Positions 1 to 64,000 of a stretch of DNA of 64,000 bases are shown here, piece after piece. The position numbers were made by a program, and so were the translations under genes. The stretch is from positions 3,590-67,589 of the forward strand of contig CALXUQ010000002.1 of the NCBI GenBank assembly GCA_944391725.1. The letters are read 5' to 3'. How positions within the stretch are numbered: position 1 is the first letter of the stretch; every line of letters begins with the position of its first letter. Below the pieces are notes generated by a model, which worked only from the letters and a program-made list of their open reading frames with translations, did no database searches and was not told where the DNA came from. The DNA comes from an uncultured Alphaproteobacteria bacterium. Lineage in GTDB: Bacteria; Pseudomonadota; Alphaproteobacteria; RF32; CAG-239.

Positions 1-461
1 GCTTCTACCACTTCGCGGCCGCAGTCAGGGCATTTGCCGTCGATGAGCTGAGAATCGGTCCAGAAACTTTCGCAGGGTTTGCAATATTTGCCGCTGTATT
101 CGCCTTTGTAAATGTAACCCTTGTCATACAGAGTTTTGAAAACATCTTGCACGGTTTTAATATGGTAGTCGTCGGTCGTGCGAACAAAGCGGTCGTAAGA
201 AATGTTGATGTAGCTCCAGAGTTTTTTGAACTCGGCGACGACTTTGTCGGTATATTCTTTAGGAGTGAGGCCGGCGGATTTGGCTTTGTCTTCAATTTTT
301 TGGCCGTGCTCGTCGGTTCCGGTCAGAAACATAACATCAAAACCGCGGGCACGTTTGTAGCGAGCCATGGCATCGCAGGCAACAGTAGTATAGCAGTGTC
401 CGATATGCGGAGAACCGGAGGGATAATAAATCGGGGTTGTGATATAAAATTTTTCTGACAT
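1..461 (-). CDS. metG: methionyl-tRNA synthetase, N-terminal part (gene continues beyond the window edge)
   Basis: The reverse-strand reading from the ATG at 461 gives MSEKFYITTPIYYPSGSPHIGHCYTTVACDAMARYKRARGFDVMFLTGTDEHGQKI..., which carries the class I HIGH motif and a MetRS-type N-terminus. No stop codon occurs before position 1. The listed ORFs 5..295(-) and 147..458(+) are other frames of this gene. Confidence 0.85.
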   Translation of the reverse strand, partial: MSEKFYITTPIYYPSGSPHIGHCYTTVACDAMARYKRARGFDVMFLTGTDEHGQKIEDKAKSAGLTPKEYTDKVVAEFKKLWSYINISYDRFVRTTDDYHIKTVQDVFKTLYDKGYIYKGEYSGKYCKPCESFWTDSQLIDGKCPDCGREVVE

Positions 462-785
462 GATTTTTCTCTTTTAATTAATTAGCTAACAATTTGCCTT
501 TATTTTTATTATTTTTATTTGGCTTTGGCAAGAAAAAAAGAAGAAAGATTTTTTGCTTGCATTTAATTTTTTTAGGTTAAATCACTATTGTTACCTATTG
601 GGTGGGTGACGGCAAATAAGGTATGACCAAATAAAACGAGCTGTTTTTATCTATGGCAGTTTTGAACGCCCACCCATCTTGGATATAAATTTTAGTATAA
701 TGTATTGAAATAAATTAAATATTTGTAGAATTATAAGCAAAATATAGCAATATTAAATATAAAAATAAAAAAAATGAAAAAAGTT

Positions 786-814
786 CTTGATTATTTATTT
801 TTGTGAGTGTATAA
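786..814 (+). promoter_or_regulatory. candidate sigma70-like promoter for tRNA-Val (TTGATT, 17 nt spacer, TATAAA)
   Basis: A -35-like and -10-like hexamer pair sits about 20 nt upstream of the mature tRNA 5' end in an AT-rich leader. Confidence 0.3.
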
Positions 815-833
815 AAGCCGATGTAAACGCGAT

Positions 834-909
834 GGGCGCTTAGCTCAGCTGGAAGAGCATCTCGTTTACACCGAGAGGGTCGGGAGTTCGAACCTCTCAG
901 CGCCCACCA
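834..909 (+). tRNA. tRNA-Val (anticodon TAC), CCA encoded
   Basis: The cloverleaf can be drawn by hand. The acceptor is GGGCGCT/AGCGCCC, the D-stem GCTC/GAGC, the anticodon stem TCTCG/CGAGA with loop TTTACAC, the T-arm GGGAG-TTCGAAC-CTCTC, with discriminator A and CCA. Confidence 0.9.
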
Positions 910-913
910 AAAA

Positions 914-941
914 GTCCACCTCAAATGGTGGATTTTTTTTG
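914..941 (+). terminator. rho-independent terminator after tRNA-Val
   Basis: A GTCCACC-tcaaat-GGTGGAT hairpin is followed by T8. Confidence 0.7.
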
Positions 942-954
942 TGCTTGGATTTGG

Positions 955-1186
955 CGAGATGAGGGGTTCGAACTCCCGAGGAAGGGAGTTTGACAACAAA
1001 CTTCGCTTTAGTGAAGTGCAGTTGGAAGGAAGACGTAGTCGACGATCCGAGCAAAGCGAGGACGCGCAGTGCATAGCGCGTGCGCACGACAAGCGAAAGG
1101 CGGACGAGAGTACGCCGGTGAGCCTTGGCTCATGAGCGTCAGTGCAACTCAAGCAGCGCGCAGAGTACACTCTCAGCGCCCACCAA
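955..1186 (+). repeat. tRNA-Val-associated composite repeat: inverted copy of the tRNA-Val T-arm, hairpin, ~100-nt unique segment, 75-nt conserved core, then a 16-nt direct copy of the tRNA-Val 3' end
   Basis: Positions 965-977 (GGTTCGAACTCCC) are the exact reverse complement of tRNA positions 882-894. Positions 984-994 (GGGAGTTTGAC) copy the T-arm 5' strand. Positions 1093-1167 are 95% identical to 58067-58141. Positions 1170-1185 (CTCTCAGCGCCCACCA) repeat the tRNA 3' end (894-909). Confidence 0.75.
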
Positions 1187-1220
1187 AAAGTCCACCTCAA
1201 AGGGTGGATTTTTTTTGTGC
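1187..1220 (+). terminator. second copy of the tRNA-Val terminator hairpin
   Basis: AAAAGTCCACCtcaaagGGTGGATTTTTTTT is a near-identical duplicate of 910-941. Confidence 0.6.
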
Positions 1221-1297
1221 TTGGATTTGGCGAGATGAGAGGTTTGAACTCCCAAGAGGTCGTAGGATTTATTGTGAAAGTTTGGAGTAAATGGGAA

Positions 1298-1545
1298 AAT
1301 TCGAAGATCCCTGGATGTTTTTCTGCGAAAAACGAGGGATGACTTTAAATAATGCTGGTGCAATCGAGAGATGGCCAGCACAGCTGGTGCGCGGCACGAC
1401 AAGTTAAAGGTTGAGAGTTTGTGACCAAGAGCAGAAATGCTACCGATGTGTCGATTGCTTAAATTAATTCGAAGATCCCAGGATGTTTTTCTGCGAAAAA
1501 CGAAGGATGACTTTAAATAATGCTGGCGCAATCGAGGGGTGACCC
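1298..1545 (+). repeat. 168-bp tandem duplication (unit 1 at 1298-1465; unit 2 at 1466-1545, truncated)
   Basis: AATTCGAAGATCCCtGGATGTTTTTCTGCGAAAAACGAgGGATGACTTTAAATAATGCTGGtGCAATCGAG occurs twice with 3 mismatches. Unit 1 continues into a diverged copy of the core (GCGCGGCACGACAAGTTAAAGGTTGAGAGTTTGTGACCAAGAGC). Confidence 0.7.
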
Positions 1546-1554
1546 CTTGATATC

Positions 1555-1586
1555 AAAAAAAACTCCTCAGTTTGAGGAGTTTTTTG
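1555..1586. terminator. bidirectional terminator hairpin (A7-ACTCCTCAgttTGAGGAGT-T6)
   Basis: A perfect 8-bp stem flanked by an A-run and a T-run lies between the repeat region and the convergent gene ending at 1607. Confidence 0.65.
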
Positions 1587-1606
1587 TATCTTGGCTCTAA
1601 TCTAAA

Positions 1607-1912
1607 TTATTTAGATTTTTTAGCGCTGGCTTTAGCAGCAGATTTAGTAGCTACTTTAGCATTGGCTTTAGCAGAAGTTTTCTTCGGAGCAGCAATCTTG
1701 CTGGCAGAAGTTTTGCTGGTGCTCTTCTTTGCAGAAGAAGTGTTTTTCAACATCGAAGATGCAGTTTTCAGCAGAGAAGAATTTTTATTGGCAGAAGTCA
1801 ATTGTTGAATTGCCAAGTTCCAATCTTGCAAGCTGGTGCCAGACGGGCAACCATTGTTTTGCCAAATGTAGTAAGCAGCTTCTCTGATTGCATTTTCGTT
1901 CAAGTTTTTCAT
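1607..1912 (-). CDS. DUF2934-type small basic protein with Lys/Ala-rich histone-H1-like tail
   Basis: The reading MKNLNENAIREAAYYIWQNNGCPSGTSLQDW... is followed by an AKK/SAK-rich tail. The ATG at 1912 is preceded by a GGAG RBS. The longer ORF starting at 1951 has no RBS. Confidence 0.6.
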   Translation of the reverse strand: MKNLNENAIREAAYYIWQNNGCPSGTSLQDWNLAIQQLTSANKNSSLLKTASSMLKNTSSAKKSTSKTSASKIAAPKKTSAKANAKVATKSAAKASAKKSK

Positions 1913-2128
1913 TTTAATTCTCCAAAGTAATAGTTTAAGTTCTGAAATCATTTTCTAAACTAAATCAAAAGTGTTAAAAAATCTTTACCAAAATAAAAAA
2001 TTTTTGTGAATTTTCAAAGATATAGATGGATAAAAATTGCGATAATCGCAGAAATGGACAAACTAATTGCCCTTGACATTATTTTTTTCCTGAAATACTT
2101 CTATATTATTAATTATAAGGAATCTTCT

Positions 2129-4393
2129 ATGACTAAAGAACTTTTGGCTCCGGCCGGCGATATCGAGGCCGGTTATGCGGCTCTTTACTATGGTGCCGAT
2201 GCTGTTTATCTTGGATTGCAGCAGTTTTCGGCACGTGCCACCGCAACAAATTTTGATGAGGCGAATCTGGCAGAGTTTGTGGCTTATGCTCATTCGCTTA
2301 AGCGGAAAGTATATGTGGCGCTCAACACCCTTATTCAGGAATCGGAACTGCAAGATTTAATTAAGAATCTGGAGATTTGTGTTCGTACTCATGTTGATGC
2401 GTTGATTGTGCAAGATTTGGGTGTGATCAGAATCGTGAAAGCCAATTATCCCGAACTGGAACTTCATGCCAGCACGCAAATGGCAGTACATAATAAAGAA
2501 GGGGCTTTAGCTTTGCAAAAAGCCGGATTTAGTCGTGTGGTGTTAGCTCGTGAGCTTACGCTTTCCGAAATTAGGGAAATTGCCGCTATCCCGGGGTTGG
2601 AAACCGAGGCCTTTATTCATGGGGCTTTGTGTTACTCATATAGCGGGTTATGCCTGTTTTCATCACTTGAATATGGCAGAAGTGCCAATCGGGGCAAGTG
2701 TTTATATCCGTGTCGGGCGGAGTTTGGCGGTGAAGACGGCAACAAACACTATTTCTCAATGAAAGATATGGCGCTGGAAGAAAATATTTTAAAAATGCCG
2801 GTGACTTCTCTCAAAATTGAAGGACGTAAAAAAACGGCTCTTTATGTGGCAGCAGTAACCGACTATTATCGCAATATTTTAGACGGGAAGGGGGCTATTC
2901 CAGCAAAAGCCGATAATATTAAGCAGATTTTTGCGCGGCCGTGGTGCGATTTTCATTTTAAGGGGCGCAACAAAAATATTATTGACCGCGAATTTGTGGG
3001 ACATCGTGGGCTTTTGACCGGAAGAATCGAACAAATTGCTAAAAACAAGATTATTTTCAAAACCAAATTTCCAATTGCACGTCATGACGGTATTCAGATT
3101 GATGTGGACGGACAAGAAAAGCCGTTCGGATTTTCCGTTCAGGAAATGCGCATTAATGGTAAAAATGGTTTTGAGGCTAAAGCCGGTGATGTGGTTGAAG
3201 TGCTTATGCCGCCCCAAGCTCCTTTTTTAAGAAAAGGGCAAAATATTTATTTGGCCTCATCCAGCCGTGTGAAGGGTGCATATGACTATACTAAGCCCAA
3301 GCCCGGAGCATTCAAACCACGGCGCAAGGTTGCAGTTGTTGCCGGGGTGGACGAATCTGAGGTATGGGCGCAAGCGGAAGGTCAGAGAGTTTCGTTAAGC
3401 GGAAGTTTTACCACCGCAGATAATCCGCTCAAGACCAAAGAGGCTTTTGAAAAAGCTTTTGCCAAAGGTGGAGATGTCGGAGTTGAACTTATCGACCTTA
3501 CTTTGGAAAATCCGCAAAATTTGTTTGTGCCGGTTTCAATGCTCAATGAACTGCGCCGCCAATTATATGCAAGTTTGCCAGCAGTGCTCTCAACTCCTCG
3601 TGAGTTGCCAGAGGTTACAGCTTGCCGCCGCTCCAGTGCTCCGCAATGGATAGTCAGAACTGACCAAAAAGAAGTTTTGCAAGGTATTAATTGTGATGAG
3701 GTGGCGGAAATTGCCTTTATGTTATCATCAGAATCTACTCCTGATGATTGGAAGCATATTCCTAAAAACAAATTACGTTTTGCTTTGCCGACGGTGGCAC
3801 GAAACCCTAAACTTTGGGCAGAAATTACCGACAAGCTTTTAGCACAAGGTTATCGCAAGTGGGAAATCGGGAACTATTGGGGATTGGAATTTTTGCCGCA
3901 TCAGGGAATTGATTTAAGTTTTGATGCCTCATTATATATGCTAAACTCGCAAGCAATTATGCAGGTCAAAGAAATGGGGGCATCAAGAGTATGCTTATCT
4001 ATAGAAGACAATTTGGAAAACTGGCAAAAATTATCCGCAGTTTCGCCGCTGCCGATAGTCTTTAGCGTATATCAAGATGCGCCGTTATTTACGAGTGCGG
4101 CGTGTATCCGTTCAAATCCTTGCAAGATTTGTCCGCGTGGTACCAAGTGGCTGAAACTTACTCGCGATGGGCAAGAGTATGATGTATTGTCTAAAGACTG
4201 TCAGACAATGTTATTTGCCCGCGAACCATTGTGTTTCGGAGCTCAGATTTCCGAAGTGGCGGCGGATTTTTATCGGGCGGATTTTCTGTATAAGCCCTAT
4301 CAAGCTCAGCAAGTGCGTGAGATTATGTCGGTGCTGAAAAGTGGAAAAGATGTTCCTAACTGTCGTAAAGGCAACTTAAAACGGCGTTTATAA
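2129..4393 (+). CDS. peptidase U32 family protein, long form (YdcP/RlhA-like, with C-terminal extension)
   Basis: MTKELLAPAGDIEAGYAALYYGADAVYLG ... IHGALCYSYSGLCLFS...GRSANRGKCLYPCR matches the U32 signature. An AAGGA RBS precedes the ATG at 2129. Confidence 0.8.
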   Translation: MTKELLAPAGDIEAGYAALYYGADAVYLGLQQFSARATATNFDEANLAEFVAYAHSLKRKVYVALNTLIQESELQDLIKNLEICVRTHVDALIVQDLGVIRIVKANYPELELHASTQMAVHNKEGALALQKAGFSRVVLARELTLSEIREIAAIPGLETEAFIHGALCYSYSGLCLFSSLEYGRSANRGKCLYPCRAEFGGEDGNKHYFSMKDMALEENILKMPVTSLKIEGRKKTALYVAAVTDYYRNILDGKGAIPAKADNIKQIFARPWCDFHFKGRNKNIIDREFVGHRGLLTGRIEQIAKNKIIFKTKFPIARHDGIQIDVDGQEKPFGFSVQEMRINGKNGFEAKAGDVVEVLMPPQAPFLRKGQNIYLASSSRVKGAYDYTKPKPGAFKPRRKVAVVAGVDESEVWAQAEGQRVSLSGSFTTADNPLKTKEAFEKAFAKGGDVGVELIDLTLENPQNLFVPVSMLNELRRQLYASLPAVLSTPRELPEVTACRRSSAPQWIVRTDQKEVLQGINCDEVAEIAFMLSSESTPDDWKHIPKNKLRFALPTVARNPKLWAEITDKLLAQGYRKWEIGNYWGLEFLPHQGIDLSFDASLYMLNSQAIMQVKEMGASRVCLSIEDNLENWQKLSAVSPLPIVFSVYQDAPLFTSAACIRSNPCKICPRGTKWLKLTRDGQEYDVLSKDCQTMLFAREPLCFGAQISEVAADFYRADFLYKPYQAQQVREIMSVLKSGKDVPNCRKGNLKRRL

Positions 4394-4473
4394 GCTCTAA
4401 TTTATTTATACTTGCTATCTTTTTATTTGCAGAGAGGAGATTATATCTTTTTAGCAGATAAAAGGAGTATAAG

Positions 4474-5148
4474 ATGATAGAATTTACAAGCAAGAGCAAA
4501 TATGTTATCGCGGCATTGTGGGATTTTTTGACCAGTAAGACCGGAGCGTTTATTATTGGTGTTTCGGCGATTGCGGTTGGTTGGTATCAATTTTATATCA
4601 GTCGGCCGATTTTGAAATATGATACCGAAACATTGAATTTTATTTCTTCCCAAAACGAAAATGATTATAAAGTTCAGGTCAAGGGCAAAGAATATAAAGA
4701 CTTATATCAAACGCGGGTCTACTTATATAATGTCGGGGCAAGTGCGCTCTCGGGCTCCGATGTATCTAAGCCCGGACATGACCCCATCCGCTTGGTGGTG
4801 CCCAAAGAGGCCGGAATGGTGCATTATACTCTTGATAACACGGCAACAACCGATGCTATTACCGCCAAAATTAATCCGGTTAATGATGAACTGGTGTTGG
4901 ATTTTGATTATCTGAACCCCGATTATCAGATTGCGGTTTCGGTCTTGCACGAGAACCCAAGCGATGATATTAAGATTACCGGTTCGGCGCTTAATGTGAA
5001 CGAAATTACTCGTGAATGGAATGACAAGGATCTCAAATTTTGGGGATTGTGGGGGCTGGGACTGCTATACTTTATTTTGGTCGCGGTTTATATCTTTCAT
5101 CATCGGGACAGAAAGTTTTTTCACTGGTTGGAAAATATGAAAAAGTAA
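4474..5148 (+). CDS. hypothetical membrane protein (one N-terminal and one C-terminal TM helix)
   Basis: An AAAGGAG RBS precedes the start. Hydrophobic segments are FIIGVSAIAVGWYQFYI and WGLWGLGLLYFILVAVYIF. No motif was recognised. Confidence 0.5.
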   Translation: MIEFTSKSKYVIAALWDFLTSKTGAFIIGVSAIAVGWYQFYISRPILKYDTETLNFISSQNENDYKVQVKGKEYKDLYQTRVYLYNVGASALSGSDVSKPGHDPIRLVVPKEAGMVHYTLDNTATTDAITAKINPVNDELVLDFDYLNPDYQIAVSVLHENPSDDIKITGSALNVNEITREWNDKDLKFWGLWGLGLLYFILVAVYIFHHRDRKFFHWLENMKK

Positions 5149-5163
5149 AAAAAAAGGAAGCGT

Positions 5164-5886
5164 TTAGGCTTCCTTTTTGGCCTTCTTAATCAACTCATCA
5201 ACAAAGGGCGGAAAAGTTTCGCCGGCTTTGCCATATATATGCTTATCAAACAAAAAATTATTGGCGGTGGTTTCTAAGGTGAACTCAATGGTATCGGCTC
5301 CGTAATATTTGGCGGTTTGTACAAAGCCTGCGGCCGGATAAACCACTCCCGAAGTGCCAATTGAGATAAACAAGTCGCAGCGGCGCAAAAGCTCCTCAAC
5401 CTTATCCATGCACAGTAAATTCTCACCAAAGAAAACAATGTTGGGTTTCATCATGCCCATAATATGACAGTGCGGGCAGGTGGTTTCGGTATCAACATCT
5501 CCCCAGGTTTCCATAACTTGTCCGCAGTTTAAGCATACCGCCTGATTGATTTGCCCATGGATGTGGTATACATTCTGATTACCGGCTTTTTCGTGCAAGG
5601 TATCGACATTTTGGGTGGCGATGCTGACTTGTCCAGGATATTCTTGTTGCAACTTGGTGATGGCTAAATGCGCCGCATTGGGTTTGGCTTTGGCAACCTC
5701 AATTTTGAGCTCATTATAAAAATCGTGCACTAAGGCCGGATTGCACTCAAAACCTTCGATGGAGGCAACATCTTCAACACGGTGATTGTTCCACAGACCG
5801 TTAGAACTGCGAAAGGTGGAAAGTCCGGATTCTGCAGAAATTCCGGCTCCGGTCAAAATTAAAATGTTTTTGTATGTAGAATTCAT
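5164..5886 (-). CDS. cobB: NAD-dependent protein deacylase, Sir2 family (CobB-type)
   Basis: It carries GAGISAESGLSTFR, HG, and a CxxC...CxxC zinc ribbon (CLNCGQ...CPHC), the canonical sirtuin fold markers. Confidence 0.85.
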   Translation of the reverse strand: MNSTYKNILILTGAGISAESGLSTFRSSNGLWNNHRVEDVASIEGFECNPALVHDFYNELKIEVAKAKPNAAHLAITKLQQEYPGQVSIATQNVDTLHEKAGNQNVYHIHGQINQAVCLNCGQVMETWGDVDTETTCPHCHIMGMMKPNIVFFGENLLCMDKVEELLRRCDLFISIGTSGVVYPAAGFVQTAKYYGADTIEFTLETTANNFLFDKHIYGKAGETFPPFVDELIKKAKKEA

Positions 5887-5976
5887 GGTGATTATCTTTA
5901 CCTTTGATTAATAAATTTGTCGCTATACTGATATAAGATATATAAGGTTAAAGGATAATAAACAAGGATAAAAATA

Positions 5977-6513
5977 GTGACAGTCAGGTTAGTGCAGGCA
6001 GGGTTGCGTTATAAGCCGGAAGTGTTGGAAATGTTGTCGCAAATTCCGAAGGAGGATTCGGCTTTTTTGCGCGGATACGGTAGAATTTCAAAAGTAACCA
6101 TTGTGGGTTTTTTGCAGCGTTTGTATAATTCGGCATTGGGATTATATTTAGAAGAAGGTATGGTGCCGACCACGACTTATTGGGTATATGATGGAACAAA
6201 GTTAATCGGTATTGGGCGTTTGCGTCATAAGCTTAATGAGGCATTAGAGAAAAAAGGCGGAAATTGCGGGTATTATGTGCGGCCGGAGTATCGCGGCAAG
6301 GGCTATGCCAGTGAAATCTTGGAGGCATTAAAAGAGGAAGCTAAGCGACGCGGTATGAAAAAGATTTTGTTGACGGCTAAATATGATAATTTTGCCTCAA
6401 TTGAAGTGATTATGAAAAACGGTGGTGTGGAAGATGAACCAAACGGCGATATCTTGCGTTTTTGGATTGATTTGAACGAAACTGAGAAGGGGCCAAAAGA
6501 TGATTTGGACTAG
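5977..6513 (+). CDS. GNAT family N-acetyltransferase
   Basis: YYVRPEYRGKGYASEILEALKEEAKRRGMKKILL is a GNAT acetyl-CoA binding motif (R/Q-x-x-G-x-G/A). The GTG start has an AAGGA RBS. Confidence 0.7.
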   Translation: MTVRLVQAGLRYKPEVLEMLSQIPKEDSAFLRGYGRISKVTIVGFLQRLYNSALGLYLEEGMVPTTTYWVYDGTKLIGIGRLRHKLNEALEKKGGNCGYYVRPEYRGKGYASEILEALKEEAKRRGMKKILLTAKYDNFASIEVIMKNGGVEDEPNGDILRFWIDLNETEKGPKDDLD

Positions 6514-7435
6514 TTGGTTTGAACCCAAGGCTTTTAACCAAGGATATTTGCCGGAAGTTGATGGGCATAAAGTTTTTTTTCAGGAATTCGGTAATCCGAA
6601 CGGGCGTCCGGTGCTTGTATTTCATGGCGGACCGGGCGGAAGTTTTAAGCCTAAGCACGCTCAAGATTTTGATCTCAAAAAATATCGGGTGATTGGTTTT
6701 GATCAGCGCGGTAGCGGAAAATCTTTGCCGATGGGCCAGTGGAACAATAATACTTCTACCGACATTATTAACGATGCGGCAAGATTGCTCAAATATCTGA
6801 AAATTTTTGATAAGCTGATTGTTAAAGGTCCATCTTGGGGGGCGGCTTTGGCTCTCAAATTTGCCGAAACTTTTCCCAAGCAAGTTAAAGCTTTGATACT
6901 TAACAGCGTATTTTTGGCCGACAAAGATGCCGAAAAATGGGAAGAAGAAGACGCGGCATATTTTTATCCCGATGTGTTGGATAAAATTAAGGAAGGGGTT
7001 TCCGAATGGGAAAATATTCCCTCATTTTATGCGCAGATGATTTGTTCGGGCGAACGAGAAAAACAGCAATATGCCATTAGTCGGTATGGAATGTATGAAC
7101 GGTTGCGCTCGGCACTTAATCCGCAATTTGAGCTCCAAGAGGTGACGGAAGAAAGTTTGGCGCAGAACCGTATCTTTATTATGTATGCGGCCAAAAAGTT
7201 CTACCTCAAGGAAAACGAAATTTTTAAGAATATCAAAAAAATTGCGAAGCTGCCGACTTTAATCGTGCATAATCGGTTGGATTTTGTGTGCCCGCTTAAA
7301 GGGGCTTATCGTTTACACAAAGCAATGCCAAACTCTAAATTGGTGATTGTGCCGGATATGGGACATGGCAGCAAAATGTTGTTTAAGGTTTTGCGCCAAG
7401 AAACTAAAGTTTTTTTGAAACAATATGATTTTTAA
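6500..7435 (+). CDS. pip: proline iminopeptidase (peptidase S33, alpha/beta hydrolase)
   Basis: VLVFHGGPGGS, GFDQRGSGKS and GPSWGAALAL (the GxSxG nucleophile elbow) are present. The start overlaps the preceding gene. Confidence 0.8.
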   Translation: MIWTSWFEPKAFNQGYLPEVDGHKVFFQEFGNPNGRPVLVFHGGPGGSFKPKHAQDFDLKKYRVIGFDQRGSGKSLPMGQWNNNTSTDIINDAARLLKYLKIFDKLIVKGPSWGAALALKFAETFPKQVKALILNSVFLADKDAEKWEEEDAAYFYPDVLDKIKEGVSEWENIPSFYAQMICSGEREKQQYAISRYGMYERLRSALNPQFELQEVTEESLAQNRIFIMYAAKKFYLKENEIFKNIKKIAKLPTLIVHNRLDFVCPLKGAYRLHKAMPNSKLVIVPDMGHGSKMLFKVLRQETKVFLKQYDF

Positions 7436-7444
7436 GAGGGTAAA

Positions 7445-8842
7445 ATGAGCTTGTTAGATAAGGCATTAGTAGGTGATGTTTTAGATGAGGCTTTGTCCTC
7501 GGGTGGCGATTTTGCCGAAGTGTTTGTCGAAAATAAGAAAAGCGAAAACGTTTCAATGTCGGAGCGGCAGGTTAAAAACATTGTTTCTGAAAAGCAGTTT
7601 GGAGTTGGAGTGCGAGTTTTTAGCGGCGAGTTCCAGACTTATGCTTACACTAATGTTTTGACCCGCGATAATCTGCTCAGAACGGCACGAAAAGCGGCGC
7701 AGGCGATTAAACAAAAAAGTGCTCACAATATCATCAATCTTAATAATCCGTTGGAAGTTCATAATCAAAATTCGGTTTTGGTGCATCCGCTTGCAGTAGC
7801 GAAAAAACAAAAAATTGAGCTCTTATCGGAGCTGTCTAATTTGGTTTATGCTCACAGCAATTTAATATGCAAAGCGGCCGGGTGGATTCAAGCGGAAGAC
7901 CGGCAGATTTTGGTGGCTAATTCGGAAAGTATTTGGGCGGAAGACAGCCAAATTCGTTCACGGTTCCGTTTGATGGCAACGGCTTTGCGTGAAGATATTA
8001 AAGAGGAGGCCAGTCTTGGTTTTGCTAAAATGTGTGGGTATGAACTACTAGATGAGTTTCCCGACGGAAAGGCCGCTTTTGCAAGCGAGTTGGCGGAAAA
8101 AGCCATTGCGAGAACTTATGCAAAAAATGCTCCCAGCGGAAAAATACCGGTGATTATTGCCAATGGTTTTGGGGGCACAATTTTTCATGAGGCTTGCGGA
8201 CATAGCTTGGAGGCGATTGCCATTTCACGCGGGATGTCGGAATTTTGCGGCAAAATCGGTCAGCAAGTGGCAAGTGAGTTGGTGAGTGCTTATGATGATG
8301 GGCTTAAACCCGGTCTTTGGGGCTCGGTTAATATTGATGATGAAGGTACGCCGGTTCAAACACGTCTACTAATTGAAAACGGAGTGCTCAAAAATTATTT
8401 GGTTGATAAGTTCTATGGTCGAAAAATCGGTATGTCTTCTAACGCGGCGGCAAGGCGCGAAGACTATACCTATATGCCGGTGCCAAGAATGAGCAATACT
8501 TTTATTGCGCCAGGAAAATCGACGCCGGAAGAAATTGTTGCCAACACCAAATACGGACTTTATGCCAAAGAAATCAGCGGAGGGTCGGTGAACACCACAA
8601 CCGGCGAATTTAACTTTGCGGTTAGTGAGGCTTATATCGTCAGAGACGGTAAAATTGCCGAGCAAGTCAAAGGGGCGCGCCTTATTGGTAAAGGTATAGA
8701 TATTTTGAAGAGAATTGATATGGTGGGTAATGATTTGAAACTCCAAGAAGGCACTTGCGGTGCAAGTTCGGGACATATTCCGGTAACAGTGGGACAACCG
8801 ACTATCAGAGTGAGCGAAATTACGGTAGGAGGACAGGGATAA
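7445..8842 (+). CDS. tldD: metalloprotease TldD
   Basis: The HExxxH-like motif FHEACGHSLEA and a TldD/PmbA-family C-terminus (GKGIDILK) are present. Confidence 0.85.
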   Translation: MSLLDKALVGDVLDEALSSGGDFAEVFVENKKSENVSMSERQVKNIVSEKQFGVGVRVFSGEFQTYAYTNVLTRDNLLRTARKAAQAIKQKSAHNIINLNNPLEVHNQNSVLVHPLAVAKKQKIELLSELSNLVYAHSNLICKAAGWIQAEDRQILVANSESIWAEDSQIRSRFRLMATALREDIKEEASLGFAKMCGYELLDEFPDGKAAFASELAEKAIARTYAKNAPSGKIPVIIANGFGGTIFHEACGHSLEAIAISRGMSEFCGKIGQQVASELVSAYDDGLKPGLWGSVNIDDEGTPVQTRLLIENGVLKNYLVDKFYGRKIGMSSNAAARREDYTYMPVPRMSNTFIAPGKSTPEEIVANTKYGLYAKEISGGSVNTTTGEFNFAVSEAYIVRDGKIAEQVKGARLIGKGIDILKRIDMVGNDLKLQEGTCGASSGHIPVTVGQPTIRVSEITVGGQG

Positions 8843-10164
8843 TGGAAGCAAAAGCTTTTGTTGAGGCCTTATATGCAGCGGCAGAAAATTCCGGAGTAGG
8901 GGAATTCCAAATCTATTGCGGTTATAACGCGGAGGCTGGTTTGTCGTTGTTTGAAGGCAAAATTGAAAAAGCTGAAAACAGCGAAACGCAGACTTTGGTT
9001 TTTAAGGTCAAGAAAGACGGCAAAATAGGTCAATATGTTATCAAATCTCCATTTGAGGAAAAAGATATCCCCGAGATTATATCAAACGCGGTTGAAAACG
9101 CCGAGCTTATTTCTGATGAAGATGAAAATTTCTTTCATGATGGGAGCGGAGAATATCGTCAAGATTTGAAACCATACAAGCCTTTGACTGACAAGTTGAA
9201 AAAGCTTAACAAGGAAGAATTTTTGCAAAAACTGGAAAAAGAAGCCTACAAGCAAAGTAAGCTTGTGAGCAAAGTTCTTAGTTGTCGGTACAGAGAAACA
9301 ATATATCAAGCTATATTGCGAAATTCTTTGGGGCTTGATTTGGAGATAAATTGGGCTCAGGCTAATGCCACGCTTTATCTGGCGGTCAAAGACGGTGATG
9401 AGGTTAAAGATGCTTTTGAATATGTGGTCTTTGCCAAAGATGAAGATTTTAATCCGCAAAGCTTAGCCAAAAAGGTTGTGGATGATGCATTGTCTAAACT
9501 CCACGCCGTCGATTTTACGTCCGGAAAAATGCCGGTGGTGATTAAAAACAGGGCTTTTCGGACTTTGCTTGGAAAGTTGGTCAAAGCTACATTTGCACAA
9601 AATATTATTGATAAAAAATCAAAATTTGAAGGCAAAATCGGTCAAAAGGTGGCTAGTTCTGTGGTGAGTGTGGTGGAAGACCCGTTTATGGAAGGAGGAA
9701 TGCAAACCAGAGCTTTTGATTATGAAGGTTATCCGACCTCTCAAAAAGAAATTATCAAAGACGGGGTATTGCAGACCTATTTACATAATCTCAAAACAGC
9801 ACACCGCTTTAAGACACATTCTACCGGAAACGGGAAAAATCTTATCACAAACTTATATCTTAAAGCTGGGGAAACATCATTTGAACAATTGCTTTGTGAA
9901 ATGAATGAGGGTATACTGGTGTCAGAAATTAAGGGCTTGAACGTGGGTATGGATTTGGTCTCGGGTGATTTCTCGGTAGTGGGAGCCGGTTTCTTGGTCA
10001 AAAATGGCAAAATCGGTCAGCCAGTTACTCAATTCACCATTGCCGGTAATTTTTACGAATTGTTACTGAATATTCGTAAGGTGGGTAGTGATTTGGACTT
10101 TTATCAAACAAGTGTCGGTTCGCCTTCGGTATTGGTTGATGGGCTGACTTTGTCAAACAAATAA
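8842..10164 (+). CDS. pmbA: metalloprotease PmbA/TldE
   Basis: This second TldD/PmbA paralogue lacks HExxH. The ATG at 8842 overlaps the tldD stop and is preceded by AGGAGG. The C-terminal motif is SGDFSVVGAGFLVKNGKIG. Confidence 0.8.
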   Translation: MEAKAFVEALYAAAENSGVGEFQIYCGYNAEAGLSLFEGKIEKAENSETQTLVFKVKKDGKIGQYVIKSPFEEKDIPEIISNAVENAELISDEDENFFHDGSGEYRQDLKPYKPLTDKLKKLNKEEFLQKLEKEAYKQSKLVSKVLSCRYRETIYQAILRNSLGLDLEINWAQANATLYLAVKDGDEVKDAFEYVVFAKDEDFNPQSLAKKVVDDALSKLHAVDFTSGKMPVVIKNRAFRTLLGKLVKATFAQNIIDKKSKFEGKIGQKVASSVVSVVEDPFMEGGMQTRAFDYEGYPTSQKEIIKDGVLQTYLHNLKTAHRFKTHSTGNGKNLITNLYLKAGETSFEQLLCEMNEGILVSEIKGLNVGMDLVSGDFSVVGAGFLVKNGKIGQPVTQFTIAGNFYELLLNIRKVGSDLDFYQTSVGSPSVLVDGLTLSNK

Positions 10165-10178
10165 GATAGGAGCAGATA

Positions 10179-11987
10179 ATGAAAAAATATTTATTGATGA
10201 GTGTGGCGGCCGTAGCAGTTGTGGCTGCAGGCGGTATCGGGTATTACAGCTACTATTATGATAATACGGGAATTACCAATGTGTTTAAGGCGGCTGAAGA
10301 ATCTGCTCCGAGCAAAGTAAAAAAATATTTGCGAATTTATAATCCTGATTTGAAACAAGCCGATGTTAACGGATATACTCTGATTACCTATGCGGCGGCA
10401 AATAAAGACCCCGAAATGGTTAAGGCTGTGCTTGAGGCCGGAGCGCAGGTGAATGTGGAGGCTAAAGACGGTATTACTCCGCTGATGATGGCAATCTTAA
10501 ATCATAATGCAGAGGCGGTGAAGTTGTTGTTGGCAGCCGGAGCCGATGCTAATTTTGTAAATATGAACGGTTGGTCTCCGCTGGCGTTCGCAGTTTCAAA
10601 TTCGGATAATGCCGAAATTGTAAAATTATTATTGCAACGTAAGGCAGATGTCAGGTTTAAGCTGGAGGGAAAAATTGGTTTGGTCAATTTGGCACTCCAG
10701 ACACAAGCTCCCGCTGAGGTGGTGTCCGAATTGATTGAGGCCGGCGCAAATGTGCAAGAAATGGATAAGGATGGGAATACATTGATTGCAAAAGCCGTTA
10801 TGCTTAAGGCAAATCCTGAGGTTATTAAGTTATTAGCCGAAAACGGAAGTGATGTTAACCAGGCAAACTTGCAAGAGATGACGCCGTTGTTGATGGCTTT
10901 GTTCCAGTCGAGCGGTGAAAAAATGGTGCAGACTTTGATCGAAGCCGGAGCTGATTTGAACACTAATCCCAAAGCTATACTGAGAAATGCGGTGACTAAA
11001 AATAAAGATCCGAAGGTGTTGGATGTTTTGGCTAAAGCTAATATGAAGTTGCGTCTTGATGATGATGATTTTTCTTTGGTGGCTGAGACGGTACAAATTC
11101 CCAACCAAGAGCAAATGCTGGCAAAAGTCTTGAAGTATGATGATATTATCAATCGTAAGGATTCAAAAGGACGAACTCCGGTTTTTGCGGCAATGATACC
11201 GGGACAAAGTTTTGATGTGCTCAATATGCTAAACAAAAACGGAGCCAATTTTGATGCCAAGGATAATAATGGCCAAACCGTGTTGATGGCGGCAATCAAA
11301 AATAATGCAGGCAAAGATGTCGTGCAATATTTGTTGGATCGTAAGGTCGATATTTTTGCTACGGATAATGAAGGAAATACGGCTTTGGATTATGCCGCTT
11401 CCAGTATTCATGATCAAGATATGGCTCTCTTGCTGCTAGATGCTTATGTCAAAGACGGAAAACACCAAGCCGAAATTAATCATGCGATGTTGCAGGCAGC
11501 CTTAAATCCGAATAGCAAAATATTGGAATATTTTGCTAATAAAGGCGGCAAAATTGATTTTGCTCAACAGGAAATTCCGCTGTTGGTGATTGCGGCAGGA
11601 AAAAATAATATGGTGGAAAATGTGCGGCAAATGCTAAAACTTGGTGCCGATGTCAATATGATAACGCCGGATAAAATTACTCCGTTACATATGGCGGCAG
11701 CTTCAAATCCAAATCCGGATATGGCTAAAGTTCTGGTAGAGGCTGGAGCAAATGTTAATGCACAAGACCGTTCCGGTCTGACACCGCTGATGTTGACGGT
11801 GTTGTACAATCCCAACGGTGATGCCGTAGCGGAGGTTTTGTTGGAGGCTAAGGCTAATCCTAAATTGAGAGATTCGACCGGGAGGACTTATTTTGAAATG
11901 TTAAAAGAACGGCAGGTCGCTCAAGCTAGAGAACAGACAAAAGTTCCGGAAAACGTGGGTGAGGTAACTCCAATCCCTGAGGACTAA
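10179..11987 (+). CDS. ankyrin-repeat protein with N-terminal signal peptide/TM anchor (~15 ANK repeats)
   Basis: It begins MKKYLLMSVAAVAVVAAGGIGYY. Then ~33-aa units recur through most of the 602 aa, e.g. NGYTLITYAAANKDPEMVKAVLEAGAQVN and DGITPLMMAILNHNAEAVKLLLAAGADAN. Confidence 0.8.
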   Translation: MKKYLLMSVAAVAVVAAGGIGYYSYYYDNTGITNVFKAAEESAPSKVKKYLRIYNPDLKQADVNGYTLITYAAANKDPEMVKAVLEAGAQVNVEAKDGITPLMMAILNHNAEAVKLLLAAGADANFVNMNGWSPLAFAVSNSDNAEIVKLLLQRKADVRFKLEGKIGLVNLALQTQAPAEVVSELIEAGANVQEMDKDGNTLIAKAVMLKANPEVIKLLAENGSDVNQANLQEMTPLLMALFQSSGEKMVQTLIEAGADLNTNPKAILRNAVTKNKDPKVLDVLAKANMKLRLDDDDFSLVAETVQIPNQEQMLAKVLKYDDIINRKDSKGRTPVFAAMIPGQSFDVLNMLNKNGANFDAKDNNGQTVLMAAIKNNAGKDVVQYLLDRKVDIFATDNEGNTALDYAASSIHDQDMALLLLDAYVKDGKHQAEINHAMLQAALNPNSKILEYFANKGGKIDFAQQEIPLLVIAAGKNNMVENVRQMLKLGADVNMITPDKITPLHMAAASNPNPDMAKVLVEAGANVNAQDRSGLTPLMLTVLYNPNGDAVAEVLLEAKANPKLRDSTGRTYFEMLKERQVAQAREQTKVPENVGEVTPIPED

Positions 11988-12061
11988 ATGCAGATGGAGC
12001 TTTTTAGAGCAAAATAATTCCGGAGAAATCCGGAATTATTTTTTTTGTAGGGAAAATCTAT

Positions 12062-12499
12062 TTATAAGGCTAATTCTAAAATGGGGTGAGGTTTGCCGCA
12101 GTCATCCGTGGGGTGGCGCGCAATTTGTTTGAAGCCGAATTTTTGATACACCTTAAGTGCATCGGGGTTTTCTTCATTAACATCAATACGATTGCATTTG
12201 TGTTCATAAATTGCCAATGAGAGTAGGGAAGAACCAAGCTTTTGGCGGAGATATTGAGGGTGGACAAACAACATCTCAATTTTGTTATCCCGAATGGCAA
12301 TAAAGGCAAGTAATTCTTGTTGCTCGTTGCGGATACCATATAAATCTACTTGGGGCAGGGTATATTTGAGAATTAAAGGACGATAGTAATCAATCTCTTC
12401 GGGAGTAAAAAAGTGGTGGGTGGCTTTAACCGAGAGTTCCCAAACATCAAGTATTGCGCTGTAATCATCCGCAGTTAAGCGGCAGATTGGTAAAGACAT
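12062..12499 (-). CDS. GNAT family N-acetyltransferase
   Basis: It carries FVHPQYLRQKLGSSLL and ends ALKVYQKFGF. It is the last gene of a three-gene operon with overlapping junctions. Confidence 0.7.
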   Translation of the reverse strand: MSLPICRLTADDYSAILDVWELSVKATHHFFTPEEIDYYRPLILKYTLPQVDLYGIRNEQQELLAFIAIRDNKIEMLFVHPQYLRQKLGSSLLSLAIYEHKCNRIDVNEENPDALKVYQKFGFKQIARHPTDDCGKPHPILELAL

Positions 12500-12500
12500 T

Positions 12501-13136
12501 TTATGCTGCTGCTTTCGAATTTTCGAGGTATCTCTTGGCGGTGTTTAAGATTTTGAGATAATATTCGGCACTATGCGGTGTAAAGTCGCAAATTCCAAAG
12601 GCACCGGTTTGAAGGCTGAATTGGCCATCCTCACCTAAAACTAATCCTGAGCCGTAGACTTTGCTGACTTTGCGGTTGAACAAATTAATCAAATCGTCAA
12701 TGCAGATTTCATATACGCCGGATACTTCTTCGGGATTTAAGACCAGTTCGGAAAGTTTTTTATCAGTTTCGAGTAAGTATGTGGCCGTAAATTCGCGATT
12801 GATGTAGCTGGGACGTTCGGTGATTTTTTTGCCGGTAAAAAGTTTGGTCAGTTTGTTAAAATCTACGTCAAAGCCCAGTTCTTCTTTAATCTCGCGGATG
12901 CCGTCTTTGGGACGTTCTCCGGCAAGGAGGTGTCCGGCAGAGGAGATGTCTAATTTGTTGGGGTGGGTTTCAACGTGGTCACCGCGACGTTGCAACCAGA
13001 TTTTGTCGGGACGGCTCACTATCCAACAGTGAAAGGTCATGTGCCACAAGCCTTCGTGGTGGGCTTGTGAGCGCGGGGCCGTACCTAAGAGATTCATATG
13101 CTCGTCGTAAATATCAATCAGTTCATCGCGGTTCAT
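12501..13136 (-). CDS. NUDIX hydrolase
   Basis: The Nudix box GERPKDGIREIKEELGF (GX5EX7REUXEEXGU) is present. Confidence 0.8.
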   Translation of the reverse strand: MNRDELIDIYDEHMNLLGTAPRSQAHHEGLWHMTFHCWIVSRPDKIWLQRRGDHVETHPNKLDISSAGHLLAGERPKDGIREIKEELGFDVDFNKLTKLFTGKKITERPSYINREFTATYLLETDKKLSELVLNPEEVSGVYEICIDDLINLFNRKVSKVYGSGLVLGEDGQFSLQTGAFGICDFTPHSAEYYLKILNTAKRYLENSKAAA

Positions 13137-14904
13137 GGGCGTTCTCCTTTACGGTATTGGCGAAAAATATGGCGCCTTGGACATCTTGACCATTTTCGGT
13201 ACGCAAGGTCAAAAGTTTATATTCTATATGATTATATCCGGCGGTGCTTAATAGTTTATTAACATATTCCAAAGAATGTTTATAGCGGCCGCGAGGAGAA
13301 AGTTGCCAGTCGGTTATGTTGGGTGCAAGTTCAACCGAAAAACATAGCGGAGTTGGAAAACATTTGCTTATAACCGGTGCAAGGTCAGAAAAATAGCAAA
13401 ATACATCGGCAGCAGTGATTAAGTTAAACGCAGGATGATGGTTGCTAAGATAGGTTAAAATGTCGCAATTGATTAGCGTTTGGTAGATGTTTTTAGCGTT
13501 AGCTTGTTGGAGCATGGCCTCGGATATATCAACACCAATTATTTGATTGTGCGGGGTTTTTAGTGCTTCTCCCAGCAATCCGGTTCCACAGCCTAAGTCT
13601 AAAATTTGTCCGCTAATGTTACCAAGATGTTGGCTGAAAGCTTGAGGGAGTTGGTAGTTGATTTGATGTAATGTATTATCATAATGCTCAGCGAAATTAT
13701 CAAATAATTTTGCGGCATAAGCTTTGTTGTCGGCTGAAGTGACGGGAATGCCTTTGAGTGCGGCAGCTGTGCGTGCGGCAAAAATATTGTTGGGGGCTTG
13801 ACGGAGCCAGTTTTCGGCAATTTTTACGGCGGTAGAGGCATCTGTTTGGTGATAAAGCATCATGGTTTCGGAAAGATTAACAGAAACTTCTTCAAGCTCT
13901 GGGTTGAGGGCATATGCATTGAAAAACAAGCCCAAAGCTTCTTCATACTCTTGAAGGTCTTTTAAGATGAGTCCCAGATTGTTACTGGCTTCGGCACTCT
14001 TGGGATTGATGATGACGGCGTGGCGAAATTCTTCCAAGGCTTCGCTCAAGCGATGTTCGTGGTAGAGCAAGGTGGCATAATTAAGATGAGCGGCAAAATT
14101 ATTGCGGTCTAGTTCCAAAACGCGGAGATAGTGTTTTTCGGCGGAGTCATATTCTTGTTGTTGGGACTTAATATCTGCCAGATTGAGATGAGCTAAGATA
14201 TTGTTGGCATCAAGTTCCAAAGCATGGCTAAAATGGGTTGCGGCCGGCCCAATTTGACCAACTCCCAGTAAAGCTTGTCCTAAAACGGTTTGCACTTCGG
14301 GGCTGTCAGGATAAACAGCGGCGGCATTTTGGGCATGGAGGAGGGCGTTTTGAAATTCTTGCTTATCCAAAAAGAGACGACTTAACTCAAAGCCTATTTG
14401 AGGTTCGTTAGGAAATTTGGTTTTTAGTTCTTGCAATTTGCTAATGGCATTTTCCGGGGTAAGCATAATCTGCCCAATCAGGGCTTCGCAATACTTATCA
14501 TCAATTTTGAGAGCTTGCTCATAGGCATTTTGGGCTTGGTTGGTTTGTCCTAAGTCGTGACGGATATGTCCGATTTGCAACCAAGCCTCTTTCATCTTGG
14601 GTTCATATCTCAGCGCATTGGAAAAAGCTTCAATCGCTTCATGTGATTTGCCCCAGCAGTTGAGCGAAATGCCTAAATTAAAATAAAAAGGAGCTCTTTT
14701 CCCGTCGGCTTTAATGGCGCGATAGAATAGACCGGCGGCTTCTTCATGGACACCCTTGACCTGTGCAATCAGCCCCAAAAGGTTCAAAATATCGGGGTTT
14801 TCGGGTACGGTTTCCAAAAGTTGGCGGTAAATCTGTTCGGCTTTATCAAATTCTCCTTGTTCGTGCAACTCAATCGCACGCCGAAACATTAAATCATACG
14901 ACAT
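13123..14904 (-). CDS. TPR-repeat protein fused to a class I SAM-dependent methyltransferase
   Basis: The N-terminal ~380 aa are 34-aa TPR units (the AxxxYxxAL pattern repeats). The C-terminus has ILDLGCGTGLLGEAL (SAM motif I) and DVFCYF. Confidence 0.75.
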   Translation of the reverse strand: MSYDLMFRRAIELHEQGEFDKAEQIYRQLLETVPENPDILNLLGLIAQVKGVHEEAAGLFYRAIKADGKRAPFYFNLGISLNCWGKSHEAIEAFSNALRYEPKMKEAWLQIGHIRHDLGQTNQAQNAYEQALKIDDKYCEALIGQIMLTPENAISKLQELKTKFPNEPQIGFELSRLFLDKQEFQNALLHAQNAAAVYPDSPEVQTVLGQALLGVGQIGPAATHFSHALELDANNILAHLNLADIKSQQQEYDSAEKHYLRVLELDRNNFAAHLNYATLLYHEHRLSEALEEFRHAVIINPKSAEASNNLGLILKDLQEYEEALGLFFNAYALNPELEEVSVNLSETMMLYHQTDASTAVKIAENWLRQAPNNIFAARTAAALKGIPVTSADNKAYAAKLFDNFAEHYDNTLHQINYQLPQAFSQHLGNISGQILDLGCGTGLLGEALKTPHNQIIGVDISEAMLQQANAKNIYQTLINCDILTYLSNHHPAFNLITAADVFCYFSDLAPVISKCFPTPLCFSVELAPNITDWQLSPRGRYKHSLEYVNKLLSTAGYNHIEYKLLTLRTENGQDVQGAIFFANTVKENAHEPR

Positions 14905-15009
14905 ATATTTACTCCTTTGAGCTTATATTAATCCGTTGTGGTTTGTTTTCCAGCTTTTTTTTGAAAAATGTACTTGAAATTTGAAAAAAAGTGATGTAAG
15001 TTGTACCCA

Positions 15010-15104
15010 CTTCTGGGAAGGTGGATGAAATTTCCCGTTCGGCAAATTGTGGTGTCGAAACTACCGGAACAACAATGTAAGTGTAACAAAATTAGGATTT
15101 ATCT
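15010..15104 (+). promoter_or_regulatory. possible structured rpsD leader
   Basis: CCCACTTCTGGGAAGGTGGATG forms a stem-loop upstream of rpsD. S4 autoregulates through leader structure in other bacteria, which is the only basis for this call. Confidence 0.25.
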
Positions 15105-15719
15105 ATGAAAAGTATTGAAAACGCTAAGAAAAAAGCTGAACGCCGCTATGGCAAAGCTTTGTGGGGTAATCCCAATAGCTCTTTTGCTAAGAGAGAATAT
15201 GCTCCCGGTCAGCATGGTCAACGCAGAAAAAAACAAACCGACTATGGTGAACAGCTCTATGCTAAACAAAGCCTGAAAACCAGTTATGGTAATATTGGTG
15301 AAAAGCAATTCCGTAAATATTATGAAGAAGCTATCAGAAGAAAAGGTGATACGGCCGAAAATCTGATTGGTTTGCTCGAGTCTCGTTTGGATAACTTGGT
15401 CTATAGATCAAAATTTGTACCGACTGTGTTTGCAGCTCGTCAATTTGTTAACCATGGTCACGTATTGGTTAACGGTAAAAAAGTTAACATCCCTTCTTAT
15501 TTGGTTAAAGCAGGCGATGTGATTGAAGTTCGCGAAAAATCTAAACAGTTGCCGATGGTGATTGCCGCTGTTGAATCTACCAGCCGCGATTTGCCGGGTT
15601 ATCTTGAAGTAGACAGCAAAAAGTTAACCGCAAAATATACCTTTGTGCCGAAATTTGATGATGTTCCTTATGCATCTCAAATGGAACCCAATCTGGTTAT
15701 CGAGTTCTACTCCAGATAG
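15105..15719 (+). CDS. rpsD: 30S ribosomal protein S4
   Basis: It reads ...[30 protein letters not shown]...[11 protein letters not shown]...[18 protein letters not shown] and is a standalone gene. Confidence 0.9.
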
Positions 15720-15744
15720 TAAACTCTTTGCTATTTTTGTTAAA

Positions 15745-15778
15745 AACCTCGAAACTTATGCAAGCTTCGAGGTTTTTG
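15745..15778 (+). terminator. rho-independent terminator after rpsD
   Basis: An AACCTCGAA...CTTCGAGGTT stem is followed by TTTT. Confidence 0.6.
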
Positions 15779-15847
15779 CTTTAAATATCATGAATCTTAT
15801 GCTTATATATTCTGCAGAATGTAAATCTAATCTGTAAGGATAGAGCA

Positions 15848-18800
15848 ATGGAAGACATTATAATTGAAGAAAGACCGGCTACTCCTGTTTCGACCAAAGA
15901 ACCTGCTAAAACAACAGAGACTAAGGTAAAAATTAAAGTCAAAAAACAAGGTCCCGGTGTGTTGAGCTATTTGGCTGATTGGTTTAACAAGTCTTTGATT
16001 GTGTTCTTGCTTGCGGCAATCAATTTGGTTTTGTTTTTGAGCGTGGGAAACTTAAATGCTTTTCGCGGCGCTCCATGGGAATTGGTGCCGGAAGTGTCTT
16101 ATGTCGTGCTCGGACTTTTTGTGCTATCTTGGTTGCTGATGTTTGCCGCATCTTTGGCACGGTTTATTCAAAATTTGGTTGCTGCCGCGTTGGTGGGTTT
16201 TTGGTTTGTGGTGTTGGTGAACCAGTTTGCCTTGTTTGATGCAGATTCTTTTCTGTATAATTTGGCCGTTAGTTGGTTTGGTGAGGCGGCGGCCGTTCCT
16301 TTTGCGAACTATTCACAGTGGATAGCGGCGGCGCTGATATTTTTGGTATCGTGGGTGTTTTTTACTTTTGCAGCACACAGAAAACAATTTTATTTGGTGG
16401 TGATTTTGGCCGCAATTGCCTTGATTTCGGGGGCGAAACTCTATAATCAGCGCAATAATATGTCGGATTTTGAGGAGGTATATGCCGATAAGGTGATTAC
16501 CAATAATAAACAAGGTAATAATTTTGTGTTTATTGCAGTGCCAAATTTGCCTTCTTACCGATATTTGGAAAGTATCAGCCCTAAATATAAAATAGCGAAC
16601 AAGGCTCTTAAAGCAATGTTGGGGTTGTATACAAGAAATGGCTTTGTGTTGTTTCCCAATGCTTATACTTTGGGACAAAACGAGGCGGAAAATTTGGCGC
16701 AGAGCTTAAACCTTTCGATTGATAAAGATTTGCTAAGTCGTCCGGCAAAGTATGCCGAAAATTGGGATTTTGACAGCTTGGCCGCAAAAAGAACAGAACT
16801 GAAGTCAAGCCAGATGTTGGCGACTTTTGAGAAAAACGGATATGTGCGCAAGGTGTTTGAGGATAATAGTGTCGAGCTGTGCTTTGTGGACGCTAAACCG
16901 GTGGCTAATGCTTGCTATCGACGCAAAATGGTGCCTATGGCTCTGGAGGCCGAAAAGTTTTCTTTGCGGCAACGGATTATGTTGTTGGTGGGGCAGTGGC
17001 TCGGAAGTATGGATATGTTTACTCTGAACCGGCCGCTGTATAATGTCTTGAAGTCGTTTAATGTGGCTGATGTTCCGTTTATCGGACAGGATTATGCAGA
17101 GCAGAAAGCTTTGGGCAGTGTGGAAACATTGGACAAAGTGGCGGAAGATATTGCGCAAGGAAAAGGCAATCGGGCATATGTGGTGTGGATGAATTTGCCG
17201 GGGCAAGGCTTTGTATATGATGAATTTTGTCAGCTTAAGCCGGTGGATAAATGGATTGTGAAAGGCGGAACGGAAAAAGACGAAGATAAGCAAATTAATG
17301 CTTATTTTGAACAGACGGCTTGCTTGTTTGGCAAACTCAATGATTTTATGCGGCAACTTAAGGAAAATAAGGTCGATAAAAATACTGTAGTGATTTTGCA
17401 AGGAGTGAGCGGTTTGGAAATTGCCGGATTAAAGCCGGCTGATAAATTTGAGGCCGAGAATATGGTTACAATGGCGGTTCGTGACCCCAAACATACGAAG
17501 TTTACGCTTGATAACCGTTTTTGCAGTGCCCCGAAAATTGTGCGTCAGTATTTGTTCAAGAAAGATGAGTGCCGCGAGCAAGAGGGCTTAAATCTGGATG
17601 AGAATGTTAAAAATGAAATTGTTGAAAACATTAAAAAACAAAATGTTATCTCTAATAATTCATTAAATACATTAACTGATGCCAATGAGTGGTTTAGAAA
17701 CTGGTTGCGGGCTAATTATCCGGATATGGTGATTCCGATTGAAATGCCGGTGATTGAGGAAAAAGAAGTGGCCGACAGCAAACTGCAAAATCCGCAACAA
17801 GCTAAGGAACAATTGGTTAAGCAGGAAACTAAAACAATTGCCGAAGCTGCTAAAGAAGAAGCTGAAAAAGTAAAAGCCATTAAGCTGCGGACCGATGAAA
17901 CCTCAGCTCCGGTTGTGAGTGAGGATAATAAGTCAGTTAGTGATGAAAATGCACTTTCACAACCACAAAATTTGTTGGAAAACGCTGGGATTAAGAAAGT
18001 TCCGGCACCGCAGGAGAAATCGTTAGCAACAGGTAAAACTGCTAATGATATGACCGATAAGTCGGATACTGAAAATCAGCTCGACAACACGACTGAACCT
18101 CAGGTACAAACTGAGCCGGAGGAAAAAACGGTCAAGGGCGATGAACTGGAAACATCAAATGGGGCAGAAGTACAGAATAAGCCCGAAAATGCCGATGTCG
18201 AGATGCAAAAGTCGACTGAAACACAAGCCCAAATTAAAGAGGCATCTCAACCTAACAATCTGGTAATCGGGGAGGGGCAAAAACCATTAGATCAGCAAAA
18301 TGATAAGTCGGCTGAGGAAAATCAACAGGCAGAAACCGAATCTAAGTCAGCTGTGGTTAATCAAGAACCGGAGGTAAGTGAACCCAATCGGGTTGAGGTT
18401 AGTCAGAAGCCAGAAGAAAACACGCAAAATATTGTTGGGAGTGAAGTTGCTCCGAAGGAGGCAAACACTATCACTAATGATAAGCCAGCAAATGTAGAAT
18501 CTAAAACTGCGCCAGCGGAGGAAATTGCAACCGACGAAAAAGTGGTGATTATTCCGCAAGGTGATGATAAGTCTGATAAAATTATTATTAAAATAGGTAC
18601 TGAAGAAGGCAATTTGCCGCAGGAGCAAGAAACAACACCTGCAGCCAAGTTGGAAAATTTGACGGCAGAAATCATTGCCAAAGCAGATGAAACTAAGGAT
18701 AAAGTTCAAAACGAGATCGCGGATTTGTCGGAGATTAAGGCTCCGCAGGTACCGCTTAAACCGGAAAACTTTGTGCCAGAAATTCAACGGCCTAAGCCGG

Positions 18801-18910
18801 AAATGTTAATTCCACAGCCGGTGCCACAACAAGATGAAATTGGTGAAAATGTGCTGTTTGAGCGCAATGATTCTGCACTGCCTGAACCTGATGAAACAAT
18901 ACAAAACTAA
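15848..18910 (+). CDS. large polytopic membrane protein (~5 N-terminal TM helices, a ~450-aa soluble domain, and a ~350-aa acidic E/K/Q/P-rich low-complexity tail)
   Basis: The ORF is 1020 aa. The TM block spans residues ~50-200. The architecture resembles EptA/LtaS-type enzymes (TM plus periplasmic domain), but no sulfatase catalytic motif was recognised. Confidence 0.55.
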   Translation: MEDIIIEERPATPVSTKEPAKTTETKVKIKVKKQGPGVLSYLADWFNKSLIVFLLAAINLVLFLSVGNLNAFRGAPWELVPEVSYVVLGLFVLSWLLMFAASLARFIQNLVAAALVGFWFVVLVNQFALFDADSFLYNLAVSWFGEAAAVPFANYSQWIAAALIFLVSWVFFTFAAHRKQFYLVVILAAIALISGAKLYNQRNNMSDFEEVYADKVITNNKQGNNFVFIAVPNLPSYRYLESISPKYKIANKALKAMLGLYTRNGFVLFPNAYTLGQNEAENLAQSLNLSIDKDLLSRPAKYAENWDFDSLAAKRTELKSSQMLATFEKNGYVRKVFEDNSVELCFVDAKPVANACYRRKMVPMALEAEKFSLRQRIMLLVGQWLGSMDMFTLNRPLYNVLKSFNVADVPFIGQDYAEQKALGSVETLDKVAEDIAQGKGNRAYVVWMNLPGQGFVYDEFCQLKPVDKWIVKGGTEKDEDKQINAYFEQTACLFGKLNDFMRQLKENKVDKNTVVILQGVSGLEIAGLKPADKFEAENMVTMAVRDPKHTKFTLDNRFCSAPKIVRQYLFKKDECREQEGLNLDENVKNEIVENIKKQNVISNNSLNTLTDANEWFRNWLRANYPDMVIPIEMPVIEEKEVADSKLQNPQQAKEQLVKQETKTIAEAAKEEAEKVKAIKLRTDETSAPVVSEDNKSVSDENALSQPQNLLENAGIKKVPAPQEKSLATGKTANDMTDKSDTENQLDNTTEPQVQTEPEEKTVKGDELETSNGAEVQNKPENADVEMQKSTETQAQIKEASQPNNLVIGEGQKPLDQQNDKSAEENQQAETESKSAVVNQEPEVSEPNRVEVSQKPEENTQNIVGSEVAPKEANTITNDKPANVESKTAPAEEIATDEKVVIIPQGDDKSDKIIIKIGTEEGNLPQEQETTPAAKLENLTAEIIAKADETKDKVQNEIADLSEIKAPQVPLKPENFVPEIQRPKPEMLIPQPVPQQDEIGENVLFERNDSALPEPDETIQN

Positions 18911-18922
18911 AGGAAACTGAAA

Positions 18923-19966
18923 TTGTTTCAAAAATGGCTGAAAAGACATATTTCTCCTTTGAACCGGCGGCGAATGGCAGTTTTTGCGGCGAACCGGCGG
19001 GCAGTGGTGTCTTTGGGGATTTTCCTTGTGGTGTTTATTATAAGCTTATTTGCGGAAGTGTGGGCCAATGATAAGCCGCTAATGTTAGCTTATAAAGGGG
19101 ATTTGTATTTTCCGCTATTTAATACATACACCGATGCGGATTTTGGCGGAGACTTCCCGACCCCGGCTGATTATAAAGACAAGCTGATTATTGAAAATAT
19201 TGAAAAAGACGGTTGGGCAATTTGGCCGCCAATCCGCTTTTCTTTTAATACGGTGGACTATGATTTGAACAGTCCAACGCCGTCGGCACCGTCAGCTCGT
19301 CACTGGTTGGGGACAGATGATGAAGGTCGCGATATTTTGGTGAGAATTGTCTATGGTTTGCGCCTCTCAATCGTATTTGCCTTTTTGCTGACGGCTATAT
19401 CTTCCATTATCGGGATTTTTGCCGGAGCAATTCAGGGATATTTTGGCGGCAAGTTAGACATTTTTATGCAGAGGTTTATGGAAATTTGGGAATCTTTGCC
19501 ACAGTTGTTTGTGCTTATCATTATTGCCAGTATTTTTACACCAACATTCTGGACACTCTTGTTAATTCTAATTTTATTCTCGTGGGTGAATTTGACCGGT
19601 GTGGTGAGGGCGGAATTTTTACGGGCGAGAAACCTAGAATTTGTATTGGCGGCAAAGGCGTTGGGGGTTAGCAATGCACGGATTATGTTTCGGCATATCT
19701 TACCTAATGCGGTGATTGCGACTATAACTTTTGTGCCGTTTATTCTCTCAGAGGCGATTGTGTCGCTGACAGCTTTGGACTTCTTGGGTTTTGGATTGCC
19801 TTATGAATATCCGTCGCTCGGGGATTTGGTGCGGCAGGGCAAGGACAATTTGCAAGCTCCGTGGATTGGGCTGAGTATTTTTGTAGTATTAGCCACGTTA
19901 CTGACTTTGCTGATTTTTATTGGGGAAGGGGTGCGTGATGCCTTTGATGCGAGGAAAAATAAATAA
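18923..19966 (+). CDS. yejE: ABC transporter permease, YejE-like (oligopeptide/microcin C family)
   Basis: The N-terminal periplasmic loop WANDKPLMLAYKGDLYFPLF...DFGGDFPTPADYKD is typical of YejE. Six TM segments follow. Confidence 0.75.
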   Translation: MFQKWLKRHISPLNRRRMAVFAANRRAVVSLGIFLVVFIISLFAEVWANDKPLMLAYKGDLYFPLFNTYTDADFGGDFPTPADYKDKLIIENIEKDGWAIWPPIRFSFNTVDYDLNSPTPSAPSARHWLGTDDEGRDILVRIVYGLRLSIVFAFLLTAISSIIGIFAGAIQGYFGGKLDIFMQRFMEIWESLPQLFVLIIIASIFTPTFWTLLLILILFSWVNLTGVVRAEFLRARNLEFVLAAKALGVSNARIMFRHILPNAVIATITFVPFILSEAIVSLTALDFLGFGLPYEYPSLGDLVRQGKDNLQAPWIGLSIFVVLATLLTLLIFIGEGVRDAFDARKNK

Positions 19967-21549
19967 TGGCGCTGCTCGAAGTTAAAAATCTTTCGGTTTT
20001 TTTTAGGAATAGCAATGGTTTGGCCTCGCAAGCGGTGAAAGATGTGTCTTTTGAGGTCGAAAAAGGCGAAATTTTGGGCATTGTGGGAGAATCTGGTTCA
20101 GGAAAATCGGTTACTGCATTGTCTTTGCTTGGTTTATTGCCTTATCCAAAAGCATTTCACAGCTCAAATTCGTCAATTAGATTTGAGGGGCGGGAGCTGA
20201 TTGGCGACAAAAAAATTCAGCAAATTCGCGGCAATAAAATCGCATTTATATTTCAGGAGCCAATGTCATCGCTTAACCCGTTGCATCGCGTGGGAAAACA
20301 AATCAGCGAGGCTCTGACTTTGCACCGTGGATTTAGTTCTAAAGAAGCTAAAAAAGAAGTGTTGCGCTTATTAAAAATGACCGGTATTAAAAATGCGCGG
20401 CAAAAAATGAATGCTTTTCCGTTTGAACTGTCGGGTGGACAACGCCAAAGAGTGATGATTGCTATGGCGATGGCTAACAATCCCGATATTTTGGTGGCAG
20501 ACGAGCCGACAACGGCTCTGGATGTGACGGTGCAAAAGCAGATTGTGGATTTGCTCTTGAAACTGCGTGAAAATACCGGTATGTCAATCATTTTCATTAG
20601 TCATGATTTGCGGTTGGTTCGAAAAATTGCTAATCGGGTGATGGTAATGAAAAATGGGCAGGTTGTGGAGCAAGGCGAGGTGGAACAGGTATTTAATGAG
20701 CCTCAGCATGAGTATACCAGAAGTTTAATATCTTCTTTTTACACTTTGAAAAATAATAATAAAATCAGTAAAGAAATTGTGATGACGGCCAATGACGTGA
20801 CGGTCGAATTTGACCTCAAGAAAAACTTTTGGGGTAAAAGTTTGGACAAATTAAAAGCGGTTAATCAGGTTTCTTTAGTGCTTTATCGTAATGAAACCTT
20901 AGGGATTGTGGGAGAATCCGGCTCGGGGAAAACCACCTTGGGCTTGGCAATTGCAAATCTTATCAAGCATGATGGGTTTGTTAGTTTTGAAAATATTGAA
21001 GAAAAACAAAATATTATTCAATCAAGTAAAAGTTTCCGGAAGTTGGTGCAGATTGTCTTCCAGGACCCGTATAATTCACTTAATCCACGGATGTCGGTGG
21101 AGGAAATTGTCGGTGAAGGGCTGGAAGTGCATTTTCCGGAGCTATCTAAGGCAGAAAAAAGGCGCTGGATTATTCGGGTATTGCGTGAAGTGGGGTTGTC
21201 TGATGACGTGCTCAACAAATATCCGCACGAATTTTCAGGCGGACAGCGGCAGAGAATTGCAATTGCTCGGGCATTAATTCTCAAACCGAAAATTTTGATT
21301 TTAGATGAACCGACATCGGCTTTAGATGCGACAATACAAAAACAAGTTTTGCAGCTGCTAAATCAGATTCAGGAACAGCGAGAAATTTCTTATATTTTTA
21401 TATCGCATGATATGGCTGCCATTCGTGCGGTTGCAGATAGAATTGGTGTGATGAAAGATGGTCAGCTGGTGGAAATTGGTCCGAGCGATGAAATTTTACG
21501 GCGACCTCGGCATGAGTATACACGAGAATTGATATCCGCGGCGTTGTGA
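19966..21549 (+). CDS. yejF: ABC transporter ATP-binding protein with duplicated ATPase domains, YejF-like
   Basis: There are two Walker A motifs (GESGSGKS, GESGSGKT), two LSGGQRQR signatures and two Walker B motifs. The ATG overlaps the yejE stop. Confidence 0.85.
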   Translation: MALLEVKNLSVFFRNSNGLASQAVKDVSFEVEKGEILGIVGESGSGKSVTALSLLGLLPYPKAFHSSNSSIRFEGRELIGDKKIQQIRGNKIAFIFQEPMSSLNPLHRVGKQISEALTLHRGFSSKEAKKEVLRLLKMTGIKNARQKMNAFPFELSGGQRQRVMIAMAMANNPDILVADEPTTALDVTVQKQIVDLLLKLRENTGMSIIFISHDLRLVRKIANRVMVMKNGQVVEQGEVEQVFNEPQHEYTRSLISSFYTLKNNNKISKEIVMTANDVTVEFDLKKNFWGKSLDKLKAVNQVSLVLYRNETLGIVGESGSGKTTLGLAIANLIKHDGFVSFENIEEKQNIIQSSKSFRKLVQIVFQDPYNSLNPRMSVEEIVGEGLEVHFPELSKAEKRRWIIRVLREVGLSDDVLNKYPHEFSGGQRQRIAIARALILKPKILILDEPTSALDATIQKQVLQLLNQIQEQREISYIFISHDMAAIRAVADRIGVMKDGQLVEIGPSDEILRRPRHEYTRELISAAL

Positions 21550-21715
21550 GCGTTCAAAATTGTTTTGATACGGCGATGTGTAATTGCTGTTGTCAAGTAG
21601 CTTTTGTTGCGTATCTCATAATCTTACTATACATAATATATATTATGCGACAAAATGATGTAGGGTAAATAGGAGTCCCCTCATGTATATATGTGCAAAA
21701 ACAATAGCTTAATCT

Positions 21716-21900
21716 GTTTGTCAAAGGTTAACAATGTTTTGTGGACTACAGATATTAAAGAAGTTAAATTACTTCTCAAAAGTTAACGATATTCTGCGGA
21801 GCTACTGGTATTAAAAGAGTTAATTAAATTGTCAAAAGATAATGAGGTTTTATGGGACGGCAGTTATTAAAGAAGTCAAAGTATAGTGGTGCGTTACAGA
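21716..21900. repeat. imperfect tandem repeats (three ~56-bp units plus degenerate partial copies up to ~22110)
   Basis: The units TCAAAAGTTAAC/GATAAT...TTTT(G/A)TGG(G/A)C...CAG(A/T)TATTAAAGAAGT(T/C)AAA start at ~21721, ~21777 and ~21833. GGTGTTTTATGGG and GGTGTTTTATCGG recur at 21914 and 22092. Confidence 0.6.
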
Positions 21901-22124
21901 GCTTTTAGCTAATGGTGTTTTATGGGCTTGTCCCTAAATAAACATATCTCAACTTTGCGTATTTGCGTACAAGTTATCAAGGCGGTAAATCTGTGTGATA
22001 TCTACTCGTTATTTTTATTCGGAAGATTAACCTTGTGCCTATTGAGTGGATTGGCCCGTTATGCCGTTCTAAAGTGCGCATAGAACAATATGGTGTTTTA
22101 TCGGAGAGATTTAATCGCTGCAGT

Positions 22125-23294
22125 CTAAAGCTTGGTCCCTTCTCTGCTCGCGCTGACTTCTTGGCCGTTGATAATTGTTTTATCTAGGCTAAAATCCGAA
22201 TTGAGAATGATGAAATCGGCACAATAGCCAAGCTCAATCTTTCCGGTATTGTTTAGATTTAAGTACTTAGCGATGTTGCATGAGGTGGCCATAATCGCGC
22301 GTTCGAGCGAAATTTTCCAGTGGATGAGATTTTGGAAGCCGTCAAGCATGGAGATGTTGGAGCCGACTAAGGTATGGTCCTCTGCTCTATAGATGTAATC
22401 GTCGGCGCGGTACTCAATATTGTTTTCGCTAAATTTATTAATGCCGGTTTTGCTGTATTTTTGCGCATCGGTCACAATCATTATTTTATCATCTGGTTTG
22501 CATTTGAAGAGTATTTTCACGACGGGTGGCACAACATGATAGCCATCGGCAATCAGCTCGCAGGAAATATCATCATTTTCAAGAGTATAGCCAATGATTC
22601 CAGGATAACGGTGGTGCAGTCCGCTGACGGCATTAAAGGTATGGGTGATATGCTTGAGCCCTAACCTCGCGGCTTGCGCCATTTGCTCGTAGGTGGCGGC
22701 AGAATGTCCGGTTTGGAGTTTGATATCTTTATCCTTACAAAAAGCAACCAGTTCTTCTAGCTTATCTAATTCCGGAGCAACGGTCATGGTGAGGATTTGT
22801 CCTTGAGATGCTTCCCATAATTTTTTCATCAAATTCAAATTGATAGGGGTAATTCCGGCGGCTGACTGCCCTCCTCTCTTTTCTAGGGACAAAAACGGTC
22901 CTTCAAGGTGAATGCCCAAAATTTTGGCGCCGCTTTCTTTGCTCTTTGCGTTGACAATTGCTTGAATATCCCCAATAATTTCTTCATCTTGAGAGCTTGA
23001 ACGCGAGATGGTGGGAATAAATGAGGTTACGCCATAAGAGGCCAGCTTTTGTGAAGCTTCTAAAACATCCTGACTAGACTGATTTTGAAAACTATAGCCG
23101 CCAATGCCGTGGATATGAGAATCTATAAATCCGGGAATCAAATATTTACCGGCTAAATCTGTTTTGTTATCAATATGCTGAAACTTGGTTGCATCAGCTT
23201 CAATGGCCGTAATATTGCCATCTTCTACCAGCAGAGCTCCGAATTGGAGCCGGTTTTGATAAAAAATGTTGGCGTTATAATATAATTGTTTCAT
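22125..23294 (-). CDS. nagA: N-acetylglucosamine-6-phosphate deacetylase
   Basis: FIDSHIHG, LEGPFLS, HSAAT and HTFNAV are metal-dependent amidohydrolase motifs of NagA. Confidence 0.8.
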   Translation of the reverse strand: MKQLYYNANIFYQNRLQFGALLVEDGNITAIEADATKFQHIDNKTDLAGKYLIPGFIDSHIHGIGGYSFQNQSSQDVLEASQKLASYGVTSFIPTISRSSSQDEEIIGDIQAIVNAKSKESGAKILGIHLEGPFLSLEKRGGQSAAGITPINLNLMKKLWEASQGQILTMTVAPELDKLEELVAFCKDKDIKLQTGHSAATYEQMAQAARLGLKHITHTFNAVSGLHHRYPGIIGYTLENDDISCELIADGYHVVPPVVKILFKCKPDDKIMIVTDAQKYSKTGINKFSENNIEYRADDYIYRAEDHTLVGSNISMLDGFQNLIHWKISLERAIMATSCNIAKYLNLNNTGKIELGYCADFIILNSDFSLDKTIINGQEVSASREGTKL

Positions 23295-23926
23295 TTCTTT
23301 TCGTCGGCAGTAGATGTTTTTTCTTTTGCAATATTTGCTTGACTTTGTTCAATAATCATTTGTTTTTTGCGGTTAAGAGTTTGTTTATCCCAACAATAGG
23401 CCCAATAAAAAATAAGTCCGCTAATAAGAAAAAATTTAGTTAATCCCCAAGGGATATACATGCAGACTATGGTGATGATGAAAGTATCTATAATCATCAT
23501 TATTCGCCAAAATTTTTGGCGTTTGATAAAGTCATATCCAATGCGGTATTCGCCAAAGTAAATGCTGAATAGGAAGATAATGAAACCACTGTATATGACG
23601 CCAATTGTTTGATAGTCATCAAGATGATATTTTTTCTGTCCGACGTAGTATGTAATAATCATTATAATGATGATGCTTATAAGCATTTTTATTGTTTGTT
23701 TGCTATTGTATATTTTCTCTTCTTGTTCGGGAGTTAGGATGTTAATTTCTTCCAGCGGAATTTTGCGGAAGGCTTGTTTCATCATTACCGGTATGCTGAC
23801 GAATACAAATAGCAAAAAGCCAATTGCCGTAAAGATTAATGGAGCATGACTTGCTAAACAAGCAAAGAAATATACCGCTCCGATGTTGCCGAGTGCAACC
23901 CACCAGGTGCTTTGTTCGTTTTTCAT
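23291..23926 (-). CDS. hypothetical polytopic membrane protein
   Basis: It has 5-6 hydrophobic helices and overlaps the nagA start by 4 nt. No motif was recognised. Confidence 0.5.
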   Translation of the reverse strand: MKNEQSTWWVALGNIGAVYFFACLASHAPLIFTAIGFLLFVFVSIPVMMKQAFRKIPLEEINILTPEQEEKIYNSKQTIKMLISIIIIMIITYYVGQKKYHLDDYQTIGVIYSGFIIFLFSIYFGEYRIGYDFIKRQKFWRIMMIIDTFIITIVCMYIPWGLTKFFLISGLIFYWAYCWDKQTLNRKKQMIIEQSQANIAKEKTSTADEKK

Positions 23927-23938
23927 GATGGGCTGGTC

Positions 23939-24283
23939 TTATTGCTTGCCGATAATTAGCCGGATGTAGTTTAAGATATATACAATGTACACAAAGGCAG
24001 TGGCGCGAATGAGTATGCTCATCACCCCTAACCCACTCTTGTGCAACAGCAAAACTACAATGGCGGCAATTACGCCACAAGCTATATTAATCAGCCAATA
24101 GTGTTGGTTATTAATAAAGATAAAAGCGCAGGCAGCGGCAGAAATTGCTATCCAGGGGTTGAAGGCGGCGTGAAAAGCACCATGTGCAAAGTGCTTGATG
24201 CTCCCAACCGGAACCAAATATCCAACCAATACAACGGCCAATGTGATAAGTAATATGCTGAAATAGGCTGTGCTTTTTTTCAT
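23939..24283 (-). CDS. hypothetical small membrane protein (3-4 TM)
   Basis: It is hydrophobic throughout and codirectional with its neighbours. Confidence 0.45.
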   Translation of the reverse strand: MKKSTAYFSILLITLAVVLVGYLVPVGSIKHFAHGAFHAAFNPWIAISAAACAFIFINNQHYWLINIACGVIAAIVVLLLHKSGLGVMSILIRATAFVYIVYILNYIRLIIGKQ

Positions 24284-24301
24284 CTTCTCGTCCTTTCTTT
24301 T

Positions 24302-24790
24302 TTATAATGCGACAACTAAAATTACTGTGATGATGGCGCCGCCAATAACCCAAGGCCAGAATGAACTCGTGGTGTTGCCTCCGGTCTTGGCATAAAAGGC
24401 ATTTTGCTCATATTTGAAAAATTCGGGAATGCGTGAGGAGCTCATGAAATCTTCATAATGATCCCGTGGGATGGTTCCGGTGCAATAAGTCTGCGGAGCA
24501 GCTCCGGCTGCCCGAAAAGAATTGTAAGCCCGATAGTCCCAACGGCGGATTGCCATACACAGTCCGGTGTCTCCATCCTCGTTAACCGCATTAATGTCCA
24601 TACCGCGATATACGGCATCTTTCAAAATGCCAATCTTGCCTTGTGAGGCGGCGGCGTACATATCGTTAAACGAGGCCGGTCTCAAACCTTGAGCTTGGCA
24701 GAGCATCGGGAATATAACTCCGCTGACTATAACCAGAATCTTTATTATGTTTTGCATTATAGGTTCCTTGCTAATTGCTTCTTGTGCCAA
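24302..24790 (-). CDS. hypothetical exported protein with a single ankyrin-like repeat and C-terminal TM anchor
   Basis: There is a signal-like N-terminus (IIKILVIVSGVIFPMLCQA), the ANK consensus INAVNEDGDTGLCMAI...AGA, and a C-terminal WPWVIGGAIITVILVVAL. The true start is probably an internal Met near 24757. Confidence 0.5.
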   Translation of the reverse strand: MAQEAISKEPIMQNIIKILVIVSGVIFPMLCQAQGLRPASFNDMYAAASQGKIGILKDAVYRGMDINAVNEDGDTGLCMAIRRWDYRAYNSFRAAGAAPQTYCTGTIPRDHYEDFMSSSRIPEFFKYEQNAFYAKTGGNTTSSFWPWVIGGAIITVILVVAL

Positions 24791-24905
24791 TTATTATACA
24801 GTTTATCTTATCTCGTCAACTTTATCCCGCCCCTGTGGATTGTTTGAGATAAAAAAAACTCCCGAATTGCTTCGGGAGTTCAGTTAGAGGGACGGTGTGT
24901 TAATT

Positions 24906-25463
24906 TTAGAAAGTATATCTGATACCTGCGGTGACTTCTTTCAAGTCTTTCAGGGCTTTAGCACCAAGATAGGTGTAACGACCCATGATACGAGCACCCC
25001 AGTGTTCATCAAAGTTATACTGAGCACCAAGACCTACACGGTAGCCCATTCTATCTTTATCGATTTTGCCGCGTTCAACACCGTTGAATTTGGTTTCCAT
25101 ATTGTAGTTGGCAATACCGATAGAACCTAACAAATCAAACTTTTCATTGCATTCGGGAACCGGCATATAGCCATACAAATCAATACCATAAGCATGGAAT
25201 TTGGATTTGGTGTTTTGGGTGGCACTGATGTCTTTTTTCTCTTCCATAGATTGTTGGAAAAATGCCTCCAAACCCATGTAGTCGCCTACTTTCATACCGG
25301 CATTGATGGCGCCTGAATTGTAGTTTTTCTTGAAGTCATAGTCTTTTTTGACATTGGCGTGACTGTAGACATAATCTAAACCGACATAAGGCTTAATTTC
25401 TTCTGCATTTGCGCCAAATGAAAACAGGCAAGCAACTCCTGCTAACAATAATGTTTTTTTCAT
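24906..25463 (-). CDS. small outer-membrane beta-barrel protein (OmpW/OmpX-like)
   Basis: A signal peptide (MKKTLLLAGVACLFSFGANA) and alternating hydrophobic beta-strands are present, with an aromatic C-terminal residue (...GIRYTF). Confidence 0.65.
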   Translation of the reverse strand: MKKTLLLAGVACLFSFGANAEEIKPYVGLDYVYSHANVKKDYDFKKNYNSGAINAGMKVGDYMGLEAFFQQSMEEKKDISATQNTKSKFHAYGIDLYGYMPVPECNEKFDLLGSIGIANYNMETKFNGVERGKIDKDRMGYRVGLGAQYNFDEHWGARIMGRYTYLGAKALKDLKEVTAGIRYTF

Positions 25464-25703
25464 TTTTTAAACTCCATTTAAATAGGTTTAATCTTATTTA
25501 ATATGCCCTGACGGGCTTCCCTAGTCCGAACAATGAAAAGCGGTAAAAATTATATTGGGCTTGGGGGCTTCCCCTAAAAGACTCAATATTATTTTGCCCA
25601 TGTTTCTCATTGGTTGAACTTGATTTAATACTGGAAAAACGGATTTAAAGGGTGTTTATTATTTTTTTTATGATAAAGTAATAAAAAACGGAGGTTGATG
25701 AGA

Positions 25704-26339
25704 ATGTCTTTTGTGTGTCCTGATAAAAAATGCAATAAATGCAAGCGCTTACTCGAATTTAGAAAAGAAAACGAAAAAAAATTCCCGACTTATTATAACG
25801 GTCCGGTGCCTTCTTTTGGAGATATTAATGCGAAAATCCTTATCTTGGGACTGGCTCCGGGGCTAAATGGGGCCAATCAGACGGCCAGACCGTTTACCAA
25901 TGATTATGCCGGTGATGTCCTCTACCCTATCTTGAAAAAATATGGTTTTGCCAAAGGAAATTATCAAAAACGTAAAGATGACGGTTTTGAACTTATTGAT
26001 GTGAGAGTGACCAATTCGGTGCGTTGTGTGCCGCCGCAAAATAAGGTTACCGGTGAGGAAGTGAAAAACTGCGGCACTTATCTGATTGATGAACTTAATA
26101 ATATGCCTAACCTCAAAGTAGTGTTGACTTTGGGCAGTGTGGCTCACAATGCACTTTTGGGGGTGCTCGGATATAAAAAATCGGCTTTCAAATTTGCGCA
26201 TGGGGCTCTGCACCGTTTAGACAAGCATAATCTATTAATGTTAAACTCTTATCATACGTCAAGGTATAACATTAATACAGGCGTATTAACCTTTGAAATG
26301 TTTGAAAAAATTGTCGAAAAGCTCCGCAGCCTGTGCTGA
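25704..26339 (+). CDS. uracil-DNA glycosylase, family 4/5 type
   Basis: It has the CxxC...C cluster near the N-terminus (FVCPDKKCNKCK), the GLAPG...RPFTND.AGDVL core and HTSRYN near the C-terminus. A GGAGG RBS lies 9 nt before the ATG at 25704. Confidence 0.7.
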   Translation: MSFVCPDKKCNKCKRLLEFRKENEKKFPTYYNGPVPSFGDINAKILILGLAPGLNGANQTARPFTNDYAGDVLYPILKKYGFAKGNYQKRKDDGFELIDVRVTNSVRCVPPQNKVTGEEVKNCGTYLIDELNNMPNLKVVLTLGSVAHNALLGVLGYKKSAFKFAHGALHRLDKHNLLMLNSYHTSRYNINTGVLTFEMFEKIVEKLRSLC

Positions 26340-26430
26340 AATTTTTCTTGACTCACTTGGCGCATTGGTATATTGATATGCTAATTCGTTATTATAAATC
26401 AATTATTGTTTAATCTAAAATTATACTCAA

Positions 26431-26763
26431 ATGAAAAAAATTATTGTTAATGTGTATCATGTTTTATTAAAAAACGGTGGTACGACATCTTTATCTCTTA
26501 GTGTAGATAATGTGATTGCTTTTGGCGTATTTGATATGGAAGAAACTGCCGCGGTGGTGGAAGAAGAATATGCCGTCTTTGAAGATAATACTCATCAAAA
26601 AGTGCCTAAACCTCCTATCTATTATTCTTTGGTCGATTTGGAAACTTTGCAAAACATGGCAAAACAAAAAATATCTGATGAATGCTTTGTGGAAGTGAAT
26701 AATGATTTGTTGTGCCAATGGTGGGTAAAACTGAGCTCTTTTCCGATGTTGAGCAAAACGTAA
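26431..26763 (+). CDS. hypothetical protein (110 aa)
   Basis: The ORF has its own terminator (26781-26811). No motif was recognised. Confidence 0.4.
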   Translation: MKKIIVNVYHVLLKNGGTTSLSLSVDNVIAFGVFDMEETAAVVEEEYAVFEDNTHQKVPKPPIYYSLVDLETLQNMAKQKISDECFVEVNNDLLCQWWVKLSSFPMLSKT

Positions 26764-26780
26764 GTATTTTAGCAAAATAA

Positions 26781-26811
26781 AAAAGCAGGAGAATGTCTCC
26801 TGCTTTTTTAT
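26781..26811. terminator. bidirectional terminator (AAAAAGCAGGAGAatgtCTCCTGCTTTTTT)
   Basis: A perfect 9-bp stem is flanked by A and T runs between convergent genes. Confidence 0.7.
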
Positions 26812-26823
26812 TCATGCTCTACT

Positions 26824-27399
26824 TTAATGTCCGATACCGGTAAAGCCCATGAAAGCCATAGATAAGAGACCGGCCGTAATCAAAGCTATCGGGGCACCTT
26901 TGACGGCGTTGGGCAATGCAGCGTTATCCAAACGCTCTCTTAAGCCGGCAAACAAGATAATGGCTAAGGTGAACCCCATGGCATTGGCTAATGCAAAACA
27001 TACTGAGTTGATGAGGTTATAATCTTTTTGGGCGGCTAAGATGGCGATACCCAAAACCGCGCAATTGGTGGTGATGAGCGGTAAGAAAATTCCTAACGCC
27101 TGATATAAGTCCGGCGAAACCTTTTTTAATATAATTTCAACCATTTGCACCAACGAAGCGATGATTAAGATGAAGACTACCGTAATCATAAATTCTAACT
27201 GATTGGGAACAAGCAATAGGTGATATGCCAGATAGGTGGCAATGGTGGAAAGCGTCATCACAAACATAACCGCTACACCCATGCCAGCGGCAGTGCTCAT
27301 CTTTTTGGATACGCCCAAAAACGGACATATGCCTAAAAACTGTGACAATACAATGTTGTTAACAAAGATGGCGGCAATAAATATCATTAAGTAACTCAT
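26824..27399 (-). CDS. rnfA: Rnf electron transport complex subunit A
   Basis: The RnfA/NqrE-type sequence MSYLMIFIAAIFVNNIVLSQFLGICPFLGVSKK is present. Confidence 0.85.
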   Translation of the reverse strand: MSYLMIFIAAIFVNNIVLSQFLGICPFLGVSKKMSTAAGMGVAVMFVMTLSTIATYLAYHLLLVPNQLEFMITVVFILIIASLVQMVEIILKKVSPDLYQALGIFLPLITTNCAVLGIAILAAQKDYNLINSVCFALANAMGFTLAIILFAGLRERLDNAALPNAVKGAPIALITAGLLSMAFMGFTGIGH

Positions 27400-28010
27400 T
27401 TGGCAACTCCGCGAATTTTGTTAAAAATCATAATTAATCCGGCTAAGGCTAGGAAAGCTCCGGGCGGCATAATGAACAGTAACATTGTGTCGGCCCCCTC
27501 CCCGACAAAACTCCAACCAAAGAGTGAGCCACTACCTAAAATCTCGCGGACAATACCAAGACTGGTTAGTCCAAGAGTAAATCCCAGTCCCATACCTATT
27601 GCATCAAATAATGACTGTAAGATATTGTTTTTAGATGCAAAAGCTTCGGCGCGTCCTAAAATGATGCAGTTGACCACAATCAGCGGAATGAAGATACCTA
27701 ATTTGGCATGTAAGCCTGGCAGATAGGCCGCCATTAACAGTTCAACTACCGTTACAAATGAGGCTATAATTACAATATAACACGGAATGCGAACCATGTC
27801 GGGAATGAGGCTCTTGACGCTTGAGATGGCTAAGTTTGACAGCATGAGCACAAATAAAGTGGCTAGCCCCATGCCCAAGCCGTTGGCCGCTGAAGTGGTG
27901 ACACCTAAGGTGGGGCACATACCTAACAGCATTACAAAAGTGGGGTTTTCTTTGATAATACCACGAGTAAGATTGTTTAAGCTTTGATTATCCATTATCT
28001 TTCTCCTCAT
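27396..28010 (-). CDS. rnfE: Rnf complex subunit E
   Basis: The RnfE/NqrD-type sequence NPTFVMLLGMCPTLGVTTSAANGLGMG is present. Confidence 0.85.
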   Translation of the reverse strand: MRRKIMDNQSLNNLTRGIIKENPTFVMLLGMCPTLGVTTSAANGLGMGLATLFVLMLSNLAISSVKSLIPDMVRIPCYIVIIASFVTVVELLMAAYLPGLHAKLGIFIPLIVVNCIILGRAEAFASKNNILQSLFDAIGMGLGFTLGLTSLGIVREILGSGSLFGWSFVGEGADTMLLFIMPPGAFLALAGLIMIFNKIRGVAK

Positions 28011-28599
28011 CGTCAGTCATGGTGCTGAAGCGGGTATAGTTTTTGTAGGCACGTTTGATGGCATCAATTACGGCACGAGAACTGATGGTGGCAGAGGTTA
28101 CCGCATCTATCTCGCCGCCGTCTTGTTTGACCTTGAAACCATGGCTACGCGGATTCATGCCCTTGAACTGGTTGGAAAATTTGCTCTCGGTGACCTTGGT
28201 GCCAAGACCGGGAGTTTCTTTTTGCTCAATGACCGTATAGCCGGTTATGGTGCCGTCTAACAAAAAGCCGACTATCAACTCAATTCGGCCGCTAAAACCA
28301 TTATTGCTATAGCTCTTTACGGCAATGGAGGTGATTTTTGAGCCTTGGCGTGCGGGGTATAACTCAATGCCTTTGTGACCAATGGGGATGCGGTCTTGGA
28401 ACGGATTGTTATCAAATTCTCCGGGGACAACTTCCAATACGGCTTCGGCTTGACGAGCGTTTTTGGCCTCTTCTATCGGGGCTTTGGTGATTTGGTAGCT
28501 GAACCCTAATATGGCGCCGGAAAAAGCGGCCACGCAGACCATGGCAATTATCATGTGGCCAAGGGTTGATGATAAGACTTTGCGATTTGTGTTACTCAT
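27988..28599 (-). CDS. rnfG: Rnf complex subunit G (FMN-binding)
   Basis: The FMN-binding domain has the conserved ...DAVTSATISSRA flavinylation site (Thr in TSAT). Confidence 0.8.
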   Translation of the reverse strand: MSNTNRKVLSSTLGHMIIAMVCVAAFSGAILGFSYQITKAPIEEAKNARQAEAVLEVVPGEFDNNPFQDRIPIGHKGIELYPARQGSKITSIAVKSYSNNGFSGRIELIVGFLLDGTITGYTVIEQKETPGLGTKVTESKFSNQFKGMNPRSHGFKVKQDGGEIDAVTSATISSRAVIDAIKRAYKNYTRFSTMTDDEEKDNG

Positions 28600-29601
28600 T
28601 TATTTTCTCCTCGTTCCAAATATTCGAGGTGCGGCAAAACGGTCAATCAGCGGCACAAAAGCATTCATAATCAGAATGGCAAAGGATACTCCTTCCGGAT
28701 AGGCGCCGCAGAGGCGGATAATGACTGTGAGAACGCCGCAACCGATGGCAAAGATAATCTTGCCGTTGGTGCTCATGGGCGAGGTTACATAATCGGTGGC
28801 CATAAAGATTGCACCTAACATCAGTCCACCCGAAAGCAAGTGAGTGACCGGGTCATAAACCGGAGAACCTTTGGTCAGCCAAAGTATTGATGTAAGAATA
28901 AATACGGTACTGAGATAATAGAACGGAATGTGCCAGCTTATTACCCTGCTCCACAGCATATAGGCCAAACCAAGCAGCAAAGCTGCGGCCGAAACTTCGC
29001 CGAGGCAGCCACCGGTGTAGCCGATAAACATTTGCCAGTAGTTCGGTAAATCATCTAAATTGGGACCGTATTTACTTAATGCAGTAGCTGAAGTTGATGC
29101 ATCTAACTGCTTGAGAATCCCTAAAGTTGTGGCACCGGTTTGTGCGTCTGCACCCCAGAAGTCAAGAAAATGCGGTTTGGGCCAGGTGGTCATTTGAAGC
29201 GGAAATGATACAAACAAAAACACTCTGCCTACCAAGGCCGGATTAAATATGTTCTTGCCTAAACCGCCAAAGGCCATCTTGCTGATGACAATGGCTACAA
29301 AAGCGCCGATGAGTATCATCCAGACCGGAAAACCGGCCGGAAGATTGTAGGCCAGCAAAAGTCCGGTGATGATAGCAGAATAGTCATGAAGAGTGCTTTT
29401 TTTGTGGAGAAGCCAACGGCAAACGGCATATTCGCACAGCATACAGGCGGCAACCGAACTGATGATTACGACTATTGCCGCTAAACCGAAAAACAAAACC
29501 GAAACGATGGCGGCCGGCATTAGGGCAATGACCACATCTCTCATGAGAATGGGGGTATCAACTGGGGAGCTCATATGGGGAGCAGTAGAAATTTTTAACA
29601 T
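28600..29601 (-). CDS. rnfD: Rnf complex subunit D
   Basis: It is a polytopic protein of the NqrB/RnfD family with ...FMATDYVTSP... (the flavinylated Thr region). Confidence 0.8.
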   Translation of the reverse strand: MLKISTAPHMSSPVDTPILMRDVVIALMPAAIVSVLFFGLAAIVVIISSVAACMLCEYAVCRWLLHKKSTLHDYSAIITGLLLAYNLPAGFPVWMILIGAFVAIVISKMAFGGLGKNIFNPALVGRVFLFVSFPLQMTTWPKPHFLDFWGADAQTGATTLGILKQLDASTSATALSKYGPNLDDLPNYWQMFIGYTGGCLGEVSAAALLLGLAYMLWSRVISWHIPFYYLSTVFILTSILWLTKGSPVYDPVTHLLSGGLMLGAIFMATDYVTSPMSTNGKIIFAIGCGVLTVIIRLCGAYPEGVSFAILIMNAFVPLIDRFAAPRIFGTRRK

Positions 29602-29616
29602 AGTCTTTTTCCGTGT

Positions 29617-30942
29617 TTATTTCTTGTTTTGGTGTTGGCGTACTTCGATTTTGCCCAGTTTGCAACAATCTAACAACGGCAATCTGGCCGGACAAATGTA
29701 TGCGCAAGAGCCACACTCAATGCAATCTAAAACGTGAAGTTCTAACAGGGCATCCATGTTGTGACTGCGAACAGCCCGAGCTATGGCATTGGGCTGCAAG
29801 CCCATGGGGCAACCATCAACACAACGACCGCAACGAATGCAGGGAGTTTCCGGTTTTTTATCTGACATTTGGCTGGAAAGAAGCAAAATGCCGGAGGTGA
29901 GTTTGGTAATCGGGGCATTGGGGTTGACGGCTGAAGTGCCCATCATCGGGCCACCGAAAACAATTTGACCAAGATCAGAGGAGATCTTTCCGCATTGCTC
30001 AATCAGAAAAGAGGCCGGGGTCCCTACTCTGGTCATAAAATTGGCCGATTTTTCAATAGCATCGCCGCTTACGGTTACAACGCGTTCAAACAAGGGTTTG
30101 TTTTTCATTACGGCTTCATAAATGGCAAAGACCGTGCCGACATTTTGGACGATGCAACCGACATCAACCGGCAATTTGCCGGAAGGTACTTCGCGTCCGG
30201 TGATGGCGGCAATTAGCTGTTTTTCACCACCTTGCGGATATTTGCTTTCACAGACGCGTACATTGACGCCGACATAAGTTTTGGTCAATTTGGTCATTAT
30301 CTCAATGGCACGCGGTTTGTTCTCGTCAATGGCAATAATGGCCTTTTGAATGCCGAGGAGTTTGTTCAAGATTTTGGCACCGACGATGATTTGTTCGCCT
30401 TTTTCTTGCATGAGGCGGTCGTCTGCGGCCAGAAACGGTTCGCACTCAATGCCGTTTAGAATTAAGCAATCGACTTTTTTACCCTCGGGGATAGTGGTTT
30501 TGATGGGGGTTGGATAGCCGGCTCCGCCCATGCCGACAATGCCGGCAGAACGAATCTTGGCAATGATTTCTTCGGTATTTTCCGGAATGGTCCGCACAAT
30601 TGCGTCACTGCGGTCAATGCTGTCTTCCCATTCATCGCCTTCAACTTTGATACAGATCATCGGTTCATAATAGCCAAACTCACCGATAACATCTTCTATT
30701 TTGATAACCTCTCCGGATACGGAAGAGTGGATGGGAGCAGATACGATACCGTCGGCAGCAGCCAGCAAGGTTCCAACTTTGACTTTGTCACCTTGTTTGA
30801 CCATAATTTTGGCCGGAGCGCCAATGTGCTGTTTGGTGGGAATGTAGACAATTTCGGGTAGTCCGGGATTGCTGATGGCTATATCTCCGGCAATTTTGTG
30901 CTTGTCGGGATGAATTCCGCCCATCGGAAAGGTTTTAGTCAT
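29617..30942 (-). CDS. rnfC: Rnf complex subunit C (NADH-binding, 2x[4Fe-4S])
   Basis: Two ferredoxin-type cysteine motifs are present: CIRCGRCVDGCP and CIECGSCAYICP. Confidence 0.85.
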   Translation of the reverse strand: MTKTFPMGGIHPDKHKIAGDIAISNPGLPEIVYIPTKQHIGAPAKIMVKQGDKVKVGTLLAAADGIVSAPIHSSVSGEVIKIEDVIGEFGYYEPMICIKVEGDEWEDSIDRSDAIVRTIPENTEEIIAKIRSAGIVGMGGAGYPTPIKTTIPEGKKVDCLILNGIECEPFLAADDRLMQEKGEQIIVGAKILNKLLGIQKAIIAIDENKPRAIEIMTKLTKTYVGVNVRVCESKYPQGGEKQLIAAITGREVPSGKLPVDVGCIVQNVGTVFAIYEAVMKNKPLFERVVTVSGDAIEKSANFMTRVGTPASFLIEQCGKISSDLGQIVFGGPMMGTSAVNPNAPITKLTSGILLLSSQMSDKKPETPCIRCGRCVDGCPMGLQPNAIARAVRSHNMDALLELHVLDCIECGSCAYICPARLPLLDCCKLGKIEVRQHQNKK

Positions 30943-31786
30943 GTTTGACCTCCTCTTCTTTATTTTTATTGCCGATATAGACGATGGCTTTGGTGGGACA
31001 GTTGGCCGCTAATTCGGCTCCGAACTTATCTGCCGGAACAGTTGTCGGAATGTAAGAAAGGTTATTCTCAATTTTGATGTCGGGGCAGATTTTGGCGCAT
31101 TTTTGGCAGGCAATGCAGGCGGTTTTGCAGTTTTTGCGAGCAATGCCCCCTTTTTGTTTGTTGTTGCAGGCAACGTATACACGTCCAGTTTGGGCGCCTT
31201 TGGGACGAATTTCGTATATGCCGCGCGGACAAATGGCCACACAAGTGCCGCAAGAGGTGCATTTGTCTTCATCAACAACCGGAAGTCCGGTCTCTTTGTT
31301 CATACTGATGGCGCCAAACGGACAAGCACGAACGCAATCGCCCAAGCGCAGACAGCCATTGGGGCAACCGCTTCGGCCACTGGAAATTTTGTTGGCAATG
31401 CGGCAAAAGGCTATCCCGCTATATTCAACTTTGTCGGGAGCATTTTGGCAACTGCCCTGACAACGCAGGACGGCAACGGTTTCTTCTTTGATGATATCTG
31501 GGTGGCCCAAAAGATGAGCAATTTGACACATCACGGCATTGCCGCCGACCGGACAATAGAGTTTTTTGAAATCTTCGGCCGCAGTGTTGACGCAGGCACG
31601 GGCAAAATCGTGACAACCGGCTTTGCCGCAAGCTCCGCAATTGGCGTGCGGAAGGCAATTTTCGACTTCTGCAATGAGCGGGTTTTCCGTGACTTTGAAT
31701 TTTTGGGAGACAAAGTACAAGACTGCGGCTGCAATCAGGGCAATGCTGACCAAGATGATAATATTTATCAATATGAGATTATCCAT
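30935..31786 (-). CDS. rnfB: Rnf complex subunit B (membrane-anchored polyferredoxin)
   Basis: It has an N-terminal TM helix (MDNLILINIIILVSIALIAAAVLYF) and several CxxCxxCxxxCP clusters. The start is placed at the internal Met (31786) so it does not overlap rseC. Confidence 0.75.
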   Translation of the reverse strand: MDNLILINIIILVSIALIAAAVLYFVSQKFKVTENPLIAEVENCLPHANCGACGKAGCHDFARACVNTAAEDFKKLYCPVGGNAVMCQIAHLLGHPDIIKEETVAVLRCQGSCQNAPDKVEYSGIAFCRIANKISSGRSGCPNGCLRLGDCVRACPFGAISMNKETGLPVVDEDKCTSCGTCVAICPRGIYEIRPKGAQTGRVYVACNNKQKGGIARKNCKTACIACQKCAKICPDIKIENNLSYIPTTVPADKFGAELAANCPTKAIVYIGNKNKEEEVKHD

Positions 31787-31826
31787 TATAAATTCCGTAT
31801 TTGCTGAGTTTTTTCCTAATTCTGTG

Positions 31827-32240
31827 CTATTTTTCAATAATTTTAAAGTTAAATTTTTTCTGAAAGTATTTTTGGTTCAAAAACAGCCCTATATAATAAG
31901 GAATTAAAATAATAATACTGCAAATTCCGCCGGTTATCTCGTTTCCGCTAATGGCAGTGCTCAAAACTAATGTGGATAACATTAAGATTAAGGGCAATAA
32001 ATAGGCCCAGAAAATGGCCCAGGCGCCATCTTTGGGGCTGATTTCAATTTCGATGGATTGTCCGGGGTGGAATTGGTTAGGGTTTGCATGAGGCAAGCGG
32101 TATATTTGCCCGCGTCCGCTTTTGAGGCCGCAAGCAGTGTTGGCCGGACAACTTTGGCAGGCACTCTCGCGGCAAAGCCTTATCCAGATTTCGTTGGAGC
32201 CGGTGTTGACTACTTCGGCCAGGTGTTTGATGACTGCCAC
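31827..32240 (-). CDS. RseC/MucC family protein (SoxR-reducing system component), commonly encoded with rnf
   Basis: A Cys-rich N-terminus (CRESACQSCPANTACG) is followed by two TM helices. Confidence 0.65.
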   Translation of the reverse strand: MAVIKHLAEVVNTGSNEIWIRLCRESACQSCPANTACGLKSGRGQIYRLPHANPNQFHPGQSIEIEISPKDGAWAIFWAYLLPLILMLSTLVLSTAISGNEITGGICSIIILIPYYIGLFLNQKYFQKKFNFKIIEK

Positions 32241-33341
32241 CTATTTTTTCTCCTGAGTTGAGGTTGCATCTTCTGACACGATTTGATATTTATCCAGCAA
32301 TTTTTGAGCCTCGTTGGAGCTTATCATTTTGGTTTCGTTATATTCATTGCGAGTGAAGAAAATAACCGGGATTTTGTTTTTGTTGGCGAACTTTAAGCCC
32401 TTCTCTTCTCCCATGGCCATGAATGCGGTGGCTAAGGCGTCGGCTCGCATACAGTTGCTATCAAAAACCGTGGCCGAGGCCAGATTGTGCTCTACGGGAT
32501 ATCCGGTTTGCGGCGAGATGGTGTGAGAATAGCGCTTGTTGTTTTTGTAATAGTAGTTGCGATAATCTCCGGAGGTGGCTACAGCCATATTGTGTAGGCG
32601 GATAACCGCGGCGTTTTCCTCCGGTGCATTGTCAAGATTGGGGGCGGCAATGCCTATATTCCAGCCGTTTACACCTTCTTCGCGGGCTCCGGAGGCATAA
32701 ATCTCACCACCGATATCGACAATGTAGTCTTTGTAACCGGCGTTTTTGAGAATGGCAGAAACTCGGTCAACCGCGTGTCCTTTGGCGATGGCTGAGAGGT
32801 TGATGAGTGTATCGGCATTGCTTTTTTGCATAATTTTATAGTTGTTGGCAAAGCTTAATTTGTTAAAGCCGGTGCTTTTTAGGGTATCTTTGATTTGTTG
32901 GTCGGTGGGAATGTCGGAGTGTTGGCCGGCGCCGAATCCCCACAAGTCCACCAACTGTCCGACCGTGGGGTCAAAATTTCCGTCGGTCAGACGATATATT
33001 TCATCGGCACTGCGCATTAGTTTAGCCATATTGTCAGAGAGGTTGAGGGCCTGATGGGCGCCGGTTTCGTTAATGGTATTAATTTCGGAGCCGGGTTCAA
33101 ATACCGACATTTCAGAGTTTATCTTGTCTAGCTCTTCTTTGATACGATTGGTGAGAAGCCGGTTCTTGTGCTCGGTCTTGATTTTGATATTATAATAAGT
33201 GCCAAAAGTACGTCCACTTATCTCTTGGTATGGATTTTCGCGGAAAAAAAGTAGATATGTACCTAATGATATTACTACTAATATTGAAATATACTTAAAT
33301 AATCTCATATTATTAATACTCCGAATTGCCTCTTTTACCAT
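32241..33341 (-). CDS. apbE: FAD:protein FMN transferase ApbE (lipoprotein)
   Basis: It carries VATSGDYRNYY... and the ApbE-family core. An N-terminal signal/TM is present. It sits directly upstream of rnf, consistent with flavinylation of RnfG/RnfD. Confidence 0.8.
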   Translation of the reverse strand: MVKEAIRSINNMRLFKYISILVVISLGTYLLFFRENPYQEISGRTFGTYYNIKIKTEHKNRLLTNRIKEELDKINSEMSVFEPGSEINTINETGAHQALNLSDNMAKLMRSADEIYRLTDGNFDPTVGQLVDLWGFGAGQHSDIPTDQQIKDTLKSTGFNKLSFANNYKIMQKSNADTLINLSAIAKGHAVDRVSAILKNAGYKDYIVDIGGEIYASGAREEGVNGWNIGIAAPNLDNAPEENAAVIRLHNMAVATSGDYRNYYYKNNKRYSHTISPQTGYPVEHNLASATVFDSNCMRADALATAFMAMGEEKGLKFANKNKIPVIFFTRNEYNETKMISSNEAQKLLDKYQIVSEDATSTQEKK

Positions 33342-33387
33342 AAATTAAATAAATTCATTTATAGTTGCTTTAATCTGTTCTTATACT

Positions 33388-34134
33388 ATGAAAGGTCATG
33401 TTAATATGCAAGTTAAATTAAAACCAATCTTGAATAAGGTTAATAAAAAAGTGAATTTGGAAAAGATTAAGGTCTATTCGGACAAAACAGTCAGCCTTGT
33501 TACCAAGTTTTCGGATCTAATGCGGAAATATATGGACATCTTGGCCGCTAAAATGGTTAAAATCGGAGTGCCGGCAAACGTGGTTTCGATTTTGGGATTT
33601 TTAATCGGGTTGCTCGCCATTAATTTTATCTCGATGCAGATGTATATGTGGGGGCTGGTGCTGATTGTGGTGAACCGCTTGTTTGATGGTTTGGACGGTG
33701 CAATTGCCAGAAAAACTAAAATTACCGATTATGGTGTTTTTCTTGATGCTGTGCTCGATTATGTCTTTTATGCCGGCGTGATTTTTGCTTTTGCCTTGGC
33801 TAATCCGGCTCAAAACGCCGTGGCGGCGGCTTTCTTGCTGTTTGCGTTTATGTCTTCGGCTTGTGCGTTGCTGGCTTATGGTGTGGTGGCTCACAAAAGC
33901 AGCCAAAATTATGAGCTATTGAACAACTCTCCTTTCTATCTTGGTGGTTTTGCCCAGGGTTTTGAAACACTTTTGGCTTTGGTGTTAATGTGCCTCCTAC
34001 CCTGGTGGTTTTTGCCGATTGCCATTATCTTTGGGGTGTTGGGGCTGGTTAAAGCTCTAACGATAGTTATTGCCGCTTATTACAATTTTGTGATTGCTAA
34101 TAAAAAATCAGGAACAACAGATATTAATGAATAA
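33388..34134 (+). CDS. CDP-alcohol phosphatidyltransferase family protein
   Basis: The DGLDGAIARKTKITDYGVFLDAVLD motif (D-G-x2-A-R-x8-G-x3-D-x3-D) is present. The protein is polytopic. Confidence 0.75.
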   Translation: MKGHVNMQVKLKPILNKVNKKVNLEKIKVYSDKTVSLVTKFSDLMRKYMDILAAKMVKIGVPANVVSILGFLIGLLAINFISMQMYMWGLVLIVVNRLFDGLDGAIARKTKITDYGVFLDAVLDYVFYAGVIFAFALANPAQNAVAAAFLLFAFMSSACALLAYGVVAHKSSQNYELLNNSPFYLGGFAQGFETLLALVLMCLLPWWFLPIAIIFGVLGLVKALTIVIAAYYNFVIANKKSGTTDINE

Positions 34135-35740
34135 GAATTTGGGCAGATTTTTTCTAATCCTAATCATGGCTCTTGTCTTTGCCGGCAAGAGCCATGCTTG
34201 GCAGAATAACTTTGAAAATGATAAATTGCGGCTGGAGGTGTGGACGGAAAATTCACAGCTCCATTCCTCTCAACCGCTTGATGTTATTTTGAAGTTTGAA
34301 ATGAAAAACGGTTGGCATATTCTTGCGGAGAACCCCGGAGATATCGGACGACCGACCGTGGTGAAACTGGATTTGCCGGAAGGATATCAACTTAAAAACA
34401 AACGCTGGTCAGCTCCTAAACACTTTGAAACTGACGGAATTGTGCAATTTGGGTATGATGATACGGCATATTATCGGGTCAGTGTTGTGCCGATTTATCG
34501 TCCGGAACGGCAAATCAGAATCCCTCTTAATGTTTCGTGGCTGTCATGTCGGGAAGAATGTATCCCCGGAAAATTTGCCACGACCATGGATTTTGAGGTG
34601 ACAGAGTGGAATGTCTTTCCGAGCAATGATTTTAAGAAAATTGCCGCTGAGGCTGAACAAAGCTTTACGGCAGAAGCGGCTCAAACTAATACATCAAATT
34701 CCGCAAATTCTTCTTTGCTGTTGGTTTTATTAATGGCTTTTGTCGGTGGAATTATTCTGAACTTTATGCCGTGTATTTTCCCTATTCTTACGCTTAAGGC
34801 AATTTCGCTTATTCAGGGGCGATTTAATCATCGGGAAATGAGGATTGATGCACTTTTGTATATGCTGGGCGTGGTGGTTTCTTTTCTGCTGGTGGCCGGT
34901 ATATTGGCGGTTCTGCGGGCTCAAGGTGAAGCCGTGGGTTGGGGTTTCCAACTCCAAAATCCGTATTTTGTGGTGTTGATGTTGCTGATTTTTGTGGTGG
35001 TATTGTTGTTGCTTTTGGATTTAATTGCGCTGAAAAATCCGTTGGCAGACAAGCTTGGTCGTCTCTCAATGAGCGATAAACGCATCGGAGCTTTTGCAAC
35101 CGGATTTTTTGCGGTGTTAATTGCAAGTCCTTGCACGGCTCCGTTTATGGGGATTGCTATCGGGTATACTTTGAGCCAGGCGGCTTATGTTTATGTGCCG
35201 GTATTCTTGTTTTTGGGGTTAGGATATGCCCTGCCCTTTACCTTGGTGGGTTTCTTTCCGAAAGTGCTGCACAAAATCTTGCCTAAACCCGGGCGCTGGA
35301 TGGAAATTTTGAAAAAAATATTTGCCATACCGGTGTTTTTGACCTGTGTGTGGTTGGGGTGGGTGTTGTATAATCAACTTGCCGTGACACAAACTGCGAG
35401 CCAATCGGCGGAAATGTGGCAGGAATATGATGCCAACAAAGTAAAACAGTTGGTGGCAAATGGAGAACCGATACTGCTTAATTTTACGGCCAAGTGGTGT
35501 ATTACGTGTTTAGCCAATGAGCGCTTGGCATTCAGGGCTCCGGAGTTTGAAAAATTGGTACAACAAAAAAAGATTCATCTTTTTAAGGGAGATTGGACCA
35601 ATGAGAATCCGGAAATTACCAAAGCATTAGCGAGTTATGGGCGCAACAGCATTCCTCTTTATGTATATTATGACGGTAAACAATATCATATTTTGCCGCA
35701 GTTGCTTACGTCTTCCATCTTATGTGACCACTTGAAGTAA
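34127..35740 (+). CDS. dsbD: thiol:disulfide interchange protein DsbD
   Basis: An N-terminal periplasmic domain, a central TM domain with the CIFPILTLKA (Cys) motif and a C-terminal thioredoxin fold WCITC are present. The start overlaps the upstream gene. Confidence 0.8.
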   Translation: MNKNLGRFFLILIMALVFAGKSHAWQNNFENDKLRLEVWTENSQLHSSQPLDVILKFEMKNGWHILAENPGDIGRPTVVKLDLPEGYQLKNKRWSAPKHFETDGIVQFGYDDTAYYRVSVVPIYRPERQIRIPLNVSWLSCREECIPGKFATTMDFEVTEWNVFPSNDFKKIAAEAEQSFTAEAAQTNTSNSANSSLLLVLLMAFVGGIILNFMPCIFPILTLKAISLIQGRFNHREMRIDALLYMLGVVVSFLLVAGILAVLRAQGEAVGWGFQLQNPYFVVLMLLIFVVVLLLLLDLIALKNPLADKLGRLSMSDKRIGAFATGFFAVLIASPCTAPFMGIAIGYTLSQAAYVYVPVFLFLGLGYALPFTLVGFFPKVLHKILPKPGRWMEILKKIFAIPVFLTCVWLGWVLYNQLAVTQTASQSAEMWQEYDANKVKQLVANGEPILLNFTAKWCITCLANERLAFRAPEFEKLVQQKKIHLFKGDWTNENPEITKALASYGRNSIPLYVYYDGKQYHILPQLLTSSILCDHLK

Positions 35741-35776
35741 AAAAAATCCCCGAGTTGCCTCGGGGATTTTTTTTAT
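35741..35776. terminator. bidirectional terminator (A8-TCCCCGAGttgcCTCGGGGA-T8)
   Basis: A perfect stem with flanking A and T runs lies between convergent genes. Confidence 0.7.
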
Positions 35777-35789
35777 TTAACTCAATGGC

Positions 35790-36563
35790 TTACTTGCCAA
35801 AAATGCCCAAGTTTTTAACCCGGTCTTTGACCCCGCCGACTACGTTGTCCAAGTTCTTTTCGGCAATGTCTTTGAGATCACCGATTTTAACAGTTGCAAC
35901 AGCTTTGGAAGCGGTACTCAAAATCTGGTTTAAGACTTTGCTGATGATTTCGGGAATGTCATTGCCGTTTTGACCGCCGCCGATGTTAGTCATATTGATA
36001 TCCGGCAGAGGAACGGTAATGTTGCCGCTGGCTAAATCACCGGCAGAAGCAGCTGCATTAATCTCTCCGCTGTTAATTTGCAGCTTTTTGATGATGACTT
36101 TTTTAGAAGATCCGCTTTCTTCTTTGGTCGGAGCAGCTTCTTTAGTCTTGTCAGAAGATGCAGATTTGGCGGTGAATTTGTTGATGTTGTTTTGAATTTC
36201 TTTAATGTTGTTTTGAGTCAAAGACAAAATCTCATAGCTGATTACCGGTTTGTCAATGATAATACTGTCAATGATGATGGTATCTGTGGTCAGACTTTTG
36301 ATATCGACCTTAACGGTGATACCGTCTAAGCTCAAAAAGTTAGCGTTCTGATAGCCTTTGGGGTTGGCAACGACAATTTTCTTAATCTGCCCTTCGCCAT
36401 TGGTGAGTGAAATTTTGAAACCTTCCAAGCTGACGTTGGTGCCGGTGATTTCGCTACCGTATTTGTGGACCAGATTTTTAACAATGCTTTCGTATGAATT
36501 GGCAACATAAAAAATTCCGCCGCCAATGATTAAAAGTATTGCGAGAAAAATATATTTCTTCAT
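35790..36563 (-). CDS. hypothetical exported/anchored protein
   Basis: An N-terminal TM/signal (MKKYIFLAILLIIGGGIFYVA) is followed by a Ser/Lys-rich linker. No catalytic motif was recognised. Confidence 0.5.
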   Translation of the reverse strand: MKKYIFLAILLIIGGGIFYVANSYESIVKNLVHKYGSEITGTNVSLEGFKISLTNGEGQIKKIVVANPKGYQNANFLSLDGITVKVDIKSLTTDTIIIDSIIIDKPVISYEILSLTQNNIKEIQNNINKFTAKSASSDKTKEAAPTKEESGSSKKVIIKKLQINSGEINAAASAGDLASGNITVPLPDINMTNIGGGQNGNDIPEIISKVLNQILSTASKAVATVKIGDLKDIAEKNLDNVVGGVKDRVKNLGIFGK

Positions 36564-36577
36564 GCCTTTTCCTTCCG

Positions 36578-37432
36578 TTAGTTTGATGAGAGTTGTGTAT
36601 ATCGTTTATTTATATATGATTTTAGTTTTTTTTCAACGTCCTTCTGCATTTTAGCATCGGGATTATATGTTTTTAAGATATTGAGCATGTTGTCAAAGCA
36701 GTTGAGTTTGTCGCAAAAAACAAATGAGGGCAAATAGTTGAGGTCGTAAACCCAGCTTAGCAGATTGAGTATGCGGTCGCAGGCGGTTTTGACTTTTTGT
36801 AAATCTATGGCTTTTTCGGCCATGAAATCTGCAAGAATGGCGGGCTGTATCCTCATATCTTTTGTTTCATCGGCTTCGGGACAAAAAAGCTTTTTCATGC
36901 GCTCGGTTTGGGTGGTAATAAGATAAAAATTAGCAATTTTGTCGGCATCGCGCACCAGTTTTAAGATTTCGGTAACCGAATCTTTAATGTTTCCTAACTT
37001 TTGATAGTCCTCAGAGCTATAATAATCTTCAATCAATTTGTTGTGATATTTTACCGGAATGACAATAAAGGGGGTGTTATATTCCGGATTTTTCTCAAGA
37101 TATTGGGCGCCAAATTGCCCATGGTCAAACTTGGAGCCGACAAAATGTCCTTGCTTTTGCTGATATAATTCGCAGATTTCGCGAAACCGGCCGATGTCAT
37201 GAAATAAGTAAGCTAATTTGGCATAACGCAAATATGCCTGCGGCTGATGCTGGTAATATATTTCGTGTTTCATTATGTAATTGCCGGCGCCGAGAACCTG
37301 CAGTGAATGTTTTATTTTTTCTTCGGCCATCAATTTATGAAAAGGCGATGATTGTACTTTTTTAATGCAGTTTTCATATTCTTGATATAAAAGTTTCTCT
37401 TCGTGTTGACAATCCAGCATTGTTTTCTCCAT
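36578..37432 (-). CDS. HD-domain phosphohydrolase
   Basis: It has H...LFHDIGR (HD motif) and a downstream D. The start is placed at MEKTMLDCQ (ATG 37432) with a GGAG RBS. Confidence 0.6.
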   Translation of the reverse strand: MEKTMLDCQHEEKLLYQEYENCIKKVQSSPFHKLMAEEKIKHSLQVLGAGNYIMKHEIYYQHQPQAYLRYAKLAYLFHDIGRFREICELYQQKQGHFVGSKFDHGQFGAQYLEKNPEYNTPFIVIPVKYHNKLIEDYYSSEDYQKLGNIKDSVTEILKLVRDADKIANFYLITTQTERMKKLFCPEADETKDMRIQPAILADFMAEKAIDLQKVKTACDRILNLLSWVYDLNYLPSFVFCDKLNCFDNMLNILKTYNPDAKMQKDVEKKLKSYINKRYTQLSSN

Positions 37433-37853
37433 TAGCTTTATCAAAGCAGATTTTCGGCTTGATGGATAGTGTTGATTGCGCTTTGTGCACAAAAAAAGCT
37501 TTCTCGTTTCACAACGAAAAAGCTTTTAATCACTACACAGAATAGAGACATGAACTTATACCGCTTTTTCCCAAAGGGGCAATCAGTTGTGTGTTAACAA
37601 ATGCTCGAAACAACGATAAACTAAGTTACAATCGTATGGATAAAATGTATAAAAGACATGAATTGTTAACACTATTCTCTATTAAGCTTAGCTACGCATA
37701 ATAAGTATAAATACAAAAACACAAATCGTATTAAACTGCTTGCTATATAAGTCTATTTTTTCTATTTGTCAATTAAAATTCTAAAAATTTTGGTAAAAAA
37801 TTAAGGATTGGATGATATAAATGCACTAATATTGTGTAAGTCTGAGGTGTATT

Positions 37854-38252
37854 ATGCTTAATCATCAGGAAAATCTGCAAAAAGCTATTAAACTAAGTGA
37901 TGAATCGGTGGATAACGGCAGCTCACCTTTTGGTTGTGTTATCGTTAACCCACAGGGAGAAGTGATTGGTGAAGGCTATAATCATGTGGTGTTGGATAAT
38001 GACCCTACTGCTCATGGCGAAATTGTGGCAATTCGTAATGCTTGCGCCAATATCAAAAGTTTTGATTTGTCCGGCTGTGTATTGTATACCTCTTGTGAGC
38101 CCTGCCCGATGTGCCTGAATGCGGCTAAATGGGCTAATATTAAGGAAATTTATTATGCTGCTGACCGCTATGATGCCGAACATATCGGTTTTCGCGACCG
38201 AATCTTTTATGAGGATGATGTCTTGAAAGTTATTCAACTTAAAAATGAATAA
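37854..38252 (+). CDS. CMP/dCMP-type zinc deaminase (TadA/guanine-deaminase-like nucleoside deaminase)
   Basis: The zinc ligands are HGEIVAI ... CEPCPMC (H-A-E and PC-x2-C). Confidence 0.75.
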   Translation: MLNHQENLQKAIKLSDESVDNGSSPFGCVIVNPQGEVIGEGYNHVVLDNDPTAHGEIVAIRNACANIKSFDLSGCVLYTSCEPCPMCLNAAKWANIKEIYYAADRYDAEHIGFRDRIFYEDDVLKVIQLKNE

Positions 38253-38377
38253 GTGGCTGAATAAAAAAGATAAAATTCCTTATTAATTTTTTTTGGATTT
38301 TTGTGCAAAATTCTGTTGCAAAAAAAAATTATGCGGTTTATATTGCCCTTGTTGTTCGACAACAATATGTTTGTTGT

Positions 38378-38453
38378 GGGTGCATAGCTCAGTTGGTAGA
38401 GCAACTGACTCTTAATCAGTGGGTCTGGGGTTCGAACCCCCATGCGCCTACCA
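38378..38453 (+). tRNA. tRNA-Lys (anticodon CTT), CCA encoded
   Basis: The acceptor is GGGTGCA/TGCGCCT (with G:U pairs), the D-arm GCTC-AGTTGGTA-GAGC, the anticodon stem ACTGA/TCAGT with loop CTCTTAA, and the T-arm TGGGG-TTCGAAC-CCCCA. Confidence 0.85.
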
Positions 38454-38458
38454 TTCGT

Positions 38459-38492
38459 AAAAATCGTCTTAATTTGTTAAGGCGATTTTTTT
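38459..38492 (+). terminator. terminator hairpin after tRNA-Lys
   Basis: AATCGTCTTAAtttgTTAAGGCGATTTTTTT is a hairpin followed by a T-run. Confidence 0.6.
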
Positions 38493-38699
38493 ATATCCAT
38501 ATTAAGGGGTTCTCACCCTAAAGGGTTCTTCTGGCTCGTAAGTGTTTTTACAAACACTAACTCGCTGCGGTCACTTGGTTTGTAACATTCGTTTCGCGTC
38601 GCAGGCAGCGCCTGAGGCATCAGTTAGTTGCTTTACGTATATGCCTTGTATCCGCGATGCTTTCTATGTGCCGGTTGCTTGAATTAATTTGTAGCTTCC

Positions 38700-38760
38700 T
38701 TCACGATTGCTCCACAATCGTGTGATGACTTTAAATAAGACTAAAGCAATCGAGAACAGC
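38700..38760 (+). repeat. third copy of the GATGACTTTAAATAA...GCAATCGAGA motif, preceded by the hairpin CACGATTGctccaCAATCGTG
   Basis: GATGACTTTAAATAA (38723-38737) and GCAATCGAGA (38745-38754) are shared with 1338-1366 and 1506-1534. Confidence 0.6.
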
Positions 38761-38797
38761 AATTATTTAAACAATATGTGGAATAGGTTGCAAATTC

Positions 38798-40213
38798 CTA
38801 AAATTTCAAAAGCGGCAGTAAGAACGAAAAGCAACTCCCTCGCCCCGGAATGCTGGAAATTTCGATTTTGGTATCAATCACGGCGGCAATTTTGCTCACG
38901 ATGGTTAATCCCAGCCCTGCTCCTTGTTTACGGTTATCAATAATTTGCGGACTTTGGTAAAATTCTTCAAAAATCTTGTTTCTTTCTTGTTCCGAGATGC
39001 CAGGACCATTGTCTAAAATCATAATCCGGATATGGTCTTGCTCTCTTTTGCAACCCAAAACAATTTTGCTTTGGGTATACTTAAACGCATTGCTCAACAG
39101 ATTGCGAATGATACGCTCAATGAGTATGGGGTCGCTATAAACCTCTCCGTTATGCACCAAAGTATGAAATTTGATGTGTTTGCATGAGGCTAGCTCAGCA
39201 TATTCTTTAGCAATATTCCTGATTAAGCTACCAATGTTGAACTCTTGTGGCTCATATTTAATTCCGCCGGAATCTAATTTGGAAATATCCAGCAAGTTAT
39301 TGAGCAAATTGTTTAAATTATGCGCCGAGGCTTCAATTTTTTCTAAAATTTCTTGTTGTTTCTTGCTCAATCCTTCATCAAACATAGCGGCTATAAAGAT
39401 ATTTAGGGCCTGCATGGGTTGGCGCAAATCATGGCTGGCTTGAGCTAAAAAGTATGATTTATCGCGGTTGGCTTTCTCGGCCATAAATTTGGCTTTTTCA
39501 AGCGCTTGCTGAGTTAGGATAAATTTGCTGACATCTTGAAATGTGCCGGCAATCTTGCTTTGCGCGCCTTCTTGGATGACGGAGGCTTTGTAAACACAAT
39601 AAATTACCTGATTATCCGCGCGGCGTATTCTTAGTTGCCCCTCAACCGGGTGGCGATGTTTTATCAGCTCTTGGAGTTGAGCCCAATATTGTGGCAAGTC
39701 ATCGGGGTAGACATAATCCTTAAAAATATTGCGCTTATATCTCACTTCTTGCGGGTTTACGCCAAATATTTTATACATTTGTGCGGACCAATAAATCCGT
39801 TTATGGTGCCAATCAAATTCCCAATAGCCAAGCTGAGCAATGTTTTCGGCAAAGTTTAGCCGAGAGCTTAATTGTTTTAGCTCGGCGGAGAGTTCGGTCT
39901 TTTCGGTGATATCATGAAAACAGACGGCACAATGATTAGCGTGGGGATAAAAACTGGTTTGATACAGCCTATCGCGAACCATCAAATGGCTCATTTGCGG
40001 GGCTTGACGACGCATACTCTCTTGATATGTTTGGTAAAAATCGGAAAATTCGCCCTGAGGCAATTGAGCTCCTAAGTCGCCTTGAGGGGTGGCCACTTCT
40101 AAAATTTGCGCATTTTGGTTGGCAAGGCAAATCTTACCTTGTTTATCCATCATGACCAAAATATCGGTGGCGGCGTCGGCCAGTTGGCGGAAAGCAAATC
40201 CTTGGTTGTTCAT
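38798..40213 (-). CDS. sensor histidine kinase, cytoplasmic PAS-PAS-HisKA-HATPase type (no TM, no adjacent response regulator)
   Basis: It has the H-box ASHDLRQPMQALNIF, the N-box LLSNAFKYT, G1 DNGPGI and G2 GAGLGL. Two PAS-like regions are upstream. Confidence 0.8.
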   Translation of the reverse strand: MNNQGFAFRQLADAATDILVMMDKQGKICLANQNAQILEVATPQGDLGAQLPQGEFSDFYQTYQESMRRQAPQMSHLMVRDRLYQTSFYPHANHCAVCFHDITEKTELSAELKQLSSRLNFAENIAQLGYWEFDWHHKRIYWSAQMYKIFGVNPQEVRYKRNIFKDYVYPDDLPQYWAQLQELIKHRHPVEGQLRIRRADNQVIYCVYKASVIQEGAQSKIAGTFQDVSKFILTQQALEKAKFMAEKANRDKSYFLAQASHDLRQPMQALNIFIAAMFDEGLSKKQQEILEKIEASAHNLNNLLNNLLDISKLDSGGIKYEPQEFNIGSLIRNIAKEYAELASCKHIKFHTLVHNGEVYSDPILIERIIRNLLSNAFKYTQSKIVLGCKREQDHIRIMILDNGPGISEQERNKIFEEFYQSPQIIDNRKQGAGLGLTIVSKIAAVIDTKIEISSIPGRGSCFSFLLPLLKF

Positions 40214-41208
40214 TGTTCCTTCTTGGCTAATGTATTAAATAAAATGTATCCAGTTTCCGGAGCCAGCTTGAACAGCCAGCCATCATAGTAGAAACTGTTA
40301 TTTTTTATATAATCATTAACGCCAAGAGTTGGAAGACGGTTGGTCGAGATTTTTATTTGAGCCCAGAAAGTTTTTTGCTCGGAGTTGCTAAATAAACTGA
40401 TATCGGTGACCAGACCATTAAACAAAGTGATTTCTAAATCGGTTCGGAGCGGAAAATCGGCCTCCTTAAACTCGTTTTCGGGGATTACTTCTTGAAAAGT
40501 GAGAAAGGAGAAGACATCGGCAAACAAGGTTAAGGTGGCTTGTTCGCCTCGTTGGTTAGTGAACGGTTCACGCGGGGTTAAGCGAGTATATTCAATGTCT
40601 TTATCGTCGATTTCGGCAGATATGGTCCGAATCTGCTCGGGGGCATAGTTTAGCAACGGTTGCTGAAACCATGAATATAGCTTTTGCGGCAGGGTGAAAT
40701 CGTTGTTGACCAACCAGACGTGGTTGTCATTTTTTTTGCGGACGTAGGTATAGAGATTGTCGGCGGTGTTTTTGCCAACCACAATCTCGTCTAAAAGCTT
40801 GTCTTGGGCAAAAGTTTGAATCAATGTACCGGTGGCGGCGGCCTCCCCCTCGCCCGGTAACAATAATTTTAACTCACTTAAAGATTGTTGCTTAAGGTCT
40901 GCCTCGATGAAATATCTACTCTGATTCATATTTATAAACAAGGCGTTTGCTAAAGCAAAGTTGGCATAATAGCCGTGAGCCTCGCGGATTCTCCAAAAAC
41001 CGTCTTTGAGTTCTATGGTGGCCGTTGTATCTGCGTTGGTGATGACGGCACGGTCAAAGTCGGCTCCTTGGTCGGCCGTGTGCTCGAAGAGCAGTTTGCC
41101 CGAAAGGTTGCTTTGCTCTTCCATAGTGGTCAGCCAGATACCGCAGAATGCAAATATCATGGAGGCAAACATCAGGACTAAGCCGATGATGAGGCTTTTT
41201 TTAGTCAT
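40210..41208 (-). CDS. DUF4340-like exported protein associated with the GldG-type ABC system
   Basis: It has an N-terminal TM (MTKKSLIIGLVLMFASMIFAFCGIWL) and is translationally coupled to the upstream gldG-like gene. Confidence 0.5.
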   Translation of the reverse strand: MTKKSLIIGLVLMFASMIFAFCGIWLTTMEEQSNLSGKLLFEHTADQGADFDRAVITNADTTATIELKDGFWRIREAHGYYANFALANALFINMNQSRYFIEADLKQQSLSELKLLLPGEGEAAATGTLIQTFAQDKLLDEIVVGKNTADNLYTYVRKKNDNHVWLVNNDFTLPQKLYSWFQQPLLNYAPEQIRTISAEIDDKDIEYTRLTPREPFTNQRGEQATLTLFADVFSFLTFQEVIPENEFKEADFPLRTDLEITLFNGLVTDISLFSNSEQKTFWAQIKISTNRLPTLGVNDYIKNNSFYYDGWLFKLAPETGYILFNTLAKKEQ

Positions 41209-43105
41209 GGAGCAACCTTTCAGCCCGGCGGGCATAGTGACGGTGAATGATGATGTCTAGTATCCAGGCCACCAAAAGTGCTAAAAGCGGGAAGATTAAG
41301 ACATTGAGGGTGACAATGCCGTTGATGGCATTTTCGCTCTCTTGTTTGATTCTATACTCCATCCGGCGCATTTCTTCTTCTTTTTTCTGCAGGTTGCGCT
41401 GCATTTCCTGGATTTCGCTATATACCTTGACTGAGGCGGCGATTTCTTGATTCTTAATCATCTGCAAAGTGGTGTTAAGAGTGAGTTTTTGTTGCTCAAA
41501 GTCTTGGCGCAGTTCTTCATAGCGGTCGGCAAATTCGGCGGCGGTGAGTTGTTCTAGGCGGCTCCGAATGGTGTCGTCGCGGTTGGCCATTTCTTTACTG
41601 CCGATGGCCATGAAATTGGCATTGCCGCTTAAATAGTCAACCGAGCGCAACAAAAAGTCATAATTGTTGTTGTAGGGCACAATTTCATCAATCTTGCTGC
41701 CGGTGCGAAAACCAGTAGACACCCAGTTTTGTTGATATATCCAGTCAGAATCGGCAACAACTATGATTTGAGCCGGAGTGACACTGCTGCTTAGATAAGG
41801 CAATAAATTTTGCGATATATTACTTTCGGCAAAGGGATCGCTCTCAAAAATGCTATGATAATTGCCTTGGCTCAGAGCGGCAAGGATAATCGGGGCGGAA
41901 CTTTCTTTCATGAATTTAACAACTTCGAGCTTGTCGCCATATTTGGCAATTTTAGCATCTATCGTCATGGCATCGGCCGAGGTTTGCAGCAAAACAGAGG
42001 TTTTGGCGCCTTCTATCGGCTCTAAAAGCAAACTCCCCGGGGTTTTGAAACTCATGGTGGTCAGATTTTTGGTGAGGGGACTTTCCGCATTGAGATACCC
42101 TGCCGATAAGTTAAACCAAGGATAATATTTGCGGACGGAGCCGTCGGCAAAGGTGATTTCGGAGGAGAGTTGTCTGTCGCCGATGACTTTGCCGCTTTGG
42201 TAATCAATTCCATAGCTCTTGAGCAATAAATTGATGTCGGAGCCTTCTTGTTCGGTGACACCTTTGAGGGCATCTTCATATTCGGAGAACGGATCTACCA
42301 ACACCAGCAGGTTGCCTCCCCGCATGACAAACTGGTCGATGGCATACATACCAACAGCGGAAAGTTGGCGGGTGCTGACCACTATAAGAGTATTGATATC
42401 TAAGGGAATTTGCGGAGAACCGGCGGATACCTCAACCACATTATAGTCTTGTCTTAGGAGTTTGACAAAAGTCCAGTCTTTGTCGGCTTTGCGACCGCGG
42501 TAAGTGGTATCGAGAATCGGTAAGTCAGGTGACATTATACCAATGTTCTGGCGCTTAAATCCGCTTAAGGCCTCAATGCCGCGGGTTAAGTCATTTTCCA
42601 GATAGTTTTGGCGCAGACTCTGAAAATAAGGTATAACATAACTTTTGCCTTGGGCGTTGGTCATGACGGCTCCAAAATAGTAGCCGTTTTCGCTTTCAGA
42701 GGTAGAAAACTTTCTTAAGCCGTAGCGTTTGGCGTCTTCTTCCACACTGCTATAGGGCTCTGGATTGAAAATGTTTATTTTGATTTGGTTATGTGATTCA
42801 TTACGATAGCGATCCAGCATACGCATCACAATTTGGGCATATTGCGCATAGAGCGGATAGTCTTTGTATATCTCGGACGAATAATATATATTTATGTTTA
42901 TCGGCTGAGAGAGATTTTTGAGCGCCTTTTGAGTCTCGGGGCGGAAGCTGTAGCGTTGGTCACGAGTGAGGTCAAGTTTGTGGTCGGCAAACAATAAGCC
43001 AGAGGCCATATTCAGCAACACAAAACAAGTCAATAAAATCAGTATAAACAAAACTACCGAACCATGCTTTTTAAGGCTGCGGATTTTGGCTGATGAAATG
43101 TTCAT
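41201..43105 (-). CDS. GldG-like ABC-transporter auxiliary component
   Basis: It is a large periplasmic protein with N- and C-terminal TM helices, following an ABC-2 permease and an ATPase in the gldA-gldF-gldG order. Confidence 0.65.
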   Translation of the reverse strand: MNISSAKIRSLKKHGSVVLFILILLTCFVLLNMASGLLFADHKLDLTRDQRYSFRPETQKALKNLSQPININIYYSSEIYKDYPLYAQYAQIVMRMLDRYRNESHNQIKINIFNPEPYSSVEEDAKRYGLRKFSTSESENGYYFGAVMTNAQGKSYVIPYFQSLRQNYLENDLTRGIEALSGFKRQNIGIMSPDLPILDTTYRGRKADKDWTFVKLLRQDYNVVEVSAGSPQIPLDINTLIVVSTRQLSAVGMYAIDQFVMRGGNLLVLVDPFSEYEDALKGVTEQEGSDINLLLKSYGIDYQSGKVIGDRQLSSEITFADGSVRKYYPWFNLSAGYLNAESPLTKNLTTMSFKTPGSLLLEPIEGAKTSVLLQTSADAMTIDAKIAKYGDKLEVVKFMKESSAPIILAALSQGNYHSIFESDPFAESNISQNLLPYLSSSVTPAQIIVVADSDWIYQQNWVSTGFRTGSKIDEIVPYNNNYDFLLRSVDYLSGNANFMAIGSKEMANRDDTIRSRLEQLTAAEFADRYEELRQDFEQQKLTLNTTLQMIKNQEIAASVKVYSEIQEMQRNLQKKEEEMRRMEYRIKQESENAINGIVTLNVLIFPLLALLVAWILDIIIHRHYARRAERLLHD

Positions 43106-43119
43106 GTCCCTCTCCTTTC

Positions 43120-43860
43120 CTAACTCTTTTTATATTCTACCGTGATGACATTGAGCCATAAAGGCAAAATCATCATGCTGAGATAGTAAATAATGTTGTC
43201 AAGCCCAAGCTGACCGCCGCTTAAGTCCTGAAAATGTTTGGAGAAGTTGAGCGACTGAATGGTGCGTATCATAATGTTGCTTGAGAAGCCAAATTCGCTT
43301 ATCAAAAAGTCAAAATTGCCGGTGCTGATGATGAGTGATAATATCAGTGTGGCAATGTAGGCAATGACCGGACTTTTGTTGAAAGCCGAAACGCAACAGC
43401 CAACAGCGCAAAAAGTGCCGGAAATAAACCAACAAGCAAGATATGAACACAAAATGTTTAGATAGTCTATCGGATAGATACTGCCAACCGAAAATAAAAA
43501 CGGCATGGTTACAACCAATAATACCGTGCAGAACATCCAGGCGGAGAAAAATTTGCCCAAAACTACCCCCGTGTAACTCACAGGCTGGGTCAGTAAAACT
43601 TCCATGGTGCCGGAGCGACGTTCTTCGGCCCACAAGCGCATGGTGATGGCCGGTACCAAAAGCGCAAAAATATCTCCCTGAAAGTAGAAAAATGAAAAAA
43701 GTTCCATGTTGTTGAGGTCAAAAAATCCGCCCATGTAAAAAGCGGCAAACATGGAGATAAAGGCATAGGCTCCGAGCAAAAAATAAGCCAGACGGCTGCG
43801 GAAATATCCGCCAAACTCTTTGGCAAAAATGATATAGGTTTGATACATCATTATACTCAC
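43120..43860 (-). CDS. ABC-2 type transporter permease (GldF-like)
   Basis: It is a 6-TM ABC-2 family permease. Confidence 0.7.
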   Translation of the reverse strand: MSIMMYQTYIIFAKEFGGYFRSRLAYFLLGAYAFISMFAAFYMGGFFDLNNMELFSFFYFQGDIFALLVPAITMRLWAEERRSGTMEVLLTQPVSYTGVVLGKFFSAWMFCTVLLVVTMPFLFSVGSIYPIDYLNILCSYLACWFISGTFCAVGCCVSAFNKSPVIAYIATLILSLIISTGNFDFLISEFGFSSNIMIRTIQSLNFSKHFQDLSGGQLGLDNIIYYLSMMILPLWLNVITVEYKKS

Positions 43861-43862
43861 TC

Positions 43863-44576
43863 CTATTGGTTGATGATTTGGCGGAAGGCGTCTTCCAGAT
43901 TTTGGCTCTTGGCAAAGCTTTTGAGGTCAACGGCGGTTGAATCTTTAATTATGCGGCCTTTGTTCATCATAATTACGCGGGTGGCTAAAGCCTCTACTTC
44001 TTCCATGATGTGGGTGGAAACCACGACTAAATTTCTTTGTCCGTAGCTTTTGATAAACTGGCGAAAAACGTGTTTTTGGTTGGGGTCTAGGCCCTCGGTG
44101 GGCTCATCTAAAATCAGGACTTGGGGTTTGGTAAGCAAAGCGCCGGCGATGGCGGTGCGATGTCTAAACCCTTTGGAAAGTGTTTCAATTCGTTGGTTTA
44201 TCACCGTTTTTAGTTCAAAATTATTTACAATCTCGTTATAGCGCTCCTGAAAGGCAGAATCGTCCATGCGGCGGAGTTTGGCTATAAATAAAAAATATTC
44301 AAAAACGGTCATGTCACCGTACAGCGGGCTGTTTTCTGGAACGTAGCCGATGTTTTTGAGAGCTTCTTGTCGGGCGGTAGTGATGTCGTGGCCCAAAATG
44401 CTGACACTGCCGGAACTGGGCTCAAGATATCCGCTGAGCAGGCGCATCAGTGTGGTCTTTCCGGCGCCGTTGGGACCCAATAAGGTGACGATTTCTCCGC
44501 GCTTTAGCGCAAAATTAACATTGTTGACGGCGCGGATGCGGCCGAAATTTTTGGAGAGTTTTTTGACTACCAGCAT
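43863..44576 (-). CDS. ABC transporter ATP-binding protein (GldA-like)
   Basis: It has Walker A GPNGAGKTT, the signature LSKGFRHR and Walker B VLILDEPT. Confidence 0.8.
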   Translation of the reverse strand: MLVVKKLSKNFGRIRAVNNVNFALKRGEIVTLLGPNGAGKTTLMRLLSGYLEPSSGSVSILGHDITTARQEALKNIGYVPENSPLYGDMTVFEYFLFIAKLRRMDDSAFQERYNEIVNNFELKTVINQRIETLSKGFRHRTAIAGALLTKPQVLILDEPTEGLDPNQKHVFRQFIKSYGQRNLVVVSTHIMEEVEALATRVIMMNKGRIIKDSTAVDLKSFAKSQNLEDAFRQIINQ

Positions 44577-44764
44577 GAAGTTCCTCCTGCCATATGTTTT
44601 TATCTATTTTAACAAATTTATTTTAAAGTGTAAGAATTATTTTTGCATTTTGAGCAATTTTGCAACGGTCGTGCAAAAAGGTTGCTGACAAATTGGTTAT
44701 TTTGGTTTATTTCTATGTAAAAATTGGTATGATAAGTCAATTTTTGATATTTATGGAGCTAAAA

Positions 44765-45307
44765 ATGGCAGTGGAAATGTATTCTCGCGAGGAAAGCAAA
44801 TTCTTGAAAGTGGGGCTTTATATCAGCCTTATTTTGCTGGTGTTGCTGGCTTATTTTGTGAGTAATCATAAAAAAGTGGAACTCGATAACGGTAAGTATT
44901 ATTCGGTAACGGCGCGCTTTAACCGTACGGACGGTCTGTTGGTCGGAGATTGGGTCAGAATGGCCGGGATGAATGTCGGTAAAGTGGTGGATGCTAAGTT
45001 AGATGACCATTTTAAGGCAATTTTGACGATGGAAATTAAAGACGGAATCAATATCCCCGATGATAGCAGCGCCTCTATCGTGAGCGGAGGTTTGGTCGGG
45101 TCCAAATATATTGAAATTGAACCCGGCGGGTCGGAAGATATGATCGCTCCGGGCGGAGAATTTGCTTATACTCAAGATGCAATGGTGATTGAGGAGTTGT
45201 TGGATAGAATTGTGAGTATCGGCAAGGCTAATCGTGAGCAGTTGGTGGAAGATGCCGCTAAGTGCAAAGCTCAAAGCAATGAAAAAAATTCTAGTAAACA
45301 AAATTAA
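44765..45307 (+). CDS. MlaD/MCE-domain protein
   Basis: An N-terminal TM helix is followed by an MCE domain (GLLVGDWVRMAGMNVGKV). The start is at the RBS-preceded Met (GGAG). Confidence 0.7.
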   Translation: MAVEMYSREESKFLKVGLYISLILLVLLAYFVSNHKKVELDNGKYYSVTARFNRTDGLLVGDWVRMAGMNVGKVVDAKLDDHFKAILTMEIKDGINIPDDSSASIVSGGLVGSKYIEIEPGGSEDMIAPGGEFAYTQDAMVIEELLDRIVSIGKANREQLVEDAAKCKAQSNEKNSSKQN

Positions 45308-45328
45308 TGTAGCAGGCAAGGAGATTTT

Positions 45329-45784
45329 TTGATGAATAAGAGACCAGTTGAAACAATTATGGGGTTAGTCGTGGTGTTTGTGGCGGCTTTCTTCCTCTAT
45401 TTTGCTTATAATGTTTCGGATTTGCAGGTGGTGAAAGGTTATAATGTTACGGCACGTTTCCTGAAAGTCGGTGGTTTGAACGTCGGTTCTGATGTGCGAA
45501 TCAACGGAATTAAGGTCGGTACCGTGGTTGGTCAACAGCTTGATGCTGATAATTATGAAGCCGAAATTAAGATGAGCTTGGCCTCAAATATTAAACTGCC
45601 GAAAGACAGCACGGCCGTGATTGCAAGTTCGGGTTTGGTGGGTGATAAGTTTATTAAAATTGAACCGGGTAAAGCTTCGGAATTCTTGCAAGACGGCGAT
45701 GTTATCTCTAATACCAAAGATTTTAAGACTTTGGAAGATATGGTGGGCGAAATCATTTTTATGGTGACAGATAATGGCAATTAA
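45329..45784 (+). CDS. MlaD/MCE-domain protein, second tandem paralogue
   Basis: It has the same architecture (TM plus MCE: GGLNVGSDVRINGIKVGTV). Confidence 0.7.
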   Translation: MMNKRPVETIMGLVVVFVAAFFLYFAYNVSDLQVVKGYNVTARFLKVGGLNVGSDVRINGIKVGTVVGQQLDADNYEAEIKMSLASNIKLPKDSTAVIASSGLVGDKFIKIEPGKASEFLQDGDVISNTKDFKTLEDMVGEIIFMVTDNGN

Positions 45785-46838
45785 AATCAAATTATTGGCT
45801 TCTATCCCTGCTCTGGCGCTTGCGCTTGGCGGAAGTTTGGCTCAGGCCAAAGAAATTGACACCAATATTGCAAGAATGCAAGCTATGGACAAGATTACCG
45901 GTATGGTGCGGGTAATTAATGTGCCGGTTAACAGTGAGGTGAAGTATGGCAGTTTTTCGATTGTGGTACGTGCCTGCAAAACTCGTCCGCCCGAAGAAAC
46001 ACCGGAAAATTTTGCCTTTGTTGACGTGGTGGATAATTATAAAAGCGAAAATCCGGTTAATATCTTTCGGGGGTGGATGATTTCTTCTTCTCCGTCGCTT
46101 AATCCGGTGGAACATCCAATTTATGATATTTGGCTGTTGAGCTGTGAAAACGGTGCAATTAATCCGAATTTGAAAATTATGACAGCCGAGGAACTTAAAG
46201 CACGTGAACAAATCCCTCAGGTGAATACTCAAGCTAAAAATGAGCCGATTGATGTGGAAAACGTGCCGGCTAATTTGCTGAATGGCGGAAAAGAACCGGT
46301 AGATGCTACTTTGGCTAATGAAGCTCCTGCACCAACAACCGAAACAGTTGCAACTCCCAATATGGTTAAAGCTGTGGCTGATGGGGCTGTTAATTTGCAA
46401 GCTAGTGATGTTCAAACAGAAGAAGCCCAAATTCCGGCTCAGTCTGAAAATACACAAGGCGACGGGGTGCCGCAAGCTTTGGTTAATATAAATACCGGAG
46501 CGGCTGCAGAACCAGCTGCGCCAACGGATGCTCCGCAACGGCCGGAAAATGTTTCGGCAGATAATGTGCAGTCTGATATGCTGACATCAGCAGAGAGTGT
46601 GACGACGGAACCGACAGAAATTAATCCGGAGAGTGCGGAAAATACCGCTCCGGCAAACTTGCCCGAGATGCCGCTTATTCCGGAAGATATTCCGACCGCA
46701 TTGCCGGCTGATAACAATGCTCAGACAGCTCCGATGACAGCTGAAGATATTGAGCTTCCGGAAGATAATATGCTTCCGGCGGAGGAGTTTGAAGAAAACG
46801 GTATGTTAGATGATCAATTGATTGATTTTTCCGAATAG
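45774..46838 (+). CDS. DUF2155-domain periplasmic protein with an acidic Pro/Ala/Glu/Thr-rich C-terminal tail
   Basis: A signal peptide (LLASIPALALALGGSLAQA) and a ~130-aa conserved N-domain (KYGSFSIVVRACKTRPPEE...NIFRGWM...IYDIWLLSCE) are followed by a ~200-aa low-complexity tail. Confidence 0.6.
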   Translation: MAIKIKLLASIPALALALGGSLAQAKEIDTNIARMQAMDKITGMVRVINVPVNSEVKYGSFSIVVRACKTRPPEETPENFAFVDVVDNYKSENPVNIFRGWMISSSPSLNPVEHPIYDIWLLSCENGAINPNLKIMTAEELKAREQIPQVNTQAKNEPIDVENVPANLLNGGKEPVDATLANEAPAPTTETVATPNMVKAVADGAVNLQASDVQTEEAQIPAQSENTQGDGVPQALVNINTGAAAEPAAPTDAPQRPENVSADNVQSDMLTSAESVTTEPTEINPESAENTAPANLPEMPLIPEDIPTALPADNNAQTAPMTAEDIELPEDNMLPAEEFEENGMLDDQLIDFSE

Positions 46839-46890
46839 TCTTTCAAACTGCATGAAAAAGCGCCTTAGGGCGCTTTTTTTATGTGGGTAT

Positions 46891-47451
46891 CTATATGTGA
46901 TATACGTAAACTTTGAGAGGAAGAAAACCGTAGGTGGGGGCGGAAATTTCTTTTAGTGGTGTCAGTTCCTTGATGGCAAAGGCGGATGAAATGATGATGC
47001 TGCCTTGTTTTAGCTCATGTTTGAATTTGTTTGACAGGTCTTGCGACAATTCATTACTCAAAAAGCACATAACTAAGTCGACATCACTCAAATCGGCTTG
47101 CATAAAATTTTGTTTGATAAAGCGGAGGTTATCCAGCCCCTGCCCTCGCCAAGCGGAAATGCGCCAGAGGGTCCATGACCACTCATAGCCGCAAAAGTGG
47201 TGCTGTGGAAAAGCTTGAGCCAAGGGCAAGAGCATGCGTCCGTCACCGCTGCCCAAATCGACAATTTTAAGCGGTTTGTTACTGCTCGGCAAAATTTTTC
47301 GGGCTTCTTGGAGGCTGATGTTTTTCATGGCTCCGAAAGTGGGCACAAAAGGTGGATATTTCCCGTGTTCGGATTTGAGATATGCTGATATGATGTATAT
47401 AGACACATAAATTGAGATAAAAGTTAAGACTATGGTTAGGGCCAATAGCAT
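46891..47451 (-). CDS. class I SAM-dependent methyltransferase with N-terminal TM helix
   Basis: It has IVDLGSGDGRMLL (motif I) and DLVMCF (motif II/III). Confidence 0.65.
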   Translation of the reverse strand: MLLALTIVLTFISIYVSIYIISAYLKSEHGKYPPFVPTFGAMKNISLQEARKILPSSNKPLKIVDLGSGDGRMLLPLAQAFPQHHFCGYEWSWTLWRISAWRGQGLDNLRFIKQNFMQADLSDVDLVMCFLSNELSQDLSNKFKHELKQGSIIISSAFAIKELTPLKEISAPTYGFLPLKVYVYHI

Positions 47452-48893
47452 TATTTTCTCCAGAAACTGCGAGTAAAGATAACCAGAACAGTGAGAATAT
47501 CTAAACGTCCTAACAACATGGCAAAAGAAAGAATATATTTGCAGTAGGCACTCAAGCCGTAATAATTACCGTCGGGGCCGGTGATGGGACTAATGGAGGG
47601 GCCGGAGTTGGTTATGCAGGCAATGACCGAGCCGACGGCCGTTGGGAAGTCTAGTCCGGTGATGGCGATGAGAACACTTAGTATTAATAAACTAAATATA
47701 TAGGCGGAAAAAAACACAAATACCGAAATGACTAAGTTGTTGTCGCTGGATAAACGTCCGATTTTTATGGGAACAACTCGGTTGGGTTCAATGGCGGTTA
47801 TAAGCGATTTTTTTAGAAAAGCAATTACTACCTGCCAGCGGAAGACTTTGACGGAACCGGAGGTGGACCCCGTACAGCCGCCGGTTAGCGCAAAAATAAT
47901 GAAGATGGTAGAGGCAAATGCTCCCCATTTAAGATAGTCGGTAGTGACAAAGCCGGTCGAAGTGGTGATGGAAACAACATTAAATGAGGCATAGCGCAAA
48001 GCATCTACAAAATCGTATTTGCCGGTATAGACAAGCCAAAGGGCAGTTAAACCAACATAAAAGACCAAAAGTTTGAGGAAAAACCTGACTTGCTCAACTC
48101 GCAAAGAATTGGTGCTCTTGTTAATCAAAATGGTATGGTACAATGTGAGCGGAACAGCGCCTAAAATCATGAAAATCGTGATGGTGTAGTCGATTGCCGC
48201 ATTATCAAAGTAGCCAACGGAGGCGTCTTTGGTCGACATACCGCCGGTGGCAACCGTGGCCAAAGCATGGCAGAGGGCATCAAACCAACCCATGCCCGCT
48301 AAATATAAGCACAAAAGGCAACCAATGTTTAAGGCAATATAGATATAAATTATGCGCTTGGCTATATAACTGATTTTGGGCATGAGTTTGTCGTTGAAGT
48401 CGGAATTTTCGTGCTGGAATATCTGCATGCCGCCAATGCCTAAAAACGGCAGCATGGCGATGGCAAAGATGACTATCCCTATCCCTCCCAAGCCATTTAG
48501 AATTGCGCGCCAAAGCAAAATGGCCCGCGGGGTTTCATCAAGATTGGTAATGATGGTGGCGCCGGTGGTGCTGATCCCCGAAGATGCCTCAAAAATGGCA
48601 TCGGCCCAGTTATCTACCGTGCCATACATCATAAAAGGAATGGCGGCAATGAGGGTGACAGAAAACCAACTGACCACGGTTAATAAATAGCCTTGCTGAA
48701 GACTGACCCTGTCAATGCGGGTTTTGTTGGCTAAAAACATGGACATACCAAGGAAAAGGGCAATGATGGCCGAGGATAAAAACGGAGACCACGAAGTGTG
48801 GTTGTCATAGATATCTAAGGCCGCAGGGAAAAGCATGGCTAAGCCCAAAACGCTGATGAAATATCCACTTATCATTAAAACCGGTTGCCACAT
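47451..48893 (-). CDS. trkH: potassium transporter TrkH/KtrB family
   Basis: It is a polytopic protein with repeated M-P-M pore-like segments (GxSTTGAT, GGCTGSTSGS). Confidence 0.8.
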   Translation of the reverse strand: MWQPVLMISGYFISVLGLAMLFPAALDIYDNHTSWSPFLSSAIIALFLGMSMFLANKTRIDRVSLQQGYLLTVVSWFSVTLIAAIPFMMYGTVDNWADAIFEASSGISTTGATIITNLDETPRAILLWRAILNGLGGIGIVIFAIAMLPFLGIGGMQIFQHENSDFNDKLMPKISYIAKRIIYIYIALNIGCLLCLYLAGMGWFDALCHALATVATGGMSTKDASVGYFDNAAIDYTITIFMILGAVPLTLYHTILINKSTNSLRVEQVRFFLKLLVFYVGLTALWLVYTGKYDFVDALRYASFNVVSITTSTGFVTTDYLKWGAFASTIFIIFALTGGCTGSTSGSVKVFRWQVVIAFLKKSLITAIEPNRVVPIKIGRLSSDNNLVISVFVFFSAYIFSLLILSVLIAITGLDFPTAVGSVIACITNSGPSISPITGPDGNYYGLSAYCKYILSFAMLLGRLDILTVLVIFTRSFWRK

Positions 48894-48923
48894 ATCTTTT
48901 CCCCTAAATTGGAGTGAGGTTAG

Positions 48924-49817
48924 TTACAGCGCAACATTTTGCGAGATGCCATTGTTGACCAGAGTGTGGTTGATGCTGATTTTGCGAACATAGCACATTC
49001 CGGTGGCAATTCCTTGTTTGGTATAGGCTTCAATGGTACAATTGACGGGGTCATTGCCGATAAAGTTTTGCAAAAATTCTTTGCCTACAGTCCCTTCTCT
49101 GCTGTTGGGATTGACATATATGCCAAACAAGAAGATGTCGTTGCCGTTGATGATGATTTCGTTGGCGCTGACGACATAGGCTTCCCCACTGATTTCTTGC
49201 GGAGTGTTGAGGTAGATTAAATCTAGATTACGTTGTTTGGCTTTGGCAACGGTGGATGAGGTTTCGGCTTGCTCGGGTTGAGATGTTTCAGACGTGGCCT
49301 CGGTTTCAACGGTCGGTGCCAGATGGTCAGCAAGCGGTTCGGCCGCAAATTTCGGAGCTTGTGGTTGGTTTTGTTGCGACATAATATCTATGCTGAGCGG
49401 AGCTTCGGAATTTTTGGCTTTTTCGAAAATTTGACGGCGAATTTCTTGCTCTTTGGTATAGTCGTCGGAGAGTTGCTCTTGTGGTGCGGAGTCAGATGAG
49501 GGCATAATCTTGTTTTTGAGCTCGCTCATATCGGGAATTGTGAAGTTTGCGCTTTGCACCAATTCTTTGCTCTTGCTGACAATTTGCTCACTAACCGGAT
49601 TAAACCAGCCTTTTATCTTGTTCCAATACCAAATATGCACTTCGGTGGGACGAGCGCCGATAAAAGTGGGAATTAAATACATCAAAATCAAAAGCGGAAT
49701 GGCAATGTAGGGTTTGCGCAACGGCCAGAGCACAAACATTACGGTCTTGTGCAGAAAGCCTAGCAGTCCTTTGCTGGTTGTGATGTCGTCTTGGCGTGAT
49801 TTGCTTTGTTTTCTCAT
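48924..49817 (-). CDS. hypothetical membrane-anchored protein with acidic linker and C-terminal SNase-like/OB-fold region
   Basis: It has an N-terminal TM, an E/Q/P/T-rich linker and a C-terminal ~110 aa (EAYVVSANEIIINGNDIFLFGIYVNP...) reminiscent of thermonuclease-fold proteins. Catalytic residues are not verifiable by eye. Confidence 0.45.
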   Translation of the reverse strand: MRKQSKSRQDDITTSKGLLGFLHKTVMFVLWPLRKPYIAIPLLILMYLIPTFIGARPTEVHIWYWNKIKGWFNPVSEQIVSKSKELVQSANFTIPDMSELKNKIMPSSDSAPQEQLSDDYTKEQEIRRQIFEKAKNSEAPLSIDIMSQQNQPQAPKFAAEPLADHLAPTVETEATSETSQPEQAETSSTVAKAKQRNLDLIYLNTPQEISGEAYVVSANEIIINGNDIFLFGIYVNPNSREGTVGKEFLQNFIGNDPVNCTIEAYTKQGIATGMCYVRKISINHTLVNNGISQNVAL

Positions 49818-50130
49818 CGGTGTATTCCGTATTTTTGATGTATCTTAAATATGGTTTAGTTTTGAAAATTCTATTGCTTTTACTCCAATTTCTCAAGAGA
49901 AAAATTTTTTGGCAAAATTTTGTTGACATTATGACAAAGTAGTGTTAACAAAGAGTTATCTTTTGTACAATTATTGAAATTATGATGTGGAAACTAAAAA
50001 TTTATATGCTGAGGCATTTTTTTACTTTCCATGATAAGATATTTTCTTTTGTCATACTTAATTATGAAAAATTATAATCGCTAATGTAGTCAATCATACT
50101 GTAAGTTTTAATTTTTTCATAGCGTTAGAA

Positions 50131-50168
50131 AAGTCAGTGTTGTGAAACACTGGCTTTTCGCCTTTTAA
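50131..50168 (-). terminator. terminator hairpin downstream of the DHH gene (AGTCAGTGTTgtgaAACACTGGCT)
   Basis: A stem-loop is flanked by A and T runs immediately 3' of the gene ending at 50183. Confidence 0.55.
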
Positions 50169-50182
50169 AGCGTGGGTTTATT

Positions 50183-51067
50183 TTAAGATTGTCGGTCTGC
50201 AAAACTCCAAGGTTTGCCATGTTGTAAAAAGTCGGGAAGTTCTTTTAAGTTAGAGGCTCCGGCGGCTCCTTTATGTCCGCCTCCCCCAAAGGTGGCGGCG
50301 ATTTTGGAGGCATCGGCATCGGGGTGGTTGGAATAAAAGGTTAGATTCCATCCGCCTTTGCGGTTCTTGTAGAAATTGACCAAAATTTGATAATCAGACA
50401 AATTCTCCAGCGAATCGAAAAATTCGGAGTAACCTTGGGCCATATTTGAGCAGACGCATTTATACCCCATTACCTCACTCTCAAAAGCCATGGAACGCAC
50501 CAAGCGGTAGTTGCGAATCTTTATCCAAGACAATATAGCCTCACCTTTCTCAACCATGGCGGGGATATCAATCTCGTTATTAAACAATTTTTTCCAATTT
50601 TCATCTTCAGGACGGTTAACACCCAGTGACTGAAAGGCATATTCAAAAGGTCGGACCCGCTCGTCGCGCAAGTCAAAAATATCGTTTAAGCCTAAAAGTT
50701 TAACGCCTAGCGGTGCTTCTTTCTCGGGATGAAAATACTCCCAGGTCAGCATGATGGCGGCAGTGCCGGAACGTCTCAAGCCTTTGATTGGTTTATATTT
50801 TCCGGTTGCCATATGTTCATCATATTCCTTAATCACAGAAATGTGGTGGTCAATCCAGGTGAAGTCTTTGGTGGCACTTAGTTCAAACATTAAATCAATC
50901 GGAAGAGCAATGTCACAGACAATGATCTTATCGTGTTTTGTTATCTCTTCCAAGGGAAGTTCCATGTCATGATTAAGACCTAAGCACTTAATTTCGGGAT
51001 AAATGCTTTTGACAATTGCTGCCGAGCCTTTACCATCGTGGTCGGCAATGTGGTATATGCATAACAT
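50183..51067 (-). CDS. DHH/DHHA1 family phosphoesterase (NrnA-like nanoRNase/pAp phosphatase)
   Basis: It has the DHH motif HIADHDG near the N-terminus, DHH (WIDHH) and the DHHA1 GGGH motif (FGGGGHKGAAGA). Confidence 0.7.
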   Translation of the reverse strand: MLCIYHIADHDGKGSAAIVKSIYPEIKCLGLNHDMELPLEEITKHDKIIVCDIALPIDLMFELSATKDFTWIDHHISVIKEYDEHMATGKYKPIKGLRRSGTAAIMLTWEYFHPEKEAPLGVKLLGLNDIFDLRDERVRPFEYAFQSLGVNRPEDENWKKLFNNEIDIPAMVEKGEAILSWIKIRNYRLVRSMAFESEVMGYKCVCSNMAQGYSEFFDSLENLSDYQILVNFYKNRKGGWNLTFYSNHPDADASKIAATFGGGGHKGAAGASNLKELPDFLQHGKPWSFADRQS

Positions 51068-51087
51068 TGATTTCTTCTCCTTACTCT

Positions 51088-51873
51088 CTAAAACTCGACA
51101 ATCAGATTATCATAAGCCGGACGAACATAGTCCGGAGTTAATTGGTTGACATTATCATAGTCACATTCGTTTGTCATGTGATTAATCAAAACTTTTTGCG
51201 GTTTAATTTGCTCAATCACGGCCATTATCTCATCTAATCCGGCGTGTTGGACCTCGCCTTTAATGGTGGTGAGAGGAATGGTCATCAGTTTGGGCTGTTT
51301 TGGTATCATTTTGTAGGCACTGCCGGCTAAAGACTTGAAATCGGCAATATGTACATACTCACCATCATCAAAAACATAGCCCAAGCACTCGGGGCAATGG
51401 TCCTTGAGTTTTATCGGCGTAATCTTAACCCCTTTGATGTAAAACGGGTGGTTGGGTTTGACAATATTGGGCACTAAACTCGGACGGCGCATGACATTGT
51501 TGGTCTTTTTGACGGTGGCAATCAGATATTCAAATCTTCTTTTAATGGCCTTATAGGTTAGTTTTCCGGCGTAAAAGTTGAGGCTTTGGCGGCTGATGCG
51601 GTTAATTTCACGCAGGTCATCAATGCCGTGCAAATGGTCGGCATGAGAATGAGTATACAAAACACCGTCAATGTTGCGAATGTTTTGATTAATCAACTGC
51701 GTACGCAAATCCGGACTGGTGTCTATCAGCAGTTTTACTCCGTTATACTCTAAGTAAGTTGTAGTTCTTAATCTATTATTTTTTAAGTTTTCGGGATTGC
51801 AGTCGCCCCAGCCGCGGCCTAAAGACGGAACGCCCATGGCTGCTCCGCAACCCAAAATAATCAGTCGGTTCAT
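51088..51873 (-). CDS. MBL-fold metallo-hydrolase (PhnP/ElaC-like)
   Basis: The HxHxDH motif YTHSHADHLHGID is present. Confidence 0.7.
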   Translation of the reverse strand: MNRLIILGCGAAMGVPSLGRGWGDCNPENLKNNRLRTTTYLEYNGVKLLIDTSPDLRTQLINQNIRNIDGVLYTHSHADHLHGIDDLREINRISRQSLNFYAGKLTYKAIKRRFEYLIATVKKTNNVMRRPSLVPNIVKPNHPFYIKGVKITPIKLKDHCPECLGYVFDDGEYVHIADFKSLAGSAYKMIPKQPKLMTIPLTTIKGEVQHAGLDEIMAVIEQIKPQKVLINHMTNECDYDNVNQLTPDYVRPAYDNLIVEF

Positions 51874-52667
51874 TTATAATCGTACCTCCCCTTGTCGCTG
51901 GCTTTGCGAAACAGATTGTGAAAATTGTCAGAGGTGATTTGCGCCAGCTTTTCAAACGGAATTTCCTTGAGCTGGGCTAATCTCTCGGCCGTGTAGCGCA
52001 CGTAAGACGGTTCGTTGCGGCGGCCACGCATCGGAATTGGAGCCAAAAACGGAGAATCGGTTTCGACCAATAATCTATCCAGCGGAATATCCTTAAAAAT
52101 TTCTCTTAATTCGCCGGATTTGTTAAAGGTAATTATACCCGATGCCGAAATATAAAAACCTATCGACAAAGCAAATTCGGCTAATTTGCGCGAGGTGCTA
52201 AAACAATGTATCTCGCCGGTGAAGGGTTTTTGGTTATAGTGCTCTTTTAGAATGGCAATTGTATCATCGTCGGCATCTCTGGTATGAATAATCAGAGGCA
52301 AGCCGGTTTCTTGAGCGGCAATAATCTGCTCGACAAAAACTCGGTGCTGAACATCTTTGGGGGAGTAGTCATAGTAGTAGTCGAGCCCACATTCGCCAAT
52401 CCCGACGACCTTCTTGTGCTTTGATTTTTCGATAAAGTCTTGAGCCTTAATGTCAGGATATTCGGCGGCATTATGCGGGTGAACGCCAACAGCGGTATAG
52501 ATAAACGGGTAAGTTTCGGACAACTCTAACTGCCCTTCAAGCTCGTTGATATTGTTGCCGGCATTGAGCATGGCCGTGACGCCGGCCTCTCGGGCGCGGG
52601 TGAGAATGTCTTCAAAATCTTCGTCAAAATCATTAAAATCTAAGTGACAATGGCTGTCAATTAACAT
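51870..52667 (-). CDS. tatD: TatD family metal-dependent deoxyribonuclease
   Basis: It has MLIDSHCHLDFNDF and the conserved His/Glu/Asp set (IHTRDA..., FSTSRK, VETDSPF). Confidence 0.8.
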   Translation of the reverse strand: MLIDSHCHLDFNDFDEDFEDILTRAREAGVTAMLNAGNNINELEGQLELSETYPFIYTAVGVHPHNAAEYPDIKAQDFIEKSKHKKVVGIGECGLDYYYDYSPKDVQHRVFVEQIIAAQETGLPLIIHTRDADDDTIAILKEHYNQKPFTGEIHCFSTSRKLAEFALSIGFYISASGIITFNKSGELREIFKDIPLDRLLVETDSPFLAPIPMRGRRNEPSYVRYTAERLAQLKEIPFEKLAQITSDNFHNLFRKASDKGRYDYK

Positions 52668-53724
52668 TACTTATCCTTTTATTAAAATTAGTGATGATGC
52701 TTAATAGGGCTTGTTTTTTATCGAGGTTGAGACTATCGGTTTCGCTAAAAATTTTGATGCTGTCTTCCCAACTTTGGGCCAGAGCTTCAACATCTCCTAC
52801 CTCGTGCATAAGTTGGCGATATAGTTTCAAAATCAGACTTTCGACCAGATAGTAGGTGTCTTCATCTTGAACGGCAGAATCGCAAAAACTCAATAGTTCG
52901 CTGAGTTTGAATTTGCTCCCGGAGGTGACTAGTTTTTTGAGCTTTTCATACTGTTCAACGGCATTGTTATCGGCATAGTTTAAGGCTTGGCCGATGCTGC
53001 CGGAGCTAATGCCAATCAGGCTTTTAACTGCGGCTTCGGAAAGTGTGGGACGATAGCGCCGCAACAAACTGCCCAGGTTGGAATCGCTCAAGGGTTTGAG
53101 GAGAATTTTGGCACAACGCGACTTGATGGTCGGCAAAAGACGGTTGGGGTTGTGCGAAATTAGTATCATCACCGTTTTATACGGCGGCTCTTCCAAAATC
53201 TTTAAGATGGCGTTGGCGCTGGCGGTGTTCATGTCATCAATACTATCAATTATCACTACGCGCCAGCCGTCTTGTGAGGAGCGCTTGGATAAAAACTCGT
53301 TGATGGTTCTGACATCATCAACCCTGATGAAGGCTGAGCGTTTCAGCCCTTGGAGTTCCTCTTGAGAAAGCGCCTCCCCGTCTTTGATGGCTTTCAAAAT
53401 CTTGCGGCGGTCGGTGTCGGTGTAATCGCGTTCAATGATTTTTAAGTCGGGATGCGAATTTTGTGAAACCAGCTTAAAAATTTGATTATCCTTACCAATA
53501 TTCAAACTAGTATATTCATCGGCTTTACCAGCATCGGCAGATAGTAAAAAACGGGCAAAGCGGTAGGCTAATGTGGCTTTGCCAATTCCCTCAATGCCTG
53601 AGAACAGCAAAGAATTGTGCAAGGAGTTGTGCTTCCAAGCATCTAGCAAAAACTGCTCGGCTTCTTCGTGTCCTAAAAGATAGTCGTTATCGCGCGGGGA
53701 TATATTAACGGCGTCTTCGGGCAT
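52657..53724 (-). CDS. holB: DNA polymerase III subunit delta'
   Basis: It has the AAA+ P-loop-like GIEGIGKATLA and a clamp-loader C-terminus. Its position upstream of tmk is conserved in proteobacteria. Confidence 0.75.
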   Translation of the reverse strand: MPEDAVNISPRDNDYLLGHEEAEQFLLDAWKHNSLHNSLLFSGIEGIGKATLAYRFARFLLSADAGKADEYTSLNIGKDNQIFKLVSQNSHPDLKIIERDYTDTDRRKILKAIKDGEALSQEELQGLKRSAFIRVDDVRTINEFLSKRSSQDGWRVVIIDSIDDMNTASANAILKILEEPPYKTVMILISHNPNRLLPTIKSRCAKILLKPLSDSNLGSLLRRYRPTLSEAAVKSLIGISSGSIGQALNYADNNAVEQYEKLKKLVTSGSKFKLSELLSFCDSAVQDEDTYYLVESLILKLYRQLMHEVGDVEALAQSWEDSIKIFSETDSLNLDKKQALLSIITNFNKRISNVN

Positions 53725-54380
53725 TAGCTTAGCTTAAACCTTTCGTTGATGGCGTTGACTACGTCTTGATGCAGTTCTTCGATGCTTTTGTCGGCATTTA
53801 ACACTACAAAGCGTTCCGGCGCGGCGGCGGCCATTTCAAGATAGCCGGCCCTCATATGATTATGAAAATTGAGTTCGCGGCTTTCAAAACGTGTTTCTTT
53901 GACAGTCATACCGGAGGCTTTTTGCAGAGAACGTGCCAGACCAATTTGGGGGTCAATATCCAACAAAATTGTTAAATCGGGCTTAAAATGGCCGACAGTT
54001 AAGTTATATAACTGTTCCAGCACGCTTTTATCGACTCTTTTTTCGTAGCCGTAATACTGATAAGCCATGGTCGAATCGGCAAAGCGGTCGCTTAAAACCC
54101 ACTCGCCGTTTTCTAAGGCCGGCCAAATTTTGTTAACCAGATGCACACGACGGTCGGCATAATATAGCAGAGCCTCGGCAATGGGGTCAAATTTGTTCTT
54201 GTCGCCGCAGACTAGGAGTTTTCTTAGCTCTAAGCCAACCGGAGTGCCTCCGGGTTCTTTGGTTTGGATGTTGCGAATATGCTTGGAACTCAGATAGTCG
54301 GCCAGCAACTTTAGCTGTGTGGATTTTCCGGTCCCCTCGCCGCCTTCAAAGGTGATGAAATATCCGAGTTTCTTGCTCAT
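53724..54380 (-). CDS. tmk: thymidylate kinase
   Basis: FITFEGGEGTGKST (P-loop) and the DR(F/Y) lid are present. The start is at the RBS-preceded Met (54380). Confidence 0.85.
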   Translation of the reverse strand: MSKKLGYFITFEGGEGTGKSTQLKLLADYLSSKHIRNIQTKEPGGTPVGLELRKLLVCGDKNKFDPIAEALLYYADRRVHLVNKIWPALENGEWVLSDRFADSTMAYQYYGYEKRVDKSVLEQLYNLTVGHFKPDLTILLDIDPQIGLARSLQKASGMTVKETRFESRELNFHNHMRAGYLEMAAAAPERFVVLNADKSIEELHQDVVNAINERFKLS

Positions 54381-54381
54381 C

Positions 54382-55539
54382 TTAGATTTCTCCAAACAAC
54401 AGATAGCGCAAGTTTGCCATAAGGCGGCCAAAGAAACCGAGTTTTTCCACATTACGGTCGGAGGTCAGCGGAATTTCAAAATTGCCTTGTCCGGGAATGT
54501 CGACTTTAATTACGCCCAGTTTATCGCCCTTTTTGATGGGAGCAGATACCGGTTTGTCATAGACGGCAGTCATTTTGATTTTATTGACACTACTTTTCTT
54601 TAAAGTACGACGGATGTCATGGTCGACAATAAGCTTTATGTTATTCTCATCGCCCTGCCAAACCGGAATTTCGGCAATGACTTGGTCTTTTTTGAACAAG
54701 GTGTAGTTAGAAAACTCTCTAAAGCCCCAGTTTATCAGCTTTTCGGCTTCTTCGGAGCGTTCTTTGTTACTCTTTAGTCCGGCCATAACACTAATCAAAC
54801 GGCGATTATCTTTTTTGGCTGAAGCAACCAGGCAAAAACCGGCTTCTGCGGTGTGTCCGGTTTTTAGGCCGTCGGCGTTGGGCATACTATACAAAAGCGG
54901 ATTGCGGTTGCCTTGTTTGATGTTGTTGTGGGTGAAGTTTTGCTCTGAGAATATGTGATAATATTCGGGGAATTGTGAGATGATAATGCGAGCCAGCTTG
55001 GCTAAGTCTTCTACCGACATGAGCTGGTCGGGGTGCGGCCAACCGGTGGAGTTGGCAAAGGAACTGTGGGTTAGTCCCAACTGACGGGCTTTTTTCTGCA
55101 TATCGGCGGCAAAATCTTCCTCGCTTCCGGACAAGTTTTCGGCAGCAACGATGCAGGCATCGTTACCGGACTGGACAATGATACCTTGGATTAAGTCGCG
55201 GACGGGAACTTTTTCGCCAATTTTTAGGAACATGGTCGAACTACCGCTGGCGGCGCCGCCTTTTCTCCAGGCATTTTCGCTGACCGTGAAAGTGTCATCA
55301 AGCGACAAAGAGCCATCTTTTAATTTTTCAAAAATCATATAAATGGTCATCAGCTTGCTCATGGAAGCCGGCGGAATCATTTTCTGGTGGTCTTTGGTAT
55401 AGAGGTACTGACCGGTTTCATAATCCATCACCAAAACATTTTTGGCCGTGGTTTCAATGGCGTTGGCGGCGCGGATTCCGGCAAATAAAACTCCGGAAGC
55501 TAACAATGTGCTCAAGTATAATTTTTTGTTTAGTATCAT
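54382..55539 (-). CDS. D-alanyl-D-alanine carboxypeptidase (PBP5/6 family, peptidase S11)
   Basis: It has a signal peptide, SMSKLMT (SxxK), SGN and KTG motifs. Confidence 0.8.
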   Translation of the reverse strand: MILNKKLYLSTLLASGVLFAGIRAANAIETTAKNVLVMDYETGQYLYTKDHQKMIPPASMSKLMTIYMIFEKLKDGSLSLDDTFTVSENAWRKGGAASGSSTMFLKIGEKVPVRDLIQGIIVQSGNDACIVAAENLSGSEEDFAADMQKKARQLGLTHSSFANSTGWPHPDQLMSVEDLAKLARIIISQFPEYYHIFSEQNFTHNNIKQGNRNPLLYSMPNADGLKTGHTAEAGFCLVASAKKDNRRLISVMAGLKSNKERSEEAEKLINWGFREFSNYTLFKKDQVIAEIPVWQGDENNIKLIVDHDIRRTLKKSSVNKIKMTAVYDKPVSAPIKKGDKLGVIKVDIPGQGNFEIPLTSDRNVEKLGFFGRLMANLRYLLFGEI

Positions 55540-55556
55540 TTTTCCCTCTTTATTTT

Positions 55557-56390
55557 TTAGTCCTTGATTACGGCAGCTCCGGCAACGCCGAAGTTTTCAA
55601 TTTGAGCCAGTGCTTTCTTGGCATCGGCCTCGCAAGTGTAGGGCCCCATACGTACGCGATAGTAACGATTGCCGTTGACATCGGCGGGTGTGGTGCTGAT
55701 GGTGCCAAAGCGGGTGAGCTTGTTGGTCAAATTGTCGGCCACTTCACGACTGCTGAAAGCTCCGGCTTGCACAAAATATTGCCCCGAGTTGCCGGTGCTG
55801 GTTTTGCGCAATGGAATGGTATTGTTGGTTCTAACCGGCTCTTGAAGTGCTAATTTGGTTTCGGTTTTGTTTAAGATTGCTTCTTTGAGTTCTTTGCTCT
55901 CATCTTCCATTATCTCAACTCTGACTTTGGCGGTTCCTTGGTTTTGGAAGCCTAAAAGCTGGGCGCCGCGTTTGGAAATATCAATAATGCGGTTTTTGGC
56001 AAAGGGGCCGCGGTCGTTAACTCTTAAAACCAGGGAACGTCCGTTTTCAAGATTGGTTACACGCACGATTGACGGTAATGGTAATGTGCGGTGCGCGGCG
56101 GTCAGGGTGTTCATATTATAGACTTCACCATTGGCGGTGTATTTGGCGTGAAAATCTTCGCCATACCAAGAGGCGGTACCGACTTCGCTATAATCATAGT
56201 CTTCGGCAGGATAATACCACTGGCCGTTTATCTTGTAGGGTTTGCCAACTTTATAGCTGCTGCCTTTGGCACTGAAAATGGAGCGTTGTGACTGCTCGCC
56301 CAGATTCAATCTATCTGAGACACAACCTGAAAGCAAAAGCAAACCGACAGCTATCAGCGGTGTGAACAAGTGTTGTTTGGTTAAGTTCAT
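55557..56390 (-). CDS. rlpA: septal ring lytic transglycosylase RlpA family lipoprotein (DPBB plus C-terminal SPOR domain)
   Basis: It has a lipobox (LLSGC), the DPBB core (GTASWYGEDFHAKYTANGEVYNMNTLTAAHRTLPLPS...VNDRGPF) and a SPOR-like C-terminus (YFVQAGAFSSREVADNL...YRVRMGPY). Confidence 0.8.
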   Translation of the reverse strand: MNLTKQHLFTPLIAVGLLLLSGCVSDRLNLGEQSQRSIFSAKGSSYKVGKPYKINGQWYYPAEDYDYSEVGTASWYGEDFHAKYTANGEVYNMNTLTAAHRTLPLPSIVRVTNLENGRSLVLRVNDRGPFAKNRIIDISKRGAQLLGFQNQGTAKVRVEIMEDESKELKEAILNKTETKLALQEPVRTNNTIPLRKTSTGNSGQYFVQAGAFSSREVADNLTNKLTRFGTISTTPADVNGNRYYRVRMGPYTCEADAKKALAQIENFGVAGAAVIKD

Positions 56391-56459
56391 TTATGATATT
56401 CCATATTTATCTTTAATTTGTTTGTTAATTTATACTCTTTTTACTCATTCGTAAAGAGA

Positions 56460-57740
56460 TTATCTTTTCTTGTGTAATTTTCGGTCAGGAACCGGAACGG
56501 CAAAGCCAATTTCGGGATTATAATTATTGATTTTGTTTAATAAATTATAATCGGGATAGCCATCGGCCGGAAGTTTGGCCAAGGCTTGAACCTTCTTAAT
56601 TTCTTCCCTGGTTTGATGACCGAGTTTGCCATCTTCGGCAATGTTGCTGCCAATCAATCGATTGATAAAGGCCTGAACTTTGGTGATGTCATCAGTTTTG
56701 AGCCGGGTGGCGGGAGCTTGTTGGATGGCCTGCCATTTTTTGCCGGTCTTTATATAGTCGGCCAAAAGCCCAATGGCCAGAGCATAATTCTCGGAGCGAT
56801 TCCATTTCATTATCAGCCAGAAATTATCCAGCACCAAGTAAGCGCGACCTTTGCGGCCGTCGGGAAGTAAAATGGTGGCTTGCCAGTCCGAATTGAGCGG
56901 AAGTTTCTTGTTGCCTAGGGTTCTTACTCCGATTTTTTGCCATTCTTTAACGGTTTTCTTATGTCCCTTCCCGCTTTGGGCAAAATCAAAATTCCAGGGC
57001 AAGCTTACTTCCATACCCCAAGGTTGATCTTTATTCCAACCTATGGAATGTAGATAATTGGCGGCGGAGGCAGCGGCGTCTTCAAATGAGTGCCAGATAT
57101 CAATTTTGCCATCGCCGTTATAGTCAACCGCATAGGCATTGAAGGTGGAAGGAATAAACTGGTAGTGTCCCATGGCGCCGGCCCAAGAGCCAACCATACG
57201 TTCGGGCTCAATTTGAGTCTGATCCAAGATCTTGAAGGCGTTGTACAACTGTTCCCGGAAAAATTTGGCGCGGCGTTTATCATAGCTTAACTGCGTGAGA
57301 GAGCCAATAACCGAAAAATTGCCATAATTACTGCCGTAGTTGGTTTCGGCACCCCAAAAGGCGACCAAATATTCCGGCTGGACTCCGTATTTGTCCTCAA
57401 TGTTTTTGAACAGAGGATATAATTTTTGATAGTTCTCGCGTCCCTTTTTGATACGCAGTGGGTGGACCATGCGGTTTAGGTATTCGGGTGAGGTCAAAAC
57501 AAACTCGGCTTGTTTGCGGTCAATGCGTACGACTTCCGGTGCGGGATGATAATAGTCGGTTTTTTCATAGGCTTTATCGATGGTGGTTTGAGAAATGCCG
57601 CGAGAGACCATATCGGCTTTCAAATCATTGAGCCAGAGGGTATAAGTATGGTGTTCCGGATCTTGCAATACGCTTGATGAGGCGCAACAAGATACCATCA
57701 GTGCAAATGAAAATGTGGTAAGTGTCAGTTTTATCTTCAT
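56460..57740 (-). CDS. mltB: lytic murein transglycosylase (MltB/Slt35 family) with C-terminal peptidoglycan-binding domain
   Basis: It has a lipobox and the MltB core (AFWGAETNYG...; catalytic Glu in ETN). The C-terminal PG-binding repeat is ...GKLGHQTREEIKKVQ. The start is set at the internal Met (57740). Confidence 0.75.
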   Translation of the reverse strand: MKIKLTLTTFSFALMVSCCASSSVLQDPEHHTYTLWLNDLKADMVSRGISQTTIDKAYEKTDYYHPAPEVVRIDRKQAEFVLTSPEYLNRMVHPLRIKKGRENYQKLYPLFKNIEDKYGVQPEYLVAFWGAETNYGSNYGNFSVIGSLTQLSYDKRRAKFFREQLYNAFKILDQTQIEPERMVGSWAGAMGHYQFIPSTFNAYAVDYNGDGKIDIWHSFEDAAASAANYLHSIGWNKDQPWGMEVSLPWNFDFAQSGKGHKKTVKEWQKIGVRTLGNKKLPLNSDWQATILLPDGRKGRAYLVLDNFWLIMKWNRSENYALAIGLLADYIKTGKKWQAIQQAPATRLKTDDITKVQAFINRLIGSNIAEDGKLGHQTREEIKKVQALAKLPADGYPDYNLLNKINNYNPEIGFAVPVPDRKLHKKR

Positions 57741-57889
57741 TCTCAAACCCCGTAATTTGAGTATATTATATTTGATAATGGTAAACAAATTTATAAAATT
57801 GCACTAATATTGATAAAATATAAAAATAGTTCTTGACCTTTTATTTGCTTTTGGGTAAAAAGGCGAAGTAAACCACACATACTAAGAGT

Positions 57890-57979
57890 GGAGAGGTGGC
57901 AGAGTGGTTTAATGCAGCGGTCTTGAAAACCGTCGAGGGGGCGACCCCTCCCAGAGTTCGAATCTCTGCCTCTCCGCCA
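57890..57979 (+). tRNA. tRNA-Ser (anticodon TGA), long variable arm, CCA encoded
   Basis: The acceptor is GGAGAGG/CCTCTCC, the anticodon loop CTTGAAA, the long extra arm CGAGGGGGCGACCCCTC and the T-arm CAGAG-TTCGAAT-CTCTG. Confidence 0.85.
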
Positions 57980-57983
57980 TTAT

Positions 57984-58017
57984 AAAAAAGACGACCTTTA
58001 GGGTCGTTTTTTTTATA
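57984..58017 (+). terminator. terminator after tRNA-Ser (AAAAAAGACGACCtttaGGGTCGTTTTTTTT)
   Basis: A perfect hairpin is followed by T8. Confidence 0.7.
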
Positions 58018-58027
58018 ATTAGAGATA

Positions 58028-58152
58028 TGGATTGATTCGAACTCTGGGAGAAGAGTTCGACTACCAGCGAAAGGCGGACGAGAGTACGCCGGTGAGCTTT
58101 AAGCTCATGAGCGCCAGTGCAACTCAAGCAGCGCGCAGAGTAATCTCTGCCT
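58028..58152 (+). repeat. tRNA-Ser-associated composite repeat: inverted T-arm copy, hairpin, 75-nt core, then an 11-nt direct copy of the tRNA-Ser T-loop/acceptor strand
   Basis: Positions 58036-58049 (ATTCGAACTCTGGG) are the exact reverse complement of tRNA-Ser CCCAGAGTTCGAAT. Positions 58067-58141 are 95% identical to 1093-1167. Positions 58142-58152 (ATCTCTGCCTC) copy tRNA positions 57961-57971. Confidence 0.75.
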
Positions 58153-58175
58153 CAACTATAATGCAAATTGCTCAC

Positions 58176-58892
58176 TTATCTTAGGTGTTCTATGCCGGTC
58201 TTGACCACTTTGGCCGGATTGCCCGCAATTATGGTGTTTTCTTCTTTGAATTTTCTGCTCACTACACTTCCCATCGCAACGATTGTTTGATTGGGAATGG
58301 AAGCATTCTTGGTAAATTGACTGTTTTGGCAGATCCAACAGTTATCACCTATCATTACTTCGTATTTTTGATTGTTGATAATTTTATTGCTAGCTTTGTC
58401 TATAATTGTATGTCCATCAGCGGTCCAAATAGTGATGTTTTTGGAAAAAAGTGCCCGATTACCAATCCAACACGAGGTTTCATTTCTTATAACTAATTCT
58501 AATCCCCAAATACTTGCTTCTTCCCCTATATGACAATGTTGGTTTTGTCCGTCGCAACATTTAATTAATGTATTGCGAATTTTTCCGTTGCGACCAATAT
58601 CTATTTGGCAATTATTGCCGGTGCATTTTATGATTGAATTTTCAAATATACACGGAAATCCAATCTTGATGAGGTTGTTTGTTCCCCTTAAGATTATTTT
58701 TAGTCCTTTTATACGGCCAAATCGCAGCCTTTTTTCTCCTTTGGAGCTTACTAAAAAAATTTGGTTGTGAGAACCGCTAATAAGGTACATGCCGGGAATG
58801 AGTGAAGTTAAGTGTTTTAGTTTGTGTCGAAAATTGCGACGTTGTGCTTGGGGAATGAATATACTCAATAAATTGAAAATCAGTTTAAGCAT
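58176..58892 (-). CDS. hexapeptide-repeat (left-handed beta-helix) acyltransferase
   Basis: Imperfect hexad repeats run through the C-terminal half (IGDNCWICQNSQFTKNASIPNQTIVAMGSVV). The gene is AT-rich relative to flanking core genes. Confidence 0.6.
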   Translation of the reverse strand: MLKLIFNLLSIFIPQAQRRNFRHKLKHLTSLIPGMYLISGSHNQIFLVSSKGEKRLRFGRIKGLKIILRGTNNLIKIGFPCIFENSIIKCTGNNCQIDIGRNGKIRNTLIKCCDGQNQHCHIGEEASIWGLELVIRNETSCWIGNRALFSKNITIWTADGHTIIDKASNKIINNQKYEVMIGDNCWICQNSQFTKNASIPNQTIVAMGSVVSRKFKEENTIIAGNPAKVVKTGIEHLR

Positions 58893-58949
58893 TGGTTTCC
58901 TCCATCCAAAATAAAATGAAACCCACCAATTTTTGGTGGGCGGATGTTC

Positions 58950-59085
58950 AGAAACCGTAATACAATTAGAACGGCTCGACCTATTTGGCTCGTAGCCTTA
59001 TTCAGCCGACATCCGTCCGTGACAGAAATCGGCATGATTGTTTAAAGTCGGCATGCTCTGCGACTAATTGTATTAAGGGTTCTGA
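58950..59085. repeat. imperfect inverted repeat pair (~22 bp arms) enclosing ~85 bp
   Basis: TCAGAAACCGTAATACAATTAG (58950-58971) matches CTAATTGTATTAAGGGTTCTGA (59064-59085); the 12-nt core TAATACAATTAG is a perfect palindromic match. Confidence 0.55.
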
Positions 59086-59344
59086 CGCCCTGAACTTAAT
59101 ATTTTTAAGTCTGATTTGAACTTATTCTAAAAATTTTATCAATTCAAGTGATTTTTAATTGTGACATTAATTAATTGTTTGGAAAAATTATAACTCAGGT
59201 GTGTTCTTGTATAATATAAAGTTTTTTGTTGTATAAAACTTAATTATATTCTGGAAATTTGTGTGGTTAGTTGTTATAACCAAGTTAGTGTTTGGCTTTT
59301 TTTGTATAAAATTAGCTATGCTCTGGACTAATTGAGGATTATAT

Positions 59345-60199
59345 ATGACTAAAATTTCTGTACTTATGCCGGTGTATAAAACTCCTGAAACTTATTTGCG
59401 GGAGGCGATTGAAAGTATCTTAAATCAATCCTATAGTGATTTTGAACTGGTAATTTTAGATGATTGTCCTGATGATAATCGGGAACAAATCGTCAAATCT
59501 TATCGTGATAAACGTATAAAATATTTGCAAAATGAAAAAAATCTCGGAATTACGCCTAGTCGGAACAAATTGATTGCTCTTGCAAAAGGAGAATATTTGG
59601 CCATATTTGACCATGATGATATCTCTTTGCCGGACAGGCTTGCCAAACAAGCGGCCGTACTAGATGCTAACCCTGATATCGGGGTGGTCGGTTGCCAAGT
59701 GGAATTTTTTCAGAATCAATCTAGAATTAGTAAGTATCCTCAAAATGACCAAGATATCAAAGTTGCTTTGATGGCAACTTGCGCGCTTATTCATCCGGGG
59801 GCAATGCTCCGAAAAAAAGTGCTGACCGATAATCATATTGGCTATGAACAAGAGTTTTCTCCGTCTGAAGATTATCGCTTGTGGTGTAGGTTGATTCCAT
59901 TTACCAAATTTTACAATATTCCCGAAGTGTTACTGCGTTATCGGGACCATGATTGTAATACTTCTAAAATTCAAAAAGCTAAAATGGCAGCGGCAACTCG
60001 GGCAATTTTTGCACAGGTGCGTTCTGAAAATCCGGTTTTATACAATCGTTTCTTGATGGAGGCAACCAAAGTTTATCAATTTAATCTATTTGGGATTATC
60101 CCGATTGTGACAATTAAAATTCAGTTGATGCGTGCAAAAGTTTATTTATTCGGTGCTTTGTTGATTGCTTCTTGTAAGTGGTCGTGTAAAATCAGGTAA
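59345..60199 (+). CDS. family 2 glycosyltransferase
   Basis: ISVLMPVYKTPETYLREAIESILNQSYSDFELVILDDCPDD is the GT2 N-terminal signature with the DxD region. Confidence 0.8.
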   Translation: MTKISVLMPVYKTPETYLREAIESILNQSYSDFELVILDDCPDDNREQIVKSYRDKRIKYLQNEKNLGITPSRNKLIALAKGEYLAIFDHDDISLPDRLAKQAAVLDANPDIGVVGCQVEFFQNQSRISKYPQNDQDIKVALMATCALIHPGAMLRKKVLTDNHIGYEQEFSPSEDYRLWCRLIPFTKFYNIPEVLLRYRDHDCNTSKIQKAKMAAATRAIFAQVRSENPVLYNRFLMEATKVYQFNLFGIIPIVTIKIQLMRAKVYLFGALLIASCKWSCKIR

Positions 60200-60275
60200 G
60201 CATCATGATTGAAATTTTTACTATCAGACCTTGTGATAAAAAAAGGCTTCCTTCAAGGAAGCCTTTTTCTTATGC

Positions 60276-61670
60276 TTAGAACTTGCGAGCCGGTACACGG
60301 TTGCGCCAGTTGGCCTCAATTTTTTCGAGCGAAATACCTTTGGTTTCGGGAACGTAAAAGAAGACAAACAACAGGCACAAGACCGAAATCACTCCGAAAA
60401 TCCAGAATGTGTACCCCTCGCCTATCTTGGCTGTTAGTATCGGGAATGAGGATACCACAATCAGGTTGAAAGTGAAATTGGCAACCGTACAAACTCCCAT
60501 GGCAAAGCCGCGAATCTTTAAGGGCAGTACTTCTGAAACCATAATCCAACCAATCGGCCCTAAGCTGAAGGCAAAGCAAGCAATGTACACAACTACACTA
60601 CCAACAGCCACCCAGCGCAGGCTCTCGCCTAAAACATCGCCATAGCGGAAAGCAGTGCCTAAGCAGATGAGCGCAATCAGCATACCCCACAAGCCGGCAT
60701 AGAGCAAAGGTTTGCGTCCCCAGCGGTCGGCAAAGAAAATGGCCACCAAGGTCATCACAAAATTGACGGCACCGACACCGATGGTGGCATAGATTGCGCT
60801 GGTATTGGAGGCAAAACCGGCATTTTGGAAAATGGTGGCGGTGTAATATATAATCGTATTAATACCGGTGCAAATCTGGGAAAACATCATCCCGACGCCG
60901 ACAAAAATCGGCATCAACATCCAGCTTTGAAAGCTAATCTTGTTATTGCTACTGCTTTTTTCGGCAGCCAGATTTTCTTTAATTTCTTTTATGTGTTTGG
61001 TTACGCTTTGGTCAGGTTCAATTTTCTTAAACACGGCTTTGGCTTCGTCTTCGCGTTGTTTGCTCAACAGCCAGCGAGGAGTGTCTTCCAAGAAAATAAT
61101 ACCAACTAACAAGACCAAGGCCGGCAAAACCCCTGCTCCCATCATCCAGCGCCAGTTATACAAGGCTTCGGCAAAAGCGCCGTTGACCAAGTATGAGAAC
61201 AATATTCCGGCGGTAATTGCCAGTTGGAATAGTGATACCAACATACCGCGAATGCGCTGCGGGGCAATTTCTGATAAGTAAACCGGTACGACAAAGTTTA
61301 CCATACCAACGGCTACACCTATTAACATTCGAGAAATGACCAGCCAGGTGATATCGGGTGAAAATGCGCACATAAATGATGCAATAATAAATATTAATGC
61401 CGTGGCGACAATCACCTTCTTGCGGCCGTATAAGTCGGCTAAAAATCCGTTTCCGGCGGCTCCGATGATAGCACCGACAATGGCGGCGCTTACCAATAAG
61501 CTTTGCTGATTTTCGGCCAAGTTCCAATCGGATTTGATAAAGAGCATGGCGCCTGAAATTACACCCATATCGAATCCGGATAATAATCCGCCCAATGAGG
61601 CAACTATGGTGATGACATATAGCCAAAAGTGCTTCTTTAGCGTTGGGGTTGAGGAAGTGCGTATTTCCAT
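60276..61670 (-). CDS. MFS transporter, sugar porter family
   Basis: It has 12 TM helices, GRKKVIVATALIF (the G-R-[KR] loop), the PETKG motif and the ...DTPRWL... motif (PESPRWL-like). Confidence 0.8.
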   Translation of the reverse strand: MEIRTSSTPTLKKHFWLYVITIVASLGGLLSGFDMGVISGAMLFIKSDWNLAENQQSLLVSAAIVGAIIGAAGNGFLADLYGRKKVIVATALIFIIASFMCAFSPDITWLVISRMLIGVAVGMVNFVVPVYLSEIAPQRIRGMLVSLFQLAITAGILFSYLVNGAFAEALYNWRWMMGAGVLPALVLLVGIIFLEDTPRWLLSKQREDEAKAVFKKIEPDQSVTKHIKEIKENLAAEKSSSNNKISFQSWMLMPIFVGVGMMFSQICTGINTIIYYTATIFQNAGFASNTSAIYATIGVGAVNFVMTLVAIFFADRWGRKPLLYAGLWGMLIALICLGTAFRYGDVLGESLRWVAVGSVVVYIACFAFSLGPIGWIMVSEVLPLKIRGFAMGVCTVANFTFNLIVVSSFPILTAKIGEGYTFWIFGVISVLCLLFVFFYVPETKGISLEKIEANWRNRVPARKF

Positions 61671-61800
61671 GATCTAACCTTTCTATAATTGTTTGGATAG
61701 CATATATTATACTTATTCATTTAATGTTCTTCAACCCATAATGTATATAATAATAAGGCAAAGAGTAATATATCACCCTTTGCCTTGTGAGTAATTATTG

Positions 61801-62310
61801 TTAGTCCCAGACAATGTTGTCCAATTCTTCTACAGTTGTGGCTGCTTCAACCTGAGTTTTGAGTGTGGTTGCTTTTTCGTGGCAGCGGTTAGACCATTCT
61901 GCTAAGGCCACGACTAAGCCCATCAGTTCTTGCGCGGTCAAGTCAATCGTTGAGTTATCCTGACAAGTCCAGGTAATGGTTGGTGTTTCTTCGCTCATGA
62001 CAGATAGTTGCATGGCTTGAGCCGCACAGGTCATGCGGATACAAGATATTTCATCACTGTCAAATACCTTGCCCATATACTCAAAACCACCCTGCTCTGC
62101 CGCATCGCGCGCCTTGTTAATCTCGGCTCGTTTAGCAAGTTTTAGTTCCTCAAGCGGTTGCGTGGGACAAGTACTTTCAAAATAGTACCTGCCGTCATAG
62201 CCTTGCACGATTTTTTCTTCGGCTTGAAGAGCATTTTCATCATACTTATATCCGGCAAAGCTTGAAATTGTGCCATCATCATTAGCTATATAATAAATTT
62301 CTTCATTCAT
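61801..62310 (-). CDS. phage tail-fibre assembly/chaperone-like protein (DUF4376-type)
   Basis: It lies immediately downstream of a tail-fibre gene. Its central region KLAKRAEINKARDAAEQGGFEYMGKVFDSD matches the pattern I associate with DUF4376/Tfa proteins. Confidence 0.5.
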   Translation of the reverse strand: MNEEIYYIANDDGTISSFAGYKYDENALQAEEKIVQGYDGRYYFESTCPTQPLEELKLAKRAEINKARDAAEQGGFEYMGKVFDSDEISCIRMTCAAQAMQLSVMSEETPTITWTCQDNSTIDLTAQELMGLVVALAEWSNRCHEKATTLKTQVEAATTVEELDNIVWD

Positions 62311-62322
62311 GTGTTTAACTCC

Positions 62323-64000
62323 TTATACATAGGGATATAAAATGACGGTTGAAACGCTGGTAAACTCTATTTTATCGCCAGATTTTACAGGATAAGCCTC
62401 GGATGACTTTGTACCATCGAGCCCAGTCCATGTAGCTACCGTGACGGAATTAATTTTCAAATTGCCATTGTGAAAACCGCCGCCAGTGTTTTCATTTATC
62501 ACCAGCAATCCGTTTGTTGATGCGGTTGCCCCAGAGCTTATGGTTATTCCGGCAGAATAATTTACTTGTGCACCATAGTTTCTGACCCATTGGGTGGTAG
62601 CAATCTGAGTAGATTTATCTGTAGCAACCGGCGGTTTGATGCTATATGCATAACCGCTATTATCAATTCTTATTCCTCCAATGGTGGAACCGTTCTGCAC
62701 ATTTGCAAATGATGCAGAATTATCCCCATTATAATATTGTATTTTCGCATTGTTGTTTGTGTTTGCAGGGTCAACACATTGCATAATACTTACACCGTTA
62801 GGATTGCCAACAGTAATATTGCTAGTAAAAATCTTTTCGCCTTCAATGGTTTCATTGCCTGTTTTGTGGACTACCTCTTGGTCATCAGCAAGTTTAACCG
62901 GTAATTTAGGATTAAACGAAGTCACTCGACCGGTTGAGTCTGCGTTTAATGTACCAAATAACAAAAATTGTGCTGTTTTTATTCCGTTAAAATAGTTGTA
63001 ATTTTCTTGATTATTATGATAATAATTTTGACTATAAGTTAATGTTAATACGCTAGTTCCAGTAAAGTAAGCCAAGATTCCGTTATCTAAAGATACACCA
63101 TTGTTTATGGTTGTTACTTTCGTTGTCATAAACTTAGCATTATTTAAACTACCATCAGTATTTCTGCCGCTTGGTATAAGCCCTTCGACACCTGGTAATG
63201 AAAATATTGTTCTGCCGATATAGCCAAAGCCATTGAAGACTTGGTCGATTGAGGAAAATCCCGTGCCATTGGTGCTGAAAAGACCTAAGGGAAATGAAAT
63301 ATTACCACTTGTCCAATTTGAACCACCATCAGTAGTCCTTTTAATTAGATTATTTTTGGTATCATACCAGTACAAAAAGTTAGTACCAGATGGAGCGTCT
63401 GTACCTGAAAATACTTGAGTGGATAAAATTCTTTCCAATCTACCATCAATGTAAAATACAAATAAATTATTGTAATTTGTTGTATCTGTTAAGGATATAT
63501 CTGAATTAACTAAGATTTCCTTGAACACACCTGCACCATTTGGTATATACACCTTACTTCCTGCTTTTAACGTCAGCGTACCATCAACAAGCTCCAACAT
63601 AATGTCTTGAGGTATCTTAGTGATACAGTTGGTGATTTGGGTTTCGTTTAATGTGCCGTCAGTCACCGCTTTAGCATTTTCGGCCCAATATTTAGCACTT
63701 CCACTGGGCTGTTCTTGGATTGTACCAACCGCCCACTTGTGGGCTTCTTCTTTGCTAGTGGTAGCATTTTGTTCATGATTTTGAACTAAATTTTCTTTGT
63801 TGATTACATTTTGCTCAGCAGCCAAAACGGTTGTTTGGGTGTCTATCATCAGCTGTTCTAAATCGTCATACGCCAAATTTGAGTTGCGCAGAGAGATGCC
63901 GTTCTCGGCCCAGACAATGGCTTTGCCGATTTCGGGCTCGGGAAGGTTAACGCTTTGAGCGCTGCCTGAATATGGCGGAAAACTTACACTACGTCCGATT
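62323..64000 (-). CDS. phage-type tail fibre protein, 5'-truncated by the window edge (the listed ORF starts at an in-frame TTG, and the reading frame stays open to position 64000)
   Basis: The N-terminal region ...NATTSKEEAHKWAVGTIQEQPSGSAKYWAENAKA resembles the conserved fibre-shaft start of P2/Mu-type fibres. A Gly/Ser/Thr/Asn-rich beta-rich C-terminus follows. There is no in-frame stop between 63876 and 64000. Confidence 0.6.
   Translation of the reverse strand, partial: IGRSVSFPPYSGSAQSVNLPEPEIGKAIVWAENGISLRNSNLAYDDLEQLMIDTQTTVLAAEQNVINKENLVQNHEQNATTSKEEAHKWAVGTIQEQPSGSAKYWAENAKAVTDGTLNETQITNCITKIPQDIMLELVDGTLTLKAGSKVYIPNGAGVFKEILVNSDISLTDTTNYNNLFVFYIDGRLERILSTQVFSGTDAPSGTNFLYWYDTKNNLIKRTTDGGSNWTSGNISFPLGLFSTNGTGFSSIDQVFNGFGYIGRTIFSLPGVEGLIPSGRNTDGSLNNAKFMTTKVTTINNGVSLDNGILAYFTGTSVLTLTYSQNYYHNNQENYNYFNGIKTAQFLLFGTLNADSTGRVTSFNPKLPVKLADDQEVVHKTGNETIEGEKIFTSNITVGNPNGVSIMQCVDPANTNNNAKIQYYNGDNSASFANVQNGSTIGGIRIDNSGYAYSIKPPVATDKSTQIATTQWVRNYGAQVNYSAGITISSGATASTNGLLVINENTGGGFHNGNLKINSVTVATWTGLDGTKSSEAYPVKSGDKIEFTSVSTVILYPYV

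What the first reader, a model, noticed from the sequence alone, without database searches (positions are those of the whole stretch)
57890..58152. Second occurrence of the split-tRNA plus core architecture, at tRNA-Ser
50 nt after tRNA-Ser, positions 58036-58049 (ATTCGAACTCTGGG) are the exact reverse complement of its T-arm (CCCAGAGTTCGAAT). They hairpin with AGAGTTCGAC (58051-58060), which is a direct T-arm copy. The 75-nt core (58067-58141) then follows, and immediately after it ATCTCTGCCTC (58142-58152), identical to tRNA-Ser positions 57961-57971. The hairpin arms differ from the tRNA-Val copy in sequence (AACTCCC/GGGAGTT versus ACTCT/AGAGT) but keep the pairing. In each case the arms mimic the local tRNA. 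This points to a copy mechanism that uses the adjacent tRNA as template, for example target-primed or recombination-based. It also marks this tRNA-Ser as the boundary of the AT-richer accessory block to its right.
Basis: seen in the sequence. Interest (0 to 1): 0.7.

Follow-up and report, generated by a model that had tools for sequence, protein, structure and literature searches.

The report
Tiny gene-less insert at tRNA T-loops
Just after tRNA-Ser, and again after tRNA-Val, sits a 190-280 bp gene-less DNA module that carries a copy of the tRNA's 3' end, a terminator, a hairpin matching that tRNA's T-arm and a shared 75-nt core; it belongs to a previously undescribed family found at tRNA genes of uncultured gut Alphaproteobacteria, present in some strains and absent in others.

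Summary
One period of the module runs in this order:
- the tRNA 3' segment from T-loop A58 to CCA
- a terminator and a spacer
- an inverted copy of the T-arm 5' half, a loop, then a direct copy ending TTYGA
- a 12-nt linker, or about 105 nt in long forms
- a 75-nt core ending RTA
- another copy of the tRNA 3' segment

I found the same architecture at six tRNA species (Ser-TGA, Val-TAC, Val-GAC, Pro-GGG, His-GTG, Met-CAT) in about eight metagenomic lineages. All 16 core copies in about 610 kb of held DNA are tRNA-linked.

Four strains of the window's species lack the 276-nt Val unit. Another strain has three stacked units at tRNA-Ser, and more distant relatives have empty sites.

The units have no ORF, Rfam match, promoter or significant covariation. 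No recombinase gene lies beside any unit.

Best reading: a non-autonomous integrative module, like a cis-mobilizable element (CIME), that recombines within the tRNA 3' segment and accumulates in arrays. The enzyme and the role of the hairpin and core are inferred, not shown. The 11-kb block to the right is a variable insertion, but no distal repeat was found.

The parts
57890..57979 (+). tRNA-Ser(TGA), intact. Its last 19 nt (57961-57979, A58 to CCA) are the segment that is repeated after the core.
   Evidence: ARAGORN; Rfam tRNA 58 bits; repeat positions
57980..58018 (.). Bidirectional intrinsic terminator (palindrome ATTATAAAAAAGACGACC-TTTAG-GGTCGTTTTTTTTATAA). It is homologous to the native tRNA-Ser terminator of the unit-free relative L060.
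   Evidence: (I1)
58019..58033 (+). Spacer. Its similarity to an inverted acceptor 3' strand is not significant here.
   Evidence: p = 0.43
58034..58050 (+). X': inverted copy of tRNA positions 57948-57964 (end of the variable arm, T-stem 5' strand and T-loop), 17/17 nt.
   Evidence: (I1)
58037..58060 (+). Hairpin H0: arms 58037-58045 and 58052-58060 (9 bp), loop GGGAGA. The right arm (X) is a direct copy of the T-stem 5' strand plus TTCGA.
58061..58072 (+). 12-nt linker CTACCAGCGAAA. This length is constant in all short-form units.
   Evidence: distance from the end of X to P1 is 12 nt in six units and 13 nt in one
58073..58090 (+). P1: GGCGGAC-GAGA-GUACGCC hairpin with a GNRA-type loop, the most conserved part of the core.
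   Evidence: variant GGCGGGCGGAAGAACGCC in L047
58091..58142 (+). Rest of the core: P2 hairpin 58092-58108, P3 hairpin 58111-58136 with loop AACTCAA, and tail GCAGAGTA ending at 58142.
58142..58153 (+). 12-nt second copy of the tRNA 3' segment (AATCTCTGCCTC = 57961-57972), cut short at tRNA position 69/70 where the accessory block begins. It is full length (through CCA) after unit E(a) in strain L032.
834..909 (+). tRNA-Val(TAC), intact.
894..1169 (+). 276-nt long-form unit at tRNA-Val, in this order: tRNA 3' segment 894-909; terminator 910-940; X' 960-979; loop 978-983; X 984-993; optional module about 995-1085; P1 1099-1116; core to 1167. The unit is absent from strains L038, L039, L040 and L042.
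   Evidence: (D1, I13)
1170..1256 (+). Older copy of tRNA 3' segment + terminator + spacer + degenerate X'. It is 95% identical to 894-980 and matches the 'empty' allele of other strains.
   Evidence: (D1)

Best explanation
The feature is one member of a family of very small (about 190-280 bp), gene-less integrative modules, which I call E units, that sit at the 3' side of tRNA genes in uncultured gut Alphaproteobacteria.

One period of the repeat consists of:
- the tRNA 3' segment from T-loop A58 to CCA
- an intrinsic terminator and a spacer
- a hairpin whose arms are the inverted and direct copies of that tRNA's T-stem 5' strand plus T-loop
- a 12-nt linker, or a ~105-nt optional module
- the 75-nt conserved core ending in RTA

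Shown:
- The tRNA stays intact and its 3' segment recurs on the far side of the core.
- Units are stacked, and the same unit is present or absent among strains.
- A unit carries its own tRNA-specific parts.

Inferred:
- A unit enters or leaves by recombination within the repeated tRNA 3' segment (A58-A76), as tRNA-targeting phages and islands do. The regenerated tRNA then reads into the unit's terminator, and the previous 3' end is pushed downstream.
- Repeated events and other unit families (U', U'') and larger islands using the same or nearby sites build arrays.
- The recombinase acts in trans, because no unit encodes a protein.
- The tRNA-specific hairpin and the conserved core are the cis sites the recombinase needs, that is, an attP-like arm. 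In short, the unit would be an attP-only parasite, a CIME-like element.

The sequence alone cannot tell which circular permutation of the period is the mobile unit. It also cannot tell whether the substrate is double-stranded DNA or a folded single strand.
For: - Same architecture, orientation and A58 junction in 9 of 9 units examined, at six tRNA species.
- All 16 core hits of a covariance model in 431 kb are tRNA-linked; a further 181 kb gave only the known L013 copy. There are no solo copies.
- Within-species polymorphism: four strains lack exactly the 276-nt Val unit.
- The distal repeat matches the empty allele, while the proximal repeat has three private SNPs.
- Strain L032 has the array tRNA - E(a) unit - full tRNA 3' copy - U'' unit - 11-nt tRNA 3' copy - E(b) unit - 12-nt stub, where the window has E(b) only.
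- L005 and L001 have E and U' units in tandem at tRNA-His, next to phage genes.
- In L047 the terminators on the two sides of the unit differ, so the repeat is only the 19-nt tRNA segment.
- Empty tRNA-Ser sites occur in L017, L050 and L060.
- No ORF; no recombinase next to any unit.
- Stacking by successive integration at a tRNA, and elements that keep att sites but lack genes, are both documented (10.1101/2020.12.28.424599; PMC5704250).
Against: - No integrase, or any other candidate enzyme, was identified. Only about 64 kb of the window's genome could be read.
- No circular form or excision junction was seen.
- The Val presence/absence could also come from RecA deletion or allelic exchange across the 87-nt repeats.
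- The sequence left of the junction (constant ...AGAGTA) does not form the inverted core-type site expected of a T-loop-type tyrosine-integrase attP.
- The hairpin loop varies from 0 to 6 nt across the E and U' families, which does not fit a fixed double-stranded binding site.
- A classical attP has no known need for a target-mimicking hairpin.
- The cores of the Ser and Val units in one genome are about 95% identical (70 of 74 aligned columns) while their terminators and spacers are unrelated. This needs either core exchange between tRNA-specific lineages or recent retargeting.
- The Ser unit's terminator looks host-derived.
Confidence: 0.5

Rival explanations
1. Inert scars. The units are what remains after prophages or islands that integrated at the tRNA were deleted (attL fused to attR). 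They are not mobile themselves, and the core is just phage DNA that lay next to attP.
For: - Phage-like genes lie beside the arrays: a T7-type portal and a MuF/GH108 protein in L001, and tail-fibre-like DUF4376/BppL_N genes right of tRNA-Ser.
- Degenerate older copies exist (window 1170-1256; the tails of the L007/L011 arrays).
- Short direct motifs recur in the cores (AAGCGRR in E, ACGAGT in U'), as arm-type integrase sites would.
Against: - Independent deletions would not leave the same boundaries, the same 12-nt linker and no trace of phage genes at six different tRNAs in about eight lineages.
- The core was not found in IMG/VR with three patterns, nor in real phage records.
- A complete unit with private SNPs is polymorphic within one species.
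Confidence: 0.15
2. The unit moves through a folded single strand of DNA, as CTX phage, integron cassettes or HUH/rolling-circle elements do. The tRNA-specific hairpin rebuilds, as a duplex, the left half of the target T-arm, so the att site is displayed by folding. The core hairpins would serve as origin or recognition signals.
For: - The hairpin stem always equals the local T-stem/T-loop duplex, while the loop length is free at 0-6 nt.
- Substitutions give G-T pairs only on the tRNA-sense strand: H0 TTTGA, P2 G-T versus A-T, and P3 T-A versus T-G.
- In folds of whole units, the region 5' of the hairpin pairs with the tRNA 3' copy after the core, which places the core as a branch at A58 (Val, Pro and His units).
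- The inverted copy reaches the acceptor end in some units (His L001 p = 0.007; U'' p = 0.004 and 0.037).
- GCGAAGC motifs occur in the cores. I recall these as unusually stable DNA mini-hairpins, from memory only.
Against: - In most E units the inverted acceptor part is not significant.
- No HUH, Xer-like or IntI-like gene was seen.
- No single-stranded phage is involved: the only 'phage' hit is a misfiled bacterial contig.
- Top-strand C-to-T changes also fit the general mutation bias of this strand (GC skew).
Confidence: 0.15
3. The core plus hairpin is a structured non-coding RNA made from the tRNA transcription unit (read-through or 3' trailer). It would have a function tied to the tRNA, such as a guide, decoy or processing signal, and its spread is secondary.
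For: - It is always on the tRNA-sense strand, directly downstream.
- The GNRA-type loop of P1 is kept in the divergent L047 copy (GAGA to GGAA), and the 7-nt loop AACUCAA is conserved.
- Wobble-compatible changes occur on the sense strand only.
- X' is antisense to tRNA positions 46-61.
Against: - It lies behind a strong terminator and has no promoter-like site.
- There is no Rfam match, even at E-value thresholds of 1-5.
- Covariation is not above shuffled controls: 83-247 of 500 shuffles do as well, and P2 is unpaired in 5 of 11 sequences.
- Fold z-scores of the core alone are between -0.2 and -1.0.
- It is dispensable within a species.
Confidence: 0.12
4. The core is a small transposon or retro-element that inserts into T-loop DNA at TTCGA^A. 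The flanking tRNA copies are made at each insertion by target-primed or template-switching synthesis.
For: - The core is bounded on both sides by T-loop halves at A58.
- The Ser and Val cores in one genome are about 95% identical while everything around them is locus-specific.
- The Ser unit's terminator is host-like.
- The tRNA-derived segments are arranged forward, then reverse, then forward.
Against: - The proximal and distal repeats differ by private SNPs and the distal one equals the empty allele.
- There are no solo cores or cores in non-tRNA sites.
- P1 and P3 are unlike each other, so the ends do not resemble IS200/IS605 ends.
- No terminal inverted repeats, no poly-A, and no RT or transposase seen.
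Confidence: 0.08

Closest known systems
CIMEs (cis-mobilizable elements) and tandem accretion at tRNA genes (PMC5704250)
   Same: Flanked by attL/attR-type direct repeats of the tRNA 3' end. No integration or transfer genes. Found in tandem with other elements that use the same site. Presumed to depend on an integrase supplied in trans.
   Different: CIMEs are decayed ICEs/IMEs of kilobase size with gene remnants. E units are 190-280 bp and have no gene remnants. They form a conserved family with fixed boundaries across six tRNA targets, and they carry a target-mimicking hairpin.
tRNA-targeting integrative elements with tyrosine integrases, including stacked arrays such as tycheposons (10.1101/2020.12.28.424599)
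   Same: Integration regenerates the tRNA, leaves partial tRNA copies, and new arrivals push older ones outward. Degenerate remnants accumulate, and a variable island lies beside the tRNA.
   Different: Those elements carry an integrase and cargo. Here there is neither. The identity block starts exactly at T-loop A58 and is followed by a terminator inside the element.
Folded single-strand att sites: CTX phage attP(+) and integron attC (from my own knowledge)
   Same: Inverted repeats that, when folded, imitate the double-stranded target or a recombinase site. Integrated copies occur in arrays. Loop length is tolerated.
   Different: Those use XerCD at dif or IntI at attI. No such enzyme, no single-stranded replicon and no dif/attI-like target are seen here. 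The resemblance is architectural only and was not tested.
MITEs / IS200-IS605-derived palindrome-associated elements
   Same: Small, gene-less and hairpin-rich. Orientation-specific position 3' of a short conserved target (TTCGA). Non-autonomous.
   Different: No terminal inverted repeats. The two subterminal hairpins are unrelated. Copies occur only at tRNA genes, and each carries a tRNA-specific 3' segment and terminator.

Membership tests
tRNA-gene integrative element (site-specific, T-loop sublocation) | Direct repeat of the tRNA 3' segment on both sides of the inserted DNA, with an intact tRNA at one end | tested here: met
   Ser: 12 nt in the window and the full A58-A76 (19 nt) in L032. 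Val: 87 nt. Pro: about 75 nt. Met: 19 nt. The tRNAs score 58-69 bits.
tRNA-gene integrative element (site-specific, T-loop sublocation) | Integrase gene inside the element | tested here: not met
   Units are 190-280 bp and contain no ORF. Neighbouring genes are housekeeping.
tRNA-gene integrative element (site-specific, T-loop sublocation) | Occupied and empty alleles of the same site | tested here: met
   tRNA-Val: window occupied; L038, L039, L040 and L042 empty. tRNA-Ser: empty in L017, L050 and L060.
tRNA-gene integrative element (site-specific, T-loop sublocation) | Excised circular form / attP junction | not testable with these tools
   Needs raw reads or PCR.
CIME | Keeps attL and attR but lacks recombination and transfer genes | tested here: met
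CIME | Derived by decay of an ICE/IME (gene remnants, related autonomous element) | tested here: not met
   No gene remnants in any unit. No autonomous relative found in phage, plasmid or IMG/VR searches.
MITE / IS200-IS605 derivative | Terminal inverted repeats, or two similar subterminal hairpins recognised by one transposase | tested here: not met
   Left end CTACC.. and right end ..GAGTA are not inverted repeats. P1 and P3 differ in sequence and shape.
MITE / IS200-IS605 derivative | Copies dispersed at many target sites in a genome | tested here: not met
   16 of 16 copies are at tRNA T-loop junctions.
Known RNA family (Rfam 15), including small ribozymes, tmRNA and tRNA-like RNAs | Match to a curated covariance model | tested here: not met
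   Only the tRNAs reach gathering score. Nothing relevant appears at E-value thresholds of 1-5. ARAGORN finds no tmRNA.
Structured non-coding RNA (new family) | Base pairs supported by compensatory change | tested here: inconclusive
   87.6% of cells are paired, but covariation measures are not above shuffles. The set has 11 sequences, and P1 was biased by the search pattern.
IS110-type bridge/seek RNA | Non-coding RNA encoded next to a DEDD recombinase inside an insertion sequence | tested here: not met
   No adjacent ORF. Target-matching segments pair with each other in a hairpin rather than lining internal loops.

The most novel reading that the evidence does not exclude
E units are a self-contained, programmable insertion module. 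The short hairpin whose stem copies the target's T-stem/T-loop acts as the specificity determinant, displayed either in a folded single strand of DNA or in RNA. The conserved core recruits a host or helper enzyme. If so, changing the hairpin and the 19-nt tRNA segment would retarget the module to another tRNA. This would be a structure- or guide-based targeting principle for a gene-less mobile element, distinct from classical integrase attP sites.
Probability: 0.15. Interest if true: 0.85.

Novelty: new variant of a known kind. Interest (0 to 1): 0.6.

Why it matters
If these units are mobile, they are among the smallest site-specific integrative elements known, essentially an att site with no genes. 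They would show that tRNA genes in small-genome gut Alphaproteobacteria collect layers of such parasites, which also break metagenome assemblies at tRNA loci.

The combination of a conserved core with target-specific segments at six tRNAs raises a concrete and testable question about how specificity is reset. The units also supply the terminator of the tRNA they sit behind, so they may affect tRNA 3' processing.

Practically, they mark variable islands: here, an 11-kb block of glycosyltransferase and tail-fibre-like genes.

Tried and rejected
- Rfam at gathering and E-value thresholds: only tRNAs.
- tmRNA, or a tRNA-like fold of the core: ARAGORN negative. The anticodon-like loop is not kept in the Val copy.
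- Hammerhead or twister likeness: CUCAUGAG lacks the essential G and there is no GAAA; no Rfam hit.
- Group I/II intron ends: absent.
- Segmental duplication of the Val and Ser loci: flanks, terminators and spacers are unrelated.
- Phage origin: IMG/VR scans with three patterns gave nothing real. The INPHARED hits MT837473.1, MT838567.1 and MT835910.1 are unverified virome contigs; MT837473.1 carries bacterial housekeeping genes (DsbD, MnmA, QueH), and the other two have no annotation and were not gene-checked.
- Plasmids: no match.
- Integrase, HUH or RT near units: none in 30 window ORFs (31 more were not scanned) or in 19 ORFs in loci L001, L007, L008, L013 and L047.
- Distal repeat of the tRNA-Ser 3' end bounding the right-hand block: not found up to hflX in L032-L037.
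- A complete inverted copy of the tRNA 3' part ('dumbbell'): significant in only 3 of 10 units.
- Covariation support for P1-P3: not significant.
- A conserved hairpin loop as an element signature: partly explained by the reverse complement of conserved tRNA positions 46-48.
- Reading L032 as proof that each unit brings its own terminator: weakened, because the U'' unit could have entered the internal tRNA copy and because the Ser terminator is host-like.

Full report
**1. Check of the observation**

ARAGORN and Rfam place tRNA-Ser(TGA) at 57890-57979, tRNA-Val(TAC) at 834-909 and tRNA-Lys(CTT) at 38378-38453.
- The reverse complement of the T-arm 5' half is at 58035-58048. As an inverted repeat it extends to 17/17 nt, 58034-58050 against 57948-57964 (I1).
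- AGAGTTCGAC is at 58052-58061.
- The core is at 58067-58142.
- ATCTCTGCCTC is at 58143-58153 and 57962-57972. With the preceding A this is a 12-nt repeat.

The core matches 1093-1167 in two blocks, 31/31 nt and 39/40 nt, separated by a 4-5 nt variable loop. It occurs only twice in the window, against none in shuffles. The hairpin TCGAACTCT-GGGAGA-AGAGTTCGA is predicted at -13.2 kcal/mol.

**2. Anatomy at tRNA-Val**

The tRNA 3' part from the T-stem 3' strand onward, the terminator, a spacer and an inverted T-arm copy (894-980) are repeated at 1170-1256 with 95% identity. The period is 276 nt (D1). Between the two copies lie, in order:
- the hairpin loop
- a direct copy GGGAGTTTGA of the T-stem 5' strand plus T-loop
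- about 105 nt of extra sequence
- the core

So one period is: tRNA 3' segment, terminator, spacer, inverted T-arm copy (X'), loop, direct copy (X), linker, core.

**3. The same thing elsewhere**

Searches:
- A genome-collection scan with 20 nt of the core's first hairpin (P1) gave six loci in uncultured Alphaproteobacteria MAGs from gut or rumen, plus four chance hits in GC-rich coding DNA.
- A metagenome scan gave three more loci.
- A blastn search of a phage collection found a divergent copy in MT837473.1. This is an unverified 'phage' contig that in fact carries DsbD, MnmA and QueH.

Targets found are Ser-TGA, Val-TAC, Val-GAC, Pro-GGG, His-GTG and Met-CAT. In 9 of 9 units examined:
- X' matches the reverse complement of the local tRNA positions 46-61, with 0-3 mismatches.
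- X matches positions 49-58, with 0-3 mismatches, and ends in TTYGA.
- P1 starts 12 nt after X (13 nt in one unit), or about 105 nt in two long forms. The extra modules of the long forms begin alike, CTTCNCTT(T)AGTG.
- The core ends in RTA.
- Identity to the tRNA resumes at A58.

A covariance model of the core found 16 copies in 431 kb of held DNA, and a further 181 kb gave only the already known L013 copy. All are in this context.

**4. Polymorphism and arrays**

*Strain differences at tRNA-Val.* Strains of the window's own species were fetched through identical neighbouring proteins. At tRNA-Val, L038, L039, L040 and L042 lack exactly the 276-nt unit. Their sequence equals the window's distal repeat; L040 is identical apart from the length of the T run. 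The window's proximal repeat has three private differences. The unit that is present in the window therefore carried its own copy of the tRNA segment, terminator and X'. It is not a duplication of the target made at insertion.

*Arrays at tRNA-Ser.* L015 has the same unit as the window, and its contig breaks inside the core. L032 reads:
- tRNA, then unit E(a), then a complete 18-19-nt tRNA 3' copy
- then a second terminator and a different ~190-nt core (U''), then an 11-nt tRNA 3' copy
- then the first terminator again, unit E(b) and the 12-nt stub, as in the window

L033 shares the U''-E(b) part.

*Other loci.*
- L022-L025, from a more distant species, carry a U'' unit at tRNA-Ser with a 75-nt repeat.
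- L005 has E and U' units in tandem at tRNA-His.
- L001 has U', a two-gene phage fragment and E in series, next to a T7-type portal gene.
- Empty tRNA-Ser sites are seen in L017, L050 and L060.

**5. What the units lack**

- No ORF.
- No Rfam family, even at E-value thresholds of 1-5.
- No sigma-70-like promoter inside the unit; it lies behind a strong bidirectional terminator.
- No statistically supported covariation. 87.6% of cells are paired, but 83-247 of 500 shuffles do as well, and P2 is unpaired in five of eleven sequences.
- No recombinase, HUH protein or reverse transcriptase among the 30 window ORFs scanned (31 further candidate ORFs between 26.4 and 55.5 kb were not scanned), or among the genes checked next to units elsewhere.
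- No match in IMG/VR or plasmids.

**6. Most likely explanation**

The pattern is that of site-specific integration at a tRNA gene: an intact tRNA, a direct repeat of its 3' segment, stacking of units, occupied and empty alleles, and larger islands on the same site. Successive arrivals displace older ones, as described for tycheposons (10.1101/2020.12.28.424599). Elements that keep att sites but no genes are known as CIMEs (PMC5704250).

I therefore read E units as attP-only, non-autonomous integrative modules that recombine within A58-A76. The 'split tRNA' is the junction between a unit's right end (X - linker - core) and the next copy of the tRNA 3' segment.

- Shown: the anatomy, the family, the junction position, the polymorphism, the arrays, and the fact that a unit carries its own tRNA-specific parts.
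- Inferred: the recombination itself, a helper enzyme acting in trans, and any role for the hairpin and core.

Sequence alone cannot tell which circular permutation of the period is the mobile entity. The L032 array and the L047 locus (different terminators on the two sides) favour a unit that begins with the tRNA segment and its terminator. On the other hand, the terminator of the Ser unit is homologous to the native terminator of a unit-free relative. The tRNA-proximal part was therefore copied from a host locus at some point.

**7. What does not fit a textbook attP**

- The sequence left of the junction is constant (..AGAGTA) rather than an inverted partner of the T-stem 3' strand.
- The target-specific inverted repeat sits 90-200 nt away and has a loop of 0-6 nt (E and U' families). 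That fits a hairpin better than a double-stranded dimer site.
- Substitutions yield G-T/G-U pairs only on the tRNA-sense strand.
- In folds of whole units, the hairpin and the pairing between the upstream spacer and the downstream tRNA copy place the core as a branch exactly at A58.

These points keep alive a folded-single-strand mechanism (CTX- or attC-like, or HUH-mediated), or an RNA role. The support is weak:
- The inverted copy of the acceptor part is significant in only 3 of 10 units.
- Part of the loop conservation is just the complement of tRNA positions 46-48.
- This strand has a general C-to-T bias.

One further open point is that the Ser and Val cores in one genome are about 95% identical (70 of 74 aligned columns) although everything tRNA-specific around them differs. 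This needs either core exchange between lineages or recent retargeting.

**8. The block to the right**

Genes at 58176-63876 encode a hexapeptide transferase, a GT2 glycosyltransferase, an MFS sugar transporter, and DUF4376 and BppL_N tail-fibre-like proteins. In same-species strains the block runs about 11 kb to hflX-hfq, with a different glycosyltransferase set. In relatives hflX lies about 1 kb from tRNA-Ser. So the block is a variable insertion bounded by the tRNA locus. However, it joins the 12-nt stub of a duplicated tRNA piece at position 69/70, and no distal tRNA-Ser repeat exists up to hflX.

**9. Verdict**

This is a real, recurrent and previously uncurated family. It is best filed as a new, extremely small variant of non-autonomous tRNA-integrating elements, with an unexplained target-mimicking hairpin and conserved core. 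Confidence is about 0.5 for the integrative-module reading. The enzymology is open.

Noticed in passing
window 1298-1376 and 1466-1544; also 38716-38755: A 79-nt direct repeat with a 168-nt period lies downstream of the tRNA-Val units. Strains L038-L040 and L042 have only one copy. A related 40-nt motif (GATGACTTTAAATAA..GCAATCGAGA) lies downstream of tRNA-Lys. This may be another small repeat or non-coding RNA family at tRNA loci.
   Followed up: partly
window 38455-38790: About 330 nt of non-coding, hairpin-prone DNA follow tRNA-Lys. It has no inverted T-arm copy, no second tRNA 3' copy and no E core.
   Followed up: partly
L005 6262-6392; L001 2405-2537: A second core family (U') at tRNA-His has the same layout: inverted and direct T-arm copies with no loop, a ~125-nt core with repeated ACGAGT motifs, then the tRNA 3' copy.
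   Followed up: partly
L032 16280-16075 (minus strand); L022 9715-9590 (minus strand); L048 about 1640-1850; L049 521-610: A third core family (U'') at tRNA-Ser joins in the acceptor stem (position 66/67) and ends in its own terminator-like hairpin. Similar cores occur in two contigs with no tRNA nearby.
   Followed up: partly
L047 (MT837473.1), L048 (MT838567.1), L049 (MT835910.1): Three records filed as 'UNVERIFIED Bacteriophage sp.' in the phage collection may be bacterial chromosome fragments. MT837473.1 carries DsbD, MnmA and QueH. The other two have no annotation and their genes were not checked.
   Followed up: partly
L032 16463-16515 (minus strand): In this scaffold tRNA-Ser lacks 33 internal nt (cttgaaA|TCTCTGCC). 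This is probably an assembly collapse between GAA repeats. Many contigs of related strains end at or inside the units.
   Followed up: no
L060 6394-6430 versus window 57980-58014: The native tRNA-Ser terminator of a unit-free relative (AAACGACCTTTTAGGGTCGTTTTT) is homologous to the terminator inside the window's Ser unit.
   Followed up: yes
window 58076-58084 (P1): P1 contains GGACGAGAG, the exact reverse complement of CTCTCGTCC in tRNA-Pro(GGG), one of the family's targets. This could be a relic of an ancestral Pro-specific copy or chance, given about 40 tRNAs to compare.
   Followed up: no
window 58948-58969 / 59064-59085: A 22-nt inverted repeat (91% complementary) with a 94-nt spacer lies in the intergenic region right of the acetyltransferase gene. 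It is conserved in strain L032.
   Followed up: no
window 58176-64000; L032 4600-15100: A variable ~11-kb block lies between tRNA-Ser and hflX. It has strain-specific glycosyltransferases, an MFS transporter, tail-fibre-like genes (DUF4376, BppL_N) and five small unknown ORFs. No integrase was seen.
   Followed up: partly
window 1-64000: GC skew is positive in nearly every 2-kb bin up to about 60 kb (cumulative skew peaks at 3.63). G+C is about 42%. The genes scanned are mostly housekeeping, plus ankyrin-repeat and SIR2 proteins, consistent with a small-genome host-associated alphaproteobacterium.
   Followed up: no

What the first reader, a model, noticed from the sequence alone, without database searches (positions are those of the whole stretch)
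58176..64000. AT-rich accessory block downstream of tRNA-Ser: acyltransferase, GT2, sugar-porter MFS, and a phage-type tail fibre plus DUF4376 assembly protein
By eye the genes from 58176 onward are noticeably more AT-rich and N/I/K-rich than the peptidoglycan and replication genes to the left. They start directly after a tRNA and its repeat scar. The block combines surface-polysaccharide-type genes (a hexapeptide acyltransferase and a GT2) with a tail-fibre gene whose 5' end lies outside the window, followed by a Tfa-like chaperone. This is the hallmark of a phage, tailocin or GTA receptor-binding module. It may be a prophage or tailocin end, or a gene-transfer-agent tail-fibre locus (these are common in alphaproteobacteria).
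Basis: partly seen in the sequence, partly recalled or inferred. Interest (0 to 1): 0.6.

Follow-up and report, generated by a model that had tools for sequence, protein, structure and literature searches.

The report
Stand-alone phage tail-fibre cassette in chromosome
A gut alphaproteobacterium keeps just two phage genes, a T7-type tail fibre and its helper protein, as an intact and tightly regulated cassette with no other phage genes in the ~8 kb I could read beyond it, beside strain-variable surface-sugar genes; it is not the end of a prophage.

Summary
The five gene calls are correct, but the block is not one AT-rich island and not the end of a prophage or tailocin. It has three parts.

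1. A strain-variable acetyltransferase + GT2 cassette lies next to tRNA-Ser. It is AT-rich and absent from sister species.
2. A native sugar-porter MFS gene has host-like GC.
3. A two-gene phage-derived cassette holds a podovirus (T7 gp17-type) tail fibre and a DUF4376 chaperone.

To the right of the fibre, same-species contigs show only core genes (p207…hflX, hfq, trkA, dusB). More distant relatives have an empty site where p207 abuts MFS.

The cassette is intact at the same site in three species. The virion-anchor domain is under strong purifying selection. The distal parts are swapped with co-occurring phage fibres, and there are three alleles of a 56-aa hypervariable segment.

Just outside the window the fibre is preceded by a leader: palindrome, sigma-70-like promoter, invariant GTCACTTGGG hairpin and intrinsic terminator. 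This leader is more conserved than the flanking genes. It clearly recurs at one other chromosomal locus type and weakly at two more, and is absent from the phages examined.

Best reading: a retained, conditionally expressed fibre supplied in trans to a podovirus-like particle, analogous to RcGTA's off-cluster fibre. The partner particle was not found.

The parts
57890..57979 (+). tRNA-Ser (anticodon UGA). This is the landmark beside which the variable sugar-gene cassette sits.
   Evidence: ARAGORN; Rfam tRNA 58 bits. Conserved at the same place in sister species and in the outgroup.
57948..58050 (.). 49-nt inverted repeat made of the tRNA 3' end and its reverse copy, around a terminator-like hairpin. 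A weak direct partial copy of the tRNA end follows at 58142-58156.
   Evidence: the repeat finder I1, 80% complementary. The 13/15 direct match is near chance expectation. Sister species instead carry a clean direct repeat CTCTCCGCCATTAC about 190 nt downstream of the tRNA.
58176..58892 (-). Left-handed beta-helix (hexapeptide) sugar O-acetyltransferase-like gene. Part of the strain-variable, AT-rich glycan cassette.
   Evidence: Hexapep E 1.3e-4. WbbJ/NeuD/WcaF-like hits, all below family cut-offs. GC 0.365, z -2.6. Present, absent or fragmentary among strains.
58893..59344 (.). AT-rich divergent intergenic region between the acetyltransferase and GT2 genes. It contains a 22-nt inverted repeat pair (58948-58969 / 59064-59085).
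   Evidence: the repeat finder I3, 91% complementary. There is only a sub-threshold Rfam hit (sRNA-Xcc1, 27 bits against a gathering score of 53).
59345..60199 (+). Family-2 glycosyltransferase. Part of the strain-variable glycan cassette.
   Evidence: PF00535 E 1.1e-32. GC 0.378, GC3 0.333. Other strains carry a 420-aa gene plus two GT2 genes here; sister species carry none.
60240..60268 (.). Perfect 14-bp hairpin between the convergent GT2 and MFS genes (bidirectional terminator-like).
   Evidence: the repeat finder I12, 100% complementary. The same hairpin is called terminator-like in L001.
60276..61670 (-). Sugar-porter MFS transporter. This is a native chromosomal gene, not part of either insert.
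   Evidence: PF00083 E 3.4e-120; TIGR00879 396 bits. GC 0.468, z +1.1. It directly follows p207 in relatives that lack the fibre.
61748..61793 (-). Terminator-like hairpin that closes the fibre-chaperone cassette.
   Evidence: the repeat finder I6. Equivalent to L001 10525-10556, with 14 pairs plus a T-rich tail.
61801..62310 (-). DUF4376 protein: tail-fibre assembly chaperone (Tfa-like).
   Evidence: PF14301 E 1.9e-24, above the cut-off. PHROG tail families. 78.6% identical to the chaperone of phage contig L100 and 74% to that of L091. DUF4376 proteins act as fibre chaperones in Alteromonas phage V22 and Campylobacter CJIE1 (PMC10579305, PMC7882524).
62323..64000 (-). Tail fibre, residues ~118 to the end. 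The first ~117 residues, most of the T7-type anchor domain, and the regulatory leader lie just beyond the window edge.
   Evidence: The frame is open to 64000. The full-length gene is in L001-L008. N-terminus matches phrog_1640 tail, E 5.7e-26. The PDB profile search and Foldseek hit podovirus fibre anchors, including T7 gp17. 235 viral fibre/tailspike hits in BFVD.
62930..63110 (-). Hypervariable cassette inside the fibre's high-confidence beta-rich middle domain (~56 aa). At least three alleles exist within the species.
   Evidence: Alleles are 23-33% identical while their flanks are 93-100% identical. The blastn gap between the window and L001 falls at ~62956-63128. The domain has pLDDT above 90.

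Best explanation
The region holds two independent accessory inserts around a native MFS transporter gene.

(a) Glycan cassette. Next to tRNA-Ser lies a strain-variable cassette (acetyltransferase + GT2) that presumably alters a surface polysaccharide.

(b) Fibre cassette. Between the host genes p207 and MFS lies a self-contained ~2.8-kb phage-derived unit. Its order is leader, then a T7/podovirus-type tail fibre, then a DUF4376 chaperone, then a terminator.

Shown:
- The fibre cassette was inserted once, in the ancestor of at least three species of uncultured gut Alphaproteobacteria, and has been kept intact since.
- The N-terminal virion-anchor domain evolves under strong purifying selection.
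- The distal receptor-binding parts and the chaperone are repeatedly exchanged with fibres of phages found in the same gut metagenomes.

Inferred mechanism:
- The cassette is normally silent. Its strong sigma-70-type promoter is followed within ~70 nt by a conserved hairpin and an intrinsic terminator.
- A factor acting on the palindromic operator, or on the GTCACTTGGG hairpin by antitermination, lets transcription read through.
- The chaperone then helps the fibre trimerise.
- The fibre docks through its T7-type anchor onto a podovirus-like particle encoded elsewhere: a GTA-like element, a resident prophage or an infecting phage. This sets which cell-surface glycan the particle binds.

Functionally this is like the off-cluster tail-fibre locus of RcGTA. 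It is not homologous to it.
For: No phage neighbours and an empty site:
- Same-species contigs show hfq-hflX, five host genes, then fibre, DUF4376 and MFS.
- In L025, L026, L029 and L030, p207 is followed directly by MFS.

Retention:
- Intact orthologues sit at the same site in species B (L011, L094-96) and species C (L012, L097, L128-130).

Selection:
- The anchor (residues 1-170) has dN 0.10-0.14 with saturated dS between species.
- Within the species dN/dS is 0.06-0.44 outside the hypervariable cassette.

Exchange with phages:
- The middle domain is 71-79% identical to fibres P0009, P0015, P0025 and P0035 (only P0009's phage context, contig L091, was examined) but only 46-51% to sister-species orthologues.
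- The C-terminus is 74% identical to fibre P0027, whose genomic context was not examined.
- The chaperone is 74-79% identical to phage chaperones.
- Phage contigs L091, L092, L093 and L100 carry the same fibre + DUF4376 pair inside phage genomes.

Anchor type:
- Foldseek and the PDB profile search hit tail-fibre N-termini of LME-1, Carin-1, Kp7, PhiM1 and T7 gp17.

Leader:
- It reads TTGACT-17-TATAGC with an extended -10, then a hairpin, then a terminator.
- It is 91-94% (A-B) and 80-85% (A-C) identical, against 77-85% for flanking genes and 69-77% for other intergenic regions in the A-B comparison.
- 7 of 11 terminator pairs show compensatory changes.
- A covariance model finds it in the untrained contig L134 at 72.7 bits. 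It is strong in L135 and L132, which were in the training set, and weak but correctly placed in L167/L168 and L101. It finds none in the window, in the phage contigs or among the IMG/VR candidates.

Recurrence:
- Orphan fibres with a small downstream gene lie next to glycan genes in L101, L135/L132 and L167/L168.
- RcGTA rcc00171 is a precedent.
Against: - No partner particle was found. I could not scan the rest of these genomes.
- No phage in the collections has an anchor closer than ~55-62% identity.
- Expression, read-through and virion incorporation are all untested.
- Intact open reading frames could in principle be maintained by repeated gene conversion from infecting phages rather than by selection for the host.
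- The sugar-gene cassette is absent from sister species that keep the fibre. In this locus the linkage between fibre and glycan genes is therefore secondary.
- Fibre alleles do not track the glycan-cassette type in the few strains available.
- The promoter and the antitermination reading rest on consensus matches and architecture only.
Confidence: 0.5

Rival explanations
1. It is the end of a prophage, or a tailocin, whose remaining structural genes lie just beyond the window.
For: The fibre and chaperone are genuine phage genes. The fibre is AT-rich.
Against: - The ~8 kb beyond the fibre, read in eight same-species contigs, holds only host genes up to hflX, hfq, trkA and dusB.
- There is no integrase and no att duplication.
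- An empty site shows the insert is only two genes.
- The T7-type anchor is a podovirus feature, which rules out a contractile or flexible tailocin.
Confidence: 0.03
2. It is a functionless remnant of an ancient prophage, like the stf/tfa fragments of cryptic prophages in E. coli K-12. It simply has not decayed yet, or is kept intact only by gene conversion from infecting phages that use it as a recombination reservoir.
For: - The distal domains are mosaics shared with phage fibres.
- Segments within the species have dS up to ~1, which indicates imported DNA.
- No partner particle was found.
Against: - The part that is not exchanged with phages, the anchor (80-84% identical among the three species, at most 62% to any non-orthologous fibre; the closest ones lie on contigs too short to classify as phage or chromosomal), is the most conserved protein segment, with dN ~0.1 and saturated dS.
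- All alleles in all three species are full length.
- The non-coding leader is more conserved than the neighbouring genes and recurs at other loci.
- A neutral remnant should not preserve a promoter, operator and terminator.
Confidence: 0.17
3. It is a defence or interference device. The host makes a fibre whose conserved anchor competes for the docking sites of infecting podoviruses, so that progeny carry the wrong fibre, or spread of the phage through kin is limited. Expression is triggered by the phage's own late-gene antiterminator.
For: - A conserved anchor combined with a promoter-proximal terminator fits induction by a phage factor.
- Phages with related fibres co-occur in the same samples.
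Against: - There is no match to any PADLOC defence model.
- An arms race should diversify the anchor, but it is the conserved part.
- A decoy would not need a diversifying, phage-exchanged receptor-binding region or a dedicated chaperone.
Confidence: 0.12
4. It is the tail-fibre locus of an RcGTA-family gene transfer agent, that is, a true member of that family.
For: - The host is an alphaproteobacterium.
- The fibre is off-cluster and next to polysaccharide genes, as rcc00171 is.
- It evolves fast and exchanges with phages, as reported for rcc00171.
Against: - There is no DUF2793 domain, which is the hallmark of Rcc00171.
- The anchor is the podovirus T7 type, whereas RcGTA is siphovirus-like (own knowledge plus PMC7296036 title and abstract).
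- No RcGTA head-tail genes are present in the 64-kb window.
- From my own knowledge, these gut lineages are not among the clades known to carry RcGTA-like clusters.
Confidence: 0.04

Closest known systems
Off-cluster host-recognition loci of the Rhodobacter capsulatus gene transfer agent (rcc00171 tail fibre; rcc01079/rcc01080 head spikes)
   Same: - A fibre gene stands alone in the chromosome, away from any head-tail cluster.
- It lies beside extracellular-polysaccharide genes.
- It evolves faster than core genes and exchanges with phage homologues (PMC5026251).
   Different: - There is no sequence relationship: Rcc00171 has DUF2793, this fibre has a T7-type anchor.
- This locus has a DUF4376 chaperone and a promoter-hairpin-terminator leader.
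- No producing particle is known for it.
T7 gp17-type tail fibres of podoviruses (PF03906 N-terminal domain; structures 7EY9, 7BOZ, 9EFK, 8CK1)
   Same: - The N-terminal anchor fold is shared.
- A helical shaft is followed by beta-rich distal domains.
- Evolution is modular and mosaic.
   Different: - It is encoded as an orphan in a bacterial chromosome rather than beside adaptor and nozzle genes.
- Pfam PF03906 is only sub-threshold by sequence (E 0.035).
Tail-fibre plus Tfa remnants of cryptic prophages (e.g. E. coli K-12 stfR/tfaR, stfE/tfaE; own knowledge)
   Same: A fibre plus an assembly chaperone left in a chromosome, able to recombine with incoming phages.
   Different: - Here there are no other prophage remnants at all.
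- The insert has precise two-gene boundaries.
- It is conserved across species with purifying selection on the anchor.
- Its regulatory leader is shared with unrelated chromosomal sites.
Phage late-gene antitermination units (lambda PR'-tR' with Q; nut/boxB with N; HK022 put) (own knowledge)
   Same: A strong promoter is followed closely by a conserved hairpin and an intrinsic terminator, ahead of a virion gene.
   Different: - There is no sequence similarity to any described element and no Rfam match.
- No antiterminator was identified.
- The unit controls a single orphan fibre operon, not a whole late operon.

Membership tests
T7-type podovirus tail fibre | N-terminal domain with the gp17-type anchor fold, which docks on the adaptor/nozzle | tested here: met
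   Foldseek: LME-1 9efk E 4e-9, Carin-1 8ck1 E 4e-7, T7 7ey9/7boz E 2e-3 to 6e-3, all at probability 1.00. PDB profile search hits at E 3e-21 and 9e-16. phrog_1640 E 5.7e-26.
T7-type podovirus tail fibre | Pfam PF03906 match above the gathering score | tested here: not met
   PF03906 E 0.035, 14.2 bits against a cut-off of 25.2. Some homologues do carry the precomputed PF03906 mark.
T7-type podovirus tail fibre | Encoded within a phage structural module, next to nozzle/adaptor or internal virion proteins | tested here: not met
   Here it is flanked by host genes. Relatives in L091, L092, L133 and L136 do sit in such modules.
DUF4376 / Tfa-like tail-fibre chaperone | PF14301 domain above the cut-off, with the gene immediately downstream of the fibre | tested here: met
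   86.6 bits against a cut-off of 25. There is a 12-nt gap after the fibre stop codon. The same pairing occurs in the phage contigs.
DUF4376 / Tfa-like tail-fibre chaperone | Needed for folding or trimerisation of the cognate fibre | not testable with these tools
   Shown only for other members of the family (PMC10579305, PMC7882524).
Prophage / tailocin | Further structural genes (capsid, portal, terminase, tube, sheath, baseplate, tape measure) adjacent | tested here: not met
   None within ~8 kb on the fibre's upstream side or within the 64-kb window on the other side. Regions beyond 10 kb to the right were not seen.
Prophage / tailocin | Integrase and flanking att direct repeats | tested here: not met
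   There is no integrase in the annotated neighbourhood. No second copy of the tRNA 3' end flanks the block.
RcGTA-family tail fibre (Rcc00171) | DUF2793 (PF10983) domain | tested here: not met
   The Pfam scan at E up to 0.1 lists only BppL_N and Phage_T7_tail.
RcGTA-family tail fibre (Rcc00171) | Co-regulated with, and incorporated into particles made by, a GTA head-tail cluster elsewhere in the genome | not testable with these tools
   The rest of the genome could not be scanned. The window itself has no such cluster.
tRNA-associated genomic island (acetyltransferase/GT2 cassette) | Lies next to a tRNA 3' end, has deviant composition, and is variable among strains | tested here: met
   It starts 197 nt after tRNA-Ser. 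GC z-scores are -2.2 and -2.6. At least four gene-content variants exist among strains, and it is absent from species B and C.
tRNA-associated genomic island (acetyltransferase/GT2 cassette) | Integrase plus direct repeats bounding the island | tested here: not met
   There is no integrase, only an inverted repeat and a 13/15 partial copy. Relatives carry a short att-like direct repeat that bounds only ~190 nt.
Diversity-generating retroelement target | Template repeat and reverse transcriptase nearby, with adenine-specific variation | tested here: not met
   No repeat of the variable segment occurs in L001 4500-12100. No reverse transcriptase is in the neighbourhood. The alleles differ throughout and by indels.
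Antitermination-controlled phage late unit | Promoter followed by a conserved RNA hairpin and an intrinsic terminator upstream of the gene | tested here: met
   (7 of 11 terminator pairs compensatory). The same layout occurs in L134, L135, L132, L167 and L101.
Antitermination-controlled phage late unit | A cognate antiterminator or regulator, and demonstrated read-through | not testable with these tools
   No candidate factor was identified. There is no Rfam family match.

The most novel reading that the evidence does not exclude
Gut and rumen Alphaproteobacteria carry a previously undescribed class of mobile 'fibre cassettes'. Each consists of a palindromic operator, a promoter, a GTCACTTGGG hairpin, one or two terminators, a T7-type fibre and a chaperone. 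They are inserted at several chromosomal sites, preferentially beside surface-glycan genes. Together they would form the distributed host-recognition regulon of an unrecognised podovirus-like gene-transfer particle, or a host-controlled system that re-targets phage particles. Fibre specificity and the cell's own glycan receptor would then be inherited together.
Probability: 0.3. Interest if true: 0.8.

Novelty: new variant of a known kind. Interest (0 to 1): 0.55.

Why it matters
Orphan fibre genes are usually written off as prophage debris. This one shows three signs of function. It has been retained across species with selection on the virion-docking domain. It is in active exchange with the local phage fibre pool. 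It has a dedicated regulatory leader that recurs at other chromosomal fibre loci.

If the fibre is loaded in trans onto a particle, that would point to a podovirus-type gene-transfer or phage-retargeting system in an abundant, uncultured group of human-gut Alphaproteobacteria. It would also offer a concrete handle for finding the rest of the system: use the leader motif as a regulon probe.

The repeated linkage to glycan genes would bear on how receptor and receptor-binding protein co-evolve within one genome.

Tried and rejected
- **Fibre scan of species-representative genomes:** nothing found. The exact-peptide patterns missed the 62%-identical orthologues, which turned up later through hflX.
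- **Exact-sequence look-ups of window proteins for organism names:** no names returned.
- **Look-up of the window's own 68-kb contig through the acetyltransferase:** returned only short contigs.
- **Second protein search with the 170-aa anchor alone:** only 8 short fragments; uninformative.
- **IMG/VR searches for a phage with a close anchor:** the best match was 37% identical.
- **IMG/VR searches for the leader:** the 26 pattern matches scored at most 21 bits with the covariance model, so they are chance matches.
- **Rfam on the leader and on the tRNA-proximal region:** nothing above threshold.
- **PADLOC on the fibre, the chaperone, both glycan-cassette genes and the five upstream genes:** no defence family.
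- **DGR idea:** no template repeat.
- **Fold match for the distal fibre domains:** the high-confidence middle domain (240-480) has no significant PDB match. Weak hits at E ~0.1 to carbohydrate-binding and jelly-roll modules cannot be relied on, so a lectin fold is neither shown nor excluded.
- **Co-variation of fibre allele with glycan-cassette type:** not seen in the few strains available. Allele type 1 occurs with two different cassettes.
- **GGCGGTAG (ops-like) octamer in the L132 leader:** absent from the other leaders, so treated as coincidence.

Full report
**What is in the window.**
- ARAGORN and Rfam place tRNA-Ser(UGA) at 57890-57979.
- To its right lie five genes:
  - a hexapeptide-repeat acetyltransferase-like gene, 58176-58892(-);
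  - a GT2 glycosyltransferase, 59345-60199(+);
  - a sugar-porter MFS transporter, 60276-61670(-);
  - a DUF4376 protein, 61801-62310(-);
  - a large ORF from 62323 whose frame stays open to the window edge.
- The acetyltransferase call rests on sub-threshold hits: Hexapep 21.9 bits against a cut-off of 27, and WbbJ/NeuD/WcaF-type matches confined to the C-terminal repeats.
- The other four calls are solid.

**Composition.**
- The block as a whole is modestly AT-rich, GC 0.400 against 0.430. Only 2.9% of equal-sized windows to the left are as low.
- It is not uniform. The acetyltransferase (0.365), GT2 (0.378) and fibre (0.389, GC3 0.336) lie 2-2.7 sd below the 50 genes to the left.
- The MFS gene (0.468) and DUF4376 (0.445) are host-like.
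- The 'repeat scar' is a 49-nt inverted repeat of the tRNA 3' end around a terminator-like hairpin, plus a 13/15-nt direct partial copy at 58142-58156 that is near chance level.

**Organism.**
- Using HflX from a same-species contig as an anchor, the nearest genomes are all uncultured gut or rumen Alphaproteobacteria bins: BRZ_CI__bin121 at 89%, UMGS241 at 80%, CAG:495 at 71%, and many Hadza, deer and sheep MAGs.
- The rest of the window is ordinary chromosome, including an Rnf complex, ABC transporters, TldD/PmbA, ribosomal protein S4 and peptidoglycan enzymes. It contains no phage or GTA structural genes.

**What lies to the right.**
- The DUF4376 protein is found, 100% identical, on 21 public contigs.
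- Eight of these give the neighbourhood: dusB, trkA, a HAD hydrolase, hfq, hflX, five genes of 117, 211, 236, 241 and 207 aa, then the fibre (671-675 aa), DUF4376 and MFS.
- The five intervening genes have no phage structural signature. They are a lipoprotein-like protein, membrane-protein paralogues and a weak CTP_transf_1-like membrane protein.
- p117, p241 and p207 are present in relatives that lack the fibre.

**A two-gene insertion with an empty site.**
- In four more distant genomes (L025, L026, L029, L030; HflX ~68%), p207 is followed after ~115 nt by the MFS gene.
- The fibre-DUF4376 pair is present at exactly this position in the window species (A) and in two others: species B (L011, L094-96) and species C (L012, L097, L128-130).
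- The MFS gene is therefore native, and the fibre cassette is a ~2.8-kb insert.
- Species B and C have no acetyltransferase/GT2 genes between MFS and tRNA-Ser.
- Within species A that interval varies between strains:
  - GT2 + acetyltransferase;
  - a 420-aa gene + two GT2 genes;
  - a 420-aa gene + two GT2 genes + acetyltransferase;
  - variants with acetyltransferase fragments.
- The finding thus merges two independent accessory inserts.

**The fibre is a podovirus-type receptor-binding protein.**
- Residues 11-125 match PHROG 1640 (tail) at E 5.7e-26. PF03906 (T7 tail fibre N-terminus) matches only weakly.
- A profile of 68 homologues hits the N-termini of solved tail fibres and tailspikes.
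- An AlphaFold model has mean pLDDT 74, and above 90 for residues 240-480.
- Foldseek matches its N-terminal domain to the fibre anchors of LME-1, Carin-1, Kp7/Kp9, PhiM1, P-SCSP1u and T7 gp17, all podoviruses.
- The model also matches 235 viral fibre or tailspike models in BFVD.
- The distal domains have no significant PDB match.
- DUF4376 proteins are documented fibre chaperones (PMC10579305, PMC7882524).

**Real phages carry the same pair.**
- Contigs of 32-40 kb from the same metagenome series encode the pair inside phage genomes.
- One type runs: a 2,400-aa ART-PolyVal protein, the fibre, an extra 212-aa gene in L092 only, DUF4376, DUF1353, then lysis genes, with GapR elsewhere on the contig.
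- Another type runs DNA polymerase A, then the fibre (followed in L093 by an extra 211-aa gene), then DUF4376.
- Their GC (~0.38) matches that of the chromosomal fibre.

**Evolutionary pattern.**
- Between species, the anchor (residues 1-170) has dN 0.10-0.14 with saturated dS.
- The distal parts have dN 0.3-1.0.
- The anchor is 80-84% identical among the three species but at most 55-62% identical to any non-orthologous fibre in the top 120 hits.
- The middle domain is 71-79% identical to fibres P0009, P0015, P0025 and P0035 (only P0009's phage context was examined) but only 46-51% to sister-species orthologues. The C-terminus is 74% identical to fibre P0027, whose genomic context was not examined.
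- The chaperone is 74-79% identical to phage chaperones.
- Within species A, neighbouring genes are 98-100% identical between strains while the fibre is 89-97% identical.
- The variation concentrates at residues ~300-510. There are three alleles of a 56-aa cassette that are 23-33% identical to one another.
- The segments around that cassette show dS up to ~1, which indicates imported DNA.
- All alleles are full length.
- This is the signature of a working receptor-binding protein: a fixed anchor and exchangeable tips. It is not the signature of a decaying pseudogene.

**A conserved regulatory leader, just outside the window.**
- The 143 nt between p207 and the fibre start codon contain, in order:
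  - a palindrome, AGGAATAAAATCCT, abutting the -35;
  - TTGACT-17-TATAGC with a TG-extended -10;
  - a hairpin beginning with the invariant GTCACTTGGG, about 7 nt after the -10;
  - a 12-bp intrinsic terminator;
  - the ribosome-binding site.
- The leader is 91-94% identical between species A and B and 80-85% between A and C.
- Flanking genes are 77-85% identical at the nucleotide level and other intergenic regions 69-77% in the A-B comparison (the one intergenic region also measured for A-C, DUF4376-MFS, is 58%).
- 7 of 11 terminator pairs carry compensatory changes across six sequences.
- There is no Rfam match.

**The leader recurs at other orphan fibre loci.**
- A metagenome scan with the anchor alignment returned fibres in other chromosomal contexts.
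- L135 and L132 run: autotransporter or lipoprotein, fibre, a 148-aa gene, DUF1796, PMT_2, GT2, YdjC, GtrA. They carry the same palindrome, promoter, GTCACTTGGG hairpin and two terminators.
- A covariance model built from five leaders (three from the hflX locus plus L135 and L132) finds the untrained contig L134 at 72.7 bits, E 7e-14.
- The model scores weakly, but at exactly the right place, upstream of two further orphan fibres:
  - L167/L168, from rumen Alphaproteobacteria MAG GCA_017412085.1: NrdD/NrdG, tRNA-Gly, fibre, a 101-aa gene, GT2, GT2, a sugar-nucleotide enzyme;
  - L101: GH77, fibre, a 101-aa gene, UDP-glucose dehydrogenase, a methyltransferase, a 991-aa GT2.
  Both show the layout of promoter, short GGGA…TCC hairpin and terminator.
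- The model finds nothing in the window, in phage contigs L091-93 and L100, in the prophage-context fibres L133 and L136, or among the IMG/VR candidates.
- In this sample the leader is therefore a mark of stand-alone chromosomal fibre cassettes.
- Three of the four locus types abut glycan-biosynthesis genes, and the fourth (this one) lies one native gene (MFS) away from them in species A only. I judge this non-random, but I did not test it formally.

**Interpretation.**
- Shown:
  - a precise two-gene phage-derived insert;
  - vertical retention in three species;
  - purifying selection on a podovirus-type docking domain;
  - ongoing exchange of the distal modules with phages;
  - a constrained promoter-hairpin-terminator leader shared with other orphan fibre loci.
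- Inferred:
  - the cassette is held off by its promoter-proximal terminator, its operator, or both;
  - it is switched on by a trans-acting factor;
  - the fibre, folded with its chaperone, is mounted on a podovirus-like particle encoded elsewhere.
- The closest functional precedent is RcGTA. Its essential fibre gene rcc00171 sits alone, downstream of EPS genes, evolves fast and exchanges with phages (PMC5026251).
- Membership in that family fails, because there is no DUF2793 and the anchor type differs.
- Rivals that remain are a neutral remnant kept intact by phage-driven gene conversion and an interference or decoy role. Both are disfavoured by the conservation of the anchor and the leader. 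Neither is excluded, because no partner particle was found and nothing is known about expression.

**Limits.**
- Only about 10 kb on the fibre side could be read.
- Whole genomes of these species could not be scanned.
- Promoter and terminator calls are pattern-based.
- The structure was predicted as a monomer. Residues 485-570 are unreliable.
- The number of strains is too small to test linkage between fibre alleles and the sugar-gene cassette.

Noticed in passing
L094 11380-11697, L012 19140-19456, L025 18745-19057 (region corresponding to window ~57980-58180): In sister species and in an outgroup, a clean direct repeat of the tRNA-Ser 3' end (CTCTCCGCCATTAC) lies ~190 nt downstream of the tRNA. 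It bounds a conserved ~200-nt segment, like an att scar of a long-lost integrative element. In the window species this segment has been replaced.
   Followed up: partly
L001 15700-16480 (same-species contig): ARAGORN finds no tRNA-Ser in L001. The ~190-290-nt segment that follows the tRNA in the window appears two or three times there, and 32 nt of the tRNA are missing. This is either an assembly artefact or a local duplication/deletion at the island junction.
   Followed up: no
window 58930-59090: A 22-nt inverted repeat pair, 94 nt apart, lies in the divergent acetyltransferase/GT2 intergenic region. It overlaps a sub-threshold match to the integron-associated sRNA-Xcc1 (27 bits, E 0.046). 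No clear attC features were seen by eye.
   Followed up: partly
window 23291-23926 and 36578-37492: Two other genes are as AT-rich as the accessory genes (GC 0.347, z -3.3; and 0.378, z -2.1). Low GC alone therefore does not single out the reported block.
   Followed up: no
window 15848-18910: A 1,020-aa ORF with no Pfam hit on record sits directly upstream of an ABC-transporter permease and ATPase.
   Followed up: no
L091 2601-9983 and L092 2695-9984: The phages that share fibre modules with this chromosome encode 2,430-2,460-aa proteins with an ART-PolyVal domain immediately upstream of the fibre. These are probably giant ejected or internal virion proteins. The phages also carry GapR, an alphaproteobacterial nucleoid protein.
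   Followed up: no
L093 7300-13526 and L100 7300-13012: In a second phage type the fibre-DUF4376 pair sits directly after DNA polymerase A, among replication genes and away from any visible structural module. The pair may behave as a movable cassette in phages too.
   Followed up: no
L132 9926-9975: The second leader hairpin of this orphan fibre contains GGCGGTAG, the core of the RfaH ops element. It is absent from the other leaders, so I treated it as coincidence.
   Followed up: partly
L131 1-1857: A short metagenome contig carries a 64%-identical anchor followed after only ~330 codons by a DUF4376-like gene. This may be a 'mini-fibre' variant. The leader is cut off by the contig end.
   Followed up: no
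L001 5702-7226 versus L094 5001-5711: The window species has two tandem paralogous membrane-protein genes (236 and 241 aa, ~28% identical) upstream of p207, where the sister species has one.
   Followed up: no
window 62323-63876: The ORF lister reports the fibre as a complete 517-aa ORF starting at a TTG codon. Reading the sequence shows no in-frame stop up to the window edge, so the listed start is an artefact.
   Followed up: yes
window 51088-51873: A metallo-beta-lactamase-fold gene next to tatD and holB carries a precomputed hit to the Anti-Pycsar Apyc1 family as well as to Lactamase_B. The neighbours are housekeeping genes, so it is probably housekeeping too.
   Followed up: no
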